This document shows, in pieces, positions 1 to 64,000 of a DNA stretch of 64,000 nt (positions are counted from its first letter, which is position 1; every line of letters starts with the position of its first letter). The position numbers and the translations under genes are program-made. The stretch is from IMG/VR virus record IMGVR_UViG_3300011559_000001, positions 96,001-160,000 of that record; one strand, written 5' to 3'. Under the pieces are notes generated by a model. It was given only the letters and a program-made list of their open reading frames with translations, did not search any database and was not told the origin of the DNA. The DNA is from a virus (taxonomy: Duplodnaviria; Caudoviricetes).

Positions 1-558
1 TTTGCTCCCTCGCCTTGGCGCCAGTACTGGGCCGTCAATGCACTGACTCCGGAAGTGAAGTACCTGGGTGAGTTCAGCGATCCGGCCGATGCCATGCAGG
101 CCCTGACGGACAGCGGGTTCCTGCATCGCGAGGAGATGTTCTTGGTCAACTGCACCGGCGCGGCCAACCTGCTGGTGTCTGGCAAGGAGCTGCAGGCCAT
201 CTACCAGCACCCGAAGGGTCACGTCGCCAGGGTCCACAACAACGTCACCCACGCCGACTCTGATCTGTTCTTCGAGGCCTCGGAAGATGAGGCGATGGCT
301 GTTGCCAAACAGCTGTTCAATAACGATGAAGAACAGATCTTCGTTGTGACCACTCGCGAACTGCGTAAGTGGGAAGACTACTCCCAACCGCAGCGCAAGT
401 ACATCGCCACGTTCGAACACTACAACCGTGGGTTCGGTAGCGGTGGCGGATGGAGCGTTGAAATCAAGGCCACCAGCGTGCGCGATGCACAGGACGTGGC
501 CGGTGGCCTCGACCTCCATCCCGACGATCACCTGATCAGCGTTGTCCCGGCCCCGTAA
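1..558 (+). CDS. Hypothetical protein, 5'-truncated by the window edge
   Basis: Frame 1 is open from base 1 to TAA at 556-558; phage-like codon usage; followed by a hairpin. Confidence 0.75.
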   Translation, partial: FAPSPWRQYWAVNALTPEVKYLGEFSDPADAMQALTDSGFLHREEMFLVNCTGAANLLVSGKELQAIYQHPKGHVARVHNNVTHADSDLFFEASEDEAMAVAKQLFNNDEEQIFVVTTRELRKWEDYSQPQRKYIATFEHYNRGFGSGGGWSVEIKATSVRDAQDVAGGLDLHPDDHLISVVPAP

Positions 559-562
559 GCGC

Positions 563-618
563 CATAAGCCCCCTGCCCGGTTGGGCAGGGGGCCATGTGC
601 CGCTGATCATTTTTTTTT
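563..618. terminator. Hairpin between convergent genes (CATA-flanked family), with a downstream T-run
   Basis: CATAA, then stem GCCCCCTGCCC / GGTT loop / GGGCAGGGGGC (568-593), then CATGTGC; T9 at 610-618. Confidence 0.75.
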
Positions 619-621
619 GCT

Positions 622-966
622 TTACACGACTAGGAGACTCGTCATCAGCACATACACCACCAGCATCGTCAGCTCACAGAGGAGGTGTTGATACAGCAGA
701 CGGTGCATCGGTGCTTCTCTCTCCATTACTGCGGTAGTGGCTGCGGCGGCGAACTCGATCAGCAAAACGACGCTCACTACCCCCAGCGGAAAATGACTCA
801 AGACGAACAGTGTGCCCACTGTCTCTGCCAAACAATGCATCACCAGGGCTACATACCAAAAGCGGTAGTTGTGCCGGCGCGCAGCACTGTAGCCAAAGTC
901 GATCACGTGGGCCAACAATCCATGCTTGAGCAGGAGGAGTCCTAGCAATCCAGCCCCTGTCATCAC
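622..966 (-). CDS. Small multi-pass membrane protein (possibly degenerate DUF3307-like)
   Basis: 114 aa with 3-4 hydrophobic segments and His residues spaced as H...DF...H...QH; GGAG upstream on the minus strand. Confidence 0.6.
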   Translation of the reverse strand: MMTGAGLLGLLLLKHGLLAHVIDFGYSAARRHNYRFWYVALVMHCLAETVGTLFVLSHFPLGVVSVVLLIEFAAAATTAVMEREAPMHRLLYQHLLCELTMLVVYVLMTSLLVV

Positions 967-1057
967 TAGCTCCTACGTAGATCAACGCCAATCGGTGCGA
1001 CAGGCCTAGTGTACCAATCTACATAGAATGTTCATCTAACTGATGAAAATCTCGCCA

Positions 1058-1098
1058 GCATAAACGGAGGACCCCGAAGGGTCCTCCGTGACTTATGC
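1058..1098. terminator. CATA-hairpin-TATG element at the end of the helicase gene
   Basis: GCATAA ACGGAGGACCC CGAA GGGTCCTCCGT GAC TTATGC; UUCG loop on the minus strand; the helicase stop codon is part of the flank. Confidence 0.8.
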
Positions 1099-2697
1099 CG
1101 CCAACCCGAAGGTCAGGTCACCACCGCTGGGAGCAAACCAGGGCGTTTCCTCACCGCTACCGATGGCACCGCCACCGGGCGTCTTACGGGACGTGTCAGC
1201 CTTGCCCAAGTCGTCGCGTACCGCACCTACCACCGAGAAGGGGAAGACGGTGTAGCGGAACTTGTGGGGCGTTGGGCGTGGCTTACGATGCTTACCACGC
1301 TGTACCGTGAGGTAGTCCTCACCGTTGACCTTCTCGATATGGACGAAGATCTCCAGATCGACCTCCTGATCCACGGTACCGCAGCTGTCGTAATAGCCCT
1401 TGCCTTCCAGATGCTTGACGAACTCGTTGACGCCAGCACGCACCATCTTCTTGGCTTCAGTGGACAGCTGAGCCGGAGTGATGAACGTGATGCCACGCGG
1501 AGCCATGAAGTTACGGACACGGCGGAACAGATCGCGCACTTCCGAACCGGTGGGACCGCCTTGCTGGCAACCGGCCTTGGAGCACATGTTCAGGTAGTCA
1601 AACACGATGGCATGGATCTCGTAGCCCATGGTCTCGTATTGGGTGACCATGTCGCAGATGGACTGGTAGGTCGTGGTGGACGGATCGCAGCGACCCATTT
1701 CCACGGTGTAGCCATTGACCTGCATACGCTCGGAGATGTACTCCTGCGCCTTGGCGATAGCTTCCAGTCGCTGTTCCAACGGGATGTTGGGATCCTTGAA
1801 CTGGTTTTCATCCGCCGGCTGACCGGTCTCGTTCTCGTACAGGCTGACGTACAGCTGCACGATGTTCATGTGCAACTCATTCTCAGCGGAGATATGAATG
1901 AGTAGCGGCTTCTTGGTGGGGTCACGCATGTGGGGCGTGTTGTACAGCGCCAGATGCTTGAACAGGTTCAGGGTAAAGCCGGTCTTGTAGTTGTGCTGCA
2001 GTGCGCCGACCAAGACGAACTCACCACGACGGAAACCGCCGTGATCGCCCAACATGCGATTGATGGCTTGGTAGCCCGTTTTGAGGATACCTTCAAGTGA
2101 GGTTTCCTCAGCTGCCCGCAGGATCAGAGATCGCATCCCGTCGCCGTCGGACAGGTTGATCATCTGCAACATGCCGGCGACCTTGAACTCTTCGGCCGTG
2201 TTGTTGCGGAACGGCTCGAGCTTGGTATTGAGCTCGGTGATCACATTACGCCAGTCCACGGTCTCCGGGCGGAAGTTGACCGTCGAGGAGTACTGCTTCA
2301 GGATTTCCTGAATGTTTGTCTGATTGATATGATCGCGCAGTTCGCAACGCAGCTGCATGCACTGCTTCTTCAGGCGCAACAGATCCGGTTCATCGTCCAC
2401 GCCTGCCTCAAAGGCGTAGTACAGGGCCTCATCATCCGCCGTATTTACCCGTATCCTTTGAAGGACACTTGCACGGTCCATCTCTTCGCCCGGTGCGAAG
2501 TCAGACATCCATGCAACGGTCATGCGCAGGGACTGCAGCGTTTCACGGCTGCGGTCCAGATCCATGGTGGTCTCCGGGATCTTGATACCGGCGATGACTT
2601 CCTTAACGAGATTGGCGGAGTGGACCGTTGGGTCTTTGAGCTGGCCCTCTTTATAGAGCAGCGTGGCAATCTTGACCAAAAGCAGTTTCGGGTCCAT
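1093..2697 (-). CDS. DnaB-like replicative helicase (phiKZ gp118-like)
   Basis: Start MDPKLLLVK at 2697; GGFRRGE followed by the variant Walker A GALQHNYKT; Walker B IVFDYL; TPAQLS; QEVDLE and RGKHR arginine-finger region; lies just before the capsid gene. Confidence 0.9.
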   Translation of the reverse strand: MDPKLLLVKIATLLYKEGQLKDPTVHSANLVKEVIAGIKIPETTMDLDRSRETLQSLRMTVAWMSDFAPGEEMDRASVLQRIRVNTADDEALYYAFEAGVDDEPDLLRLKKQCMQLRCELRDHINQTNIQEILKQYSSTVNFRPETVDWRNVITELNTKLEPFRNNTAEEFKVAGMLQMINLSDGDGMRSLILRAAEETSLEGILKTGYQAINRMLGDHGGFRRGEFVLVGALQHNYKTGFTLNLFKHLALYNTPHMRDPTKKPLLIHISAENELHMNIVQLYVSLYENETGQPADENQFKDPNIPLEQRLEAIAKAQEYISERMQVNGYTVEMGRCDPSTTTYQSICDMVTQYETMGYEIHAIVFDYLNMCSKAGCQQGGPTGSEVRDLFRRVRNFMAPRGITFITPAQLSTEAKKMVRAGVNEFVKHLEGKGYYDSCGTVDQEVDLEIFVHIEKVNGEDYLTVQRGKHRKPRPTPHKFRYTVFPFSVVGAVRDDLGKADTSRKTPGGGAIGSGEETPWFAPSGGDLTFGLAA

Positions 2698-2728
2698 TTC
2701 TTCTCTTTCCAGACCAAAAGGGTTTCGT

Positions 2729-3256
2729 ATGAAAATCGTGTACGTTCCACAAGCACTGTATCCCGCGCTCAAGAAGGCTGAACTTCGAGCGCAAGATCTG
2801 TGTGACGTGGAGAAGTTGTTGAGCACACTATCGGCCGACGACGTAGCTTTTTATTTCGCCGCCAATGACTCCCGTCGCTGCCCGATCCCCAAGCCGCTGC
2901 AGGAGTACTTGCCCAATCTGATCTTCGGCGGGGCCATGCCCTGGACCGATACGGAAGACTGCAAGAAGGTGGTCGGCAAGTTCAACAGCACCAATGCCAA
3001 CGGCCGAATGGCTGATATGTATGAAGACGGTGCTGTCCTCACCAGCGATTGCTCGGAAGAGGACCTGCTCATCATCACCCACGTGGCCACCGACGCCGAA
3101 GTGGATGAAAAAGCACCGCAGAATGACAAGGTATTCTATGACCGAGTTATTCAGCAGTTGCTGGCCTTCCAACCGCTTGAGGCAGTGCTGGGTTCGCCCG
3201 TGCTGTTGGCGTGGATGAAGTCGGTTCAGGCGTGCGCGAAATCCCCAATCGCGTAA
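2729..3256 (+). CDS. Hypothetical protein (phiKZ gp119 position)
   Basis: ATG at 2729 (MKIVYVPQ); syntenic position between helicase and capsid gene. Confidence 0.7.
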   Translation: MKIVYVPQALYPALKKAELRAQDLCDVEKLLSTLSADDVAFYFAANDSRRCPIPKPLQEYLPNLIFGGAMPWTDTEDCKKVVGKFNSTNANGRMADMYEDGAVLTSDCSEEDLLIITHVATDAEVDEKAPQNDKVFYDRVIQQLLAFQPLEAVLGSPVLLAWMKSVQACAKSPIA

Positions 3257-3330
3257 GCCTTCAGAAATCGCTGTAAACATTTGCCTAATGATTTGGTAGT
3301 TGTTTTTCTACCGGGGCCCGTCCCCGCGTG

Positions 3331-3334
3331 TATG
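3331..3334 (+). promoter_or_regulatory. Candidate late-promoter core TATG upstream of the capsid gene
   Basis: phiKZ nvRNAP late promoters carry TATG at the start site; this is the TATG in the intergenic region before the capsid gene. A 4-mer alone is weak evidence. Confidence 0.4.
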
Positions 3335-3514
3335 TTTACCCCGTGCGTGAGTACGTATTTACGTACACGTTAACAACGTGCCCCTCGTTAGAGAAAGTGG
3401 TGGTCTTGTAGATTGCCTGCCTTGATGGCAGCCAGCTTAAGACCCCATCATTTGTTAAGCGGTGGGGAATTAGGCTACTACTGCTACCCAAACACACATC
3501 AAGGATACAAAGAA

Positions 3515-5788
3515 ATGTCTCTGAAGCTCAAGAGCCGTGGCGCTGCCCCGCTGACCCAGCTGGCTCAGTCGCTGGGTTCCATCATGAAGAACAACGGCGA
3601 GGACTTCGTCTCCGGCCGCTCGACCCAGCAGCTGGTCTCGCTGGAAAGCATGAACGAACACGAAGTCGCCTCGCTGAACACCAGCTTCGACAACGTCCGC
3701 AATACCCTGAAGGGTGAGCTGGCCAAGCATCGCTCGCTGGGCCTCAGCTTCGGCCTGGAATCGCGCGAAGGCGCCAGCCAGGAAGAGATCCTGGAAGCCC
3801 AGAAGCGCCTGGACGTCGCCCTCGACGCCGGTGCAATGGCCGCCATGGCTGCCGGTGCTCCGGAAGCCTACGCCAATGCCGGCTACCACAATGGCCCGGC
3901 CGCCGAGAAGGGCGTGACCGTCGTTGACACCCTGGCCGGCGACGGCGTGGTGGGCATGGACTACCGCGGCACCGTCGCGATGGAAGCCTTCAACGAGCGC
4001 GAGCTGCGCGACCACCTCCCGTTCTCGATCCTGTTCAACATCTTCGCCTCGCGCCAGGATGACTTCAGCGAGATGTTCTTCCCGACCACCGTCGTTCCGC
4101 CGGACCAGGCTGGTCTGGACGTGACCGTGGCCCGCATGCAGGTCTTCAACGAAGTCCGCCACAGCTCGACCGGCAACAAGATCGACTTCGGCAAGCGCAA
4201 CCTGATCGACGCCGCCGTCGACCACACCATCCTGGCCGATGAGCACACCCGCCTGATCCCGGTCGTGCAGCAGGACGGCTCCAACGCCGACAAGTTCGTC
4301 GACGCCGCCGTGCTGGCTCCGTTCACCTTCCGCCTGGCGCAGCACGACGTGCCGACCTCGGCGCTGAAGCTGGACCAGACCGTCGACCTGCTGGGCATCT
4401 CCCAGTTCCAGCCGCTGCTGGGCGCTGGCGTGATCGACCACTCCGACGACGTCGATCGTCGCGTGGCCCTGGACGAAGTGTTCCTGCAGGCCGGCGCCAA
4501 CGGCAAGGCCATCGCCTTCCAGGTCAACCGCCTGGCTCGTACCCAGTTCAACAAGACCGTCGAAGGCAACAACCAGGTCCTGGGCCTGCAGTTCACCTCG
4601 CAGGATCTGGTGATCGACAAGGACACCAAGGCTGCTGACGGTTCGACCGTTGCTGCGTTCGCCACCATCGCCGGCGGCGAGTACACCGTGCGCCTGTCCG
4701 TCATGATGGGCGGTGAGTTCAACATCGAAATGGGCAACGTCAACGTCTTCGGTTCGAAGGTCGGCGTGGCTTCGGTGCAGGACAAGAACGGCAACGTGAT
4801 CCCGACCGGTTCGGGCGCTGGTGCCACCATCGTCGCCGACCTGGCCGCGCTGGGCATCGTGGGCTACACCCTGCGTGCCAACCGCTCCAACGCCAACAAG
4901 CGCACCCGTGGTCACCTGCTGGACACCGTGTTCGAAACCCAGCGTTACACCATCCCGCTGGGCAGCCCGCTGTCCATCACCTCCCCGGTGAGCGGCGACG
5001 GTGGCCGTGATGCGGCCGACCAGAAGGCCCTGATTGCCGCTGCGCGCATGCGCAACAGCAACAACGCCGTGACCGCGATCTTCGCCATCGCTGACCAGCT
5101 GCGCGAAGTGACCAAGGGTCCGAAGCTGCCGGCCGGTGCACAGACCGGTGTGGGTGGCCTGGGTCGTTACCTGGTCGACAGCTTCTTCGAGGAGCACGAT
5201 CTGGACCTGGTCCAGTCGATCAACTCGATCAAGTCGCAGGACCGTGCGCAGGACATCTCGAGCGTGCTGGTTTCGGCCATCCGCGACATCGCCTACCGCA
5301 TGTACCAGCAGACCAAGATCCAGCCGGCCATCGATGCTCTGACCGGCGTCGCCGGCGAAGCTCCGATCCTGCTGGTCGGTACCGATCAGATCCTGATCCG
5401 TCACCTGCTGGTCAACGGCGACAGCCGCACCTTCGGCACCGTGTTCGACAAGGCCGTTGTCAAGGCCTCGACCGACCGCCGCATGTACGGCAAGATCGTG
5501 ATCTCGATGACCCGTTCGGGCGCCGAAGGTCCGGATCCGCTCACCTTCGGTACCCACGGCTGGATGTCGGAACTGATCGCCACCATGCCGATCAGCCGCA
5601 ACGGCCAGACCTCGAAGGAAGCGACCGTCCAGCCGCGTACGCTGCACATCAACAACCTGCCGGTGCTGGCCATCATCACCGTGAAGGGCCTGACCAAGGT
5701 CCTGGTCGACCGCACTGCCACCCCGCCGCTGGCGCAGGCTGGCGTGAAGAACGTCTACCTGGACGGCCTGAAGTACCCGACCATCTAA
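3515..5788 (+). CDS. Major capsid protein (phiKZ gp120-like)
   Basis: 757 aa from MSLKLK; very strong codon bias; N-terminal propeptide with prohead-protease S/A/G-x-E sites (SLE-S, GLE-S, AME-A); RQDDFSEMFFPT and VQPRTLHINNLPV motifs; strong hairpin downstream. Confidence 0.92.
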   Translation: MSLKLKSRGAAPLTQLAQSLGSIMKNNGEDFVSGRSTQQLVSLESMNEHEVASLNTSFDNVRNTLKGELAKHRSLGLSFGLESREGASQEEILEAQKRLDVALDAGAMAAMAAGAPEAYANAGYHNGPAAEKGVTVVDTLAGDGVVGMDYRGTVAMEAFNERELRDHLPFSILFNIFASRQDDFSEMFFPTTVVPPDQAGLDVTVARMQVFNEVRHSSTGNKIDFGKRNLIDAAVDHTILADEHTRLIPVVQQDGSNADKFVDAAVLAPFTFRLAQHDVPTSALKLDQTVDLLGISQFQPLLGAGVIDHSDDVDRRVALDEVFLQAGANGKAIAFQVNRLARTQFNKTVEGNNQVLGLQFTSQDLVIDKDTKAADGSTVAAFATIAGGEYTVRLSVMMGGEFNIEMGNVNVFGSKVGVASVQDKNGNVIPTGSGAGATIVADLAALGIVGYTLRANRSNANKRTRGHLLDTVFETQRYTIPLGSPLSITSPVSGDGGRDAADQKALIAAARMRNSNNAVTAIFAIADQLREVTKGPKLPAGAQTGVGGLGRYLVDSFFEEHDLDLVQSINSIKSQDRAQDISSVLVSAIRDIAYRMYQQTKIQPAIDALTGVAGEAPILLVGTDQILIRHLLVNGDSRTFGTVFDKAVVKASTDRRMYGKIVISMTRSGAEGPDPLTFGTHGWMSELIATMPISRNGQTSKEATVQPRTLHINNLPVLAIITVKGLTKVLVDRTATPPLAQAGVKNVYLDGLKYPTI

Positions 5789-5843
5789 TCGATGGCCGAG
5801 CTTCTCGCTAAGGCGCGTTTCCGCGAGTAGTAGCCTACAACCG

Positions 5844-5882
5844 GACATACTCCCCCCAGCCTTCGGGCTGGGGGGTTTATGC
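5844..5882 (+). terminator. CATA-hairpin-TATG element after the capsid gene
   Basis: GACATACT CCCCCCAGCC TTCG GGCTGGGGGG TTTATGC. Confidence 0.85.
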
Positions 5883-5970
5883 TGTCCACTGAAAAACGTT
5901 TCGCAACTATACTATCCTTGAGTGTAGCCATCCCCGGTTATGCAGCAAAGGACCCGAGAAGACTTACTCG

Positions 5971-7191
5971 ATGGGAAACTCTATTCCTCAACCATATCGC
6001 AACTACCGTACGCAGGTAGTGCCCGCCACTGGAGGGCATGACGGCTATGTCCCCGGCTCGGCGGAGTTGGGGTATCAGTTCATCAACTACCTGCATCGCC
6101 CAGTAACCGTACTCCTACGTACGGGCGTCCGGATGATCATTCCCTATAAGCCCGCAGTTCGCCCTATTCATACACGGCAAGGGAAGAAACAGACCGTCCC
6201 GCTAGGCGAGAATACCCCGCGCTTTATCATTCGTGTCAAGATCAACACGTGCAATGACGTAAACCTTGACACAACCGAGCTATCCAATGACCAAGGGCGC
6301 GCAACATCAGTTGAGGCGCAGGCCTATCTGGACTCGATTCAGATTTCGGAAGGTAAAATCATCCGAAGGACTGAGACGACCGCCTGGGTCGAATACCACA
6401 TTCCGGCAGAGGACTTCGATGCCAACGGTGGTGTGCTGTACCTGCAGAACATCGATCTGCTGGTCAGTGTATTGGATCAAGCATCAACCGCACCGCATCC
6501 TCACTCAGTGCAGGGTCGACGCGATCGTGACGCCTATGACTTCAAGACGGAAATGGCCCCCAAGGGGCTGTTCTATGGCGTCTACATCCGAGACAGCGAT
6601 CGGCAGTACGGATCGCGTTTCATCAACATCAACGGAACGGTGTACGGTGTGCCGGTTTTGGCCGGCACAGGGGAAGATCCCGATGGCGTGTATTGCGTAA
6701 CGTCCGGGCGTACAACCTCTGAGTTCGTTCCGCAGCGAATCCTGACCGAGTACTACTCGTTTGAAGACGCTGATACCAAGCTGGGCCTTTATCAGACCTA
6801 CAACGAAGCGTTGACCTTGGGCAAACCTGAGGAGCGCTTCAAGCAGCAATATGATGAACGGGTCCAGAAGTTGAAGTTGGATGAACTGCAGTTTAAGGAA
6901 GAGCGGGTGGCAGCAGAGCGTGAGTTTGAGCAGCAGCGTGACGCCTACAAGCGTGCACAGCTGAACTTGGACTTTGAGCTCAAGCGTCTGGACCAGAACA
7001 ACCGACTGTACGTGGCTGAACTGGAACGTAGGGAACAGATGAACCGTCACCAGATGATGGTCCTCAAAGAGATGATCGAGCTCAACGGGCACAACCGTCG
7101 GGAGTCCACCGAGATTCTCAAGCTGATTCCTACGCTGTTGACAACGGTGGCCACTTATGTGGCTGCGTACAAGAAAATCAAATCTCTGTAG
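5971..7191 (+). CDS. Conserved jumbo-phage protein with C-terminal coiled coil (phiKZ gp122 position)
   Basis: 406 aa ORF; E/Q/R-rich heptad region near the C-terminus; lies just upstream of the RNAP subunit. Confidence 0.75.
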   Translation: MGNSIPQPYRNYRTQVVPATGGHDGYVPGSAELGYQFINYLHRPVTVLLRTGVRMIIPYKPAVRPIHTRQGKKQTVPLGENTPRFIIRVKINTCNDVNLDTTELSNDQGRATSVEAQAYLDSIQISEGKIIRRTETTAWVEYHIPAEDFDANGGVLYLQNIDLLVSVLDQASTAPHPHSVQGRRDRDAYDFKTEMAPKGLFYGVYIRDSDRQYGSRFININGTVYGVPVLAGTGEDPDGVYCVTSGRTTSEFVPQRILTEYYSFEDADTKLGLYQTYNEALTLGKPEERFKQQYDERVQKLKLDELQFKEERVAAEREFEQQRDAYKRAQLNLDFELKRLDQNNRLYVAELERREQMNRHQMMVLKEMIELNGHNRRESTEILKLIPTLLTTVATYVAAYKKIKSL

Positions 7192-7210
7192 TAAGACAAT
7201 CGAGGGCTTA

Positions 7211-8836
7211 ATGGACAGTCATCTGTTCGATCTGATCGATCGCGATCACATCCCCCACTTCAACCGCCGTATCGTCGATGGACTGGCGACGGAGGAGATG
7301 AAGCGCACTGAGGCGTATCTGACTCAGGTCTTCCGCACGGCTATGGCCGAGCTGAGTCCGGAGCTGACGTTCAAGGGGCTGGTGCGCTGCAGTGATCGTG
7401 AAGAGTACAACGAGGTGGTGCGGCGCGTGGGAATGCGCAACACCATCGAACATGCCCGCAGTGACATGTACATGGTCAAGGTGATGATGGACCTCAACGG
7501 CGAACCGCTCCCGCCGCGGTACCTGTTGTTGCCCTTCTGCCGTCGTGGCGGACTGATCACCATCCGTGGTTCGGACTTTGCGATCTCCCCGGTGATGGCT
7601 GACAAGGCCATCTCGGTGGGCCACAACTACATCTTCATCCCGATGGCCTGGGACCGGATGAACTTCTACCGGACCCCGCAGTACTTCTACGCCAACGAGA
7701 AGCAAGAAGTGGTTGACGTGGTGTGGTCCAAGATCCACCACTACAAGCTCAAGGCTCGTCGCACCAACTCCAAGATGGACGTGCGGGCCAACACGGTGCT
7801 GCCGCATTACCTGTTTGCCAAGTACGGTCTGACCCGAGTGTTCTCGGAGATGGCCAACACGCAGGTGGTGTGTGGCAGTAGCCAGGAGATCAACACCGCA
7901 ACCTATCCGCCCAGCGAGTGGGTGATCTGCCGGTCGACGATGTACAAGCCGCGCACGGTCAAGGACAAGAACTACGTCGGACCGGACGTGCGGCTGGCCA
8001 TCCCGCTCAAGGACTGGAATGCGTCGATCGCCTCGCTGGTGGCCGGCTTCTTCTACGTAGCGGACTTCTTCCCGGACCGTGTTACCCCGGATGACGTCGA
8101 TGAGCCGCGCCTGTGGCGTATCCTGCTGGGGTACATGATCTTCGGACCGGGCCACAGTGAAGGTAAGCTGGCAGAAGACATCAACATCCACATGGGGTCG
8201 CTGGACAACTACGTGGAATCCCAGACGCGTCAGCGACTGGAAGATGTCCGGGTGTACGTGGAAGACATCTATCAGCTGTTCATGCACCTGATCGAGAACT
8301 TCGACAACTACATCAGCCAGTCCACCACGAACCTGTCCAGCAGTTTCGGCAAGCGCCTGATGGTGTTGCCGTACGCGCTGTCGGATCTGACCTGGGCCAT
8401 CCACCGCTTCATGTTCACCGCCACGTCCCAGCGCAAGCGTAAGCCGCTGACCAAGGACGATGTGCTGAAGATCCTCAACAAGACGCTCAAGACCAACACC
8501 GCGTTCAAGATGAACAAGCAGCACGGCGAAGTGACGCCGGTGGCTGTGCCGGGCGACAACCTGTACTTCAAGGTGACCTCCCACGTGGTGTTGCAGGAAC
8601 TGTCCTCTGGCGGTCGCGCCAAGACGCGCTCCTCCACGGACGATCCGTCCAAGGTCCTGCACGTCTCCGTTGCCGTGGCAGGCAGCTACAACACGATGGG
8701 TAAGGCAGAGCCGACTGGCCGCGCCAAACTCAACCCGTGCACGCCGCTGTCCACCTACGACAACGAAATCCTCGAAAATGCCGCGCTGGTCAACATCACT
8801 CGCCCGACGCAGGCGATGATCCAGCGTGATTCCTAA
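7211..8836 (+). CDS. Non-virion RNA polymerase beta-type subunit (phiKZ gp123-like)
   Basis: Start MDSHL after GAGGG; ARSDMYMVK...YLLLPF...GLITIRGS..ISPVMADK and C-terminal PTGRAKLNP motifs; about 540 aa; synteny. Confidence 0.85.
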   Translation: MDSHLFDLIDRDHIPHFNRRIVDGLATEEMKRTEAYLTQVFRTAMAELSPELTFKGLVRCSDREEYNEVVRRVGMRNTIEHARSDMYMVKVMMDLNGEPLPPRYLLLPFCRRGGLITIRGSDFAISPVMADKAISVGHNYIFIPMAWDRMNFYRTPQYFYANEKQEVVDVVWSKIHHYKLKARRTNSKMDVRANTVLPHYLFAKYGLTRVFSEMANTQVVCGSSQEINTATYPPSEWVICRSTMYKPRTVKDKNYVGPDVRLAIPLKDWNASIASLVAGFFYVADFFPDRVTPDDVDEPRLWRILLGYMIFGPGHSEGKLAEDINIHMGSLDNYVESQTRQRLEDVRVYVEDIYQLFMHLIENFDNYISQSTTNLSSSFGKRLMVLPYALSDLTWAIHRFMFTATSQRKRKPLTKDDVLKILNKTLKTNTAFKMNKQHGEVTPVAVPGDNLYFKVTSHVVLQELSSGGRAKTRSSTDDPSKVLHVSVAVAGSYNTMGKAEPTGRAKLNPCTPLSTYDNEILENAALVNITRPTQAMIQRDS

Positions 8837-8881
8837 ACCGAAGGTGCCCCAGAGCACCGCCGCCTACCAGGAGATCCACTC

Positions 8882-10960
8882 ATGAGCTTTGCCCGTGGTG
8901 GGGTCGACGTCAACAATCCACCGTTCGTCATCCCCGTTCAAATCGACAACCGCTTCAACGACTTCATCCATCTGTTCACCGGCTATGCGATGAATGCCAT
9001 CGCCACCGGCGCTGCCAAAAACCAAGCCCGGGCGATGTTCCGTGAGCTGATGGAGCAGGACGAGAATGCGCTGGGTAGTCTGGTACAGGAACTGGCCAGT
9101 CTCACCCAGTATGCGGTGGACTCCGAAGACCTCGGTCCCAACCAGGTCGAACTGGCCATCCGCAACCTGATCCCGGCCGTAGTCGACGGTTATCTGGCCA
9201 TGGCAGTGGACATGTATCCGCAGCAGTTCGGTCAGGTGCTCAGCCAGCAGCAGGCCGGTGAGGTGTCCCAGTACATCAACACCCTCAACCAGATCCGTCA
9301 GCAGGCCCGCAACTTCTACAACGGCGGTAACAACCGCGGTTGGGGCAACAATGGCGGCAATGTCAACGGCAACGGCGGCTACGGTGGCAATCGTGCCGCA
9401 GCAGCCCGCGGTAGCAACGGTGGAACCTGGGGTCGTAACAACGGCGGCAACCGTCCCAACCAGAACTACAACAACTCCCGCCCCAGTCGTTGGGACGAAG
9501 AGACTGGTGGTGATGGCGGCAACTACCAGACCGCTGATCGTGACAAGTGGCCCGGTAGCCGCATGAACAACCAGGGCAGCGGCAGCGATGCCGTCTTCGG
9601 CGGCGGTGGCGGTGGCGCGCGCACCTCCAATGCGTCGGGCGACAGCACGCATCAGCGTCCGGCACGTGAGTTCGTCACCACCACCAATCGAGGTCGTCGC
9701 ATGGCTCAGGATGTCACTCCGCAGGATCCGCGCGTTTCTGTCGTGGACGGTCAGCGTTTCTTCCCGCCGACCCCGAATGCGGATTGGCCCAAGGTCATCA
9801 ACGAGCAGCGCATCTGGGACTGGATCCTGTTCGAAGACGGTGCGCAGATGCGTCCGGCTTACCAGTCCACCTGGAAGCCGTCCTTCGATCCGGATCGTCC
9901 GGCCACCCCGATGTACGACCCGCAGGAACAGATCCTGTTCCATTACAAGACGGCTGAAGGTGCCGTTCACGAACGCCTGCTGAACCGCGAGAACACCATG
10001 GAATACCTCGATCACGAACTGGACCCGAACCTGCGTCGGGTTGCCAAGGCTGCTGCACTGGCACGTGAGGGCAAGGCTGCCCCGGCCTGGGAGATGGTCG
10101 AGAACCTGCGTCCAAATCCGTCCAGCCCGCTGGCCACGACCGAACCCCTCAGCGAAGATGCCAAGGGTCTGGAAGTGCGCACGGTCAACCCGGAAGACTT
10201 CCTGAAGACCACCAGTCTGGCTGACGCCATCAAGCGTGCCAGCCTGAAGCTGAAGGTGGAACATCCGGGCATCTTGAATCAGGCGTTCGAGCTGTACATC
10301 GAACGTGCGGTTCTGACCACGGTGCTGAACCCGGACTTCGACCTGCTGTTCCAGCTGGCCAACGTGGAGACCTTCCAGAAGCTGTACGATCTGATGGTCG
10401 AATCCAAGGCCGACGAAGAACTGCTGGCTGAAGTGGACGCACGCATCGTGGCCGGCATCGGCGAAGCGCTGACCTGCCACATGGGTCTGCGTGGCTGGGG
10501 CATCACCAACTTCCGCAACGACTTCGGCGATCTGCTGGCGGCGCTGAAGGAAGACTACGGCAATGACGTGATCCCGTACCTGCAGGACAACGCCATCGAG
10601 ATCATTTCCCGCTCGCTGTCGCACTACAGCGAAAAGGAACTGGCCACGGTGCGTGATACCGTGGGTCTGGAGGAGAACGTGGTGGCACTGGTGTGGCGTG
10701 AGCGTAGCTCGGTCACCCGTCTGCCGATCACTGCCGAGCAGGTGAAGTTCCCGGTCGACAACGGCATGCTGGTGGGTCAGACGGCCCATCCGGAAATGTA
10801 CAAGACCCTCAGTGCGGTGTTCACCCGTACCGAGGACGTGCCGCACACCTACCATGGTCGTTACCTGGCCACCACCGACGGTGTGGTGTATGCCCTGTAC
10901 AACGGCTACCTGGGCGCGGCGTCGATTCTGGTCTACAAGGCCAACATCGACCTGAAGTAA
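8882..10960 (+). CDS. Conserved jumbo-phage protein with a G/N/R-rich low-complexity segment
   Basis: 692 aa, GGAG RBS, strong codon bias, hairpin downstream. Confidence 0.85.
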   Translation: MSFARGGVDVNNPPFVIPVQIDNRFNDFIHLFTGYAMNAIATGAAKNQARAMFRELMEQDENALGSLVQELASLTQYAVDSEDLGPNQVELAIRNLIPAVVDGYLAMAVDMYPQQFGQVLSQQQAGEVSQYINTLNQIRQQARNFYNGGNNRGWGNNGGNVNGNGGYGGNRAAAARGSNGGTWGRNNGGNRPNQNYNNSRPSRWDEETGGDGGNYQTADRDKWPGSRMNNQGSGSDAVFGGGGGGARTSNASGDSTHQRPAREFVTTTNRGRRMAQDVTPQDPRVSVVDGQRFFPPTPNADWPKVINEQRIWDWILFEDGAQMRPAYQSTWKPSFDPDRPATPMYDPQEQILFHYKTAEGAVHERLLNRENTMEYLDHELDPNLRRVAKAAALAREGKAAPAWEMVENLRPNPSSPLATTEPLSEDAKGLEVRTVNPEDFLKTTSLADAIKRASLKLKVEHPGILNQAFELYIERAVLTTVLNPDFDLLFQLANVETFQKLYDLMVESKADEELLAEVDARIVAGIGEALTCHMGLRGWGITNFRNDFGDLLAALKEDYGNDVIPYLQDNAIEIISRSLSHYSEKELATVRDTVGLEENVVALVWRERSSVTRLPITAEQVKFPVDNGMLVGQTAHPEMYKTLSAVFTRTEDVPHTYHGRYLATTDGVVYALYNGYLGAASILVYKANIDLK

Positions 10961-10968
10961 TCCCGACT

Positions 10969-11007
10969 GCATAAGCCCCCGCCCGTTCGAGGGCGGGGGT
11001 GATGTGC
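10969..11007 (+). terminator. CATA-flanked hairpin
   Basis: GCATAA GCCCCCGCCC GTTCGA GGGCGGGGGT GATGTGC. Confidence 0.75.
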
Positions 11008-11025
11008 CATTCCCAAGGAAAAGAC

Positions 11026-11904
11026 ATGCAAAACGAAATCAAGATCTGCCGCAGTTTGGATGAGCGCGGGAATCCGATCTGGCGCATGCCCGATGGCAAG
11101 AAGCTGGAACTGTACACCCACAACAGTACGGGTAACTTCCGGGCCAAGGCGCTGGACAGCAAGGGCGTGGAGCGGCAGGTCATCGTGGTGGATGACGTCC
11201 AGGATCGTCACGCGGTCATCTATCTGGACGAGCAAACGCTCGAACAGATCCACGACATCACCTGGCTGATCCTCAATCCGGAAAGCGAGGAATACCTGAC
11301 TGATCACTCGTACATGGTGGGCGTGTCCGAGATGATTGATCTTTGCACGGGCCTGCCGGCTGGGATTCCTGCAGAAGGGATGGACGAAGAATTTCTGGCC
11401 AAGATCCGGCGCATTCCCGAAACGTTGGTGTGGCCAACTGGTGGTGATGGCGTTCGCAGCGAGTCGGCGTCACCGACGTTTGCCATGGGTCCGCAGTTTG
11501 TTACTGGTCTGCAGGCAGCGATGGATCTGCCCGCCTCCGCGGATCCTGTCCCGGTCAAGTTCGAGCAGATGCGTAGTTGGTACACCGACGCCCGTTGGGC
11601 GGCGGTGAACGCCGAACTGATTGAGCGACTCATTGCCCATCTCCCCACGGTGTGGCCGCAACTCTCTCCGCTGCAGGTCAAGCTGATGGCCTCTGCCATT
11701 CTATTGGACGCCTCCAGCCCCGATGACGTACAAAGCCGGGGTCTGCTTGCGACCATGGAAAACGTCGGTCTGAACGTTTCTGACTGCAACGACATCGGTA
11801 AGGTCAGTATGATCCAGCTGGTGATCGGCCGTATCTGGATCGCAGGTGCCATCCAGACGCCGTGGGAGCGCGGTGAGGAAGTCGACTGGATCATTGAGGG
11901 CTAG
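11026..11904 (+). CDS. Hypothetical protein
   Basis: ATG at 11026 after AAGGA; 292 aa; no recognisable motif. Confidence 0.75.
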   Translation: MQNEIKICRSLDERGNPIWRMPDGKKLELYTHNSTGNFRAKALDSKGVERQVIVVDDVQDRHAVIYLDEQTLEQIHDITWLILNPESEEYLTDHSYMVGVSEMIDLCTGLPAGIPAEGMDEEFLAKIRRIPETLVWPTGGDGVRSESASPTFAMGPQFVTGLQAAMDLPASADPVPVKFEQMRSWYTDARWAAVNAELIERLIAHLPTVWPQLSPLQVKLMASAILLDASSPDDVQSRGLLATMENVGLNVSDCNDIGKVSMIQLVIGRIWIAGAIQTPWERGEEVDWIIEG

Positions 11905-11985
11905 TTCGCTTTTCGTTGGGCATTGGAAACAGTGCCTAACCTGAAGCGTCTAACGCTAAACGCAATCACTGAGGTGAGGTAGGCG

Positions 11986-12075
11986 GCATAGACGCGCACC
12001 CGAAGGTGCGCGCTTGCCTTTTGAGCAAAGGGGCCTCCGGTTTGGAGGCCCCTCTTTTTATGCCCTTTCTTTTTT
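11986..12075. terminator. Twin hairpins between convergent genes
   Basis: GCATAG, then CGCGCACC-CGAA-GGTGCGCG, then GGGGCCTCC-GGTTT-GGAGGCCCC, then TTTTTATGC and a T-run. Confidence 0.75.
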
Positions 12076-12081
12076 GGATCC

Positions 12082-14853
12082 TTACAGACCCAATTCATCA
12101 CCACCGGGGATCGGACCACCGATTTCGTCGCCGCCACCAGTACCGTCGTCCATCGGAGGTGCCTCAGCACCCAGACCGTCGTCCATCGGCGGAGCAGCAA
12201 ACTGATCAGCACCACCGTAGCCGCCACCCATGCCATCGCCGCCATCCACAAGAGAGGCCAACTTCTGCACAGCCGGGTCAGTGACCTGACGCTGGATGGC
12301 GTACTCGTACATGATCTTCAGGAACGAGTTGCCCATCGACTTGACGTGCTCGTTGATGTTCTTGAAGATGTCCGGACGCTCGTCTTCGTCACCGGCCAGC
12401 AGTTCATGCAGTTCCGGCAAGACGTTGTTGTCACGCATCCAACGACGCATCAGTTCAGCCTTGATGGCGTTCTTGGTCGGCTCGACCAGATCCTGCAGCG
12501 AACCCAGACCATGCGTTTCGAGGTAGGACTGGTTGATGTACGCTTCCAGTGCCTTCTCGTACGCCTGATCCTGATCGTTGTACGCATCCATCTGCGTCTT
12601 GGTGGTAGCCATGTCTGGCTTGGGCAGGGACACCAGCACGTGCTGGAGGAACTCCATGATCAACGCATCCTGGTTCATCTCCTCGAGATTTTCCAGCTGT
12701 TCGTTGATGGCTTCGGTAGAGACCCCGCCGGCCTTGTTCAGGACCTTACGCTGGTCCTTGGCTTCGTCGGAGAGCTTCTGGGCCTTGGCCTGTTCCTTGG
12801 TCAGCTTGCTGCGGTTTTCCTGGATGATCTTGCGCAGCTCATCCATCAGGTAGCCGTCAGCCAGGATGTACTTCTTGACGAAGTCGCGCAGGAACTCTTC
12901 CAGCGTACGCTGATAGGTCAGCACGCGTTTGGCCAGCAGCAGGTTGTTGGCCAGTACCGAAGTGGCGAACTCTGCGTTGGCACCAGCATCAACCATGTCC
13001 GGGGACAGGCCCATGGCCATCAGGTGGCGATCACGCAGGTCCTTCATCATGCTTTCGTCCGGACGGGTCCGGTTGCTCTGGCGTTCGCTGACTTCGAACT
13101 TGACTTCCGGCCAACGGGTGTTACCGGTGACTTCCACGTCCACCGAAGCGTTCTGCAGATAGCTGATCACGTCGGTCGGATTGGTGGCGCCCAGCGGGAA
13201 CGCACCCTGACGGGTCTTGGCGTACTCACCCATCAAGAACTCGACCGTGTGGGTCGGGTTGGGATCTTCCGGGTCCAGGGTGATACCCAGGCGGGTACGG
13301 TTGATCGCGTTCTTGATCGAGCCCATCGTTTCAGCAAACAGGCTCAGCACGCGGATACCGCCAAGGATCATCGAAGCCTGCAGCAAGGACTGGCCGATGC
13401 CATACTTGTTGTAGTCAAAGGCCACGTAGACCATCATCTCGGCCGGCACGTACAGAACCTGCGTCTGCTGACGTGCCATGGCACGGGCAAACATCACACG
13501 GTAGACTTCCGTCGGTGCGGTGACTTCCACGTTCTGACCGTAGATGCCGTTGCGCAGGCGATCGGTGAGTTCCTTCTCCAGGAACTGGCCGTAGATCCGC
13601 GCCATCTCATCGATCTCGTGCTGACGATCGGTGGCCTGACCTTCGATACCGCGCTTGGCCTGCTGCAACAACTGCGAACCCATCGACGAGTTCGGGTTGA
13701 GCGAGTTGGCCATATCCGCGTAGTAGTCACGCTTGGCTGCGGCGTTGAGCGGGTTGCCCATGGCATCGAGCATGATGAAATAACCCAGGTGTTTCTCCGG
13801 GTTGGACGGCTGATGGACCGGCACCACCGATTCAGACGGCAGCTTCATCACCAGCGGATGGCCGATGGTCGGGCGCTGGATGTCACGCGAAGGGTCGAGC
13901 ATGGTCACCGGCTGATGCTGGTAGGCCGTGCCGCGCGGTGCACCGATGCCCAGCTGCTGACCCGCAGTGTAGGCTTCCTGACTGATGTTCATCGAGGCCG
14001 AACGCAGCCCCGTCATACCACGCTGCTGAAGCAGGTGATAGGTACGGTCTTGGGCCACGCGCTGCTGCAGGCCAGCCATCTTCAGGACGTTGGGGTTGTC
14101 CACGATCTCCAGCATCGGCTCCAGATCGACGCACTTGTTGGTGACCTTGGCCGAATAGCTGGTGTTGCCACCGAAGGACTCCAGGCCGAAGTTCAGGCGG
14201 TTGTTGCTGCTGGTCCCTTCGCTCTGGTTACCCAAGAAACCGAAGTTGCGCAGCGTGCCATCGCCAGTGAAGTCATCACGCAGAGCTTCCATCGAAATCC
14301 GTCCCGGATTGTTGATGGCCCGATCGATCGTGGACTCGGCCAGGATCAGCAGCGGGTAGGAGCCGGTCAAGAACAGCGCGTCCTGCAAACAAGGCGTGAG
14401 CAAGTCGCTAATCTTGTAGATCTTCTCGAAGTGGTCAGTGACCACATTCAACATCTGCGCGGCCAATTCGCTGTTGAAGCGGTTGGTTTCCATGCTGAAG
14501 TTGATGGACGTGGTGACCATGTCCTTGGGAGCCAGAATTGAACTGACGAGGATCTGCATCGCCAGCTCGGTTTCAGGCAGGAGCTGGAAAATCGTCTGGG
14601 CGTCACTGACGCTATTGGCCGTGACATCCGAGATACGCTGCAGCAGGCCCATGTCCGGCTGCTGCATCGGACGGTTGCGACGTCCTGCAGTTTGCTGAAC
14701 ATAGCCAACGCCAAAGCGCTGGTTGGCCATTTCCGGAACATACTTGGAAGTGACCGCAGTCACCTCAGCATTTCGGCCTGACGGCGTCAGGCGCGGATAC
14801 AGACTGCGTGCCTCGGCGGGAACCGCAAACGAGGCAGGAAGGCGATTGGACAT
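12082..14853 (-). CDS. Portal protein (phiKZ gp129-like)
   Basis: 923 aa; QILVSSILAPKD, GHPLVMKLPSESVVPVH.P, YFIMLD..GNP, FDYNKYGIGQSLL motifs; SME-A, GLE-S and SQE-A processing sites; acidic Gly-rich C-terminus. Confidence 0.82.
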   Translation of the reverse strand: MSNRLPASFAVPAEARSLYPRLTPSGRNAEVTAVTSKYVPEMANQRFGVGYVQQTAGRRNRPMQQPDMGLLQRISDVTANSVSDAQTIFQLLPETELAMQILVSSILAPKDMVTTSINFSMETNRFNSELAAQMLNVVTDHFEKIYKISDLLTPCLQDALFLTGSYPLLILAESTIDRAINNPGRISMEALRDDFTGDGTLRNFGFLGNQSEGTSSNNRLNFGLESFGGNTSYSAKVTNKCVDLEPMLEIVDNPNVLKMAGLQQRVAQDRTYHLLQQRGMTGLRSASMNISQEAYTAGQQLGIGAPRGTAYQHQPVTMLDPSRDIQRPTIGHPLVMKLPSESVVPVHQPSNPEKHLGYFIMLDAMGNPLNAAAKRDYYADMANSLNPNSSMGSQLLQQAKRGIEGQATDRQHEIDEMARIYGQFLEKELTDRLRNGIYGQNVEVTAPTEVYRVMFARAMARQQTQVLYVPAEMMVYVAFDYNKYGIGQSLLQASMILGGIRVLSLFAETMGSIKNAINRTRLGITLDPEDPNPTHTVEFLMGEYAKTRQGAFPLGATNPTDVISYLQNASVDVEVTGNTRWPEVKFEVSERQSNRTRPDESMMKDLRDRHLMAMGLSPDMVDAGANAEFATSVLANNLLLAKRVLTYQRTLEEFLRDFVKKYILADGYLMDELRKIIQENRSKLTKEQAKAQKLSDEAKDQRKVLNKAGGVSTEAINEQLENLEEMNQDALIMEFLQHVLVSLPKPDMATTKTQMDAYNDQDQAYEKALEAYINQSYLETHGLGSLQDLVEPTKNAIKAELMRRWMRDNNVLPELHELLAGDEDERPDIFKNINEHVKSMGNSFLKIMYEYAIQRQVTDPAVQKLASLVDGGDGMGGGYGGADQFAAPPMDDGLGAEAPPMDDGTGGGDEIGGPIPGGDELGL

Positions 14854-14901
14854 AGATGCTAACCTCTGAAGCTAACTTTTTTGTGTTTTGGGAGACGCCC
14901 C

Positions 14902-17535
14902 GTGTCAAAGGCGCAATACGATATTTACCGACGCAACGTCTTGGATTTCACCAGGACACTGGTCGTAAAGAGCTCTGCATCTGCAGACGCTATCAATCGT
15001 GAATTGACGGCCCTCGGGCTGACGATCAACGAGAACGACCCCGAATCTTGGAAGTACTACTTGCACTTGGCTGGTGAGTACCACAGTACTGACCGGGCCA
15101 TGACGGTAACTTCGCTGGATTCGCAAACCGAGATTCCGTTCACCAAGGAGATGCTGGTGCATCACTTGGCAACGGTTCGCGAGTACCGACAGTTTGACTC
15201 CTACTATCGCGCGTTGGTCGCACGCTACCCGGAACAGGAAGACCTCATCCGAGGCATCTTGAACCCGGTGGACATGGACACTGCGATCGCAGCAGAAGAT
15301 GGGCAAATCCTCTACTACGACTCTACCAAGGTGGAGTCCAACGAAGAAAACCTCATCACCAAGTTGGAGAACTGGTGTAAGGTGTTCAGCCGTCGATGGC
15401 TGGTACGGGCATACGCACAGGTGGATTACCTGTACGTACCGGCGCACCTTGCTCAAATGTACATGCTCATCCCCGCAGTGGTGATGAACATCCGTTTGGC
15501 AAACTGTCATACCAATTACGCACATTCCTACCATATCCGCGAGTACCTGGCCAGCCATCAAAAGTTGGATTGGGCCGTGGATTACATGACCAAGAAACAG
15601 ATGCTTTGGCTGTACCGCCAGATCCGTTTCATTGAGCGCAATGCCGGCAAACAGTCCACCTTCAAGTCCCTGATCCAGAACATCCTCACTGAGCGCAGCT
15701 TGCCGCTGGCTGAGTGGAACATGCGTCACAACCTCAAGGAAATGCCCGAGGAGCTGACCCCGCGTGTGGTGTTCAATCGTGAGACGTTGAATCTGGATCT
15801 GTCAGCGGCAGGCGTGGAAGGTCGTAACGTGGTGGAAATGCTGGAAGCGGAAGAAATCGTGGCCAAGGGTAACTCCCGGGTCATGGACGATGTCGCTTCG
15901 GTGATTCGCGAACAGATGGAGTTCAGTGCCAACGACGAGCTCAAGACCAAGATCTTGGAATCGGCTGTGCTGGACACCACCGATGCCACCGTTTACACGC
16001 TGGCAGACACCCTGCTCAACCACTGGCTGTACCTGTCGCACGTGGGTCGCTACACCGCCGTGCTGACGGTGGACAATCCTCGTACCGGCCAGCCCTTGGT
16101 GCTGTCGGTCAAAGAAGCGTTCATCGTCTACCTGTATAGCTTCAGTAAGTCGGTGGGTCTTGAGATCAACAACCTGCCGTTATTGCCTGCCAACCACGTG
16201 CGCAAGCTTACGATCCCGCCGCGTGCCAAGCTGGAGTCGATGGTTGATAAGAAGCTGCGCAACCCGCAGGTCTTTGACGCTATCTACGCCAACATCCAAC
16301 CGGTGGGTAACCTGATCTCCACCGAAGCGTTCTATCGTGACGTGTCGGGCATCCATCAAGGCCTGATGGCGCACCGCTGGATCTGGGCCACCCGTGAGCA
16401 CAAGCTCGAACGCGGTATGGTCGAAGGTGCTGCGATGCACCTGTACCAGAACGTGCCCTGTGACTTGGGCCAGACCCAGAGTTACGAGTCGTGGTTCACC
16501 GAACGTGGTCTGGACATGCTCCAGTTCACCCGTTTGGAACACCAGCTGTTGGCGGACCTGCTGGTCAGCACCGCCACCGGTGCCAACCTGAACGTCACCA
16601 CCACCTTGCGTGAGATCCAGACCGCGATGTTGCGGATCATGTCCACGCTCAGCTCCTACTCGGTCCAGTACCTGCAGTCGATCAACACCCAGCCGTTGCT
16701 GGTGACTGATTGGCCGATGCCGCGTATTGGCGACATTGGGGGCATTGGTGGCGATCACGTGGAAGGTGTGAGCATCAACCAAGGTGTGGTCAACATTACC
16801 GACAAGGGCAAGATCCACGATACGCTGGACTACGCAGACTTCCGCTTTGAGCTGGAGATGCGCGGTGCAGCCGCTGACCGGGTCGAGTTCAATATCGGGG
16901 TGACCAACAACAGCAAGGTGCGTTACCGCTATCAGGTCGAACATCCCAACCTCACGGTTCTGCGCGATGTCTACCCCGATACGCAGTTGGCCGATCTCAT
17001 CGACCGCGACAGCGACTCGTACGTGCCGGTGGGTGGTATCTTGCTCAGCGATGCGTTCACCACGCTCAGCTCGCCGCATTACGCCTTGGATGCGCAGGAC
17101 AACACCACGGTGGGTAACAACTGGACCAACCGCAGCCCGGATCTGATTCCGGACCGCTACGGTAAGGGCCTGAAGTACCCGGCAGTGTTCCCAGCTAGCA
17201 CCTCGGTGGATCTGTTTGAAATGCCTGATGACCCGCTGCTGTCGGACCTGGTGCTGGATGGCTTTGTCTATCCGCAGTTCTCCACGGTGGCTACGATCTC
17301 GGCGTTGGATTACCCTGACTTGATTATCAACCAAGTGCTCAACGAGTTGCAGTACCCTGAGAAGGTGTTGCAGATGTACTCGAACCACTTGGACTACCCA
17401 GAGCTGGCAATCACGGCTGTGGTGGATCAGTTGGAGTATGACAGCACTGAACTGTCGGTCATTAGCAGCAACTTGCACTACGCTGCTATCGCCGGTGAGT
17501 TCACGCTCAACGCGCTGGATTACCCGTCGGCATAA
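14902..17535 (+). CDS. Virion structural protein (phiKZ gp128-like, baseplate-type) with a C-terminal LxYP repeat extension
   Basis: GTG start after GGAG; WKYYLHLAGEYH.TD..M.V.SLD, YPEQEDLIRGILNP, AHSYHIREYLASH motifs; divergent from the portal gene. Confidence 0.8.
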   Translation: MSKAQYDIYRRNVLDFTRTLVVKSSASADAINRELTALGLTINENDPESWKYYLHLAGEYHSTDRAMTVTSLDSQTEIPFTKEMLVHHLATVREYRQFDSYYRALVARYPEQEDLIRGILNPVDMDTAIAAEDGQILYYDSTKVESNEENLITKLENWCKVFSRRWLVRAYAQVDYLYVPAHLAQMYMLIPAVVMNIRLANCHTNYAHSYHIREYLASHQKLDWAVDYMTKKQMLWLYRQIRFIERNAGKQSTFKSLIQNILTERSLPLAEWNMRHNLKEMPEELTPRVVFNRETLNLDLSAAGVEGRNVVEMLEAEEIVAKGNSRVMDDVASVIREQMEFSANDELKTKILESAVLDTTDATVYTLADTLLNHWLYLSHVGRYTAVLTVDNPRTGQPLVLSVKEAFIVYLYSFSKSVGLEINNLPLLPANHVRKLTIPPRAKLESMVDKKLRNPQVFDAIYANIQPVGNLISTEAFYRDVSGIHQGLMAHRWIWATREHKLERGMVEGAAMHLYQNVPCDLGQTQSYESWFTERGLDMLQFTRLEHQLLADLLVSTATGANLNVTTTLREIQTAMLRIMSTLSSYSVQYLQSINTQPLLVTDWPMPRIGDIGGIGGDHVEGVSINQGVVNITDKGKIHDTLDYADFRFELEMRGAAADRVEFNIGVTNNSKVRYRYQVEHPNLTVLRDVYPDTQLADLIDRDSDSYVPVGGILLSDAFTTLSSPHYALDAQDNTTVGNNWTNRSPDLIPDRYGKGLKYPAVFPASTSVDLFEMPDDPLLSDLVLDGFVYPQFSTVATISALDYPDLIINQVLNELQYPEKVLQMYSNHLDYPELAITAVVDQLEYDSTELSVISSNLHYAAIAGEFTLNALDYPSA
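17161..17532 (+). repeat. About 14-aa tandem protein repeat ending in (L/F)xYP, about 9 units
   Basis: GLKYP, LFEMP, GFVYP, ALDYP, ELQYP, HLDYP, QLEYD, NLHYA, ALDYP; the last six are exactly 14 aa apart. Confidence 0.85.
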
Positions 17536-17570
17536 AGCACACAGGCGGGGTCTTCGGACCCCGCCTTTCA
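17530..17570 (+). terminator. Hairpin with GCATAA (Ala-stop) flank
   Basis: AGGCGGGGTC TTCG GACCCCGCCT at 17543-17566, followed by TTCATT. Confidence 0.75.
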
Positions 17571-17591
17571 TTCGTTCAATAGGAATTCCCC

Positions 17592-18047
17592 ATGACCATG
17601 TCTTTGGCATTGCTTCGGCAGCCGCACGAGACGGCTGCGCGTACGATCATGACGCAAGCCCTCAAGCCCGGGATCAACCCGGACTATCTGGTCCTTGGCC
17701 AGAGCGAAGTGCGTCCCGACGGCGATGGTCTGCTGCCGGTGTATATCGACAGCGCCGCCTACAACGATCCGACTTGGCAGTACCGGGGCAGTGTGAACAT
17801 GCGCTACAAGCGCGTGGACCTCAACCTCGCCTTTGGTGCTCTGAACCTGCGTGCCTATGTGGGCGCTGAGTACAGCACGGCCAAACTCGTCGCTCGCCTG
17901 AAGGACGTCTTCGGCCTGCACTTTGAAACCAACGACTTCGTCGATGAAACCTTCCGCATGACCAAGATCGGTCGCTGGGTGTCACTGCGTGCTGCAGATG
18001 ACAGCCTGCGCTGGAAGGGTGCCGTTGACGTGTTCGTCTACAGCTGA
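17592..18047 (+). CDS. Virion baseplate/tail paralogue (phiKZ gp130-135-type family)
   Basis: Y.R.DL ... L...FG..F...DF ... L.A..DSLRW.G pattern shared with neighbouring ORFs; AGGA RBS. Confidence 0.7.
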   Translation: MTMSLALLRQPHETAARTIMTQALKPGINPDYLVLGQSEVRPDGDGLLPVYIDSAAYNDPTWQYRGSVNMRYKRVDLNLAFGALNLRAYVGAEYSTAKLVARLKDVFGLHFETNDFVDETFRMTKIGRWVSLRAADDSLRWKGAVDVFVYS

Positions 18048-18054
18048 GGACCCC

Positions 18055-19812
18055 ATGGCTACGACTGAACAGCTTTTGAAGTTGAGCTCCCGTGGGGCCG
18101 TTGTCAAGATCATCAACGATGAGAACAGCACGCTCTTTGACGGGAGTGACGCTGGTCCGTTGGTGATCTCTGAACCACTGAAGTTGGGTGAGACCCGCAC
18201 TGAGGTGGAACTGACCATTCGCCGTCGCCTCAGTGGCGATGACGTGTTGCCCCATCAGGGACGCTTGGCGTTTCGCTTCAACCGATTGGACGTGGAGAAC
18301 ACGCTGTACGGAAAGCTCAATGGCTTCCGTCCGCCGATGCCTACCTCCACCCAAGTCTTGCTCGATGAGCTGACCAAGCGCACCGGAATCAAGTTTGAAG
18401 CTGAGAACTTCATTCTGGAAGACATCATCCGCAACAACGCTGCGCCGTATGTGCTCAAGGCCCGTCCGGAATCGCTGCGTTGGGTAGGGTCGATGGAAGT
18501 GCAGTTGATTGATCTGACTGACCTGTCTTCGTACATTCCCGGTGGGTTGCCCAGTGGGAAACAAACGCTGCAGTTCACCGCCCCGGTCACCCGCACCCGC
18601 GACAACCAGCCGTACCTGAACGGTACGCCGTTCCGTAAGGACATCGAAGCACTGTCTGAGGGGAGTGTGGTTACGGCCACCAACCATCCCTTGTACACGC
18701 TGCTGAGTAAGACGGTCGGTCCGCTCGGTGCGTTCTTGCGCGACAGTAGCAACCCTTGGAAAGTGCAGTCCACTGCGGTGGCCTACAACCTCAACGGCGC
18801 ACAGGTCATCAACAAGGCCGAAGCCCTGTCGGGTTTGAATCCACAAGTCCCTGCTGCCAACGTGGCACTGCGGGTACGACTGGGTGCATTGGATTCGCTG
18901 TACGGTGACAAGGATCTGTTGATCCCCTACGCCATCACCAACTTCAATGACAGCTCGTTCAATGACGTACCGCGACTGAAGGCCACTGCCGTGGTCAATG
19001 CCAGTAACGGTACCCCGTGGAACAAGTGGTTGAATGGGCTGGTGGCACCGTCAGTTATTACGTCTCTGCCCAATGGTCTGAATCTGCGCTTCAGTGGTCC
19101 GAATCTGTGGACGGCTAACGCCAACACGCCCAGTCCGACCAACCTGTACAACGCAGTGGTCCAGTACAACGGTTCGCGCCGTGCGTATGACATCCGGGGT
19201 TACTACCCTGAATGTAACCGTGTGGTCGTGCTGACCATCAGCGACAAGAACACCGCCTACCAAGGCAATCTCACCTTCCACTATCGTGCACCGATCATGA
19301 TCAATGAAACGATCCCGGATGCCGAGTTGGGCACTGACTTCAACTTCAGTCTCAATCCCAGTGAAGGTGTGGCACCGTACACGCTCACCCGTGTCTCTGG
19401 TGCACTGGCTACCGATCATGTCCTTACTGCCGATCACCGAATCGCAGGTCCCACGACTCAAACGGGTAACTTCCGCGTCAGCTATGACGTGAAAGACGCC
19501 GCTGGGACGGTGGTGCGCTACGGTTTGGAATACCGTGTGGTGGTGGGTGTGCTGCGCATCGTCAATGCGCCTCCGGCAGCCACTCGCAATCAGCCCTATG
19601 AATTCGTCTTCGAGATCAAGGGTGGTATGCCGGCCTACACCTACCGGCTGATCAATAACAGTGGTGGCAATGAGCTGACGTTGCCTTCTCCGTTTACCCC
19701 GCGTGTGACAGGTACGTTCACCGGTGCTGCCGGTACGCGCTCCTACGCACTGGAGGTAACCGACAGTCAAGGCTCGGTGTTGACGTACAGCTTCACGGTC
19801 ACCGTGCTTTAG
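18055..19812 (+). CDS. Baseplate/tail paralogue with two C-terminal Ig-like domains
   Basis: N-terminal FNRLDV...LKARPESLRWVG family domain; C-terminal G.APYT and GGMPAYTY...VTDSQG putative-Ig repeats; GAGGA RBS. Confidence 0.75.
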   Translation: MATTEQLLKLSSRGAVVKIINDENSTLFDGSDAGPLVISEPLKLGETRTEVELTIRRRLSGDDVLPHQGRLAFRFNRLDVENTLYGKLNGFRPPMPTSTQVLLDELTKRTGIKFEAENFILEDIIRNNAAPYVLKARPESLRWVGSMEVQLIDLTDLSSYIPGGLPSGKQTLQFTAPVTRTRDNQPYLNGTPFRKDIEALSEGSVVTATNHPLYTLLSKTVGPLGAFLRDSSNPWKVQSTAVAYNLNGAQVINKAEALSGLNPQVPAANVALRVRLGALDSLYGDKDLLIPYAITNFNDSSFNDVPRLKATAVVNASNGTPWNKWLNGLVAPSVITSLPNGLNLRFSGPNLWTANANTPSPTNLYNAVVQYNGSRRAYDIRGYYPECNRVVVLTISDKNTAYQGNLTFHYRAPIMINETIPDAELGTDFNFSLNPSEGVAPYTLTRVSGALATDHVLTADHRIAGPTTQTGNFRVSYDVKDAAGTVVRYGLEYRVVVGVLRIVNAPPAATRNQPYEFVFEIKGGMPAYTYRLINNSGGNELTLPSPFTPRVTGTFTGAAGTRSYALEVTDSQGSVLTYSFTVTVL

Positions 19813-19821
19813 GACAGAACC

Positions 19822-20385
19822 ATGAGTAATCTCTCGCCCATTTCCGCACTGGGTCGCACGGCCTTGGAAGCGGTGAAAAACCTGTTCTTGGCTGTGTTCA
19901 CCCGGACCTTGGATACGCGCTTTGTGGACTTCAGTCTCGATGCGCAACGTTCGGAACTGGTGATCACCTCCAAGGAAGAATCCGATTCGGGTGAGGTGGG
20001 TATCTATCGCGGGGTCTATCGCTGGCCCTACGGTAAAGCCAACCTCGATTCGATCCTGCCCTACCCGCTGGCGGTGCAGGTCGAATACCCGTTGACCTTC
20101 CGCTCCTTGCGAGCGCAGCTGCAGTCGCGGTATCAGATCTACTTGGAAGAGAACGAGTTCGCATTGACCGTGGGCGGTACGCCGCTGGTGGACGATTCGC
20201 TCTTGGACTCGCCCTTGCAGAATCAGTACGGCCAGTTCCGTCTGTACGCCACGACCAACTCGGCCCGCTTCACCGCCGGTTCGACCTTGCAGTTGATCTT
20301 CATCCAACCGACCAAGCGTGTGTCCTTGCGCACGCTGCTGGACATCAAGGCCCCTGACGGCCTGGGTGTGTTGGTCGGTGCGTAA
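19822..20385 (+). CDS. Baseplate/tail paralogue
   Basis: Y.K.NL...L..RY.I.L...EF...L.A...SARF pattern; AGGA RBS. Confidence 0.7.
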   Translation: MSNLSPISALGRTALEAVKNLFLAVFTRTLDTRFVDFSLDAQRSELVITSKEESDSGEVGIYRGVYRWPYGKANLDSILPYPLAVQVEYPLTFRSLRAQLQSRYQIYLEENEFALTVGGTPLVDDSLLDSPLQNQYGQFRLYATTNSARFTAGSTLQLIFIQPTKRVSLRTLLDIKAPDGLGVLVGA

Positions 20386-20387
20386 CC

Positions 20388-20430
20388 CACTGGGCCCTTC
20401 GGGGCCCAGTGTTTATTCCCTTTCTTTTTT
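20388..20430 (+). terminator. Rho-independent terminator
   Basis: CACTGGGCCC TTCG GGGCCCAGTG followed by a T-rich tail. Confidence 0.8.
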
Positions 20431-20439
20431 GGAGTCGGC

Positions 20440-22053
20440 ATGGCCGGTACGAAGAACATTTACAACAGCGAGCCCCTGGATGTGGTCGTTGAGATGATCC
20501 GCCGGTCCTACGGGATTGTGTTGGATCTGAACTACGCCACGGTCACGGTGGCTGCCACCAGCGGTACGGTCTCCAAGGTGACGATCACGCCCAAGGTGGT
20601 CAATGGCTTCACCCTGTATGCCGACCCGGTGGAATTCTCCATCAACAAGCTCAACCTGTCTGCACGCATCCCAAAAGACATGTGCTACAGCGGTAACTGG
20701 CCCGCTACGGCCAATGAGTTCGCTTCGTTCATGAACTCAGGTTACGGCCTGTTGGTCAAGCTCGGTCAGTGGGAAGTTCTGCACAACGGAGTCACCTATC
20801 CGTTGGATGGTTCGGTACTGATCAATGGCGACATCGACACTGAGCGTACCTTGACGCTGCGTCCCACTGCGCAGCATCCTCTGTTCACTGCTGCCAATGC
20901 CTTCCCGCTGTTTGTCACCGATCCGCAGGAAGTGGCAGAGCGTCTGACAATCACCACGCTGGGCGATGGCGAAGTCAACGTCGGTTCGGAGTCGATGGTG
21001 ATGTTCCGGGCCGTGGGTGGTGTGGGCAAGCTCGACTACAGCATCGTTGAAGGTGAGCTGCCGCTGCCGTTGGCTGAAGACGGTTCGGGTCTGGAAGGCA
21101 CCTATGGGATGACCGGCCAGTTCAATGCGGTGGTGGAAGTGCGCGATCGTCTGGGTCAGACGGCACAGACCGAGGTAGCGCTGGATGTGCAGATGGGCTT
21201 TGTCCATTCGCGCAACTCTGCACCGGAACTGGAGGTGGGCGAGCGCTTGGACTTCCAGTACCAGATCGATGGCGGGTTCCCGCCGCTGCGGATCGAGCAG
21301 GTCGAAGGTCTGCCGCTGGGTGCACGACTGAGCGTGGAAGGTCATCTGACTGGTCGTCCGGAAGAAGGCGAGCACAGCTTCAGCTTCTACGTGCGCGACG
21401 CACTGGGCATTCGTAGCAAGTTGCATGATCGCCTGATGGTCAATGGGCGTTCGCCTGAGCTGGCATTCAACGACACTCTCAACTCCACGCTGTCGTACTT
21501 GGCTGCCGCTGAACCCAACACCGAACAATGGCAAGCCAGTGCGGATTTCCACGGCGTGGCCAACGATAGCCCGGCTGTCAAGTTCAGTACCGGCAGGATC
21601 GACTCGACCAACAAGGCGTTCACGGAAGCTCTGAAGGAATTGACGGTGGCCTTCTGGCTGCAGTCCGCACAGGCTCGTACCGGCGGGTGCATCTACAGTC
21701 ACAGTGATGGTCGCAACAGCTTGGAGGTCTTTGTCGGCGACTACGACGAACACCAAGTGCGTGTGCTGTTGACGGTGGATGGCCAGCAGTATGGCTTGAT
21801 GTCCAAGGCCGAAGACGCAGTGGTGGCTGATACCTCCACAATGATCACCGTCGGTGTGGCTGAAGGGATGCTCTCGTTGTTTGTTGGCGACCAGCTCTAC
21901 GATTGGGTTGCCACGCCGGAGTTCAATCAGCTCTTTGCTGCCAACAGCAAAGGCCGTATTGGTCAGACTGCTGCAGGTCTTTATCAGTGGACCGGGGCGT
22001 TGGAATACTTCCACGCCTACAAGGCACGCCTGTTCCAGGATCAGCTGATCTGA
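20440..22053 (+). CDS. Baseplate/tail paralogue with Ig-like domains and a C-terminal LamG/ConA-like lectin domain
   Basis: N-terminal family domain; GG.GKLDY...G.LP and GGFPP...GLPLG.RL...G.LTG.P Ig repeats; LTVAFWLQ...LFVGDQ...GRIGQ...WTGALEYF LamG-like pattern. Confidence 0.7.
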   Translation: MAGTKNIYNSEPLDVVVEMIRRSYGIVLDLNYATVTVAATSGTVSKVTITPKVVNGFTLYADPVEFSINKLNLSARIPKDMCYSGNWPATANEFASFMNSGYGLLVKLGQWEVLHNGVTYPLDGSVLINGDIDTERTLTLRPTAQHPLFTAANAFPLFVTDPQEVAERLTITTLGDGEVNVGSESMVMFRAVGGVGKLDYSIVEGELPLPLAEDGSGLEGTYGMTGQFNAVVEVRDRLGQTAQTEVALDVQMGFVHSRNSAPELEVGERLDFQYQIDGGFPPLRIEQVEGLPLGARLSVEGHLTGRPEEGEHSFSFYVRDALGIRSKLHDRLMVNGRSPELAFNDTLNSTLSYLAAAEPNTEQWQASADFHGVANDSPAVKFSTGRIDSTNKAFTEALKELTVAFWLQSAQARTGGCIYSHSDGRNSLEVFVGDYDEHQVRVLLTVDGQQYGLMSKAEDAVVADTSTMITVGVAEGMLSLFVGDQLYDWVATPEFNQLFAANSKGRIGQTAAGLYQWTGALEYFHAYKARLFQDQLI

Positions 22054-22088
22054 ATATAACGCCCCCGCCTTCGGGCGGGGGCTTATGC
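22054..22088. terminator. Hairpin with TATG flank
   Basis: ATATAAC GCCCCCGCC TTCG GGCGGGGGC TTATGC. Confidence 0.8.
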
Positions 22089-22149
22089 CGTATCATGTGT
22101 ACTAAGCCATTACGGCTATCAGATTTTTCCGTTGAATAGGACTGTCAAA

Positions 22150-23439
22150 ATGAGTCAGCCAATGTCCATTTTCCAGCGTCTGTTGAACCTGACCGAAGCC
22201 TCCGATGAAGCCGCTGATCTGCGCTTCATGGTGGTCACCTCGGCAGGTCTCCAGCATTTGTCGCTGGCTCAGGCACTGAAGCTTCTCCCGACTACCGAAC
22301 AGGTGGTCACCGAACGGATCATCACCGAGCCTGCGCCGGAGAATCCGTTGATCCAACAACTGGTCGATCAACTGGCCGACTATGAAAAGCGCTACGAGGC
22401 GATGGCCGAGGAACTCTCTGAGGTCCAGACCGATCTGCTCAAGCAGCTGAAGAAGCTCAGCAAGAAGCCGTTCGTTCCCGAAGAGTCGGTGGCCTTGGGC
22501 TACGGTGCTCTGGCCGGGGGTGCGGTGGACCGTGAGAACGTGGCCATTGGTGTGGCCGCTGGTGCTGAGCTGGAAGGTGCTGGCAATGTCTTGGTGGGAC
22601 CGCATGCCGGTGCCAACGTGGACGGTCAGCTGCTGGACTGCACCTTCGTCGGTCACGCTGCCGGCTTCGGCGGTGATCAGGACCTGACCAACGTCACCGC
22701 GCTGGGCGCATATGCCCGCGCCACCGGCGACAACCAAGTCGCGCTGGGTGATTACAACACCAACCTGGTCACGCACTCGGGCTCGCACCGTCGTCAAGAC
22801 GCACGCGATATGTTCGAACCGGCACCGCTGGAGTTGGGCTTGGACTTCGTTCTGGGCATCACGCCGTTGCAGTACCGTGAGGACTTCCGCGACGCCTATA
22901 TCGACTGGGACTCCAAGCCGGTCGAACCGGATGCACTGCGCCCTGAACCGCAGGCGCCGCAGGGGCAGCCCACGGAAGAGGGTTACCAAGGCGAGCTGAT
23001 CGCCTACCGTTCGGACAAGGCGCTGTGGGACAAAGAAAAGGTTGCCTATGAAACGGCGCGTGTTCAGTACTACGTGGATCTGACCCAGTGGGTCGATGAC
23101 AACCGTCTGGCGCGCATCAATGCCGATGGCACCCATGCCGGCACGCGTCTGCACTACGGTTTCAATGCACATCACCTGATCGATGCGCTGGAGCGCTTGG
23201 GGGTGGATGCCTCGTTTGTGCAGGACCACGCCATCAATGGCGGTGAGTCGGTCAAGACGCTGTCCACCGATGAACTCGTACCGATCCTCTGGAAATCCCT
23301 GCAGGACATGCACGCCCGCTTTACCTCGCCGCAGTTCTTGGATGAACTGGCAAGCGCGCTCTACCAACGCCATCAAACGCTCAACGAGGCCACGCAGGCA
23401 CAGACGCCTGTGGGGTCTGATTTGCCGGCCGAAGATTGA
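22150..23439 (+). CDS. Fibre-like protein: coiled coil, YadA-head-like repeats and a degenerate S74 intramolecular chaperone
   Basis: VALGYGA / VAIGVAAG / TALGAYA repeats; GLDFVLGITPLQYR...RLHYGFNAHHL...LSTDELVPILWKSLQDM chaperone pattern. Confidence 0.75.
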   Translation: MSQPMSIFQRLLNLTEASDEAADLRFMVVTSAGLQHLSLAQALKLLPTTEQVVTERIITEPAPENPLIQQLVDQLADYEKRYEAMAEELSEVQTDLLKQLKKLSKKPFVPEESVALGYGALAGGAVDRENVAIGVAAGAELEGAGNVLVGPHAGANVDGQLLDCTFVGHAAGFGGDQDLTNVTALGAYARATGDNQVALGDYNTNLVTHSGSHRRQDARDMFEPAPLELGLDFVLGITPLQYREDFRDAYIDWDSKPVEPDALRPEPQAPQGQPTEEGYQGELIAYRSDKALWDKEKVAYETARVQYYVDLTQWVDDNRLARINADGTHAGTRLHYGFNAHHLIDALERLGVDASFVQDHAINGGESVKTLSTDELVPILWKSLQDMHARFTSPQFLDELASALYQRHQTLNEATQAQTPVGSDLPAED

Positions 23440-23476
23440 GTAATTTCTTACACCACTTAAACGAGGCGAATCAGAC

Positions 23477-26400
23477 ATGTCCCTTGTGTTCAAAAGTTTG
23501 AGTGGCCTTGAAACCATCGCTGCTGGACAGTTGGCTAACAACCAACGCATCACGCTGATCACCGCCCAAGGGCTGGTGAATGCAACGTGGGGTACGCTCT
23601 CCTCCGCCATCTCTGGGCCGCTGAATCTGCGCTTGGATGAATTGGAAGAAGCGATTGCCGGCTCCACCGGTCCGTCGATCTGGCCGGTGGCACGCACCAT
23701 CTCCCTGACGGGTGCAGTCACCGGCTCGGTGGCCATGGATGGTAGTGCGAATGTTTCTTTGGCCACCAGCATTGCTGATGGTTCCTTGGCCCAAGCCAAG
23801 GTGAATGGATTGGTCACCAAGCTCGATGAGCTCGGCACGGCCACCAACAACCGCTGGGGTACCGGTTACACCACCGGTGCCTACGCCACCTCCTACGGTG
23901 GCAACCTCAACTCGCTGGCCGGTGCAACGTTCTTGTTCACCCAAACCGGTGTGACCAATGTGCCCGATCCGGTGGGCAACGGTCAGTTTGTGATCTTGCA
24001 GAACGGACCGCAGAACTTCGGTCAGCAGTTTGCTTTGCGTAATGGCGAGGCATGGCTGCGTGGTCAGAACCTGGGCACGTGGAGTGACTGGCGCAAGCTG
24101 TGGACCAGTGCGAATCTGGATCCCAGTACGCTGTTGCTCAAGACTGACGCGGCCACCGCGGCTACGAAGCTGGCCAACTCGCGCACCTTTTCCCTGACTG
24201 GTCTGGTCACTGCCAGTAACGTCGCTTTCGATGGTACGGGCAATGTGGCTCTGGCAACGTCGATTGCCGACAACGCCCTGACGATTGCCAAGGTGAATGG
24301 ACTGGGTACGGCGCTTGCCTCCAAGATCCAGCAGTACGGTTCGCTGATGAACGTGTCGTTGAACACGGCCAATATCACGGGCGTCTACGGTCAGTCGGTC
24401 GACGCGTACGCCACCACTGCCAACAACTATCCGGTTGTAGGCGCGGTGGGTGTGCTCAACGTCACCAACCAAGAAGGTCTGATTGAGCAGGAGTACATCA
24501 CTTCGTCCAATCAGCATTGGCGCCGTATCTTCAACGGTAGTTCGTGGACCACCTGGACGCGCATCTGGGGTTCGGGTGATTTCGATCCGACCTCCAAGTA
24601 CGACAAGAGTGGCGGTACGATCAGTGGTAATGCCAACGTCGTCGGTACGTTCGGCGCTAGCGAAGCGATCACCGGTAAGAACTACGTGGCCACGTTGGCC
24701 TACACCAACTCGCGCATCTTCGGCTTGGCGCTGCCGCGCCCGACTGGCCTGACATCCGGTGTGGTGTATGGTTCCGACTATATCGGACTGGCCACTACGG
24801 TCAACAACCCGTTGGCCAACCACGAGCTGAAGATCACCGATGCCGGTGCGCTGCTGTTCAAGGACCAACCGGTTTACCATGCCAACAACTTCGATCCGGC
24901 CAATCCGGTTCCGACGGCAGGTCTGTTGAACATCGGTGATCCGGGCTCGTCCAATCTGCGCTTGCGCAAGGACGGCTCGTACTCGATCGACGGTGGCTCC
25001 ACGTGGGCGCAGTTCGGTGGTGTGCAAGACGGTACCGATCCGCGATTCAACACCGTATCGATCGGCGCGGACACCGACATCCGGTTCTACGAGGACCAGG
25101 CCGGAAGGTTGGCCCTGCGCACCGGTAGCTCGACGGCGTACAAGTACTTCACCTTCGGTGCCAACGGTGACTTTGCATTGGACGGGCGTGTGTTTGTCAA
25201 TGCGACCAGCGAAGTCTGGCACGCAGGCAACTTCAACCCGACTTCCAAGCTCAATGCTACCGCTACGGCGACGGCTGCGACGAAGTTGGCGACCGCTCGC
25301 ACCATCAACGGTGTCGCCTTTGATGGTACGGCCAACATCACCATCACCGCGCCGACGGTTCTGCCGGATAACCCGGTCTTTACTGGACGGGTGCAGTTCG
25401 ACGTCAACAACGGCACCACGGCAATGGCTTGGTTGCGCGAGTACGGTGCCAATGGCATTACCTTCGATGCGGCCAATGCGGACAACTCCGCTTACGCCCC
25501 GTTGAACTTTGCAGCTACGGCCCTGACGTTCAACAACCAGACGTTGTGGTACGCCGGTAATTTCGACCCGACCGCCAAAGCGGATAGGAACAACGCCAGC
25601 TTCACCGGTACGGTGGTCTCCACCAACGGTTCGTTCCGAGCGCAAGGTTGGGGCGGCACCGCCACCAGCGGTGTAGTCTATCTGGGTAGTGGCGATTCGT
25701 ATCTGTTCAAGAATGGTACCTTCTTCAGCTTTAAGAATGCGGAAGGTAACTTCAACGCCACGCTGGATTCGGGCGGCACGATTCACACTACCAATAACTT
25801 CAATCCCGCCAACAAGCTGGACGCACGAGGTTCCTTGGGTACTTCGGCCGCCGCCCATACTGACTGGAACACAGCGACCAATAACGGTTGGTGGATGGCC
25901 AGCGATGCGGCCAACGCCCCGGGTGGTTTGACTGATTGGTTCATCGGTACGGTCACTGTCCACAACGGTGATTGGATCCAGCAAGAAGTTCAGCGCTTCA
26001 CCGAAGGCGGCAATATCATCGGTGCAAAGTGGCGGCGTTGGAAGAAGTCTGGCACGTGGGGTGCGTGGACGCAGGATCTGATCGTGGGTGGCGCATTGTC
26101 GGCCAACCGCGTGGCCTCGGGTTGGGATTCGGGTAATGCCGGTTCGATCTCGTGCTCCAACTGGTTCCGCACCACTGGTCCGACGGGCATCTACTTCTCC
26201 GACTACGGCGGTGGTGTGTACATGCAAGACACCACGTTCGTGCGTACCTACCAGAGCAAGGCGATGGCGGCAGGCTGGTTCGAGGTTAACGGACCTGTCC
26301 ACAGTCCCAACGGAGCAGCCACCAGCGCAGCTTTCCGCGCGTTCGGCAACTACGGTGGTGGCTATGGCATGATCGACGGTAACGCCCACATCACGTTGTA

Positions 26401-26806
26401 CTCGGTGAGTGGGCACTTGAACTTCGGCTTTGGCCAAAACGGCGTCGCAGGTAAAGCGTCGTTGCAGTCGGACGGTACGTTCTACGCCACTGACTACGCC
26501 ATCAACTCCGATGCCACACTGAAGACCGAGATTGCTCCGTTCAAGTACAATGGACCGCTGCGTCCGGTGCACTTCGAATGGATTGCCTCGGGCCTGAAGG
26601 ACTTTGGCTTCATTGCACAGGACGTTCAAGCATCTTATCCGGAAGCGGTCGAAGTTGACCCGCAGTACGGTACGCTGCGTCTGAAGCAGGCCAAGCTCAC
26701 GGCCGTGTTGGCTGCGCAAGCCAACGCACAAGGTGATCAGATCGCTGCCCTGCAGCGTGATGTCGCCGAATTGAAAGCACTGGTTGCCGAACTGCGCAAT
26801 CGGTAA
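23477..26806 (+). CDS. Tail fibre protein with C-terminal S74 autochaperone
   Basis: ART..LTG...FDG.AN repeats; knob domains ending W...W...NFDP; SDATLK cleavage motif, GFIAQDV, terminal coiled coil. Confidence 0.88.
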   Translation: MSLVFKSLSGLETIAAGQLANNQRITLITAQGLVNATWGTLSSAISGPLNLRLDELEEAIAGSTGPSIWPVARTISLTGAVTGSVAMDGSANVSLATSIADGSLAQAKVNGLVTKLDELGTATNNRWGTGYTTGAYATSYGGNLNSLAGATFLFTQTGVTNVPDPVGNGQFVILQNGPQNFGQQFALRNGEAWLRGQNLGTWSDWRKLWTSANLDPSTLLLKTDAATAATKLANSRTFSLTGLVTASNVAFDGTGNVALATSIADNALTIAKVNGLGTALASKIQQYGSLMNVSLNTANITGVYGQSVDAYATTANNYPVVGAVGVLNVTNQEGLIEQEYITSSNQHWRRIFNGSSWTTWTRIWGSGDFDPTSKYDKSGGTISGNANVVGTFGASEAITGKNYVATLAYTNSRIFGLALPRPTGLTSGVVYGSDYIGLATTVNNPLANHELKITDAGALLFKDQPVYHANNFDPANPVPTAGLLNIGDPGSSNLRLRKDGSYSIDGGSTWAQFGGVQDGTDPRFNTVSIGADTDIRFYEDQAGRLALRTGSSTAYKYFTFGANGDFALDGRVFVNATSEVWHAGNFNPTSKLNATATATAATKLATARTINGVAFDGTANITITAPTVLPDNPVFTGRVQFDVNNGTTAMAWLREYGANGITFDAANADNSAYAPLNFAATALTFNNQTLWYAGNFDPTAKADRNNASFTGTVVSTNGSFRAQGWGGTATSGVVYLGSGDSYLFKNGTFFSFKNAEGNFNATLDSGGTIHTTNNFNPANKLDARGSLGTSAAAHTDWNTATNNGWWMASDAANAPGGLTDWFIGTVTVHNGDWIQQEVQRFTEGGNIIGAKWRRWKKSGTWGAWTQDLIVGGALSANRVASGWDSGNAGSISCSNWFRTTGPTGIYFSDYGGGVYMQDTTFVRTYQSKAMAAGWFEVNGPVHSPNGAATSAAFRAFGNYGGGYGMIDGNAHITLYSVSGHLNFGFGQNGVAGKASLQSDGTFYATDYAINSDATLKTEIAPFKYNGPLRPVHFEWIASGLKDFGFIAQDVQASYPEAVEVDPQYGTLRLKQAKLTAVLAAQANAQGDQIAALQRDVAELKALVAELRNR

Positions 26807-26845
26807 CATAAGCGCCCCCTAGGGAAACCTAGGGGGTTCTCTTTT
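26806..26845 (+). terminator. CATA-flanked hairpin with T-rich tail
   Basis: ACATAA, then CCCCCTAGG GAAA CCTAGGGGG, then TTCTCTTTT. Confidence 0.75.
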
Positions 26846-26863
26846 GCGTACAAGGACACAACC

Positions 26864-29800
26864 ATGTTCAAGATTCTCCGTCTGTCCGAACAAGGGTTCT
26901 CCGCGAACCCCGGACTCGGGCAGTATGTGACCGTGCGCACTGGCTCCGGGGAGGGCGAGGACGCATTCGGTCACGTCCTGCTCGGTGATTTCCGCACGTT
27001 CATGACCCAAGTGGTCAATACGCGCATCGACGACTTGGCTGATGAAGTAGCCAACAACTCCGGTCCTTCGATCTGGCCGGTGGCGCGAACGCTGACGTTG
27101 GGTGGGCTGGTCGGTGGTTCGGTGAGCTTTGATGGCTCGCAGAACTTCTCGCTGGTCACCACTGTCGAAGACGGTGCGCTGTCGATCGCTAAGACCGCAG
27201 GCTTGCAAGCGGCGCTGGATAGCAAGTTGGCCACCACTGGCAACGCTGCTACTGCCACGCGTTTGCAGACCTCCCGCAATATCGCCCTGACCGGTGTGAT
27301 CACCGGTACGGCCAGCTTCAACGGCTCGGCCAATGCGTCCATCGCTACGAGTATCGCCGATGATGCGCTGACCTTTGCCAAAGTCGCAGGTCTGCAAGCA
27401 GCTCTGGATGGTAAGGCCTCGCTGAGTGGCGCCACCTTCACCGGTTCGGTGTCCATGCGTGGTAGCACGGTCGACATCTGGGCTGTGGACACCAACACCA
27501 ATCCGGGCGTGACCGTTCGTGGTAATGCAGGGTTGGAGCAAGGCTCGCTGATCTGGGACCGCACCTCCGACTCGATGCGTCTGCGTCGTGCTTCGGCTGA
27601 TGGCGCGACCACTGAAGGTGAATTGGCTGTCTACGGTGATCGGGTCTCGTTCAACGGTGCCACGCTCTACCATACCGGTAACTTGAATGCCCAAGCCCTG
27701 AGCTATCTCTCCGCTTCGGTCACCGAGTATGCCTCCGGTGCCGGTGGGGACTGCAACAGCTTTGCGGCCGGTACCAAGAACCTGGTGCACAACACCAACG
27801 CCAATACCCCGGGCTCCAGCTCGGCGTACTGGTACATCGAAACCCTACTGGCTGGCACCAGTACCAACTCGCTGATCCAGCGTGCGTACTCGGCCAGTAT
27901 CGATGAGCATTACTTCCGTCGTTGCACGGCCGGTGTGTGGTCCAACTGGCGTCGTCAGTGGAACTCGGGCAACTTTGATCCCACCAGCAAGCTGGACAGC
28001 AATGCCGTGGCTGCTTCGGCCACTAAGTTGCAGACCGCACGCACGGTGGCATTGACGGGCAGTGTGACCGGTACGGGTACCTTTGATGGTACTGCGAACC
28101 TGTCCATCGCCACAACCATCGCTGACGCTTCGCTGTCGGTGGCCAAGGTCTCCGGCCTGCAGACCGCATTGGATGACAAACTCTCCATTGGTCAGTACGG
28201 CGTGGGCGGTTCGGTTGCCAACTACAACTGGGCTGCCGAAGTACGTCAGTCGCAGTTCGCTGTGGGCACCACCGGTTCGCCGGAGAGCGGCAAGAACTAC
28301 ATGGGCATGCACGTGGTGCTCAACCACGCTGACTACTATGCTCTGGACGTGGTGGGTCGCAACAACAAGCTGTGGTTCAAAACCGTGGAGTTGGGGACGC
28401 AAGGTTCGTGGCTGGAGGTTTACCACACCGGTAACTTCAACCCGAGCAACTACACCCTGACTACCCGTTCGGTTCTGGCCGGTAGCGGCATCACTGGTGG
28501 TGGTACGTTGGGATCGGATGTCACGCTCACGCTGGGTACGCCCAGTACCTTGAGTGGGTCCACCACCAATGCCGTCACCGCAGGCTCGCATACGCATGCC
28601 CTGAGTGCCAACCTGAAGGCCTGGGACGCGATCACGGTCGCTTCCAAGTTGGATGCAAGCGCTACTGCCGTTGCAGCGACGAAGCTCGCTACGGCGCGTA
28701 CAGTGGCTCTGACGGGCTTGGTGACGGCCACCGGTTCCTTCGATGGGACGGCCAATCTGTCGCTGGCTACCAGTATCGCCGATGCGGCACTGAGCATTGC
28801 CAAGGTCAGTGGTTTGCAGACCGCACTGGATGCACTGGCACCGAAGAACAACCCGACCTTTACCGGTACGGCGCGGTTGAATGGTGACCTGTTGCCCGAT
28901 GCGGACAACACCCGTTCGCTGGGTGCGCCGAACCTGATGTGGAAGGACGTGTACATCGGCCCCGGGTCACTGTACATCAACGGTCAGAAGGTGCTGGAGG
29001 ACAACTCCGGTACGATTCGCATGCTGGCCGATCCGAACCAGAACATCGCCATCCAGACCAGCGGGTCCGGCGACATCGAACTGGCCCCCACCGGTACCGG
29101 TGTGATTCAGATGAAGGGTACGCTGTCGTTGTTGGGTGGATCCAAGATCCGCTCCTCCAATGGCGCTGCCCTGCTGTTTGATGATGACATCCAGTTCACC
29201 ACGGGCACCGGCCTGGTCGGTACTCCCACCGTCAATGGCTTCAACATCTACCACGCCGGTAATCTGGACCTGAGCACCAAGCTCGACGTCACTGGTAACG
29301 CCGCAACGGCGACGCGCCTGTTGACGGCACGCAACATTGCCCTGACGGGTATCGTCACCGGTACGGCTTCGTTCAATGGTTCGGCCAACGCCTCCATTGC
29401 AACGTCGATCGCCGACAACGCTTTGACGATCGCTAAGGTCTCTGGTTTGCAGACTGCGCTGAACACCATCGGCACCACGCTCGATGGCAAGCCCGGTTCG
29501 TACTACCTCAACACCGATCAGATGACGGCAGGTGCAAACCTTTCGCCCAATGGTTCGTTTGAGAATCGCTCGCCGATCAACAACGATCGTCCGCAGTACT
29601 ACGCACTGGGTGGTACGGCCACCGGTCGCAGTAACTCGTTCGTGCCCTCCTCGGTGGGTCCGGCAGGTAATGCGTTCCGCATGGATGCCAGTACCGTCAC
29701 CGCAGGTCAGTACTTCGACATCCGCTTGGACATCAGCGATGGCGACGTGCGTCCCACGGCAACCCCCAAGCGCCGCTATGTGGCGTCTACGGACTTCCGT

Positions 29801-32800
29801 GGTACCGTCGGCGGTACGTTCCAGATGTACATCCAGTTCTACAATGCTGCGGACGCTGTGATCGCTACGGTCACCTCGCCGGAATACGCCGCCAGTGAAG
29901 ATTGGCAGCGGGCAACGTGTTCGGGTGTGGCACCGGCACTGGCTGTGAAGGTGCGTGCGTATCCGGGTCGTCTGTACAACAAGGGTAGCTCCACGCTGGC
30001 CATGTTCATGGAAGTGGACAACCACATGCTGGCCGAAGGTGATGTGGCAACGAACTACATGCCGCATGCCAAGGACACCTACACCGATGGTGAGGTCCTG
30101 GCCAAGCTGTTGACTGTGGACGGTGTGGGCTCGGGTCTGGATGCGGATCTGTTTGGTGGTTTGACCACTGCGCAGTTCATGCGTTTGGATGCGGGCAACT
30201 CCGGTAACTTGCGCATCAACTCCGGTGACGGTCGCGGTGTTCGTTTCTGGGACAGCGATTCGTACAAGATCTACATGTCCGCTGCTGATACGGCAGGGTG
30301 GGGTGGTCGTCTGGGTGAAACCACGTCCAACCACAACATGTACTTCCGTATGGCTGGCGGTACCAACCGCGGCTTCGTGTTCGGCAGCGACACCACTCCG
30401 GTGTTTGCCATCAATCCGACCGGGGTGACCTCGGCGGTGAGTGTGACCGCACCGTCGTTCGTCGGTAACGTGCAGGGCGCCACGACCGTCACGGTCAACA
30501 ATCCGTCCAATACGGCAGCCAATACCACTTTGGGTTACACCGCCAACGGACCGCGTCTGCGTATCGGCGGTTCAGGCACGGGTGCTGATGCCACCTTCAC
30601 CATCGAAGGCGTCAGTGACTTCAAGCGCATGTCGCTGGACAAGAACGGTAGCGTCGTGTTCCCGGGTTCGGTGACCGCAGGCAGCTTCATCGGTAACATC
30701 AGTAATGCTGATTCGGCCGCTAAGCTCGCCACGGCCCGTACGATCGCCCTGACGGGCGTCGCCACCGGTAGCGCTAGCTTCGATGGTTCGGCTAACGTGT
30801 CGATCGCCACGAGCGTTGCAGACGGCTCTCTGAGCATTGCCAGCACCTCCGGGTTGCAGGCTGCGCTGGATGGCAAGATGGACAACGGCGCCTTCGGCCT
30901 GGGTACGGTCAGTGGTGGTTACAACTGGGCCAGCACCGAGCGCATCTCGCGCTTCACCGGTGGCTTGACCAATGGCCCGATCGCTGACACCAGCGTGATG
31001 GGTTTCCGCTCCACGCTGAACAATGCGCAGCTCTACGCCGCCAGCTTTGTGGGTCGCAACAATCGTGCTTTCTTCCAGACGATTGAAAACGCCACGGTGC
31101 AGGCATGGAACGAGCTGTACCATACCGGTAACTTCAATCCGGCTGACTATCTGTCCAGTGGCCGCACGGTCACTGCAGGTAACGGTCTGACTGGTGGTGG
31201 CGCACTGACGGCCAACATTACCCTGACCATGGGTACGCCGGGTACACTGAGCGGTAGCACCACCAACGCTGTGACCAGTACTTCCCACACCCATGCCTTG
31301 AGTGCAAACTTGAAGCTGTGGGATGCCCAGGTCCCCACCAGTTACGTTGCACCGTCGGCCACCAAGCTGGCCGCAGCGCGTACGGTGACCTTCAGTGGTG
31401 ACTTGGTGGGTAACTACAGCTTTGACGGTAGTGCTGATCAGACTGCCTTCACGCGTGTGCGTTCGGTTGCCCACGGTGGTACGGGCACGGCCTATGCCAA
31501 CCAGTGGACGCGTATCTGCCGTGCGACGCTGATGGCACAGTACGAAGATGCGGCCATCAAGTTCTTGATGCTCGGTTACGGTGACGGCTCGACCGCTCCG
31601 CGTCAGGCCACGGTGTTGTTCCGTGTCAAGCAGCAGAACACGCTGCCGGCACTGCCGTATGTCAACGTGGAAGTGGAATCGCAGAACTACCTGACCCCGG
31701 ATGCTTTCGTGGCGGTGATTGGCGACACCACGTCCTACCCGATCACGGTGGACCTGTATGTCAAGATGGCAGCTACGTACTCGGGTTTGAAGAGTACGGT
31801 GTTGGCGCGCGGCGGTAGCCGTACGTTGGACATGCTCGACGCCGATGGCTACATCGCCACGCTGCCGGAAGGTACGCAAGTGGTGGGTGAGCGGGTTAAC
31901 CTGCGCATGTACACCAAGGCGCTGGAGATCACCGATACGCTGTCGGTGGGTGCCATTACCGGTACGGGTGACAACACCTGGACGGGCACCAACTACTTCA
32001 ACGCGCCTAACACGCACTTCGGTGCTACCAACACGGGCAACACGATCCTTGAGATCGGTGGGCGGGCTGGTACGGCCACCACGGTCGGACTGGACTTCCA
32101 CAGCAGTGGCAGTAACAACGACTTTGACTCGCGCATCTCGGCAACGGGTGGTACGGGCACCAACGGTGCAGGTAAGTTGACGGCCTCGGCTATCGACTTC
32201 GGGTTCACCGGTACGGTGACGCTGGTCAACGACAAGCTGCTGTACTTCGGCTCCAGTGGTGCAGCCATGCGCGGTACCAGCACGGGTAGCATTGTGTTGG
32301 CTTCGGGTGTGGGCGCTAGCGGTAACGTCTACCTGCGTCCCAACGGCGAATCCAGTACCACCGGACAAGCTGTGGTCTACACCAACGGTGTGTTGGATGC
32401 CAACAGTCTGAAGGCCAATAACTCCGGTGCTGGCGCAGTCATGCTTGAGCTGTCCGGCGAGCGTGCGTGGCAGTTCCGTCAGTCGGGCACTGCAGCGACT
32501 TCGGCACTGGAACTGTTTGACGTCACCGGCGGTAAGCGCTTTGACATCACCTCGACCTCCAGCAGTAACAAGGTCTCCATTGACCCCAACGCTTCTCGCG
32601 TGTCGGCCAATGAGTTCGTCGGTTCGCTGACCGGTAATGCCAGCACGGCCACCAATGCATCGACGGTGGGCAATCTGGCGGCGGGTTCGTTCCTGCGTAG
32701 CGATTCCACCAACAGTGTTGATGTGCGTTTGGCATCTGGTGACGGTCGTGGTCTGCGGTTCTGGGACAACGACAATTACAAGATCTCCATGAGTGCGGCG

Positions 32801-34384
32801 ACCACGGCTAACACCGGTGGTCGGATCACGGGTGAAACCACCTCTGATTACAACATGTACTTCCGCATGTCCTCGGGCACCAATCGCGGTTTCGTCTTCG
32901 AGGCTAGCAATGCCAACAAGATCTTCGCGATCAACCCCAACGGCGTTCGGTCGGTTGTGGGTATGTACGCTCCGGGCTTCACCGGTCCGCTGATTGGTAA
33001 CGCCGACACGGCAACCAAGCTGGCTACGGCCCGCACGATCAACGGTGTCAGCTTTGATGGCTCGGCTAACATCACCATCAATGCCGCATGGGCCGGTGGT
33101 AATGTCAACAATGTGATCAACATCTTCAACGGTACGATCAACTCGCAAGCGTCGTTGTTGACGTTGGGTTGGGGTACCGGTTCGACACGATGGGCGCATG
33201 TGTTTGAAGGCGACGCTACCTACTCGCTGTACTCCTACAACGCTAGTGGTGGTAATCCGTTGCGTGTGGCATGGTTTGCCAATTTGGCCGGCGGCGGCAA
33301 TAGCTTCTCTGCATTCGGCGTTGAAGGTGGTATCCGCACCCAAGGCGCCAGCGCAGGGCTTAACGTGGCTGACCGTACCGGTGGTAGTAATGGTGATTGG
33401 AGCATCTACGCTTCGGATCAGGCGCTTCGCTTCTGGTACGGCGGGACGGGCGCCAGTGATAAGGTCTCCATCAGTTCCGGTGGTGAGGTGGGTGCTCAGC
33501 GTGCACGACTGATCGCTGAAGCGCCGCTGCACTTTACCTTCGGCAATGGCAGTTTGTCGCGCATCTACGCATGGGGTACGGGTGGTGCAGGCGATGACAT
33601 GTTCAACGTCTTGCGCAATGGCACCAGTAACTACAACCTGTTCTGGAACGGCAACATGGAGGCGTCCAACACGCTCCGTGTGGGCAATCAACTCTACCTC
33701 AACGGTGGTTGGTTCCGTACCCAGCAGTCAGGGTGTGGTTGGTACCACGAAGTCCATGGTGGTGGTTGGTTCATGCAGGATAACACCTGGATCCGAACCT
33801 ACAACGGCAAGGGTGTCCTGATCACCGGTGCCTCCGGCAATGACGGTGGCCTGCGTATGGAAGGTCCCTCGCCGACGGTCACCTTCTACGATACCGACAG
33901 TGGTCGTACCAACTGGCTGCACTGCAATGACGACAACATTGGCTTCCTGGCCAGTAACTCGTTCTCGTGGGCAACCTACCGCAACGGCAGCAACGACTGG
34001 GTGTGTATCGGTAACATCGTGGGCTACTCCTCCGATGAACGCCTGAAGCACCACATCTACAACGTGGACCGTGCGATCCCAACGGACTTCTTTGACCGCT
34101 TCGTGGTCCGGGAATTCGACTGGAACTACGACGCCATTGCGGAACTGAATCCCGACTTCAAGCCGATTGCCGACCACGAGGTCGGTGCCGTCGCGCAGGA
34201 GGTCGAGAAGGTCTATCCGTTCATGGTGACCACGCACGAGCACACCGGCATCAAGACGATCATGTGGGACAAGGCTGTCCCGCTGTTGATCTCTGAGGTG
34301 CAGGAGCTGCGCAAGCTCAAGCCGGTCGTTGACGAGCTGCTCCAGCGCATCGCGGCGCTGGAGGCCAAGACTGGGGGTGGCTAA
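26864..34384 (+). CDS. Giant (2506 aa) long tail fibre with C-terminal S74 autochaperone
   Basis: Six full shaft modules, several YH.GNFNP knobs, SHTH motifs, a CBM-like NLSPNGSFE domain, SDERLK and GAVAQEV; AAGGA RBS. Confidence 0.9.
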   Translation: MFKILRLSEQGFSANPGLGQYVTVRTGSGEGEDAFGHVLLGDFRTFMTQVVNTRIDDLADEVANNSGPSIWPVARTLTLGGLVGGSVSFDGSQNFSLVTTVEDGALSIAKTAGLQAALDSKLATTGNAATATRLQTSRNIALTGVITGTASFNGSANASIATSIADDALTFAKVAGLQAALDGKASLSGATFTGSVSMRGSTVDIWAVDTNTNPGVTVRGNAGLEQGSLIWDRTSDSMRLRRASADGATTEGELAVYGDRVSFNGATLYHTGNLNAQALSYLSASVTEYASGAGGDCNSFAAGTKNLVHNTNANTPGSSSAYWYIETLLAGTSTNSLIQRAYSASIDEHYFRRCTAGVWSNWRRQWNSGNFDPTSKLDSNAVAASATKLQTARTVALTGSVTGTGTFDGTANLSIATTIADASLSVAKVSGLQTALDDKLSIGQYGVGGSVANYNWAAEVRQSQFAVGTTGSPESGKNYMGMHVVLNHADYYALDVVGRNNKLWFKTVELGTQGSWLEVYHTGNFNPSNYTLTTRSVLAGSGITGGGTLGSDVTLTLGTPSTLSGSTTNAVTAGSHTHALSANLKAWDAITVASKLDASATAVAATKLATARTVALTGLVTATGSFDGTANLSLATSIADAALSIAKVSGLQTALDALAPKNNPTFTGTARLNGDLLPDADNTRSLGAPNLMWKDVYIGPGSLYINGQKVLEDNSGTIRMLADPNQNIAIQTSGSGDIELAPTGTGVIQMKGTLSLLGGSKIRSSNGAALLFDDDIQFTTGTGLVGTPTVNGFNIYHAGNLDLSTKLDVTGNAATATRLLTARNIALTGIVTGTASFNGSANASIATSIADNALTIAKVSGLQTALNTIGTTLDGKPGSYYLNTDQMTAGANLSPNGSFENRSPINNDRPQYYALGGTATGRSNSFVPSSVGPAGNAFRMDASTVTAGQYFDIRLDISDGDVRPTATPKRRYVASTDFRGTVGGTFQMYIQFYNAADAVIATVTSPEYAASEDWQRATCSGVAPALAVKVRAYPGRLYNKGSSTLAMFMEVDNHMLAEGDVATNYMPHAKDTYTDGEVLAKLLTVDGVGSGLDADLFGGLTTAQFMRLDAGNSGNLRINSGDGRGVRFWDSDSYKIYMSAADTAGWGGRLGETTSNHNMYFRMAGGTNRGFVFGSDTTPVFAINPTGVTSAVSVTAPSFVGNVQGATTVTVNNPSNTAANTTLGYTANGPRLRIGGSGTGADATFTIEGVSDFKRMSLDKNGSVVFPGSVTAGSFIGNISNADSAAKLATARTIALTGVATGSASFDGSANVSIATSVADGSLSIASTSGLQAALDGKMDNGAFGLGTVSGGYNWASTERISRFTGGLTNGPIADTSVMGFRSTLNNAQLYAASFVGRNNRAFFQTIENATVQAWNELYHTGNFNPADYLSSGRTVTAGNGLTGGGALTANITLTMGTPGTLSGSTTNAVTSTSHTHALSANLKLWDAQVPTSYVAPSATKLAAARTVTFSGDLVGNYSFDGSADQTAFTRVRSVAHGGTGTAYANQWTRICRATLMAQYEDAAIKFLMLGYGDGSTAPRQATVLFRVKQQNTLPALPYVNVEVESQNYLTPDAFVAVIGDTTSYPITVDLYVKMAATYSGLKSTVLARGGSRTLDMLDADGYIATLPEGTQVVGERVNLRMYTKALEITDTLSVGAITGTGDNTWTGTNYFNAPNTHFGATNTGNTILEIGGRAGTATTVGLDFHSSGSNNDFDSRISATGGTGTNGAGKLTASAIDFGFTGTVTLVNDKLLYFGSSGAAMRGTSTGSIVLASGVGASGNVYLRPNGESSTTGQAVVYTNGVLDANSLKANNSGAGAVMLELSGERAWQFRQSGTAATSALELFDVTGGKRFDITSTSSSNKVSIDPNASRVSANEFVGSLTGNASTATNASTVGNLAAGSFLRSDSTNSVDVRLASGDGRGLRFWDNDNYKISMSAATTANTGGRITGETTSDYNMYFRMSSGTNRGFVFEASNANKIFAINPNGVRSVVGMYAPGFTGPLIGNADTATKLATARTINGVSFDGSANITINAAWAGGNVNNVINIFNGTINSQASLLTLGWGTGSTRWAHVFEGDATYSLYSYNASGGNPLRVAWFANLAGGGNSFSAFGVEGGIRTQGASAGLNVADRTGGSNGDWSIYASDQALRFWYGGTGASDKVSISSGGEVGAQRARLIAEAPLHFTFGNGSLSRIYAWGTGGAGDDMFNVLRNGTSNYNLFWNGNMEASNTLRVGNQLYLNGGWFRTQQSGCGWYHEVHGGGWFMQDNTWIRTYNGKGVLITGASGNDGGLRMEGPSPTVTFYDTDSGRTNWLHCNDDNIGFLASNSFSWATYRNGSNDWVCIGNIVGYSSDERLKHHIYNVDRAIPTDFFDRFVVREFDWNYDAIAELNPDFKPIADHEVGAVAQEVEKVYPFMVTTHEHTGIKTIMWDKAVPLLISEVQELRKLKPVVDELLQRIAALEAKTGGG

Positions 34385-34854
34385 TGGCCATCCCCACCTC
34401 TGGTCAAATCAGCTTCGGTGACTTCCTTAACGAGTTCGGTGGGGGCACGCCGGTCTATTTCAGCCAGATGTATCGTGGCGGTCCGCGTGTTCCCAACAAC
34501 TCGGCCAACCAAGGCGTCCCCACCAGCGGTACGTTGTACCTCTCGCAGTTTCGAGGTGCAGCTGCCTCAGTGGGTTCTCCGCTGTCGGTCACCGCACCGA
34601 ACGTGAGTCGTGTGGTCAACAGCGGTACGGCCACCGGTAGCTCGGTAGCCAGTGCCTCCGGTGGTTCGGGTGGTTACACCTATACCTGGACCAACGGTAC
34701 GCCGGGCGCCAACTTCAGTTCCAATGGTGCAACGGCGACTTGGTCGTCCCCCTCGAGTCGTTCGGGTACGGGTACGGTCACGGTACGCGACTCCTCCGGT
34801 GCAACGGCCTCCTACCAGATCTACGTGGATCTCACGGTGGGTCGTCCGGTTTAA
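34384..34854 (+). CDS. Putative fibre-tip adhesin 1
   Basis: TAATG overlap with the fibre stop; MAIPTSGQISF...FGG...YRGG..VPN...PTSG...SQF.G N-terminal domain; S/G/T-rich Ig-like C-terminus. Confidence 0.75.
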   Translation: MAIPTSGQISFGDFLNEFGGGTPVYFSQMYRGGPRVPNNSANQGVPTSGTLYLSQFRGAAASVGSPLSVTAPNVSRVVNSGTATGSSVASASGGSGGYTYTWTNGTPGANFSSNGATATWSSPSSRSGTGTVTVRDSSGATASYQIYVDLTVGRPV

Positions 34855-34926
34855 GTAAACCTCCAACGGGACATGGACGTCCCTGCGGACACCTTTTCAC
34901 ATGGCACAGTTCTACGGGGGTAGACA

Positions 34927-35358
34927 ATGTCCAATCAACAAGAGAATGCACGTTTCGTGGACATGGGTGGCGGCAACATTGCCGAAATGATTTCGCACCA
35001 GATCCAAGTGTTCTGGGATCCGACCAACCAAGCAGCGCGGGCTGTGTTCAACGGCGCCCCGTACATGCTGATGGGTCGCAAGTACCAGCGCATTGGCTTG
35101 GAGCAGGACATGCTCGAGCAGGAACTGACGCACCTGATGCACCTGCGTCTGATCCCGCCGGGTACGCTTGATCCGGTCACAGGCTTTGACCTGTCCAACG
35201 TGTCGATGTATGGCATCGTGCTCATCCACAAGGGTGCGTACGACTTCTTCTACAACGTCCGTGCTGGCACGCCGGGGTACCCGTTGCCGGGTACGATCGA
35301 AGGCGCCCAGCCCACTTACCAAGGTGACAGCCGCCCGGCGGCACCCGTGGAGATCTAA
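34927..35358 (+). CDS. Tail-associated hypothetical protein
   Basis: 143 aa; DPVTG.DLSNVS..G....K.AYD motif that I recall from phage tail modules; GGGGG RBS-like run. Confidence 0.65.
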   Translation: MSNQQENARFVDMGGGNIAEMISHQIQVFWDPTNQAARAVFNGAPYMLMGRKYQRIGLEQDMLEQELTHLMHLRLIPPGTLDPVTGFDLSNVSMYGIVLIHKGAYDFFYNVRAGTPGYPLPGTIEGAQPTYQGDSRPAAPVEI

Positions 35359-35361
35359 ACC

Positions 35362-35838
35362 ATGGCATTGGGTACGAATCCGAGTTTCTCGCAAGTGCGC
35401 GCGTTCTTTGGAGGGTCTGCGAATCTAAAGGACTATTATCGTGGGGGACCTTACGTACCCAATATCCCGGCGAACAACGCCATCTCCACTACAGCCGCTG
35501 GATTGCGGTTGACCCAGTTTACCGGCGCTGACAAGCAGTCGAACTTCACCTGGAGTGTGAGCCCGAACATGTTCCGGGTAAACAACTCCACTGCGTGGAC
35601 AACGCAGGCGTTCACCATCACCACTTCCGGAGCGACCGGAGCGGTGACCTATGCAATCGAGCTGTATCCGCAATCGGGGATGCTGGCCAATGTCATTTCT
35701 GGTAACGGCACCGCCAACCCGTCCGTCCAAGCACGCCGACAGGGTCAGGAAGTCAGTGGCGAGGACAGTTTCATTCGCTTCAAGGTCACGCACGCTGGTG
35801 TCACCACTAGCGTTGACGTGCAGATGTACTTCGGCTAA
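35362..35838 (+). CDS. Putative fibre-tip adhesin 2
   Basis: Same N-terminal domain (FGG...YYRGGPYVPNIPANNAI...QF.GADK); GGAG RBS; distinct beta-rich C-terminus. Confidence 0.75.
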   Translation: MALGTNPSFSQVRAFFGGSANLKDYYRGGPYVPNIPANNAISTTAAGLRLTQFTGADKQSNFTWSVSPNMFRVNNSTAWTTQAFTITTSGATGAVTYAIELYPQSGMLANVISGNGTANPSVQARRQGQEVSGEDSFIRFKVTHAGVTTSVDVQMYFG

Positions 35839-35842
35839 CGCA

Positions 35843-35875
35843 AGGGAGGGACTTCGGTCCCTCCCTATTTTATGC
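35843..35875 (+). terminator. Hairpin with TTTTATGC flank
   Basis: AGGGAGGGAC TTCG GTCCCTCCCT ATTTTATGC. Confidence 0.8.
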
Positions 35876-35900
35876 TCTCTTCCACTTTGCAGTAGCAGTC

Positions 35901-36479
35901 ATGGCTTTAGGTTCTAACCCCAGCTTTTCCCAGATCCGTGCTTTCTTTGGTGGGTCGAATAACTTCAAGGATTACTATCGCGGCGGCCCGTACGTCCCGA
36001 ACATTCCTGCCAATAACGCCATCCCCACCGGTCCTGCGGGGATGAGCATGCGCCAGTTCTCTGGTGCTGATAAGAACACCGCACCTCCCGTACCGAACTT
36101 TGGTGATGCCAGTGCGTATGCTGACCTGTTCGTCAATAGTGCGGGCGGCGGCAGTTGTAACGCCTACGTCGAACTGCACAACAACGGTCAGGTGTATTCG
36201 TATTCCTCGACCAATGGTGCTGGTTATGTCTCCACCTGGCTGCCCAGTGGTCGCTCCCCTGGCGAGTACATGGCCCGACGTAGTTTTGACAATGGTGCGA
36301 CGTGGGAAGGCTGGCAGTCGCTGGCGTCCACGTACCTGTGTGTCTCGGCCAATGCGTGGTCCGATGGCTTCTACAGTGAACAAGATAGCCAGGTTGCGCT
36401 GGTGCAGATCGGCTATGGTGGGAATGTCCAAGCCCAAGCTAACTTCTACGCCACCGCCTCGGCCAACGGTCGCGGTTAA
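35901..36479 (+). CDS. Putative fibre-tip adhesin 3
   Basis: First 41 aa are 37/41 identical to adhesin 2; unrelated aromatic-rich C-terminus. Confidence 0.75.
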   Translation: MALGSNPSFSQIRAFFGGSNNFKDYYRGGPYVPNIPANNAIPTGPAGMSMRQFSGADKNTAPPVPNFGDASAYADLFVNSAGGGSCNAYVELHNNGQVYSYSSTNGAGYVSTWLPSGRSPGEYMARRSFDNGATWEGWQSLASTYLCVSANAWSDGFYSEQDSQVALVQIGYGGNVQAQANFYATASANGRG

Positions 36480-36609
36480 TCGTTAGGTCAAGTGGGCAAT
36501 ACTTTGAGATCGTCTCGTGAAGAGGCGAATGAAAGATTACGCAGCCTGCTAGATGTAGTGAAAAACATCCAGCGTGGCTGGTCCACAGAACTTTAAAGGC
36601 TGGTACTCT

Positions 36610-37140
36610 ATGGGCAATCCCCTACCTTCTGATCGACGCTTCGACAAGCCGCCACTGGATTCGCTGGTCGATCTGTTGAACAAGAGCAACAAGACGTATC
36701 TGGTCTACGGCACGATCGCTGCAGATCGGGTTCAACCGGTCGCCTCCGATACCCCTGAGCTGTACAACAGTTCAGTGCGCATCTGTCTGCCGGGGATGGA
36801 GGCCGTAGGTCCGTACTCGCGCATGACCTATGCGCGACTGGACATCGGCGAGTATGTCCCCGTCCCGGACTTCTTCAACTACGTTGAAGGCGACCAGATC
36901 GGTTCGCTGTTTACGCAGTTGCGTGAAAAGCATCGCATCTGGCTGACCGGAGAAGACTGCGCGGTGGTCATTGGTGACCACGACGAGAACAGTCTGCGCA
37001 CCATCACCTTTGTCCCCAAAGACGGCCACCTGGTGTGGACCGGCGTGCTGAAGGTTCAGGCTGGCGCCTTGAATCACATCGGCAAAGAAATTCGCCATAC
37101 GGAAATGCTAGGTTTCACGATCGAGCAATTGACGGCATAA
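36610..37140 (+). CDS. Baseplate/tail paralogue (gp130-135-type family)
   Basis: LVDLLN..N...YARLDI...HLVWTG...IRHTEMLGF pattern; ATG at 36610 preferred to the upstream GTG. Confidence 0.7.
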   Translation: MGNPLPSDRRFDKPPLDSLVDLLNKSNKTYLVYGTIAADRVQPVASDTPELYNSSVRICLPGMEAVGPYSRMTYARLDIGEYVPVPDFFNYVEGDQIGSLFTQLREKHRIWLTGEDCAVVIGDHDENSLRTITFVPKDGHLVWTGVLKVQAGALNHIGKEIRHTEMLGFTIEQLTA

Positions 37141-37176
37141 ACGACTAGGGCTCCACTTCGGAGCCCTAGTTATGTC
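37135..37176. terminator. CATA-hairpin-TATG element
   Basis: GCATAA (Ala-stop) ACG ACTAGGGCTCC ACTTC GGAGCCCTAGT TATGTC. Confidence 0.8.
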
Positions 37177-37253
37177 GCCTATACTGTGACTACCTTGATC
37201 CGCGACCGCGTGTCGGGTCGGATTCTTGTTCATACTCACAGTGGAGTCATTCC

Positions 37254-38129
37254 ATGGCAACTGCGCCACGCATCATCACGCGCACCATCATCGGTTCGCG
37301 TATCCTCGCCGCTCTGCAACAGGGCAAGGCGTTCACCCACGTTCAGTACACCACGCTCAACGAGGGTCTGGGCATCAACGCTGGCGTCATGCCGGTGGAC
37401 GGCGACACCCCGCGTGTGCGCTACTACGCCATCGGTATCAATGGCCACATCAACAAGGTGGGCAGCGACGGCGGCCACTACTCCCAGGCCCGACAGAAGG
37501 GTCCGGAAGAGTTCGGCCTGTACAGCCAGATCCCGTTCGTGCTGCGCTCGCCGACCGAAGACCTGACGCAAGCTGAGCGCGCACCGTACGCCCTGCGTAA
37601 GATCATCGAGATCAACGGCGAGAAGTTCGTCGCCTACTACCTCAAGCGCATCCCGATTTCGGCTGAGCCGGTCAAGATGCTGCAGAACACCGTCGTAGAC
37701 GGCGTCACCACCACGGTGCCCTTCGTCCCGACCAACGCCAACCTGCATCCGAGTCCGAAGGATCCGACTTCCACCAACGTCATCTCCACCAACGGCACTT
37801 ACCTGTCGACCTCGGCGATGATGGCACTGGAGTTCGGCCCGAAGGACGTGGAGGAACTGCTGCAGGTGGCCACGATCATGTTCGGCTCGGAAGAGCGCGC
37901 ACTGATCTCCGAAATCGCACTGGTCGCCGGTAGCGACCGTGTCATCCAGATCACCGACCCCGGCCAAGCTCCGTTCAACATGAACGAAGTGGTGATGGCG
38001 CAGATCGCTACCCATATCACTGGCCTGTGGCCGGTGGCCTTCACGTCGCAGGGCTTCACCTACGACCTGGATCTGGGTGGTACCGAGCCGATGGTGGGCA
38101 TGGACGCAAGTGCCGCCACCAACCCCTAA
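37254..38129 (+). CDS. Virion structural protein (phiKZ gp139-like)
   Basis: TTLNE...YYAIG..GH...LY..IPFVLR...DL...ER..Y.LR...AYYLKR...ISEIALVAG.D motifs; strong codon bias; GGAG RBS. Confidence 0.8.
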   Translation: MATAPRIITRTIIGSRILAALQQGKAFTHVQYTTLNEGLGINAGVMPVDGDTPRVRYYAIGINGHINKVGSDGGHYSQARQKGPEEFGLYSQIPFVLRSPTEDLTQAERAPYALRKIIEINGEKFVAYYLKRIPISAEPVKMLQNTVVDGVTTTVPFVPTNANLHPSPKDPTSTNVISTNGTYLSTSAMMALEFGPKDVEELLQVATIMFGSEERALISEIALVAGSDRVIQITDPGQAPFNMNEVVMAQIATHITGLWPVAFTSQGFTYDLDLGGTEPMVGMDASAATNP

Positions 38130-38149
38130 GCCAACACGGAAATACAACA

Positions 38150-38728
38150 ATGCCACAAGAAGCTGATGATCTGTTTCGAGTGGTAGGCATTGACCCCGGT
38201 ACGGAGAACCTCGGTATCTCCGTACTGGATCTGTCCTTGCGGACGGGCCAAGTAACTGTGGCTTACTCTGAGACCATTATCACCCAGAAGCATCTGGCTG
38301 ATTATCGTGTCGAAGAGAAAGTACACGGGGCACGTACCGCGAGGCTGATGGCGCTGGAAGACCGTTTGTTCACTTTGTTCGAACTGCTCCAGCCACATGC
38401 CATCTGCACAGAGTCGCCTTTTTTGGGACGCTTCCCACAAGCTTTCGCGGCCTTGACTGAATGCGTCAGCTACGTGCGGCGGGCTGTGTGTCGGTATGAC
38501 CGATACATGCCCTTGGAGATGGTTGATCCACCCACTGCTAAAAAGGCGGTGGGGATGACAGTCAAGCGCGGTATCACGAAAGACGACGTCACTGCGGCAG
38601 TGAGAAAGCTGCTTATCCAATACGCGGACGGGCTGAGCCTGGACGAGATGGACGAGCATCGCGTAGACTCCATTGCCGTAGCCTACTACCACACCCTTCA
38701 CTTCAGGAACCAGATTCCTGATCTTTGA
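38150..38728 (+). CDS. ruvC: RuvC-like Holliday junction resolvase
   Basis: VVGIDPGTENLG, ICTESPF, P..AKKAVG, KDDV, DEHRVDSIAVAY: all RuvC catalytic motifs. Confidence 0.9.
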   Translation: MPQEADDLFRVVGIDPGTENLGISVLDLSLRTGQVTVAYSETIITQKHLADYRVEEKVHGARTARLMALEDRLFTLFELLQPHAICTESPFLGRFPQAFAALTECVSYVRRAVCRYDRYMPLEMVDPPTAKKAVGMTVKRGITKDDVTAAVRKLLIQYADGLSLDEMDEHRVDSIAVAYYHTLHFRNQIPDL

Positions 38729-38745
38729 GCCAATGCGAGGTCGCC

Positions 38746-39237
38746 ATGAAACTGGATGATGTATTCGGTACTGCTGGCGACCATCAGCTCTCCACATTCG
38801 ACTGGGGTGCCAGTGCCGTGTTGCTGTACAACACGCTGGTGCCTGCCGAGAATGCCATCGACGTGAGCCACACAGGCCAGATGGCCTTTGATAAGCTGCG
38901 TCGTCTGCCGAGCCACACCTTGGTCGCTGTCTTGCAGCGCCAAGTGCTTGTCGAAGGTGGTTCTGTCCAGTTCCTGGGCACGCCGCGCGAACAAGCCGCC
39001 GGGGTTCCCCCGACGGTGCCTCAAGGTCAGCGCAGGATGAGTCCCATTGCAATCATGCTGATGGTCATCATGTCAGTGATTGCGTTGGGTCTGACCTTCT
39101 CCATGAACAACGGAAAGCAGGTGGATCCGGAAGCTTTCAAGTCCGTGATCACTGCGATGGTGGACATTCTCAAGGAAGAGAACAAGAAGGACGCTCCTGC
39201 GTCTCCGGCCGAGCAACAGCAGCTGGTGGTTCCCTGA
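38746..39237 (+). CDS. Single-pass membrane protein
   Basis: GAGG RBS; hydrophobic IAIMLMVIMSVIALGLTF segment. Confidence 0.7.
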   Translation: MKLDDVFGTAGDHQLSTFDWGASAVLLYNTLVPAENAIDVSHTGQMAFDKLRRLPSHTLVAVLQRQVLVEGGSVQFLGTPREQAAGVPPTVPQGQRRMSPIAIMLMVIMSVIALGLTFSMNNGKQVDPEAFKSVITAMVDILKEENKKDAPASPAEQQQLVVP

Positions 39238-39240
39238 CCA

Positions 39241-39277
39241 ACATAACGCCCCCTCCCGAAAGGGAGGGGGCTTATGC
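39241..39277. terminator. CATA-hairpin-TATG element between convergent genes
   Basis: ACATAAC GCCCCCTCCC GAAA GGGAGGGGGC TTATGC. Confidence 0.85.
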
Positions 39278-39280
39278 TGT

Positions 39281-39892
39281 TTACAGTGCTTGTAGCTGGA
39301 AGTGCACCGGGGTCTTCTTGATGGCCTTGGCCACCTGCGACAGGATCGCAGTGGGTTCACGGTAGGTACCGTATTCCTTCATGTAGTCCGTTTCCAGACG
39401 GCGCTTCTTTTCCATGCGCTTCTTGCTCTGGCTCCATCCGAAGATGCCCCACGCACGCACGGCCAGGAACATCACCGTACGTTCAAACAGGTTCACCCCG
39501 GCCACCTTCATCGCATCGCGGAAGATGTGATCGGCCTTTTTACGACTGACGGTGACGGGCACCTCGTTGTGGAACATGGTCTTACCTTCGCACAGGATGT
39601 CGTGCAGGACAGCAGCCTGGCCGTAACGGCCCCACGGCGGCAGGATGAACCACAACGGCTTGGGCACGCTGGCACCATCGGTGAGGAAGCCTGCCGGGAT
39701 ATACGCCCAGACATCACGGTTCTCAACATCCAGGTAATAGCGGAAGGACTTGGTGACCTTGTAATAGGCCTTGCCCAACAACTCCGTTGCGGCTTGGTCT
39801 TTCACCACTTCCAACTCTGCGTCGAAATTGGTGAATGCCTCAGCGGCCTGCAGCAACGTGGCCGTGGGGACATAAGGTGTTTCGATGTTCAT
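39281..39892 (-). CDS. DUF1353 family protein
   Basis: IPAGFLTDGASVP..LW...PP.G.Y..AAVLHD.L...RKKAD.IF..AM...AVR..G; GGAG RBS before ATG 39892. Confidence 0.88.
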   Translation of the reverse strand: MNIETPYVPTATLLQAAEAFTNFDAELEVVKDQAATELLGKAYYKVTKSFRYYLDVENRDVWAYIPAGFLTDGASVPKPLWFILPPWGRYGQAAVLHDILCEGKTMFHNEVPVTVSRKKADHIFRDAMKVAGVNLFERTVMFLAVRAWGIFGWSQSKKRMEKKRRLETDYMKEYGTYREPTAILSQVAKAIKKTPVHFQLQAL

Positions 39893-39904
39893 TGAATGCT
39901 CCAC

Positions 39905-39938
39905 GGAATAAGAAACCGGGGAGGTTACCCTCCCCGGT
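39905..39938 (-). terminator. Rho-independent terminator after the Hint-domain gene
   Basis: ACCGGGGAGG / CCTCCCCGGT stem (39915-39938), followed on the minus strand by TTCTTATT. Confidence 0.7.
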
Positions 39939-39945
39939 GTTTGCC

Positions 39946-41283
39946 TTACTGGATTTCCTTCACCACCGTTGCGTTGTGAGTGGCGATACGACGATCGCCC
40001 TGCTCACCTGCAAAGTAGCTCTGGTCATCAACGTTGAACAGGACCACATCACGCACACCGACGAACTCGATATGCACAACCGGTTCCCAACGCAGCTGAC
40101 CACGGTCGTTGACGAAGACCTCTTCGTTGAGCATCTCCGGACCGAACATCTTGTTCGTACCATCGCGCATCGTCATCGGGGTGGACTCCGAAGCAATGAT
40201 CGAGATACCCGAACGGGTGGTCAGGCGGTAGCACGGCTGCGGCATCACTGCGTTGGCACGGACTTGACGCGGGACCATCGTGTCCGGCTCGTAAGCCGAA
40301 CCGTCAATCCAGTCGCCAATAGCAATGTCCGAAGCCAACCGCTCTTCGTCCATCCACATGGTCGTTGCCACGCAGCCTCCGCCACCACCACCGCCTCCGC
40401 CCCCTCCGCCACCACCACCGCCTCCGCCACCACCTTCGGGGGTGACGATGTCAATGTCGTTGAACTCGTTGACGAAGTTGAACAGGAAGCGGAAGTTGTT
40501 GACGACGTTACCGTTGCGCTTGAGCAAGACGCGGAACCAACCGCGGTTGTAGATGCGCAGCACCGCATTGGGGTCGCGGAAGTTCGAGTTATTGGACAGC
40601 GTGGTCATGTCCAGATTGAGCAACAACACGCGGTCTTGATTCAACGGCATGTCGTCGCCGTTGCCAGAGGTGACCATGGTGGTGTTGTTGAACGCACCCG
40701 GCGGACCCGGCTGCCATTCCCATTGGCCAGGACTGTTCCCGTTGCGCGGAATCCACCAACGACCCGACTCGAAACTTTCCAGCCCGTAAGAGATGGTGTA
40801 GTTGTCGCCGAAGTTGTCACGCGGGTTCTGTGCCCAGTTACCATTACCCAAGACGCGACCGTCCGGATACAGGTACCCGATCTGACCACCACCGGAACGC
40901 ACCACCAATGCTCGGTAGTTGCGGGTCATGTGCCACAGTTCCCACGAACCGTTGCGCCGGAAGGTCAGGCGCAACTGATTGGTGTTGTGGGCCACGTGCC
41001 AAATGACCGACGGGCAGCTGGACATGACGTTGTCGTAACTGCCGATGTCGCCCATCGCATTGGTGTAACCTACCGTGCCTTTACCGGCCCAGTAGTTGGT
41101 GACGTCCGGGCCGGTGATGTCGTAGTAACCCACGTCGGCAATCTTGCTACCTGCCGAGAGCGGAGCGTAGCGCATCAGCGAACCGTCAGGGCGGTAGTAA
41201 CCGAAGAGCTGGGGACCGTTTTCGTCCGGTTCGAACAGGTCGTCAAAATCCCAACCTGCACCATTGTAGTAAGCGACAGCCAT
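39946..41283 (-). CDS. Putative fibre-tip protein with a Gly20 linker and C-terminal Hint (intein/hedgehog-like) domain
   Basis: GGAGG RBS just after the fibre stop; N-terminal DFDDLF...RYA....GSK.ADVGY...WA.KGT domain; 20 Gly codons (40375-40434); CVATT...IGD.I...CYRL.T.SG...V..IE.VG...V....V....YFAG...THN Hint pattern. Confidence 0.85.
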   Translation of the reverse strand: MAVAYYNGAGWDFDDLFEPDENGPQLFGYYRPDGSLMRYAPLSAGSKIADVGYYDITGPDVTNYWAGKGTVGYTNAMGDIGSYDNVMSSCPSVIWHVAHNTNQLRLTFRRNGSWELWHMTRNYRALVVRSGGGQIGYLYPDGRVLGNGNWAQNPRDNFGDNYTISYGLESFESGRWWIPRNGNSPGQWEWQPGPPGAFNNTTMVTSGNGDDMPLNQDRVLLLNLDMTTLSNNSNFRDPNAVLRIYNRGWFRVLLKRNGNVVNNFRFLFNFVNEFNDIDIVTPEGGGGGGGGGGGGGGGGGGGGCVATTMWMDEERLASDIAIGDWIDGSAYEPDTMVPRQVRANAVMPQPCYRLTTRSGISIIASESTPMTMRDGTNKMFGPEMLNEEVFVNDRGQLRWEPVVHIEFVGVRDVVLFNVDDQSYFAGEQGDRRIATHNATVVKEIQ

Positions 41284-41294
41284 CTTGGGCCTCC

Positions 41295-43370
41295 TTACTT
41301 ACTTTCCAGCGCGGCCAGGCGGGTCAACAGCGAATCGATCAGGATCTGCTGCTGTGCCACCTTTTCGTGCAGGCGATCGGTTTCCACACCCACGGCGTAG
41401 GCCATTTCCATTGCCAGACCGGTGTTGTTCACCGCCAGACGCTTGGACTTGCGCTTCACGCCGTGATCGTACTCGATGACCAGATCCGGGGCCACCTTCT
41501 GCAGGTCCTGTGCAATCGGGCCAACCTGGTGTTCACCGGTCTCCCGCATGTTCCACTGCTTGAAGTCAAACCCGCGCCACAGAGGACGTGCCTCGATCAG
41601 GCTGATGTTCTTCTTCAGGCGCTTGTCGGAGGGCTGGAAACCCTGACCGGCAATTGCACGGCCGTTGTGAACCACGAAGTTGCCGCCGGCTTGGAACTGG
41701 AAGAACCGCGAACCGGCCACGCGCAGCGAGATCGAACCATCGCCATCCTGATACAGGTAACCGGAGTTACCGATCACCAGCGTATTCAGGGTTGCGTTGG
41801 AGCCAGTGATCACACGATCGTTGATCTGTGCCTGCAGCGGGTTGTAGGCGATGGCGACGATGGCCTGACGCGTACGCAGCGGTGACATGAACAGGGTGTT
41901 GGAACCACCCGACTCGGCATTGGCCTGATCGGACATGCCGTAATTGGGTACGTTACCCAAACCGACCTGCGCAGCCGTGGTGTTGTGCGGGTTATCGCTA
42001 CGGTTGATGTGCGCATTGAGCGAATTGGTCAGCGGGGTCACCGCTTGCGAGGTGATCGCTTCCTTGGTCCGCAGCGGGGTCATGTACGTGGCATTGTCCG
42101 TACCGGTCTGCGCTTGGGCAGTGGTGGCAATACCGTAGTTCTGCACGTTCCCCAGACCCACCTGTGCTGCCGTGGTGTTGTGGGGATTGTTGGTGTTGTT
42201 GATGTGCGCGGTGAGCTGGTCGCCGGCCACCGACTGGATCAACGCACGTGCACCGGCAGGGGTCACGAACAGGTTCGTGGCCGTACCGGCAATGGCTTGG
42301 GCATTGGTAGCCGTAGCGTAGTTGTCGACATTGCTCAGACCGACTTGCGCCTTGGTCGTGTTGTGCGGATTATCCACACGTGCAATGTGCGAGTTCAACG
42401 GGGCCAGTGCCAGTGCCGTGATGGCCGCACCGGTGAGGGTGGCGGTCATGTACGCTTCACCCACACCCGCCTGGGCCTGTGCCGTGGAGGCCAGACCATA
42501 GTTGACCACCGAGCCCAAGCCGACTTGCGCCTTGGTCACGCCGTGCGGGTTGTCCGTACGAGCGATATGTGCATTGAGGGAGTTGCCCACCTGAGAGGTG
42601 ATGGCTTCCTTGGTGCGCAGGGGCGTCATGTACAGCACGTTGGAGGTGCCGGTGGTGGCGTCGGCCGTGGCAGCAATGCCATAGTTCAGAACGCTACCCA
42701 GGCCGACCTGTGCCTTGGTGGTGTTGTGCGGGTTGTTGGTGTTGTTGATGTGGTCATTGACCAGCGAGTCCATCGAGGTGATCAGGGCACGCAGTTCGTT
42801 GTCCTTCAGGTCGATGTACTGACGAAGTTCATCAAACGCGGCCTGGTCGCCCAGCAGGATCGCACGGCGGATCTGTTCGAGCACCGCCACCAAGTACTCA
42901 AACCCGTACACATCACCGATGTCATGCAAGTGAGCGGTGGGCGGGAAGTACTCGGGGGCACCGATGATGTCGCCCCAGTTGACGGTACGGTTGTCCAGAT
43001 CCAGACCATCGAGCATCTGCGCGATGGCCGTGACCGAAGCGGAGTATTCACCGCCCACTGCCTGGTAGTCGATCTCGATCTCGGTGGCGCGACACGCCGG
43101 CAGGATCAGAACGACCGAGCAGATTTCCTGACCTGCACGAAGCGAGGCTTCGATGAACAGGTGGACCGGACGGTAGTCGACGTCCGGGGCCAGAACGGCC
43201 CCGGTCGAACGGTTGCGCACGATCATTCCACGAGTGTAGAACGGACCGCGAGTGGTGACGAAAGCTCGGTTCCCGGTAGCCGCCACGGTGTGACGCTCGG
43301 TCACCACCTTATTGGTGGCGGCCACACCGGAGAGGTCGAGCGGGAGTTGAATTACGGGAGGGGTACTCAT
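41295..43370 (-). CDS. Tail fibre (phiKZ gp145/146-like N-terminus) with five NPH repeats and an S74 autochaperone
   Basis: LPLDLSG...NKV..E.H...GPFY...YQAVGG...PP..HLH N-terminus; five NPH.TT.AQVGL repeats; SDKRLK and GPIAQDL. Confidence 0.85.
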   Translation of the reverse strand: MSTPPVIQLPLDLSGVAATNKVVTERHTVAATGNRAFVTTRGPFYTRGMIVRNRSTGAVLAPDVDYRPVHLFIEASLRAGQEICSVVLILPACRATEIEIDYQAVGGEYSASVTAIAQMLDGLDLDNRTVNWGDIIGAPEYFPPTAHLHDIGDVYGFEYLVAVLEQIRRAILLGDQAAFDELRQYIDLKDNELRALITSMDSLVNDHINNTNNPHNTTKAQVGLGSVLNYGIAATADATTGTSNVLYMTPLRTKEAITSQVGNSLNAHIARTDNPHGVTKAQVGLGSVVNYGLASTAQAQAGVGEAYMTATLTGAAITALALAPLNSHIARVDNPHNTTKAQVGLSNVDNYATATNAQAIAGTATNLFVTPAGARALIQSVAGDQLTAHINNTNNPHNTTAAQVGLGNVQNYGIATTAQAQTGTDNATYMTPLRTKEAITSQAVTPLTNSLNAHINRSDNPHNTTAAQVGLGNVPNYGMSDQANAESGGSNTLFMSPLRTRQAIVAIAYNPLQAQINDRVITGSNATLNTLVIGNSGYLYQDGDGSISLRVAGSRFFQFQAGGNFVVHNGRAIAGQGFQPSDKRLKKNISLIEARPLWRGFDFKQWNMRETGEHQVGPIAQDLQKVAPDLVIEYDHGVKRKSKRLAVNNTGLAMEMAYAVGVETDRLHEKVAQQQILIDSLLTRLAALESK

Positions 43371-43401
43371 AACCCGCTTGCTCCTAGTTGCTTGATTGGG
43401 A

Positions 43402-46400
43402 TCAGGTCGTCACGAACGTCGGGTTCTCACGGCTGTAGGCCTCGATCAGGATCGGGCGCAGACGGCCGTTGCGCTGGCTCTGGTAGAGAACACCATTCCA
43501 GTCGCTGAAATACAGACGGTTGGGACGAACCAGCGGGTTGTTGAGACCCAGGTAGGACATCTCCCAGGCCGTGCCGTTGTAACGGTACAGGCGCTGCTTG
43601 TCATTGTCAGCGGCCACGCCGGTACGGACGTAGTCACGGTACTTGCGCGGACGGTTGAGGACCTTGTAGGTCACCTTGGGCTGACGCACGCTGATCACAC
43701 CCACCGAGGAGGGACGATCGACGAAGTCGGACAGCGCCGGGTAGTCGGCCAGGTTGATCACCACACGCGAAGCCACCGGGTAGGTGGTCTGACCGAAGTC
43801 GGAGGTGTCGATGGTGATGGTGTTACCGGCACGCACGACCTTGATCCGCACCTTGCCCGAGGTAGCCCAGCCGTGACCGGCCGGAACGAACGTGGCCGGA
43901 TCGCGGGTGTCGTTGGTGGCGTTGTTGTCCATCCACTTCAGACCGCCATTCTTCGAGCCCAGATCCAGACCATCGGCCTGACCGATATTGGCAGCCACCG
44001 AGAGCAGCTTGTAGGCGAAGCTGGAGGGCACGCCCTGCACCTGCGTCAGGCCACCGGGGGTACGAACCACGGTGATAGCCACCGGACGGTTGGCCACGGT
44101 GACTTCCGCTGCGATCACGCCGGCGCCGTTGGCCTTGGCATCAGTGGAGCTCAGTTCCACCTCAAAGGTGTAGTTGAGCATGGCGTCGGAGGAGCTGAGC
44201 ATGGCGTTACCGTCCACCGTGTCGGTGTCCAGCAAGATGCCACCTTCAGTTGCGTTCCAGCCCCACTTGTCCAGCACATCCAGGTCGTTGTAGAGCCAGT
44301 TGGTGCCCTGCGCCGAGTACGGAGTGAAGCTGGCGTAGTCCTCACGCAGCGACGATTCGATGGCCTGAGCCAACAGTTCATCGTCGGCGTTGTCCACCAC
44401 CGAGACCCACTCCACCAGACCGCCCGAGATCTGGGCAACGTTCTGGGTGCGCGGCAGTTCACCAAACGGCAGGTCGCCGAAGTACGTGCGCTGACGGGTG
44501 TAGGGCGGCAGGTTGACCGGGATGTAGACGATGTTGGACGGCTCAGCGTTTTCGATCGTGTTGGTACTGGTGAAGAACTTGGCACCCTGGGAGAGCGCCG
44601 CCACCGTGATCGGATGACGGGTACCCGGACCACGGGCCCAGACCTTCAGCAGCGTACCACCGGTCTGTGCCGTGGTGGTGTAACCGTAGGACACCACGCG
44701 GCTGTAGTTCTCCACCAGTGCAGTGACCGTGGAGAAGGACAGGTTGCGCGGGGCGATGCGCAGCTGGAACGAAGGCGAGGCGCCGTCGAAGGAAGATTCG
44801 CCACCGGTGATGTTGGCCACCACGTCCGGAATCGGATTGGTTGCGATGTCATTGGGGATGACCATCTGGCCCAGCAGCGTCCACGTATCGGCCGCACCCT
44901 GCGGGGCGCCCGGATACAGCTCCACGCTCTTGGCGTTGCCGATCACTTCCTCGTAGGTCTTACCGTCGAGCTTGCTGGAGTCAGCGGCCTTGGCCGTGGT
45001 GCCCAGTTTGGCAGCCAGTGCGGTATCCACCTGAGCGGTGGTGTACGCGCCGACCTGCGCAGCGGTGGTCTGGTGAGGGTTGTTGGTCGCATTGGCGTGG
45101 GCAGTGAACGAATCACCCACCAGCGCCATGATCGCAGCACGCGTACCGGCCGGGGTCACGTAGAGGTTGGTCGCCGTGCCCGTGGTGGTCTGCGCGTTGG
45201 TCGCCGTGGCGTAGTTGTTCACTGCCGCCAGACCCACCTGGTCCTTGGTCACTTCGTGCGGGTTGGACAGATCTGCCTTATGCGCATTCAGTGCCGCCGT
45301 GGCATCACCGCCACCGCCACCGCCGAGCGAATCGAACAGGGCCTTGGTGCCAGCCGGGGTCATGAACAGGTTGGTGGCCGTACCGGCCATCGCCTGCGCA
45401 TTGGATGCGGTCTGGAAGTTGTCCACGTTGCCCAGACCCACCTGTGCCTTGGTGGTACCGTGCGGGTTGGAGCTGTTGTTCAAGTGCGCGTTGAGCGGGG
45501 TCATTGCCACCAAGTCGATGGCCTGACGGGTACGCAACGGCGTCATGTAACGGTTCGACGCAGCGCCACCTTCGGCTTCAGCCTGCGAGGCCAGACCGTA
45601 GTTCTGCACATTACCCAGGCCGACTTGGGCGGCCGTGGTCTGGTGCGGATTGGACATGTTGTCGATGTGCTCGGTCACGCCCTGCAGTGCGATCGCGGTG
45701 ATCGCCTCACGGGTCATGGCCGGAGTCATGTACAGCTCGTTGCTGGTACCTGCACGAGCGGCCACGACATCAGCAATGCCGTAGTTCAGCACCGAACCCA
45801 ACCCGACTTGCGCCTTGTTGGTGTTGTGCGGATTGTCGGTGCGCGCGATGTGCGCATCCAGACGGTTGCCCACCAGCGCAGTGATCGCCTGTGCAGTGCG
45901 CACCGGAGTCATGTAGCGGTTGGTGGCAGTGCCCGTCTCCGCTTCCGCCTGCGAGGCGATCGGGTAATTCTGGACCGAGCCCAGGCCGACTTGGGCGGCC
46001 GTGGTGTTATGCGGGTTGTTGCTGTTGCCCAAGTGGGCATCGAGCGTGTTGCCGATCAGAGCCTGCACCAACTGCGCACCACGCAGTACCGTCAGGTACT
46101 TGGTGGCCGAGGTACCGGCTTGGGCTTCGGCCACGGTGGCCACGCCGTAGTTCAACACGCTACCCAGACCCACCTGCGCGGCGGTCGTGTTGTGCGGGTT
46201 GTTCTTGTCGGCAATGTGAGCCAGCAGGCCACCTTCGCCCGAGGCGATCAGTGCATCGCGGATACCCTCGAGCACCTCGACCACTTCGGACATACCCACC
46301 ATGTCATCCAGGTGCCAGTCGTGATCGATCGGCGGGAAGGCATAGGGCAGTTGCGCCACCTGTTCCCAGGTGACACGGCGCGGGTTGATCAGCTTGTTGG

Positions 46401-46767
46401 ACAGGATCTCGATGATCTTCGCCGAGTCCAAGGTCCAGTCGCCACCCAGGGTCTGGTATTCCAGACGGACCGCACCGGTGAGGCGGTTGTCGAAGAAGGT
46501 GAGCGAGCCGTAGATCGGCCGTGCGCAGGCCAGCGAGGCATCATGGAAGTAGTGCGTCGGAACGTAGTCCGCGCCTTCCACCAGCGTGCGCTGACTGGGC
46601 AGGTGAACCACCTTCATCGACTCCGCAAAGAACGGGGTCGCGCCGGGGATAACGAAGAGGAACTCAGACAACTCCGGTGGGGAGATAGTCAGGTGCTCCG
46701 CCGTGATTTTGTTCGAAGCCAGCTTACCACTGGGATCGAACGGATAAGCAATTTGAGCGTTGCTCAT
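43402..46767 (-). CDS. Tail fibre (phiKZ gp145/146-like) with seven NPH repeats and a C-terminal beta-sandwich region
   Basis: YPFDPSG...NKI..EH...PFF...YQTLGG...FPP..H.WH N-terminus; seven NPH repeats; GGAG RBS before ATG 46767. Confidence 0.85.
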   Translation of the reverse strand: MSNAQIAYPFDPSGKLASNKITAEHLTISPPELSEFLFVIPGATPFFAESMKVVHLPSQRTLVEGADYVPTHYFHDASLACARPIYGSLTFFDNRLTGAVRLEYQTLGGDWTLDSAKIIEILSNKLINPRRVTWEQVAQLPYAFPPIDHDWHLDDMVGMSEVVEVLEGIRDALIASGEGGLLAHIADKNNPHNTTAAQVGLGSVLNYGVATVAEAQAGTSATKYLTVLRGAQLVQALIGNTLDAHLGNSNNPHNTTAAQVGLGSVQNYPIASQAEAETGTATNRYMTPVRTAQAITALVGNRLDAHIARTDNPHNTNKAQVGLGSVLNYGIADVVAARAGTSNELYMTPAMTREAITAIALQGVTEHIDNMSNPHQTTAAQVGLGNVQNYGLASQAEAEGGAASNRYMTPLRTRQAIDLVAMTPLNAHLNNSSNPHGTTKAQVGLGNVDNFQTASNAQAMAGTATNLFMTPAGTKALFDSLGGGGGGDATAALNAHKADLSNPHEVTKDQVGLAAVNNYATATNAQTTTGTATNLYVTPAGTRAAIMALVGDSFTAHANATNNPHQTTAAQVGAYTTAQVDTALAAKLGTTAKAADSSKLDGKTYEEVIGNAKSVELYPGAPQGAADTWTLLGQMVIPNDIATNPIPDVVANITGGESSFDGASPSFQLRIAPRNLSFSTVTALVENYSRVVSYGYTTTAQTGGTLLKVWARGPGTRHPITVAALSQGAKFFTSTNTIENAEPSNIVYIPVNLPPYTRQRTYFGDLPFGELPRTQNVAQISGGLVEWVSVVDNADDELLAQAIESSLREDYASFTPYSAQGTNWLYNDLDVLDKWGWNATEGGILLDTDTVDGNAMLSSSDAMLNYTFEVELSSTDAKANGAGVIAAEVTVANRPVAITVVRTPGGLTQVQGVPSSFAYKLLSVAANIGQADGLDLGSKNGGLKWMDNNATNDTRDPATFVPAGHGWATSGKVRIKVVRAGNTITIDTSDFGQTTYPVASRVVINLADYPALSDFVDRPSSVGVISVRQPKVTYKVLNRPRKYRDYVRTGVAADNDKQRLYRYNGTAWEMSYLGLNNPLVRPNRLYFSDWNGVLYQSQRNGRLRPILIEAYSRENPTFVTT

Positions 46768-46905
46768 GGAAGATTTCTCCAACGAAGGACGTCATCGTAT
46801 GGCACGATGTCAAAAAATACGTGTACCATATCATAGGGTTCCTCCCCTAGACGGTGCACCAGTATTTCCTAGAGTTTTTCAACCCTTTTCCGAGGAGTTA
46901 TTTCC

Positions 46906-48150
46906 ATGTCTTATCAGCTCGTAGCGGCCAAGGCTCGCTCCAAGGGACTGGATGCTGTCTGGAACGATGTGGACATCACTGCGATCCGCATCAGTGCGTT
47001 GTATGCGACGTACTCGGACCTGTGGATGACCTTGTCCCATCCGTCACTGACCAAGAACGTGTACCTGCGTTTGGAGTCGGTGCGTGAGCTGGTCTCGTCC
47101 CAGTACCACAGCTTCACCATTCCGCAATGGCTCACTGCCATTGGTAACCTGGCCCTGCCCACCGTCCCTTCGCTGCCTGAGTTCACCTTGCGCCGTGTGC
47201 GTTCGGCCGACGCCTGGCGCGCCGGCTATGACATCAAACCGTTTGACCGCACCCGCCATGAAGATGCCGAGTTGCCTTACGGTGAGAAAGACGATCTGTT
47301 GCTCACCAAGGAAGGCGTGGACTTCCAGACCTATGCGCGTTATGCGCTGGTCAGTGTCAATGGCTTCTTCCATCGTACCGGCACTGGCGCGCGTGGTTTG
47401 ACGGTGGTCGATGGTGGTCGCACCGGTCGCCAGCTCAACGACAACCAAGTCTCGATCCATTCCTTCTTGGGTGTGGGTACGTTGGACTTCATCCCCATCA
47501 CCGCCGACATGGTCTACAAGAACGCCGACAACGGCCGACTGGCAGACCGGGCTTATATCGAACTTCCCTACAGCGTGGAAGACAAGACGGTGCTGGTGGT
47601 CATTGGTGGCTTCTTGCATGTGCTGGATGAAACCTACACGCGTATCGGTCCGCGCTCGCTGTGCATCAACATCAACAAGCTGGCCCTGCCCGAGCGTTAC
47701 TTTGAAAGCTACCAGGCATTGGATCTGTCCTCGCTGCCGCTGACGCGCAATGAAGATGATCCGGGCCACGTTGCGGTGGATGAGCTGTATTCGGATGCGT
47801 GCATCAAGGCGTACTTGAGCCTGAGCCAGTCGTTCGTCGTGGTGGTCAACACCAAGGACTTCTACGTCCGTCGTCACCCCGTTGCCAATGCCGAACTGCC
47901 TGGTCGTTTCGAGGTTCCGCAAGGTACCGAACGTCTGCCGTTGATCGGTGCATGGGGCATGGTCTACGACTATGCGATCTTCCCCGACTGGGGCGTGAAC
48001 GTGTTGGCCTGCCGGGAGAACACCCGCAAGCGCTATTCGTTCCGCACCACCCACTGGCGTGGCAATGCCTCGCTGGATGATTCGCTCAACACGTATCGTC
48101 CGTGGGACTGGGCCAAGGCCCACATGCTGGAGATGGGTCGTTTCACCTAA
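46906..48150 (+). CDS. Conserved jumbo-phage (probably virion) protein
   Basis: GAGGAG RBS; LVSVNGFFH, KTVLVVIGGFLH, YLSLSQSFVV motifs; divergent from the fibre operon. Confidence 0.8.
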   Translation: MSYQLVAAKARSKGLDAVWNDVDITAIRISALYATYSDLWMTLSHPSLTKNVYLRLESVRELVSSQYHSFTIPQWLTAIGNLALPTVPSLPEFTLRRVRSADAWRAGYDIKPFDRTRHEDAELPYGEKDDLLLTKEGVDFQTYARYALVSVNGFFHRTGTGARGLTVVDGGRTGRQLNDNQVSIHSFLGVGTLDFIPITADMVYKNADNGRLADRAYIELPYSVEDKTVLVVIGGFLHVLDETYTRIGPRSLCININKLALPERYFESYQALDLSSLPLTRNEDDPGHVAVDELYSDACIKAYLSLSQSFVVVVNTKDFYVRRHPVANAELPGRFEVPQGTERLPLIGAWGMVYDYAIFPDWGVNVLACRENTRKRYSFRTTHWRGNASLDDSLNTYRPWDWAKAHMLEMGRFT

Positions 48151-48153
48151 GCG

Positions 48154-48195
48154 GCATAGAGCCCCCTCCCGTGTGGGAGGGGGCTCGTCTTATGC
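48154..48195. terminator. CATA-hairpin-TATG element between convergent genes
   Basis: GCATA GAGCCCCCTCCC GTGT GGGAGGGGGCTC GTC TTATGC; the TTA is the GNAT stop codon. Confidence 0.85.
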
Positions 48196-48609
48196 CCTCT
48201 GGAGCAAATGCTCCCGCGTCATGAACTCACGGGTCGGTACGGAACAGTGCGCTTGGACAAAGCCCAGCGATGCGTACAGACGCTTGGCCAAGTGGTTGTG
48301 AGGAATGACATACAACGTGCGCAACTGCCGCTCGTTGATAAAGCGTCGGGCCAGTCCCATTCCACGGGCTTGTTCAGAGACGTAGATGTTGGACAGGTGG
48401 TAGGTGATGCGATGCCAACGTGCAAACCCAACCAACTCATCGTCCACGTAGAAGCCTTCCACCGCTTCCTGACAGAACATCGAGTAGTTCATGTAGCGCA
48501 CGTCTTGGTCGACGTCACGGTTGATCTTACACGCTTCCTTGTGCAAGTAACGGGTCAGCTCATCCCAGCTGAGCCGACGGAATTCGACGTTGGGGTCCAC
48601 GATACACAC
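48190..48609 (-). CDS. GNAT family acetyltransferase 2
   Basis: LVGFA...LSNIYVSEQARGMGLA (motif A) ... NHLAKRLYASLGF; exact start uncertain. Confidence 0.85.
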   Translation of the reverse strand: MCIVDPNVEFRRLSWDELTRYLHKEACKINRDVDQDVRYMNYSMFCQEAVEGFYVDDELVGFARWHRITYHLSNIYVSEQARGMGLARRFINERQLRTLYVIPHNHLAKRLYASLGFVQAHCSVPTREFMTREHLLQRA

Positions 48610-49033
48610 TCTTGTTCGGACGGGCCTTGTACAGCTCGGCCACTTGATGGGAGTACTGACCCTCCCGGTACTGATACCCCTTCTTACGACACAGGCTCAG
48701 CAGGTGAATGTAACGCACCGGCACACGAATGTCGGTGACCGGCATTTGGTCCAGTACCCAGGAAGCCACACCATGGCGACGGTACTCGGGCATCACGTAG
48801 ATGCGCAGCAGCTGGCGACGCTCGCCGTCATAGCGGGCAGTGGCAAAGCCGACCATCCGATCACCGACCAGCAAACGGAAACACAGTTCCTTGCGCAGGT
48901 CAAACCACGACAGCTCCGCATAGTCGCCCATCTCCGCACGATTACCGCGTGCCACCTCGGCTTCCTTAAAAGCCATGATGACGTGTGGTTCGGTACGTGC
49001 GAACTGCTTGTACACGTTCTTGAAGTTACCCAT
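48560..49033 (-). CDS. GNAT family acetyltransferase 1
   Basis: MVGFA...LLRIYVMPEYRRHGVA (motif A) ... LCRKKGY; AGGGG RBS. Confidence 0.85.
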   Translation of the reverse strand: MGNFKNVYKQFARTEPHVIMAFKEAEVARGNRAEMGDYAELSWFDLRKELCFRLLVGDRMVGFATARYDGERRQLLRIYVMPEYRRHGVASWVLDQMPVTDIRVPVRYIHLLSLCRKKGYQYREGQYSHQVAELYKARPNKSVYRGPQRRIPSAQLG

Positions 49034-49053
49034 GGTGTTCCCCTGAAGGCACG

Positions 49054-50082
49054 CTAGATACGGCCGTTGGGGCCAGAGAGCGTTGCCGTAGTTGTACCGC
49101 CGGCCAGTGTGACCGGAGACTGGAAGGTGGCCGACATTTCAAAGTTGCAAGCACCCTTGAAGGTCATCGTACCGCCGTTGGCTGCACCCACCAGACTGCC
49201 ACCGATACTGACATTGCCAGAGAAGGTGGTGTTGGGGGTGGTGAAGGTGTTCTGGTTGGATTCAACCGTGTAGTTGGGTGTGCGGACCGTGTAACTTTCA
49301 CTGGCTTCCACCAAGGCCGTCTCGGTCATCATCACGTACTGCTTGGTCTGGAACATGATCGACTTGTCGGCGATCATCAAGATCTTGTCTTTGGCATAGC
49401 CGTAGAAGATCTCCTTGTTCAGGCGCAGGATCGTGCCGTCCCCGTTCTGGATGGCAATGTCCTTCTCCACCGTGTCCCAGTTCAGGAAATTACCGAAGTT
49501 GTCCTGGATGGCAATGATACCGTCCTTGGTATTGATCTGGACGGTGTACACACCCTTCTCACCGTTCTTGTCGGTGGTCTCGATGTGCAGCATTCCTTCA
49601 TGGGTGGACAGCTGGACGTGGTAGAAGTTGGTCGAGTCGGTCATATCGGCCGATTCGTCCTTGGTGGCCGACAGACGGAAGTGGATGGTCTCCAGTCGAC
49701 GCAGGTGGTCATCCCAGCCGGTGGCGGTCCAGTAGAACTGGTCCAGATCGGCGTAGCGCCAGATAATCACCCGTTCGCCACGACGCACGTCGGGCGGGGT
49801 ATGGCGGTTGGAACCCATCGGCAACCACGTTGCCGTCAGTGCCGTGTTCAGGGTCACCGTGGTGGTGTATTCAGAACCATCGGGTGTGGTACCACTGACC
49901 GAGGATTCAAAGGGCAGTGAGACCAGCTCACCGTCCATGTCCCCCAAGTGTTCGATGGGGGTTACTTCCAAGTTGCGCTCAGGCTGACCAGTCTCTGCAT
50001 TGACCAAGGCCTTGTTATTGGCAGCACGGCCAATGGAGTAAAAGCGCAGCTTGGAGACATCAACGTCGTCCGGGTTGGACAT
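49054..50082 (-). CDS. Baseplate central spike / cell-puncturing protein (phiKZ gp164-like)
   Basis: ATWLP..SNR.TPPDVRRGERV.IWRYAD...FYW OB-fold region followed by beta-helix-like repeats; GGAG RBS; divergent from SbcC. Confidence 0.8.
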   Translation of the reverse strand: MSNPDDVDVSKLRFYSIGRAANNKALVNAETGQPERNLEVTPIEHLGDMDGELVSLPFESSVSGTTPDGSEYTTTVTLNTALTATWLPMGSNRHTPPDVRRGERVIIWRYADLDQFYWTATGWDDHLRRLETIHFRLSATKDESADMTDSTNFYHVQLSTHEGMLHIETTDKNGEKGVYTVQINTKDGIIAIQDNFGNFLNWDTVEKDIAIQNGDGTILRLNKEIFYGYAKDKILMIADKSIMFQTKQYVMMTETALVEASESYTVRTPNYTVESNQNTFTTPNTTFSGNVSIGGSLVGAANGGTMTFKGACNFEMSATFQSPVTLAGGTTTATLSGPNGRI

Positions 50083-50183
50083 ACGGCACTCCTGCTTAAA
50101 GATCCATACAATTGCCGGGTAAAGTTTTACCGTCTCGAACAAGGCTATGTACAGTACCAAATATTCCAAGGTCTCCCACGCAC

Positions 50184-52643
50184 ATGAAGATCGAGAGATT
50201 TGAGGTCTACGGGTTCAAGCGTCTGATGCTGAACAACATCAAGCATCTGATCTACACCCCGAACTCAACCCACCAGCTGATCTTGGGCACCAACGGCTCA
50301 GGCAAGAGCTCGGTCCTGAGTGAGCTGTCCCCACTGCCGGGGCATCATTCCAACTACACCAAAGACGGCTACAAGAAGATCACCCTGCGCCATCGTGGTG
50401 TGGTCTACCAGTGCGAGTCGGTGTTCCGCCACAACAAGCATTCCTTCATTGTCGATGGTGAAGAGCTCAACCCGGGCGGCACCGCCCAGGCACAGGCCAC
50501 GCTGGCCTTGCAGCACTTTGGCATTGACAAGGACATCCATGAACTGCTGACCGGTGAAGTGCGTCTGTCGCAGCTGCCGGCCGGCGAGCGTCGTAAGTGG
50601 ATCACCAAGATTTCCCGTGCCGACTACGGCTTTGCCATGGGCGAGTTCCGTAAGTTCGCCGGACGGGCGCGTGACCAGCAAGGTGCCTTGAAGCACCTGC
50701 GTACACGACTGGCCCAAGAGATCCACAACCTGCAATCGATGCAGGACGTAGACGGGTTGGCCGACCGTGCCGCCAAGCTGCGTGAGGAACTCAACTACCT
50801 GATGCTGGAGCGTATTCCGAATCTGCCTTCGTTGGAAGCGCAGAAGCAGAAGATGCAGGTCCTACATGGCAACATCAGCACGCTGGCTGCGGACTACTTC
50901 CGCAGCATCGCTTATATGCCCGCCGACAAGGCCTACCGCAGTAACGAGGACGTCGTCTTTGACATCCAGCGGTTGGACACCAACATCCAGTCTGAACAAG
51001 CTTTGCTGCAGCGCATGGGTAATGAGTACTCGGACATGGAAGCGGTGATCAATGCGGTACAGGTCGATGCCGGTGAATCGCTGGAAGACCTGCCTACCTT
51101 GATCCAGCGCCAGTTGGAGGAACTGACCCAGCTGCGGCTGAATCCGACCTTGTTCCGGGAGTTGTCCAGCCCGGCTGAGATCCAGCGTGACTGGCGTGCC
51201 ATTGGTGACGAAGTCCAAGTGACCTTCCGGGCACTACCGGATAACATGGACCGTAAGTTCAGTCGTGATGCCGTAGACAAGGCCGCCGGTGAGATCCGGC
51301 ACCTGCAAGGCAAGATCGACCATTCGATGGCCAAGGTCAACCAGCTCTCCAACAAGATCGCCTTGATGGAAGAAGCGCAGGAGACTCAGTGTCCCAGCTG
51401 TAAGTACGTCTGGAAGCCGGGTTACTCGGCACAGGAGTTGGAGCAGAATCGTCAGTGGCGCATTGACCATGTGGCCGAAGCCGACGGCCACCGGGCCAAG
51501 ATCAAGGAACTGGAAGCGTTTATCGAAGAGTGCAGCGGCTATACCGAACTGTACAATCGCTTTCGCGGTTTCGTGCAAGGCTATCCGCGCCTGCGCCCGT
51601 TGTGGGATCACATCCTGACCAACCAGCTGCTGTTGGATAACCCCAAGGGTAATCTGGGGCTGTTCACCACCTGGGCACGTGATCTGGATCTGAACGTCCA
51701 GCACGAAGAGGGCCTCAAGCGCCTCCAGCACTATCAGGAGGTCCACGAACGCCAGACCAGTATGGGAGACACCGCTCACTTCACCAAGCGCATGCTGAGC
51801 CTGCAGCGCGAGATTGAGCAGGCTACCGCACAGCTGCTGTCCCAGCGCGGTGAGCGGGCAACGGTGGAGCGCTTCTACCGAAAACTGCAACAGCTGCAGT
51901 CCATCCATCTGCGCATGCAGAACGACTACAACGAGATCGAACGCATCCGCGGTGTCCTGCTGGACTCGCTGCGCAATGAGATCATCGATGAGACCGTGAT
52001 GGCCCACCAGCTGGAGCTCGGTGGCATTACCCGTCGACTGTCGGAAAAGGAAGGACAGGAAGGTATCGTCCGTGACTTGGAAACGAGCATGGGTGAGGTG
52101 GAGATCGATGCCAAGGCGTGGCAGGTCCTCACCAACCTGCTCTCGCCCAACGAGGGCTTGATTGCCGAACAGCTGTCCAGTGACATCGGCTGCATGGTAG
52201 CCCAGTTGAACTCGATCATCGGATCGATCTGGAGCTACGACATGACCGTGCTGTCGTGCGGTCTGGATACCGGTGAGTTGGACTACAAGTTCCCCGTGCA
52301 GTTTGCCGCCTCGGACAACCAGAGTCCGGACGTAGCCAAAACCTCCAAGGGTCAGCGACAGGTGATTGACTTTGCCTTCCAGCTGACTGTCATGCTCTAT
52401 CTGGACCTGACCGACTATCCGTTGTTCTTGGATGAGCCCGGTGAAGGTTTTGATGAAGCCCATCGCGTCAAGCTGATGGACTTTGTCAAGCAGTTGATGG
52501 ATAGCAACCGTCACAGCCAGTTGTTCATGATCTCCCACTACGCTTCGAGCCACGGCTCGTTCACCAATGCCGAAGTGATGGTGCTGGACAGTTCGAACAT
52601 CGCCATTCCCGGCGTCTACAATCAACATGTGGTCCTCGGGTAA
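50184..52643 (+). CDS. sbcC: SbcC/Rad50-like ATPase (phiKZ gp165-like)
   Basis: Walker A GTNGSGKSS, coiled coils with a central CPSC zinc hook, signature SKGQ, Walker B LFLDE, H-loop ISH. Confidence 0.92.
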   Translation: MKIERFEVYGFKRLMLNNIKHLIYTPNSTHQLILGTNGSGKSSVLSELSPLPGHHSNYTKDGYKKITLRHRGVVYQCESVFRHNKHSFIVDGEELNPGGTAQAQATLALQHFGIDKDIHELLTGEVRLSQLPAGERRKWITKISRADYGFAMGEFRKFAGRARDQQGALKHLRTRLAQEIHNLQSMQDVDGLADRAAKLREELNYLMLERIPNLPSLEAQKQKMQVLHGNISTLAADYFRSIAYMPADKAYRSNEDVVFDIQRLDTNIQSEQALLQRMGNEYSDMEAVINAVQVDAGESLEDLPTLIQRQLEELTQLRLNPTLFRELSSPAEIQRDWRAIGDEVQVTFRALPDNMDRKFSRDAVDKAAGEIRHLQGKIDHSMAKVNQLSNKIALMEEAQETQCPSCKYVWKPGYSAQELEQNRQWRIDHVAEADGHRAKIKELEAFIEECSGYTELYNRFRGFVQGYPRLRPLWDHILTNQLLLDNPKGNLGLFTTWARDLDLNVQHEEGLKRLQHYQEVHERQTSMGDTAHFTKRMLSLQREIEQATAQLLSQRGERATVERFYRKLQQLQSIHLRMQNDYNEIERIRGVLLDSLRNEIIDETVMAHQLELGGITRRLSEKEGQEGIVRDLETSMGEVEIDAKAWQVLTNLLSPNEGLIAEQLSSDIGCMVAQLNSIIGSIWSYDMTVLSCGLDTGELDYKFPVQFAASDNQSPDVAKTSKGQRQVIDFAFQLTVMLYLDLTDYPLFLDEPGEGFDEAHRVKLMDFVKQLMDSNRHSQLFMISHYASSHGSFTNAEVMVLDSSNIAIPGVYNQHVVLG

Positions 52644-52661
52644 CCGAGGACCTTTTCCTTT
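52631..52661 (+). terminator. Terminator overlapping the sbcC stop
   Basis: GGTCCTCGG GTAA CCGAGGACC TTTTCCTTT. Confidence 0.75.
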
Positions 52662-52675
52662 GTGAGAGAGCACAG

Positions 52676-53938
52676 ATGGACAAAGACCACACCAAACGCT
52701 ATCGCCCATCCGCTGCCGAACTGGCACTGGAAGCGCGGCTCATGGCACTGACCCATGTGCTGCAGAACTTCGCAGCTCGCGTGCGCATGAATCTGCCCAA
52801 TGTCGGCGATCTGGATATGGGAATGCTGAACTGCGCGCCCGGTATCATGATGGGACAAATTTCCGACCAGGGCATGATCGATGGACATGGACCGCGGTTT
52901 GTGGCCAAGTATCATCTGGCCGCCAGTGACGAAGAGCGCCGCACGTTGCTGGAGACGCTGCCTCAGGTGGGCGGTTACGATAGCCGACTGATCTGGGCTG
53001 ATCTGGTCGGACTCACCGCCGAGGCGCGCTTGGGTTATCAGGGCGATGCTCAGGTCAGTCCGCAATGGGTCGACTGGTATGAAAGAGTGATGGACCCCGA
53101 AACTATCCGCCCTGTGGTCTTGGACGGTACCCTCCAAGACATTGCCAGTGCGGTCACTACGTGGTCCTCCACTGGTGATCCGTGTATTGCTGACAGCTTC
53201 GACTGTGTGCGGTTCAAGACCAGCGAAACTGAACGTAAGGACGGTTATCGCGACTCCGTCAAGGTTCCGGCCACCGACACGTTGTATGCCGTCATGGGCA
53301 TCGCCGAACTCAACGTCTATGTCTTGGTGAGTCACGTCAAGTCGACTTACAACAACCGCAACACGCGCGTCGCTCCGCGCTTCGAAAAATGCATCTGGTG
53401 GAACCGACACGAACAGTGTTGGAATACCACCGAGGTCAACTTCAATGCGTCGTATCAGGAGGCCATCACCCGGCGCTATCTGAAGTACACCATGATGCCC
53501 GACTTTGACTACGTCTCTCTGGATGAGATGGCCGTGATGGGCAAGGCGCTCCTGGACCACCTGACGGCCAATGGGGACTGGTACAAGTCGGCCCAAGCTT
53601 ACGGGAACCCCACCAAGCAGACCACGGTGACCCTGCCCGGTGTGTTGCGCTTCAGGTTCAGGCGCAGTAACTACGGCGATGGCGATGTGATGTACCCGCT
53701 TTATCAGGGCAACCAGTACCCGCCGGAATGGCCCATCGCTTACAAGTTCGATCGTGAGTGGGACAGGCTGCCCCTGTACGGTCAGGATGAGCACAAGTAC
53801 ATCAAGACGAGCTTGCCGATCCTGCCCTACGCGCGCCGTGAGGCATTCGATGCGATCTACCAGTTCATCAACGCCGATCCTTCGCAGTTGGTCATCGTGC
53901 ACGAAGGTGGCGAGAGCGACGACGACGACGACAATTAA
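52676..53938 (+). CDS. Hypothetical protein with acidic C-terminus
   Basis: 420 aa ORF; no recognisable motif. Confidence 0.75.
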   Translation: MDKDHTKRYRPSAAELALEARLMALTHVLQNFAARVRMNLPNVGDLDMGMLNCAPGIMMGQISDQGMIDGHGPRFVAKYHLAASDEERRTLLETLPQVGGYDSRLIWADLVGLTAEARLGYQGDAQVSPQWVDWYERVMDPETIRPVVLDGTLQDIASAVTTWSSTGDPCIADSFDCVRFKTSETERKDGYRDSVKVPATDTLYAVMGIAELNVYVLVSHVKSTYNNRNTRVAPRFEKCIWWNRHEQCWNTTEVNFNASYQEAITRRYLKYTMMPDFDYVSLDEMAVMGKALLDHLTANGDWYKSAQAYGNPTKQTTVTLPGVLRFRFRRSNYGDGDVMYPLYQGNQYPPEWPIAYKFDREWDRLPLYGQDEHKYIKTSLPILPYARREAFDAIYQFINADPSQLVIVHEGGESDDDDDN

Positions 53939-53998
53939 CTTTTACACCCCACCGGATCCTATGGGTCCGCCCACGCAACCATTCCCAAACAAGTGACC

Positions 53999-55054
53999 AT
54001 GATGTCCACCAAAAAGAACATTCCCAACTTTGGCCGCCAGCCGGTCAATGTGATTGCCCTGGAACGCCGCGTTGCCGTACTGGCCCAGTTCGCCGGCGAC
54101 CTGCTGACCCTGCTGGCCACCGAGTACCCCTCGCTGAAGGACAAGTTCAGCAAGCTCGGTCAGGAAGCCCAGGCACGTCTGACGCAGATCGATGCCTCGG
54201 TCGGTGAGATGACCCTGTTCGGCCATGGTCCGCACGGTGTGATCGTGTCCCAGGGTCTGAAGACCGAAAAGGACAACAAGGCCTTCGAAGCGTGCTTCCC
54301 AGTGCCGGCTGAAAAGCCGCTGCAGGTCCAGCAGCTGCTGGCCGTGCTGGAGAACTACCTCGCCCTGGACGGTGCCAGTGAACACGGCCGCGGCTACGTG
54401 CTGCCGGATGAGTCGCTGTTCGGCAACCACGTCAAGGATGCCAGCAAGATCATCAACCAGGACCTGCTGGAACAGGCCGACGGCCTGTGGGTGCTCAAGA
54501 CCGAAGATGGTCAGGCCACCTACACCCTGAAGCTGGCCATCGACGAGCACGTGCTGCTGTTCACCCCGACCAGCGGCCCGACCCTGGTCACCTACAGCAG
54601 CATCGAAGGTCGCTGGGTTCCGCACGGCCAGTGGGCCCTGCTCGACGCCGATACCGCAGTGCGTGCCGTGGAAGCCTTCTTCGAGAAGACCAACGTGCGC
54701 GATGCCACCGCCGGCGAGCTGCAGAAGCTCTACGTCCAGACCCGCCAGATCCCGCGCGAAAACCTGGAGAAGATCGCCACCGTCACCGGTGATGCACATC
54801 CGGACGTCGACCTGATCGTGGGCGAGTTCTTCAAGATCCACCTGACCTTCGAAGGCGACCACAGCATCATCAGCCAGCGCGATGACGTGCAGTGGACCGA
54901 CCTGACCCTGCAGACCCGCCGTCGCCTGTTCCGTGAAGCGGTGGCCAAGGTCCAGTCCCAGCTGCCGGTGCCCAAGGAAGCTGAGCCGGCCAAGAAGACC
55001 GTCGCCAAGAAGGCGGTCAAGAAGGCTGCTGCTAAGAAGGCCACCAAGGCATGA
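53999..55054 (+). CDS. Hypothetical protein with a histone H1-like K/A-rich tail
   Basis: Strong codon bias; ends PAKKTVAKKAVKKAAAKKATKA. Confidence 0.8.
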   Translation: MMSTKKNIPNFGRQPVNVIALERRVAVLAQFAGDLLTLLATEYPSLKDKFSKLGQEAQARLTQIDASVGEMTLFGHGPHGVIVSQGLKTEKDNKAFEACFPVPAEKPLQVQQLLAVLENYLALDGASEHGRGYVLPDESLFGNHVKDASKIINQDLLEQADGLWVLKTEDGQATYTLKLAIDEHVLLFTPTSGPTLVTYSSIEGRWVPHGQWALLDADTAVRAVEAFFEKTNVRDATAGELQKLYVQTRQIPRENLEKIATVTGDAHPDVDLIVGEFFKIHLTFEGDHSIISQRDDVQWTDLTLQTRRRLFREAVAKVQSQLPVPKEAEPAKKTVAKKAVKKAAAKKATKA

Positions 55055-55530
55055 GCTTGGTCCGAGTGACTATCCCATCCAAGGAACTGGCCGGTTACGT
55101 ACCGACCTTGCCGCTGGATCAGCTGCCTGCCGATGTGCGCCCGGCAATCGAGCAGGCCATGGGTTCGGCACATGTCACCCCGGTCTTCGCTTTCGCAGTC
55201 GGCGTGGATATGCTCGGACTGCAGCTGACCATGAAGGCGGTCAAGGTGACGCCGGCCGTGGTCTCCACCTGGGTGCAACTGCTGGAGGACTACGGTTGGG
55301 GTAACAACCTGCGTACGCCGGACCTGCAGTTGTCGATGCTGGCCAACGCCATCAAGGCGATGGCGCAGGCTCAGAACGCCCCCGACGCGCTGCGTTTGGA
55401 AGGGATCGTGTACAACCTGATCGTGGAAGTCTGCGAAGGCGACCAAGCGGTCAGCGATTACATGACCAAGGTGCTGATCACCGACAAGGGCATGACCCTG
55501 CCGTGGGCCCTGGCCGTACCACCGCTGTAA
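55051..55530 (+). CDS. Hypothetical protein
   Basis: ATGA overlap with the upstream gene; ends before a hairpin. Confidence 0.75.
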   Translation: MSLVRVTIPSKELAGYVPTLPLDQLPADVRPAIEQAMGSAHVTPVFAFAVGVDMLGLQLTMKAVKVTPAVVSTWVQLLEDYGWGNNLRTPDLQLSMLANAIKAMAQAQNAPDALRLEGIVYNLIVEVCEGDQAVSDYMTKVLITDKGMTLPWALAVPPL

Positions 55531-55537
55531 ATCAACA

Positions 55538-55574
55538 GCATAGACCCCCGCCCAAACGGGCGGGGGCTTATGTC
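55538..55574. terminator. CATA-hairpin-TATG element between convergent genes
   Basis: GCATAGA CCCCCGCCC AAAC GGGCGGGGG CTTATGTC. Confidence 0.85.
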
Positions 55575-55576
55575 GG

Positions 55577-56188
55577 TTACCCGTTTTGCAGATCGCGGAT
55601 GATGGCTTCCAGTGCCTTGATGTTCGCCGCTTGGGCGTCGATCACGGCCTGCTGCTGTACGACCGTTGCCCGATCGGTGGTGCGATTGGTGATGGCGGCT
55701 TGCCGGACTGCTTCGAGCGTCGCGTGCTGTTCTGCGGTCACCACTCCCGCATAGGGAGCGGCAAGGATCTCCACCACGGCGTCCACACCAGTGATGTCAG
55801 ATGCCACTGAAGCCAACGAAGCCTTCAGGTGCACCAAGTCCACGTCATCGGGCAGCGGGCCTACCAAGACGGACCCTACGATGCGCTTGTAGGGAACGCC
55901 GGACAGGTCCGGGAACTTTTCGATGAACGTGTCGGGGACATGGATCACGGCCGAGACGGCCGACTGCAGGGTGACGATGTGCGCCCCTTCTGCCTTGTCA
56001 GCCAAGTACTGTTCTTCAGGTACGTTCCTCGGCGCGTAGTACTTGGTGAAGACATCCTCGCCACGGTTGACGAAGTCTTCAAAGCTACGGATGGCGATGC
56101 ACTCATAGAGCGTATCGCCCAACGTGCTCCACGGCGTGCGCAGGGAGTAGATGCCCTTGGCGTGCAAGGATGGCGTGTTACGTGCCAT
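55577..56188 (-). CDS. Conserved jumbo-phage protein with C-terminal coiled coil
   Basis: P.L..KG.Y.L..PW...Y.C.AIR...IVTL...HVPD..I..FP pattern; AAGGAG RBS. Confidence 0.8.
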   Translation of the reverse strand: MARNTPSLHAKGIYSLRTPWSTLGDTLYECIAIRSFEDFVNRGEDVFTKYYAPRNVPEEQYLADKAEGAHIVTLQSAVSAVIHVPDTFIEKFPDLSGVPYKRIVGSVLVGPLPDDVDLVHLKASLASVASDITGVDAVVEILAAPYAGVVTAEQHATLEAVRQAAITNRTTDRATVVQQQAVIDAQAANIKALEAIIRDLQNG

Positions 56189-56199
56189 AGCTCAACTCC

Positions 56200-57948
56200 T
56201 TAGGTCTGCGGACCGGTGTAGATGTGCAGGGTGAATTCCTTCTGCGAGACCACGCCGGTGTCATCGGTGATCTTGGCGGTGACCTTGATGTCGCCGGCAG
56301 CCAACGGATCGGCCGAGAAGTCACCGGTATCCGGATCAAGCACTGCACCGGAGAGCTTGCTGACGTCGGAGACCTTGACCAGCTCGTAACGATACGGCTG
56401 CGTGCCGCCAATACCCACGAACTTGGTACGGTACTTGCCAGCGGCGATATTGGCGTTCGGCATGGCCGAGACACCTTCAGCACCGTTGGAGGTGATGCGC
56501 AGTGCGTCCACGCCGCGCGGCGGGAAGTACGACTGCACCGACTGGCGCGAGGCCACCAGGTACTGGATGTTGTTGTAGTTGGCCACCACGTACATGAACG
56601 TCTCACCGGCCGGGTTGGTACGGCGCAGGCGGGTCATGGGGTAGGGCTGCTGCGGCAGGTCGGAGAAATCGGTCATCGACTCGGCCACGTACAGCATGTT
56701 GTTCAGCATCTGCACCCAACGCTGGGTGTCCGGCTGCATGCGGTTGAAGTCGGTCGATCCGGTGACCACGGACATATAGTCCGGCCAGACTTCCTCGAAG
56801 CGATCCTGCCCGTTGCGGTTCTCCGGACCACCAGTGATCAGCAGGGCCAGCGACTTGTAGGGCACACCCACCACGGCCATGACCGAATCGATGTGTTCCT
56901 GCGTGTAGGCCGTACCGGTGCAGGTACGACGGGCCGTGGACAGCGCGTTGAGGGCATTGACAGTGGGCGAGTACACGCCGTCCTGCAAGGTCTCATTGGG
57001 CACTGCCATCTGGCTCCACATCGGCGTCACGATGAACTCGGTGGAGGTGAAGATGTCCGGGAAAATGACCGCCCACTCTTCACGAGTGTGGGTGGAGTTG
57101 TCCAGAATCCAGTTGGCCAGGCCTTCCTTGATCGAGTCGACGTTGTCACCGGCAATGCCGTAGATGACAAACGACCAGTTCGTCGGCAAGGTCCAATCCT
57201 TGTCGTTCGGATCGTGGTACAGGAAGTTGATGGTGCGGATCTTGGTTTCCGGCTGCCCGTCCTTGATCTGGTCGATCAAGATGTGGGTCTCTTCCATCGT
57301 CCGTGCCTTGACCTTCACCTCGACTTGGTCAGCCAGCAGGAAGAAGTCATCCAGACGGGCGTTGTCGATCGGGGCCAGGAACTCGAGGTTGAACTCGTCA
57401 TACTCACTGGCGAAGGCCTCGTTGGCAAACCAGATCTTGGCTCGCGAACGTTCCAGCTCGGCCCGTACGGCCGGGTCCCAGGTTGCGCCCAGCGCATCCG
57501 GGTTGATATAGAAGGTGAGACTGGCCGGCAGCCAGACACCGTCTTGGGAGATCATCTGACCTACGACCGCATCGCGGATCTGCCCGTCGTACTCAGCCAT
57601 CAGCAACTGACGGCACAGTTCGGCGTTGTTGGTGAACGTACCGTTGAGCGCTTGGGTATGGCACCAGCGCATCATCGACGTCAGCAACGTGGCGTAGGGG
57701 GTGGGGACTTCGAAATAGTCGTCCTCCGGGGTCCGGCTGGAGAACACAGCCAGTTCCAGCGTGGTGGGGCTACCACCGGTGGAGGTCGTGGCGAAGTACG
57801 CACGGTCCTTGGCGTAGGTGGAACTGCGCAGCGAAAGTTCGCCCAACGGAGCGACCTCGTAGCGTACATTGTCCACGAATGCACCGATGGACACGAAGCC
57901 CTTCAGGCTGTACGTGTCCGCCAGATTCGGGTTGTTGGGGTTACTCAC
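56200..57948 (-). CDS. Virion structural protein (phiKZ gp157-like) with a C-terminal Ig-like domain
   Basis: YSLKGF...APLGELS..S.TY.KD...IKIWF...F..EYDEF...W..IFPDIF...EF; C-terminal GGTQPYRY...LDPDTG...ITDDTG; GTG start after GGAG. Confidence 0.8.
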   Translation of the reverse strand: MSNPNNPNLADTYSLKGFVSIGAFVDNVRYEVAPLGELSLRSSTYAKDRAYFATTSTGGSPTTLELAVFSSRTPEDDYFEVPTPYATLLTSMMRWCHTQALNGTFTNNAELCRQLLMAEYDGQIRDAVVGQMISQDGVWLPASLTFYINPDALGATWDPAVRAELERSRAKIWFANEAFASEYDEFNLEFLAPIDNARLDDFFLLADQVEVKVKARTMEETHILIDQIKDGQPETKIRTINFLYHDPNDKDWTLPTNWSFVIYGIAGDNVDSIKEGLANWILDNSTHTREEWAVIFPDIFTSTEFIVTPMWSQMAVPNETLQDGVYSPTVNALNALSTARRTCTGTAYTQEHIDSVMAVVGVPYKSLALLITGGPENRNGQDRFEEVWPDYMSVVTGSTDFNRMQPDTQRWVQMLNNMLYVAESMTDFSDLPQQPYPMTRLRRTNPAGETFMYVVANYNNIQYLVASRQSVQSYFPPRGVDALRITSNGAEGVSAMPNANIAAGKYRTKFVGIGGTQPYRYELVKVSDVSKLSGAVLDPDTGDFSADPLAAGDIKVTAKITDDTGVVSQKEFTLHIYTGPQT

Positions 57949-57980
57949 GGGATAGCTCCATGTGTGGGTTCGGCTTAATC

Positions 57981-58001
57981 TATGACGGAACTCTATACCA
58001 T
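57981..58001. promoter_or_regulatory. Candidate divergent late-promoter cores (TATG on + at 57981, TATG on - at 58001-57998)
   Basis: Both lie in the 70-bp gap between two divergent late-type genes and match the phiKZ late consensus; short motif. Confidence 0.35.
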
Positions 58002-58018
58002 AACCCTAAAAGGCCCTT

Positions 58019-58585
58019 ATGTCCTTTCTCACGATCTTCGTCACGATCGCCCGAGAACTCTTCCCGTTTTTGAAGGAAGCGTTGTTGGAAGGTCAGACCT
58101 TCAGGGTGTGGCTCAAAACGAATTGGTTGACCTTTGCCTGGCTTGTGAACACTGCGTTTTTGGTTCTGATGATCGTCCATCTGTCCGATCTTCTGACCAA
58201 AGCCCATCGCAGTGAGAACGAGATGTTTGGTCAAGTAAGCTCTTTGCGTGCGCCGATCGAGAAGATGGTGGCGCGCAATAAGGAGTTGGCTGCTCGCAAC
58301 GAGCAATTGGCATCGGAGCATGCCGAGCTGAGTTTGTTCAAAACTACCAATGAACCCAAGATCGAGCAATACGAACAGTGGATGCAACACTGTGGCGTAA
58401 ACCTCGATACCGGGCAATGCAAAGCAGTCCGTCAACCGGTACGGCCCGCCCGGGCTAAGCCTACACCCACCGCCCCTCCACCGAACATCAATCTGCCGCA
58501 ACCGCAGCCGGAGCAGAAGCCCACCTTTATGCAACGCATCCGTAAGATGCTCGGTGGTAACAAGAACAAGAACGAGGAAGACTAA
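58019..58585 (+). CDS. Putative i-spanin (Rz-like inner-membrane protein)
   Basis: TM segment, coiled coil, Cys pair and Pro-rich tail; TAATG overlap with a lipoprotein gene. Confidence 0.65.
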   Translation: MSFLTIFVTIARELFPFLKEALLEGQTFRVWLKTNWLTFAWLVNTAFLVLMIVHLSDLLTKAHRSENEMFGQVSSLRAPIEKMVARNKELAARNEQLASEHAELSLFKTTNEPKIEQYEQWMQHCGVNLDTGQCKAVRQPVRPARAKPTPTAPPPNINLPQPQPEQKPTFMQRIRKMLGGNKNKNEED

Positions 58586-58902
58586 TGAGCCGCGCACTTG
58601 TGCTGCTGCTCTGTTTGTCGTTGACCGGGTGTGTAACCATCACCATGCCCACTACCCCACCTCAAGCGTCGCCCCCGGTTGCTGACCGGGCGGCGACGGC
58701 TTGTCGTCCTTTTGTCCCGCCTCAGCGCCGGGCAGTACCCAGTCAGCCCAATATCCCCGAGCAAGAAGGGGAATACGTGGCGTTTCTGGAAACACTGACC
58801 GAACGCATGGTGGGCTATATCGGCGAGCTGCGTGAGTACATCGACAAAGAGCACGATGCTGAAGACCAGGCCTTGCGGAAACACCAACTGGACTGCCAGT
58901 GA
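58585..58902 (+). CDS. Putative o-spanin (Rz1-like lipoprotein)
   Basis: Signal peptide with lipobox LTGC; Pro-rich mature region with additional Cys residues. Confidence 0.75.
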   Translation: MSRALVLLLCLSLTGCVTITMPTTPPQASPPVADRAATACRPFVPPQRRAVPSQPNIPEQEGEYVAFLETLTERMVGYIGELREYIDKEHDAEDQALRKHQLDCQ

Positions 58903-58959
58903 GTGTAATTCGTTACCGGTCCCCTCCATACTACGATAGGTGGATTCCACGGATTAAAC

Positions 58960-60423
58960 ATGAGCAACGAAACAAACAAGCCCACCCACGCCGTCCTGTA
59001 TACGGACGGTGGTTGTGACAACGCCATGGTGGCCGGTTGGGGCGTCCACGGTTACTTCTTCACGCCGGAAGCTGCCAAGCAAGGCACCGGCAATCCCAAG
59101 GCACTGCCCACTGCCCTGGGGTACAACACGGGGGCCACCGGTAAGCCGGAGATCACCCTGACCCACTACGTCGATGCCTTCGGGTCGATCACCCAGAATG
59201 CAACCAACAACGTTGCTGAACTGATGGCCACCTTCAATGCCCTGAAGGTTGTCAAGGACGCTGGGATCAAGAACGTCCACTTCATGAAGGACAGCCAGTA
59301 CGTACTGCAGGGTTTTGACACCCACATGTACAACTGGGCCAAGAACAACTGGACCAAGAAGGACGGTGGTCCGGTCAGCAACACTCCACTGTGGAAGTCG
59401 GTTTACGATCTCAAGGCGGAGATGATCAACGACGGTGTCAACTTCACCACCAAGTGGGTGAAGGGTCACAGCGGCGAGTTCGGCAACGAACGTGCCGATG
59501 GTCTGGCCACCGCTGGCAAGATGGCTGCCCGCAATCAAGCCGCGCGTGATTCGTTCCAGATCAATGAGGCCAAGGGCTTCTGGAATGCCAAGTCCGAACG
59601 CAACCGGATGTTCTCTCTGCCCAACTGGTACTTCGCCGCCTACGCCGGCAAGGCACCGGATGCGCCGGGTGAGCGCCACGTCTACTACACCGGTACCATC
59701 CGCGATGACATCCAGCTGATCGGCAAGCAAATCGCCGATGCCAGCTTTGCGGTCCTGTTCTTGAAGAACCGCGATCCGGTGTTGGACATTGTCGGGGCCG
59801 GTACGCAGGACATGCATGTGGGTCGTCCGCAGGGCGTGATGATCGGCTACCTCGATGCCATCTTCAAGCCGGGCACCTACGATGAGCTGGCTGATTTCGG
59901 TCGTGACCTGCTGATCAAGGATCGTCGTCAGCGTCGGCTGATGACCAAAGACAAGAAGCTGGTACTCCACGAAGCTGATCCGCCGGGCCTGTCGTTCCGC
60001 CTGATGGACCACTTGGGCCTGTTGGAAGATCGTCTGCGCGACTATCTCAACCCCAAGCGTGAAAGCTACGTGAGAATTACTGATCTGACTGGCCTAATCT
60101 ATGAGAAGACGGAAACCAAAAACAAGGTCTCTGTCAAGCTCATTTCTTCGATCAATGCGGGTACGCGTTCGATGAAGGTCGATGGGGCCTACAGCAATGA
60201 GAAGAACAAGGAAGGTTCGCTTCCCATTGTTCTGACGCTGGCCCAGGATCTTCCCGATCGTAATACTCTGGCGGCCTTGGCTGCTGAGGATGTCAAGGTT
60301 TCGCTGCTGACGTGGCCTGAGTCCACGCGCGCAGTTCGCTTTGCAATCGTGATCGAATCCAACGGCGACGTCGGCATCTGGGCAGGTCCGTACTCCAACC
60401 TCCAGATGCTTCCTCTTAAGTAG
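58960..60423 (+). CDS. RNase H1-domain protein (phiKZ gp155-like)
   Basis: LYTDGG, TNNVAEL, DSQYV, KWVKGHSGEFGNERADGLA; long C-terminal extension ending GIWAGPYSN. Confidence 0.92.
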   Translation: MSNETNKPTHAVLYTDGGCDNAMVAGWGVHGYFFTPEAAKQGTGNPKALPTALGYNTGATGKPEITLTHYVDAFGSITQNATNNVAELMATFNALKVVKDAGIKNVHFMKDSQYVLQGFDTHMYNWAKNNWTKKDGGPVSNTPLWKSVYDLKAEMINDGVNFTTKWVKGHSGEFGNERADGLATAGKMAARNQAARDSFQINEAKGFWNAKSERNRMFSLPNWYFAAYAGKAPDAPGERHVYYTGTIRDDIQLIGKQIADASFAVLFLKNRDPVLDIVGAGTQDMHVGRPQGVMIGYLDAIFKPGTYDELADFGRDLLIKDRRQRRLMTKDKKLVLHEADPPGLSFRLMDHLGLLEDRLRDYLNPKRESYVRITDLTGLIYEKTETKNKVSVKLISSINAGTRSMKVDGAYSNEKNKEGSLPIVLTLAQDLPDRNTLAALAAEDVKVSLLTWPESTRAVRFAIVIESNGDVGIWAGPYSNLQMLPLK

Positions 60424-60444
60424 TTCTTTCCTGAGGTCTCTTCC

Positions 60445-60882
60445 ATGTACGGAACGGCGAGTAACGACCAGCGCGGCGTGGGGCTGGTACGGGCAATGGT
60501 GGAGTTTATCCTCTCCAAGCTCGTCAACGAGCACACCCGTCGGATGATCTTCGTGACGAGCATCTACAAGCGCGCCACGCGTTTGGATCATCTGAAGCAA
60601 TCTGCTGTGGTCAAGCTCAATCAACTGATGGTGGTGGCGACCGATACCCGGTCGCTGCCGATGGCTGCGCGATTGCACAATCTCGTGTGGGGTAACACCG
60701 ACCTCAACACCGTGCTCTCTCCGGAAGTCCTTGCTCGTGTAATGAGTGATGACGAACGCCGGGAGATCTCCACACGGGTGGTGGACATGGCTCCCAAGTG
60801 TCTTCGCTACGGGAAGCCTGAAATGATCAGGGACGTCCAACGTCTCCTTTCGCTGGGCAACATGGCGCCTGTGGCAGCCTGA
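60445..60882 (+). CDS. Hypothetical protein
   Basis: GAGG RBS; follows RNase H; ends before a hairpin. Confidence 0.65.
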   Translation: MYGTASNDQRGVGLVRAMVEFILSKLVNEHTRRMIFVTSIYKRATRLDHLKQSAVVKLNQLMVVATDTRSLPMAARLHNLVWGNTDLNTVLSPEVLARVMSDDERREISTRVVDMAPKCLRYGKPEMIRDVQRLLSLGNMAPVAA

Positions 60883-60899
60883 TTGAAAAAGTCTCGCGA

Positions 60900-60941
60900 G
60901 CATAGAGCCCCCGCCCAAACGGGCGGGGGCTCGCTTTATGC
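60900..60941. terminator. CATA-hairpin-TATG element between convergent genes
   Basis: GCATA GAGCCCCCGCCC AAAC GGGCGGGGGCTC GC TTTATGC; core identical to the element at 55538. Confidence 0.85.
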
Positions 60942-60952
60942 TGTCGACCCGA

Positions 60953-61777
60953 TTAGATCTTCGGGGTGACGATGCGCACGTTGTTGTCCACGGCCTTGAG
61001 GAACTCATCGACGCGATGACGCAGCACGCCGTAGAACTCCACATGCTGAGCCACTTCGTAGACGACCTTGGACAGCTTCTCCACGTTGACCGAGGAGAAC
61101 TGGTAGGCGTCGGTGCCCTTGTCTTCGCGCAGGCGCTCGGACAGCACGGTCAGCAGCTGACTCAGTTCGGGCAGGCGCTTTTGCACCTTCTCGTACTTGC
61201 CGTTGCTGTAGATCGTATTGAGCTTCTTGACCTGGTTGTTCAGGTCGGTCCAGTCGCCCTGGCGCTTGAAGGTTTCACCGTAGACGGCACTGGTGACGTC
61301 GGACTTGTCGGGGAAGTAACGGTCCAGCTGCTTCTGGATGCCTTCGATCTTGGGCTCGTGCAGGCCGGGGATCTTCAGGCTGTTGCTCAGCGACTTGAGC
61401 GATTCCGGATCAGCGATGCGCTGCTGCAGCCAGGAGCTGAACGGGGAGAGCACGTCGGCGTCCAGACTGTCCAGTGCTTCGGTGGCCTTGATCAGGGTGT
61501 CACCGTAATCCACCAGCGCACCCTTGAAGCCCTGCGGTACGTACACCTGCAGGCCACGCAGATCGCTGTAGTTGGCACGGCTGGCATTCATGGACAGCCA
61601 GCCGATGTTCTTGACCGAGAAAAAGTCGCCCAGCGACTGCAGGACGTTCTTGGTCAGAAATTCACTGGCTTGATCGAACAGCGAGGGCAGCTTTTCAGCG
61701 GCCTTATCTGCTGCATTGCCACCTACAGCGGCCTCCAGGGAGATCACGTTGCAGGTCTGGCGAAGTTGTTCCAACAT
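60953..61777 (-). CDS. Virion head protein (phiKZ gp153-like)
   Basis: GGAG RBS; N-terminal SLE-A prohead-protease site; YVPQGFKG motif; lies next to UvsX. Confidence 0.75.
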   Translation of the reverse strand: MLEQLRQTCNVISLEAAVGGNAADKAAEKLPSLFDQASEFLTKNVLQSLGDFFSVKNIGWLSMNASRANYSDLRGLQVYVPQGFKGALVDYGDTLIKATEALDSLDADVLSPFSSWLQQRIADPESLKSLSNSLKIPGLHEPKIEGIQKQLDRYFPDKSDVTSAVYGETFKRQGDWTDLNNQVKKLNTIYSNGKYEKVQKRLPELSQLLTVLSERLREDKGTDAYQFSSVNVEKLSKVVYEVAQHVEFYGVLRHRVDEFLKAVDNNVRIVTPKI

Positions 61778-61930
61778 AGATAACTCCACGGAAGGTAGAT
61801 GAGATGACTTGTGTCATAGAGTTAGGTTATCTAAGGTATGGGTTTTTTTACATGGTCGTTTGATACTTTGAGAAACTCCGACGGCCCTCGCCGTTACTCG
61901 ATACCCAACAACACAAGGATTCATTCCGCC

Positions 61931-62821
61931 ATGTTCCAACCCGTCACCTTCCACGACAAGCGTTCGGCCCTCAACGAAATCCTGCTGCAGCAGATGGTGG
62001 GTCTGGTCCAGGGTCTGATCCCGGCCATCCACAACGCCGCCACCGGCAACCGTCCCAGCGAAGAGCTGATGCAGGTGCTGACTGCTGCCCAGCAGAACAG
62101 CCAGGAAATGCTGACCAACTACGGCATCGGCATGAGCGCCATCCGCAACAAGGAAGCCGACCGCGTCCTGGGCCCGGTGATGCGCGATGACAACGAGAAC
62201 TACGCCGACCCGGCACTGGTGCTGGAATACCTGAAGGCCAACGTCGGCCGTACCTACTTCGGCACCTCCGAGCCGACTGCTGCGCCGGATGGCTCGATCG
62301 GCACCGCCGGCTTCGGCAAGAAGTTCAAGGACTGGCTGAACGACCTGCCGGACTTCGACCTGACCCTGAGCCAGCAGATGGCCGCCGGCTTCTACAAGGA
62401 CACCCACACCAACCGTGGTGGTGAGCCGATGCCGCTGCTGGTGCTGCGCAACGGCCAGGAAATCATCGTCGTGGCCTTCCGCAAGTTCGTCTCCATCGAC
62501 GTGCTGAACCTGGACCACGTGCCGGAGGACTACCGCTGGGACAGCCACAGCAAGTACGCTCTGCGTGGCGAGATGTACAGCTACCGCGGCGACCTGACCG
62601 TGGGTCAGCTGGAATCGCTGTTCCTGTCGGCGCTGACCACCCAGGGCATCACCACCGTCAACCCGCCGGTGCTGAAGGAAGTCACCAACGGCCTGTCGCA
62701 GGTCAAGAGCGAAGAGCAGCTGGAGCAGGCCGAAGCTGAACAGCTGGCACAGGCTGAAACCGACGCCAACGTCATCGAAGGCGGCGTGTACGCTGAAGAC
62801 GTCAAGTCCAGCGAGCAGTAA
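61931..62821 (+). CDS. Hypothetical, probably highly expressed protein
   Basis: AAGGA RBS; extreme C/G third-position bias; terminator downstream. Confidence 0.8.
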   Translation: MFQPVTFHDKRSALNEILLQQMVGLVQGLIPAIHNAATGNRPSEELMQVLTAAQQNSQEMLTNYGIGMSAIRNKEADRVLGPVMRDDNENYADPALVLEYLKANVGRTYFGTSEPTAAPDGSIGTAGFGKKFKDWLNDLPDFDLTLSQQMAAGFYKDTHTNRGGEPMPLLVLRNGQEIIVVAFRKFVSIDVLNLDHVPEDYRWDSHSKYALRGEMYSYRGDLTVGQLESLFLSALTTQGITTVNPPVLKEVTNGLSQVKSEEQLEQAEAEQLAQAETDANVIEGGVYAEDVKSSEQ

Positions 62822-62828
62822 TCCGAAT

Positions 62829-62866
62829 GGTCCCCGGTTTCGGCCGGGGACCTTCCCCTTTCTTTC
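62829..62866 (+). terminator. Rho-independent terminator
   Basis: GGTCCCCGGT TTCG GCCGGGGACC followed by a pyrimidine tract. Confidence 0.75.
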
Positions 62867-62879
62867 AGCCGAGTAAACC

Positions 62880-64000
62880 ATGAGTCTGAAGAACCATTTC
62901 AAGAAAGCGCCGAAGATGCGACCACAGCTCAATGTCGGCTCGGTGTTTGACATCCCCAACGGGCGCTACTACCTCGGCAAGCACGGCGAGTCCATCCTCA
63001 ACGGTGGCGTGGCGTACTTCACCGGCGTGGCAGGTAAGGGTAACACCTTCAAGTCCACCCTGATGCATTACATGACGCTGCAGATTCTGAACCGCTACTC
63101 CAGTTCGGAATGCAACATCTACGACACCGAGATGTCGCTGACGGCTGAGCGCATGTACCAGCTGGCCCAGCACATGGAGTACATCGCTGGTCTGGATCTG
63201 GAACAAGAAGATCGCATGCTGATCACCGACTCCACCGCCATGATGGGCGAGGAGTGGTTCGAAGCGCTGAAGAACATGGGCGCTGAGCGAATCTCCAAGG
63301 AAAAGATCAAGCACTACACCCGCACCACCCCGTTCATCAACCACGAAGTCGGTGGTTTCTTCACCGCTGTCGCTCCGACGGTTGTGGAGATCGATTCGCT
63401 GTCCATGCTGACCACCACCACGGTCCAGGCAGTGTTCGACAAGAACGAGATCGGCGACAGTGCCACGAACATGTCGGCCATGTCCGATGCGCGCATCAAG
63501 ACGCAGATGCTCAACCAGTTCCCGGCGTTCACCGCCGCGCACGGCGTGTACATCCTGACCTCGGCCCACGTGGGCAAGCAGCACGTACTGGACAAGTACG
63601 CTCCGCCGGCCAAGCAGCTGCAGTTCCTCAAGGGCGATGCGTCCTTCAAGAACGTGCCGGAGAAGTTCTCCTTCCTGACCAACAACCTGTACTTCGTGCA
63701 CTCGGCAGAAATCTTGCTGAACGCGGACAAGACCGGTTGCGAGTTCCCGAAGGATACCGACGACAAGCGCAAGGGCGATACCGACCTGCAGCTGTTGACG
63801 GTGCAGAACCTGCGTGCCAAGTCTGGCCCGACTGGTATGCCGATCGAAGTGATCGTCTCCCAGAGCGAAGGCCTGCTGATGGGTCTGACGGAGTTCAACC
63901 TGATCAAGTCGCTGGCGCGCTTTGGTCTGGAAGGCAACATGCAGAACTACCAGCTGACCCTGCTGCCGGGCGTGGCCCTGTCGCGTACCACCGTGCGCGG
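62880..64000 (+). CDS. uvsX: UvsX/RecA-like recombinase (phiKZ gp152-like), 3'-truncated by the window edge
   Basis: Not in the ORF track because it has no stop. Manual translation gives MSLKNHFKKAPKMRPQLNVG..DIP.G...G.HGESILNGG...GKGNTFKST (Walker A), YDTEMS, EIDSLS (Walker B) and KSGPTG. Confidence 0.9.
   Translation, partial: MSLKNHFKKAPKMRPQLNVGSVFDIPNGRYYLGKHGESILNGGVAYFTGVAGKGNTFKSTLMHYMTLQILNRYSSSECNIYDTEMSLTAERMYQLAQHMEYIAGLDLEQEDRMLITDSTAMMGEEWFEALKNMGAERISKEKIKHYTRTTPFINHEVGGFFTAVAPTVVEIDSLSMLTTTTVQAVFDKNEIGDSATNMSAMSDARIKTQMLNQFPAFTAAHGVYILTSAHVGKQHVLDKYAPPAKQLQFLKGDASFKNVPEKFSFLTNNLYFVHSAEILLNADKTGCEFPKDTDDKRKGDTDLQLLTVQNLRAKSGPTGMPIEVIVSQSEGLLMGLTEFNLIKSLARFGLEGNMQNYQLTLLPGVALSRTTVR

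Follow-up and report, generated by a model that had tools for sequence, protein, structure and literature searches.

The window is a stretch of 64,000 nucleotides from a 310,882-bp record (a 311-kb phiKZ-like phage) in which a phiKZ-type major capsid gene is present. The gene of a 445-aa adhesin with a predicted C-terminal Hint domain is located at 41283-39946 on the minus strand, and its start (as called from the ORF) lies 11 bp past the stop of the gene for a 691-aa S74 fibre. The product comprises an N-terminal cap, a variable beta-sandwich, a run of 20 glycines, a domain of 134 aa from Cys to His-Asn and an Ala-led tail of 8 aa. A first-pass annotation, made from the letters alone, had placed the gene, the 11-bp gap, the Gly20 run, the Cys, the His-Asn and the tail in exactly these positions. 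The module of Gly linker, Hint domain and Lys-containing tail occurs in one copy in the 310,882-bp genome. Closest isolates are the Xanthomonas jumbo phages RTH11 (72% identity over the protein) and LucasX (54%), and gene order is common to the locus and to both. Since the nearest isolates are Xanthomonas phages with equal gene order, a host within the Xanthomonadales is presumed. A terminator-like hairpin (39915..39938, scored on both strands) stands directly 3' of the adhesin gene; LucasX carries an annotated terminator at the equivalent place. The next gene (39281..39904, minus strand) encodes a DUF1353 protein by a Pfam-level domain call. It was considered as a part of the module and rejected, because it adjoins Hint-bearing and Hint-less orthologues alike. 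Outside the window, 14 tRNA genes form a cluster that spans the two ends of the record (493-1395 and 302444-310764).

The upstream gene (41295..43370, minus strand) encodes a trimeric tail fibre with a C-terminal S74 chaperone, recognised by Pfam S74 and PHROG tail/virion matches. Pfam Peptidase_S74 covers fibre residues 581-631 (E 2.6e-10). From what is generally understood of S74 chaperones, the cut presumably falls near Ser581 (41630), leaving a mature fibre that ends at about residue 580. The motif of the fibre tip is kept in seven homologues. No Lys occurs in the mature fibre beyond residue 436 of its 580. The first 80 residues of the adhesin (41044..41283, minus strand) form a predicted fibre-binding cap, indicated by phrog_11610 (match over aa 3-121), by three repeats at a spacing of 24 residues (aa 3-10, 27-34 and 51-58) and by a model of the complex. 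Three fibre-tip chains (residues 511-580) and adhesin residues 1-80 were given as the input. In the model each repeat touches a single fibre chain at its final residues, just short of the predicted S74 cut. The prediction, built on the author's own alignments, scores 0.82 (best control 0.01), against a mark that is reached by 58 of 80 solved pairs and 2 of 110 mismatched pairs and that likeness to solved complexes can help to pass. At least 70% of contacts agree between runs, and partner pLDDT is no lower than 61; a score of 0.04 came from one run of the three. A monomer of residues 1-80 seated on the processed end of the fibre trimer is supported by this model, short of proof. Its binding is modelled as non-covalent.

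The position of the gene had been likened to that of T-even gp38, and adjacency and the cap model both bear this out: in each system the gene lies right after a chaperone-processed fibre, and here the product is modelled as a monomer capping a trimer. The adhesin appears to differ from gp38 in its modelled beta-sandwich body and in its glycines, which make up one linker and no polyglycine-helix sandwich. That gp38 is absent among the N-part fold matches listed (generic sandwiches, best Z 6.2) is weak evidence. The beta-sandwich (about aa 72-283; 40435..41043, minus strand) is modelled by AF2 with a pLDDT of 82.5, has only non-specific Ig/pilin-like fold matches and is 30-65% identical among orthologues. 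It is the probable receptor-binding domain. Three small phrog_30374 paralogues (34384-34854, 35362-35838 and 35901-36479, plus strand) follow a 2506-aa S74 fibre (26864-34384) elsewhere in the window. Their N-terminal motif differs, and they are possibly alternative caps for the 2506-aa fibre.

The Gly20 flexible linker (aa 284-303; 40375..40434, minus strand) is encoded by exactly 20 Gly codons of mixed type. Gly303 is the -1 residue of Cys304. This is the sole run of more than six Gly in the whole genome. An assembly artefact is unlikely, because the isolate RTH11 carries a Gly run of about equal length at the equivalent place. Among 152 homologues it is the longest run; their Gly/Pro/Ser-rich linkers vary in length, and GG stands directly before the Cys in 44/152. 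The -1 residue is Gly in 49, Trp in 30, Asp in 9 and Tyr in 9 of 136 homologues. Gly20 stands at the far end of a range of linker lengths, and with -1 Gly in only 49/136 a ubiquitin-like Gly-Gly end is not the conserved feature. The ubiquitin-like Gly-Gly terminus of the first-pass annotation is not supported by these counts. Depletion of Lys in the Gly linker (Lys in 15/152) was dropped as evidence; Arg is depleted there too.

The Hint domain (aa 304-437; 39973..40374, minus strand) was delimited by a structure model and a homologue alignment. It starts at Cys304 (40374) and ends at His436-Asn437 (39978-39973), as read from the ORF. The AlphaFold2 model is all-beta (pLDDT 91.4), and its top Foldseek match is the C. 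thermocellum BIL domain (E 7.7e-7). In VIA the top 32 rows are all Hint domains, with Z 18.2 against NpuDnaB (rmsd 1.8, 131 aligned), Z 17.5 against hedgehog and Z 16.2 against Tetrahymena BIL2. On its modelled fold the domain belongs to the Hint superfamily, as had been proposed. Across 136 homologues no Hint model of Pfam or NCBIfam passes (the best E with Pfam Hint is 0.099), the PHROG search gives no Hint in the 445-aa protein, and a single-sequence PDB search with the domain returns a spurious match only. Because the family is invisible to Pfam and NCBIfam, many phages may have mature tail-tip proteins whose ends differ from the annotation.

Mean column identity over 136 sequences is 33%, yet Cys304, Thr368, His436 and Asn437 never vary, a sign of selection on both junctions; the Cys and His-Asn of the earlier proposal are thereby found conserved. 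The position of Cys351 is C/S in 131/136. By profile alignment to gp41-1 and NpuDnaB, block B reads S365-E-S-T368, with Thr at the block-B His position in 136/136, and residue 415 takes the F4 position, which is Leu in the window protein, Lys/His/Arg in 92/136 and Asp in 0/136. With Thr in place of the block-B His, and Leu at F4 where a basic residue might compensate, N-activation may be slow. SEST in block B had been read correctly, and the caution that N-cleavage could be slow or absent stands. The +1 residue is Ala438 here and mostly Ala/Ile/Pro/Val in the family (Ser/Thr in 19/136, Cys in none), in line with the earlier reading that a +1 nucleophile is absent. A catalytically dead Hint, kept in the subclade of the window as a passive terminal domain, would fit the lack of block-B His, F4 Asp and F4 basic residue. 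Dead copies can persist: the Xanthomonas phage PhiXhv-12 keeps a stand-alone Hint-family paralogue without first Cys and His-Asn (L003 7423-7842; hhalign probability 97%), directly after its Hint-bearing adhesin. The four key residues and the tail Lys are nevertheless intact in the subclade while surface positions diverge, and a dead domain is considered highly improbable.

The 8-aa tail (39949..39972, minus strand) contains a single Lys, Lys442 (+5; 39960-39958). This residue, absent from the first-pass annotation, is as conserved as the catalytic residues. Aligned tails contain Lys in 136/136 and exactly one Lys in 135; over all retrieved modules, short tails contain Lys in 156/156 (about 22 expected) and a second Lys in 3 (18.5 expected), counts that overstate independence because the homologues are related. 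Bias from the query should be small, since most phmmer alignments end before the tail Lys. Ordinary ORF ends have Lys within the last 5-6 residues in 17-24%. Arg does not take the place of the tail Lys. The offset of the Lys ranges from +1 to +9 (+1 in 4/136, seen in prophage copies too); it is penultimate in 101/136, often as Lys-Pro, and follows the C-terminus more tightly than the Asn. The tail is disordered in the model (pLDDT 57). A separate scan of IMG/VR DNA used Gly-run-Cys motifs alone, with clusters at 60%. It found the tail Lys, mostly at +1/+2, in 15/15 terminal Hint-like clusters (called by motif, not by fold), at least 7 of which have an intact TxxH. Prophage copies of the module agree on the tail Lys, and each spacer of tandem Hint-Lys-Gly-Hint units retains a single Lys. 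No Lys is found in the tails of Hint-less Gly-linker proteins. Lys47, Lys68 and Lys255 of the N-part were considered as acceptors and rejected, as they swap with Arg in homologues. Tandem Hints with a short Lys-plus-Gly spacer end fibre/virion proteins at L010 8001-12683 and at L066. At L017 6380-9510, and at L271 with L274, two adjoining tail genes each have their own Hint-Lys module.

Several known systems share parts of this arrangement. In BIL2 of Tetrahymena BUBL1 the acyl group is reported to be transferred to the Lys epsilon-amine of a downstream ubiquitin-like domain without E1/E2 (PMC8616854). BIL2 (PDB 6Y75/6TMM) and the window Hint have a common fold (Z 16.2, rmsd 2.5, 137 aligned, 9-10% identity), and both have a downstream Lys available as acceptor. 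They differ in that BIL2 has ubiquitin-like exteins, a retained catalytic His69 and regulation by Zn, whereas the window module has a phage adhesin as its N-part, an 8-residue peptide as its C-part and Thr for His. The A-type BIL of C. thermocellum (PDB 2LWY; PT-HINT) likewise has a Cys start, a His-Asn end and a variable, non-nucleophilic +1, and both types are placed in variable surface proteins or regions. PT-HINT and Hint_2 nevertheless miss the window Hint, and 0/136 members pass the profile. The window type is set apart further by block B of the form S-x-x-T-P, by its position always near the terminus, by its single-Lys tail and by its occurrence at phage tail tips. Class 1 mini-inteins (NpuDnaB, gp41-1) are similar in fold (Z 17-18), Cys1 and His-Asn; unlike them, the window Hint lacks Cys/Ser/Thr+1, block-B His, F4 Asp and endonuclease, and lies outside any conserved enzyme core. 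Like hedgehog (fold Z 17.5), it sits at the C-terminus, behind a functional N-terminal domain on which its predicted self-processing would act; it has no sterol-recognition region and retains His-Asn for C-cleavage. Overall, the domain is similar to A-type BILs, and its mode of action is probably that of BIL2.

In the proposed mechanism the monomeric adhesin would cap the end of the processed fibre trimer through its three N-terminal repeats. The Hint domain would convert the Gly303-Cys304 peptide bond to a thioester by an N-S shift. The epsilon-amine of Lys442 would then stand in for Cys/Ser/Thr+1 and take the acyl group as an isopeptide, and cyclisation of Asn437 would release the Hint. The expected product is a Gly20-ended adhesin joined side-on to an 8-residue peptide with free amino and carboxyl ends. 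Lys-isopeptide self-splicing of the capping adhesin, in which every chemical step is deduced, is given about an even chance of being correct. The floating offset of the Lys (+1 to +9) and the unordered tail fit a tethered nucleophile, and attack by Lys442 is presumed to proceed in cis rather than in trans. Poor alpha-amine residues at +1 (Ala/Ile/Pro/Val) and the lack of F4 Asp fit Lys as the acceptor. The most likely purpose of the splicing would be a blocked, branched C-terminal appendage of the tail tip, alternative to the Gln/acidic tails of Hint-less orthologues. The main fact that splicing through Lys442 leaves unexplained is the tight spacing from Lys to C-terminus; a Lys near the C-terminus would be just as consistent with another factor that recognises the tail end. 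The benefit of a branched 8-mer is not obvious, and orthologues manage without the module. Cross-linking of fibre subunits was considered and rejected, as the thioester is single-use and the tail is on the Hint side, which would leave no permanent link, and as the protein is modelled as a monomer.

In a different order of steps, C-cleavage would come first and the alpha-amine of Ala438 would then carry out linear splicing, with Lys442 left free for a later cross-link (e.g. to Gln-rich tails). Work by Dassa from 2004 reportedly concerns splicing of BILs without a +1 nucleophile, which would favour it, as would the enrichment of Gln in the tails (47, 23 expected) and the Gln-rich tails of Hint-less proteins. 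Against these points, 68/136 have Pro, Ile or Val at +1, and an 8-mer freed first would diffuse off; linear splicing is regarded as very improbable.

Removal of the Hint as a plain self-shedding cap, by hydrolysis and Asn cyclisation at both ends, would make the Lys merely catalytic, as in the Tko CDC21-1 intein, in which the block-B His is absent yet the intein works, with a Lys offsetting the loss. BIL domains without a +1 nucleophile are reported to give mostly cleavage products (PMC7664689). A trimmed adhesin would probably be functional, because the orthologue P0006 stops at precisely the expected start of the linker. However, the Lys is just as constant where the TxxH of the Hint is intact, so it is not merely a patch for the lost His; its register varies and Arg does not replace it; and shedding needs one cut, yet both junctions are invariant. 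Simple shedding is thus held to be rather unlikely, and isopeptide splicing through Lys442 is preferred.

With the last 142 residues as query, 609 clusters (50% identity) were matched, in proteins of 100-3400 aa whose N-parts sort into 26 groups. The central tail fibre J accounts for 11 of 35 large carriers; phiKZ-type fibres that have PKD domains, and VlrC of DLP6, are carriers too. Four states are seen at the orthologous locus: the Hint type of the window; a second Hint type, 24-28% identical, which sits in a sister extein (tree support 99/97); a Hint-less Gly linker that ends in a short Gln/acidic tail; and no extension at all, as in P0006, which stops at the linker position in two assemblies. 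Unrelated N-parts with the same module also occupy the slot. Because syntenic orthologues lack or swap it, the module is, as judged from these comparisons, evidently mobile, exchangeable and accessory. Hint-less relatives at L007 838-1674, L047 3986-4921, L042, L043 and L055 have a Gly-rich linker and a short tail that lacks Lys and in most cases is rich in Gln/Glu/Asp, a motif possibly with a function of its own. No Hint-less relatives of J were found among isolates.

The thioester could instead be held for an outside nucleophile (a virion protein, a small molecule or a host amine), with the tail Lys as latch or helper. Modules at the distal tips of unrelated tail parts (J, phiKZ-type fibres, VlrC) and the long flexible linker would suit such a role, the missing block-B His could slow the self-reaction, and BIL2 conjugates to Ras in trans too. 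An invariant cis amine on a flexible tail should, however, win over amines from outside; the 8 aa past the Hint hold no conserved recognition domain, no Lys lies near the fibre tip, and syntenic orthologues lack the module. An outside nucleophile is considered unlikely, although still a candidate. Self-ligation as raised in the first-pass annotation therefore survives in part: acyl transfer is plausible, with BIL2 as a precedent, whereas an outside nucleophile as the default is not supported, since the protein supplies its own invariant Lys. Ubiquitin-like attachment to the fibre, also raised there, is unlikely, because Gly-Gly is unconserved, the fibre tip is without Lys and the module is accessory. 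The non-covalent cap model speaks against a covalent link to the fibre as well.

Patchy, swapped distribution (5/401 genomes of the order containing Dyella) would fit an arms race in which the tail is a decoy for Bil-type Ubl conjugation by the host, the exposed tail Lys accepting the Ubl and the Hint then shedding it. Bil-type Ubl conjugation targets the central tail fibre. An extra Lys would help a decoy, but a second Lys is depleted, and carriers include myophage caps that are not known as Bil targets. A decoy role is judged quite improbable, and acceptance of the acyl group by Lys442 within the same chain remains the preferred reading.

If Lys is the acceptor, these modules would constitute a large natural family of domains of about 135 residues that splice via a Lys side chain. 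BIL2 is, to our knowledge, the one published example of such splicing. They would offer a compact, ATP-free route to site-specific isopeptide links of the ubiquitin type, with many -1 residues tolerated. In the literature, subscription-only papers aside, no description of a phage Hint-Lys module was found, and the main texts on LucasX and XacN1 contain nothing on Hint-bearing ORFs. The locus of the window contributes the modelled cap-on-fibre geometry, the series of four orthologue states and cultured relatives. Cultured Xanthomonas phages (RTH11, LucasX) make the question directly testable, since orthologues at this one locus bear Hint type 1, Hint type 2, a Gln tail or no such extension.

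In L-K-I-J gene clusters the motif scan also shows Hints that interrupt tail assembly protein I, past its ubiquitin-like domain, or J, about 20 residues from its start (L060, L079, L102, L107 and L116; L065, L070, L074, L078, L081, L096, L101, L120, L131 and L135). The insertions in J have a duplicated Gly-rich motif, with the Hint just upstream of Gly-Lys-Gly. In gpI the insertion point is the Gly-rich junction past the ubiquitin-like domain, and gpK-like genes are kept where checked. Cleavage by gpK at this Gly-rich junction of gpI was proposed by Iyer et al. (PMC1779556). From this comparison, Gly-rich scissile sites close to a Lys may be a recurrent trait of tail tips. A broader joint reading takes the Gly-linker/Hint modules as a widespread enzyme-free Lys ligation on phage tail tips, coupling their own tail and, on a trigger, virion proteins or the host surface. 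The module would then be a covalent phage anchor, and the Gly-rich Hint sites of gpI/gpJ would share its chemistry. This joint reading is considered unlikely. At L073, L086, L095, L106, L098 and L109, non-Hint C-terminal domains of phage proteins, about 100-130 aa long, likewise start with a Cys directly behind a Gly run. Those of L098 and L109 may resemble the CFI-box-CTERM domain.
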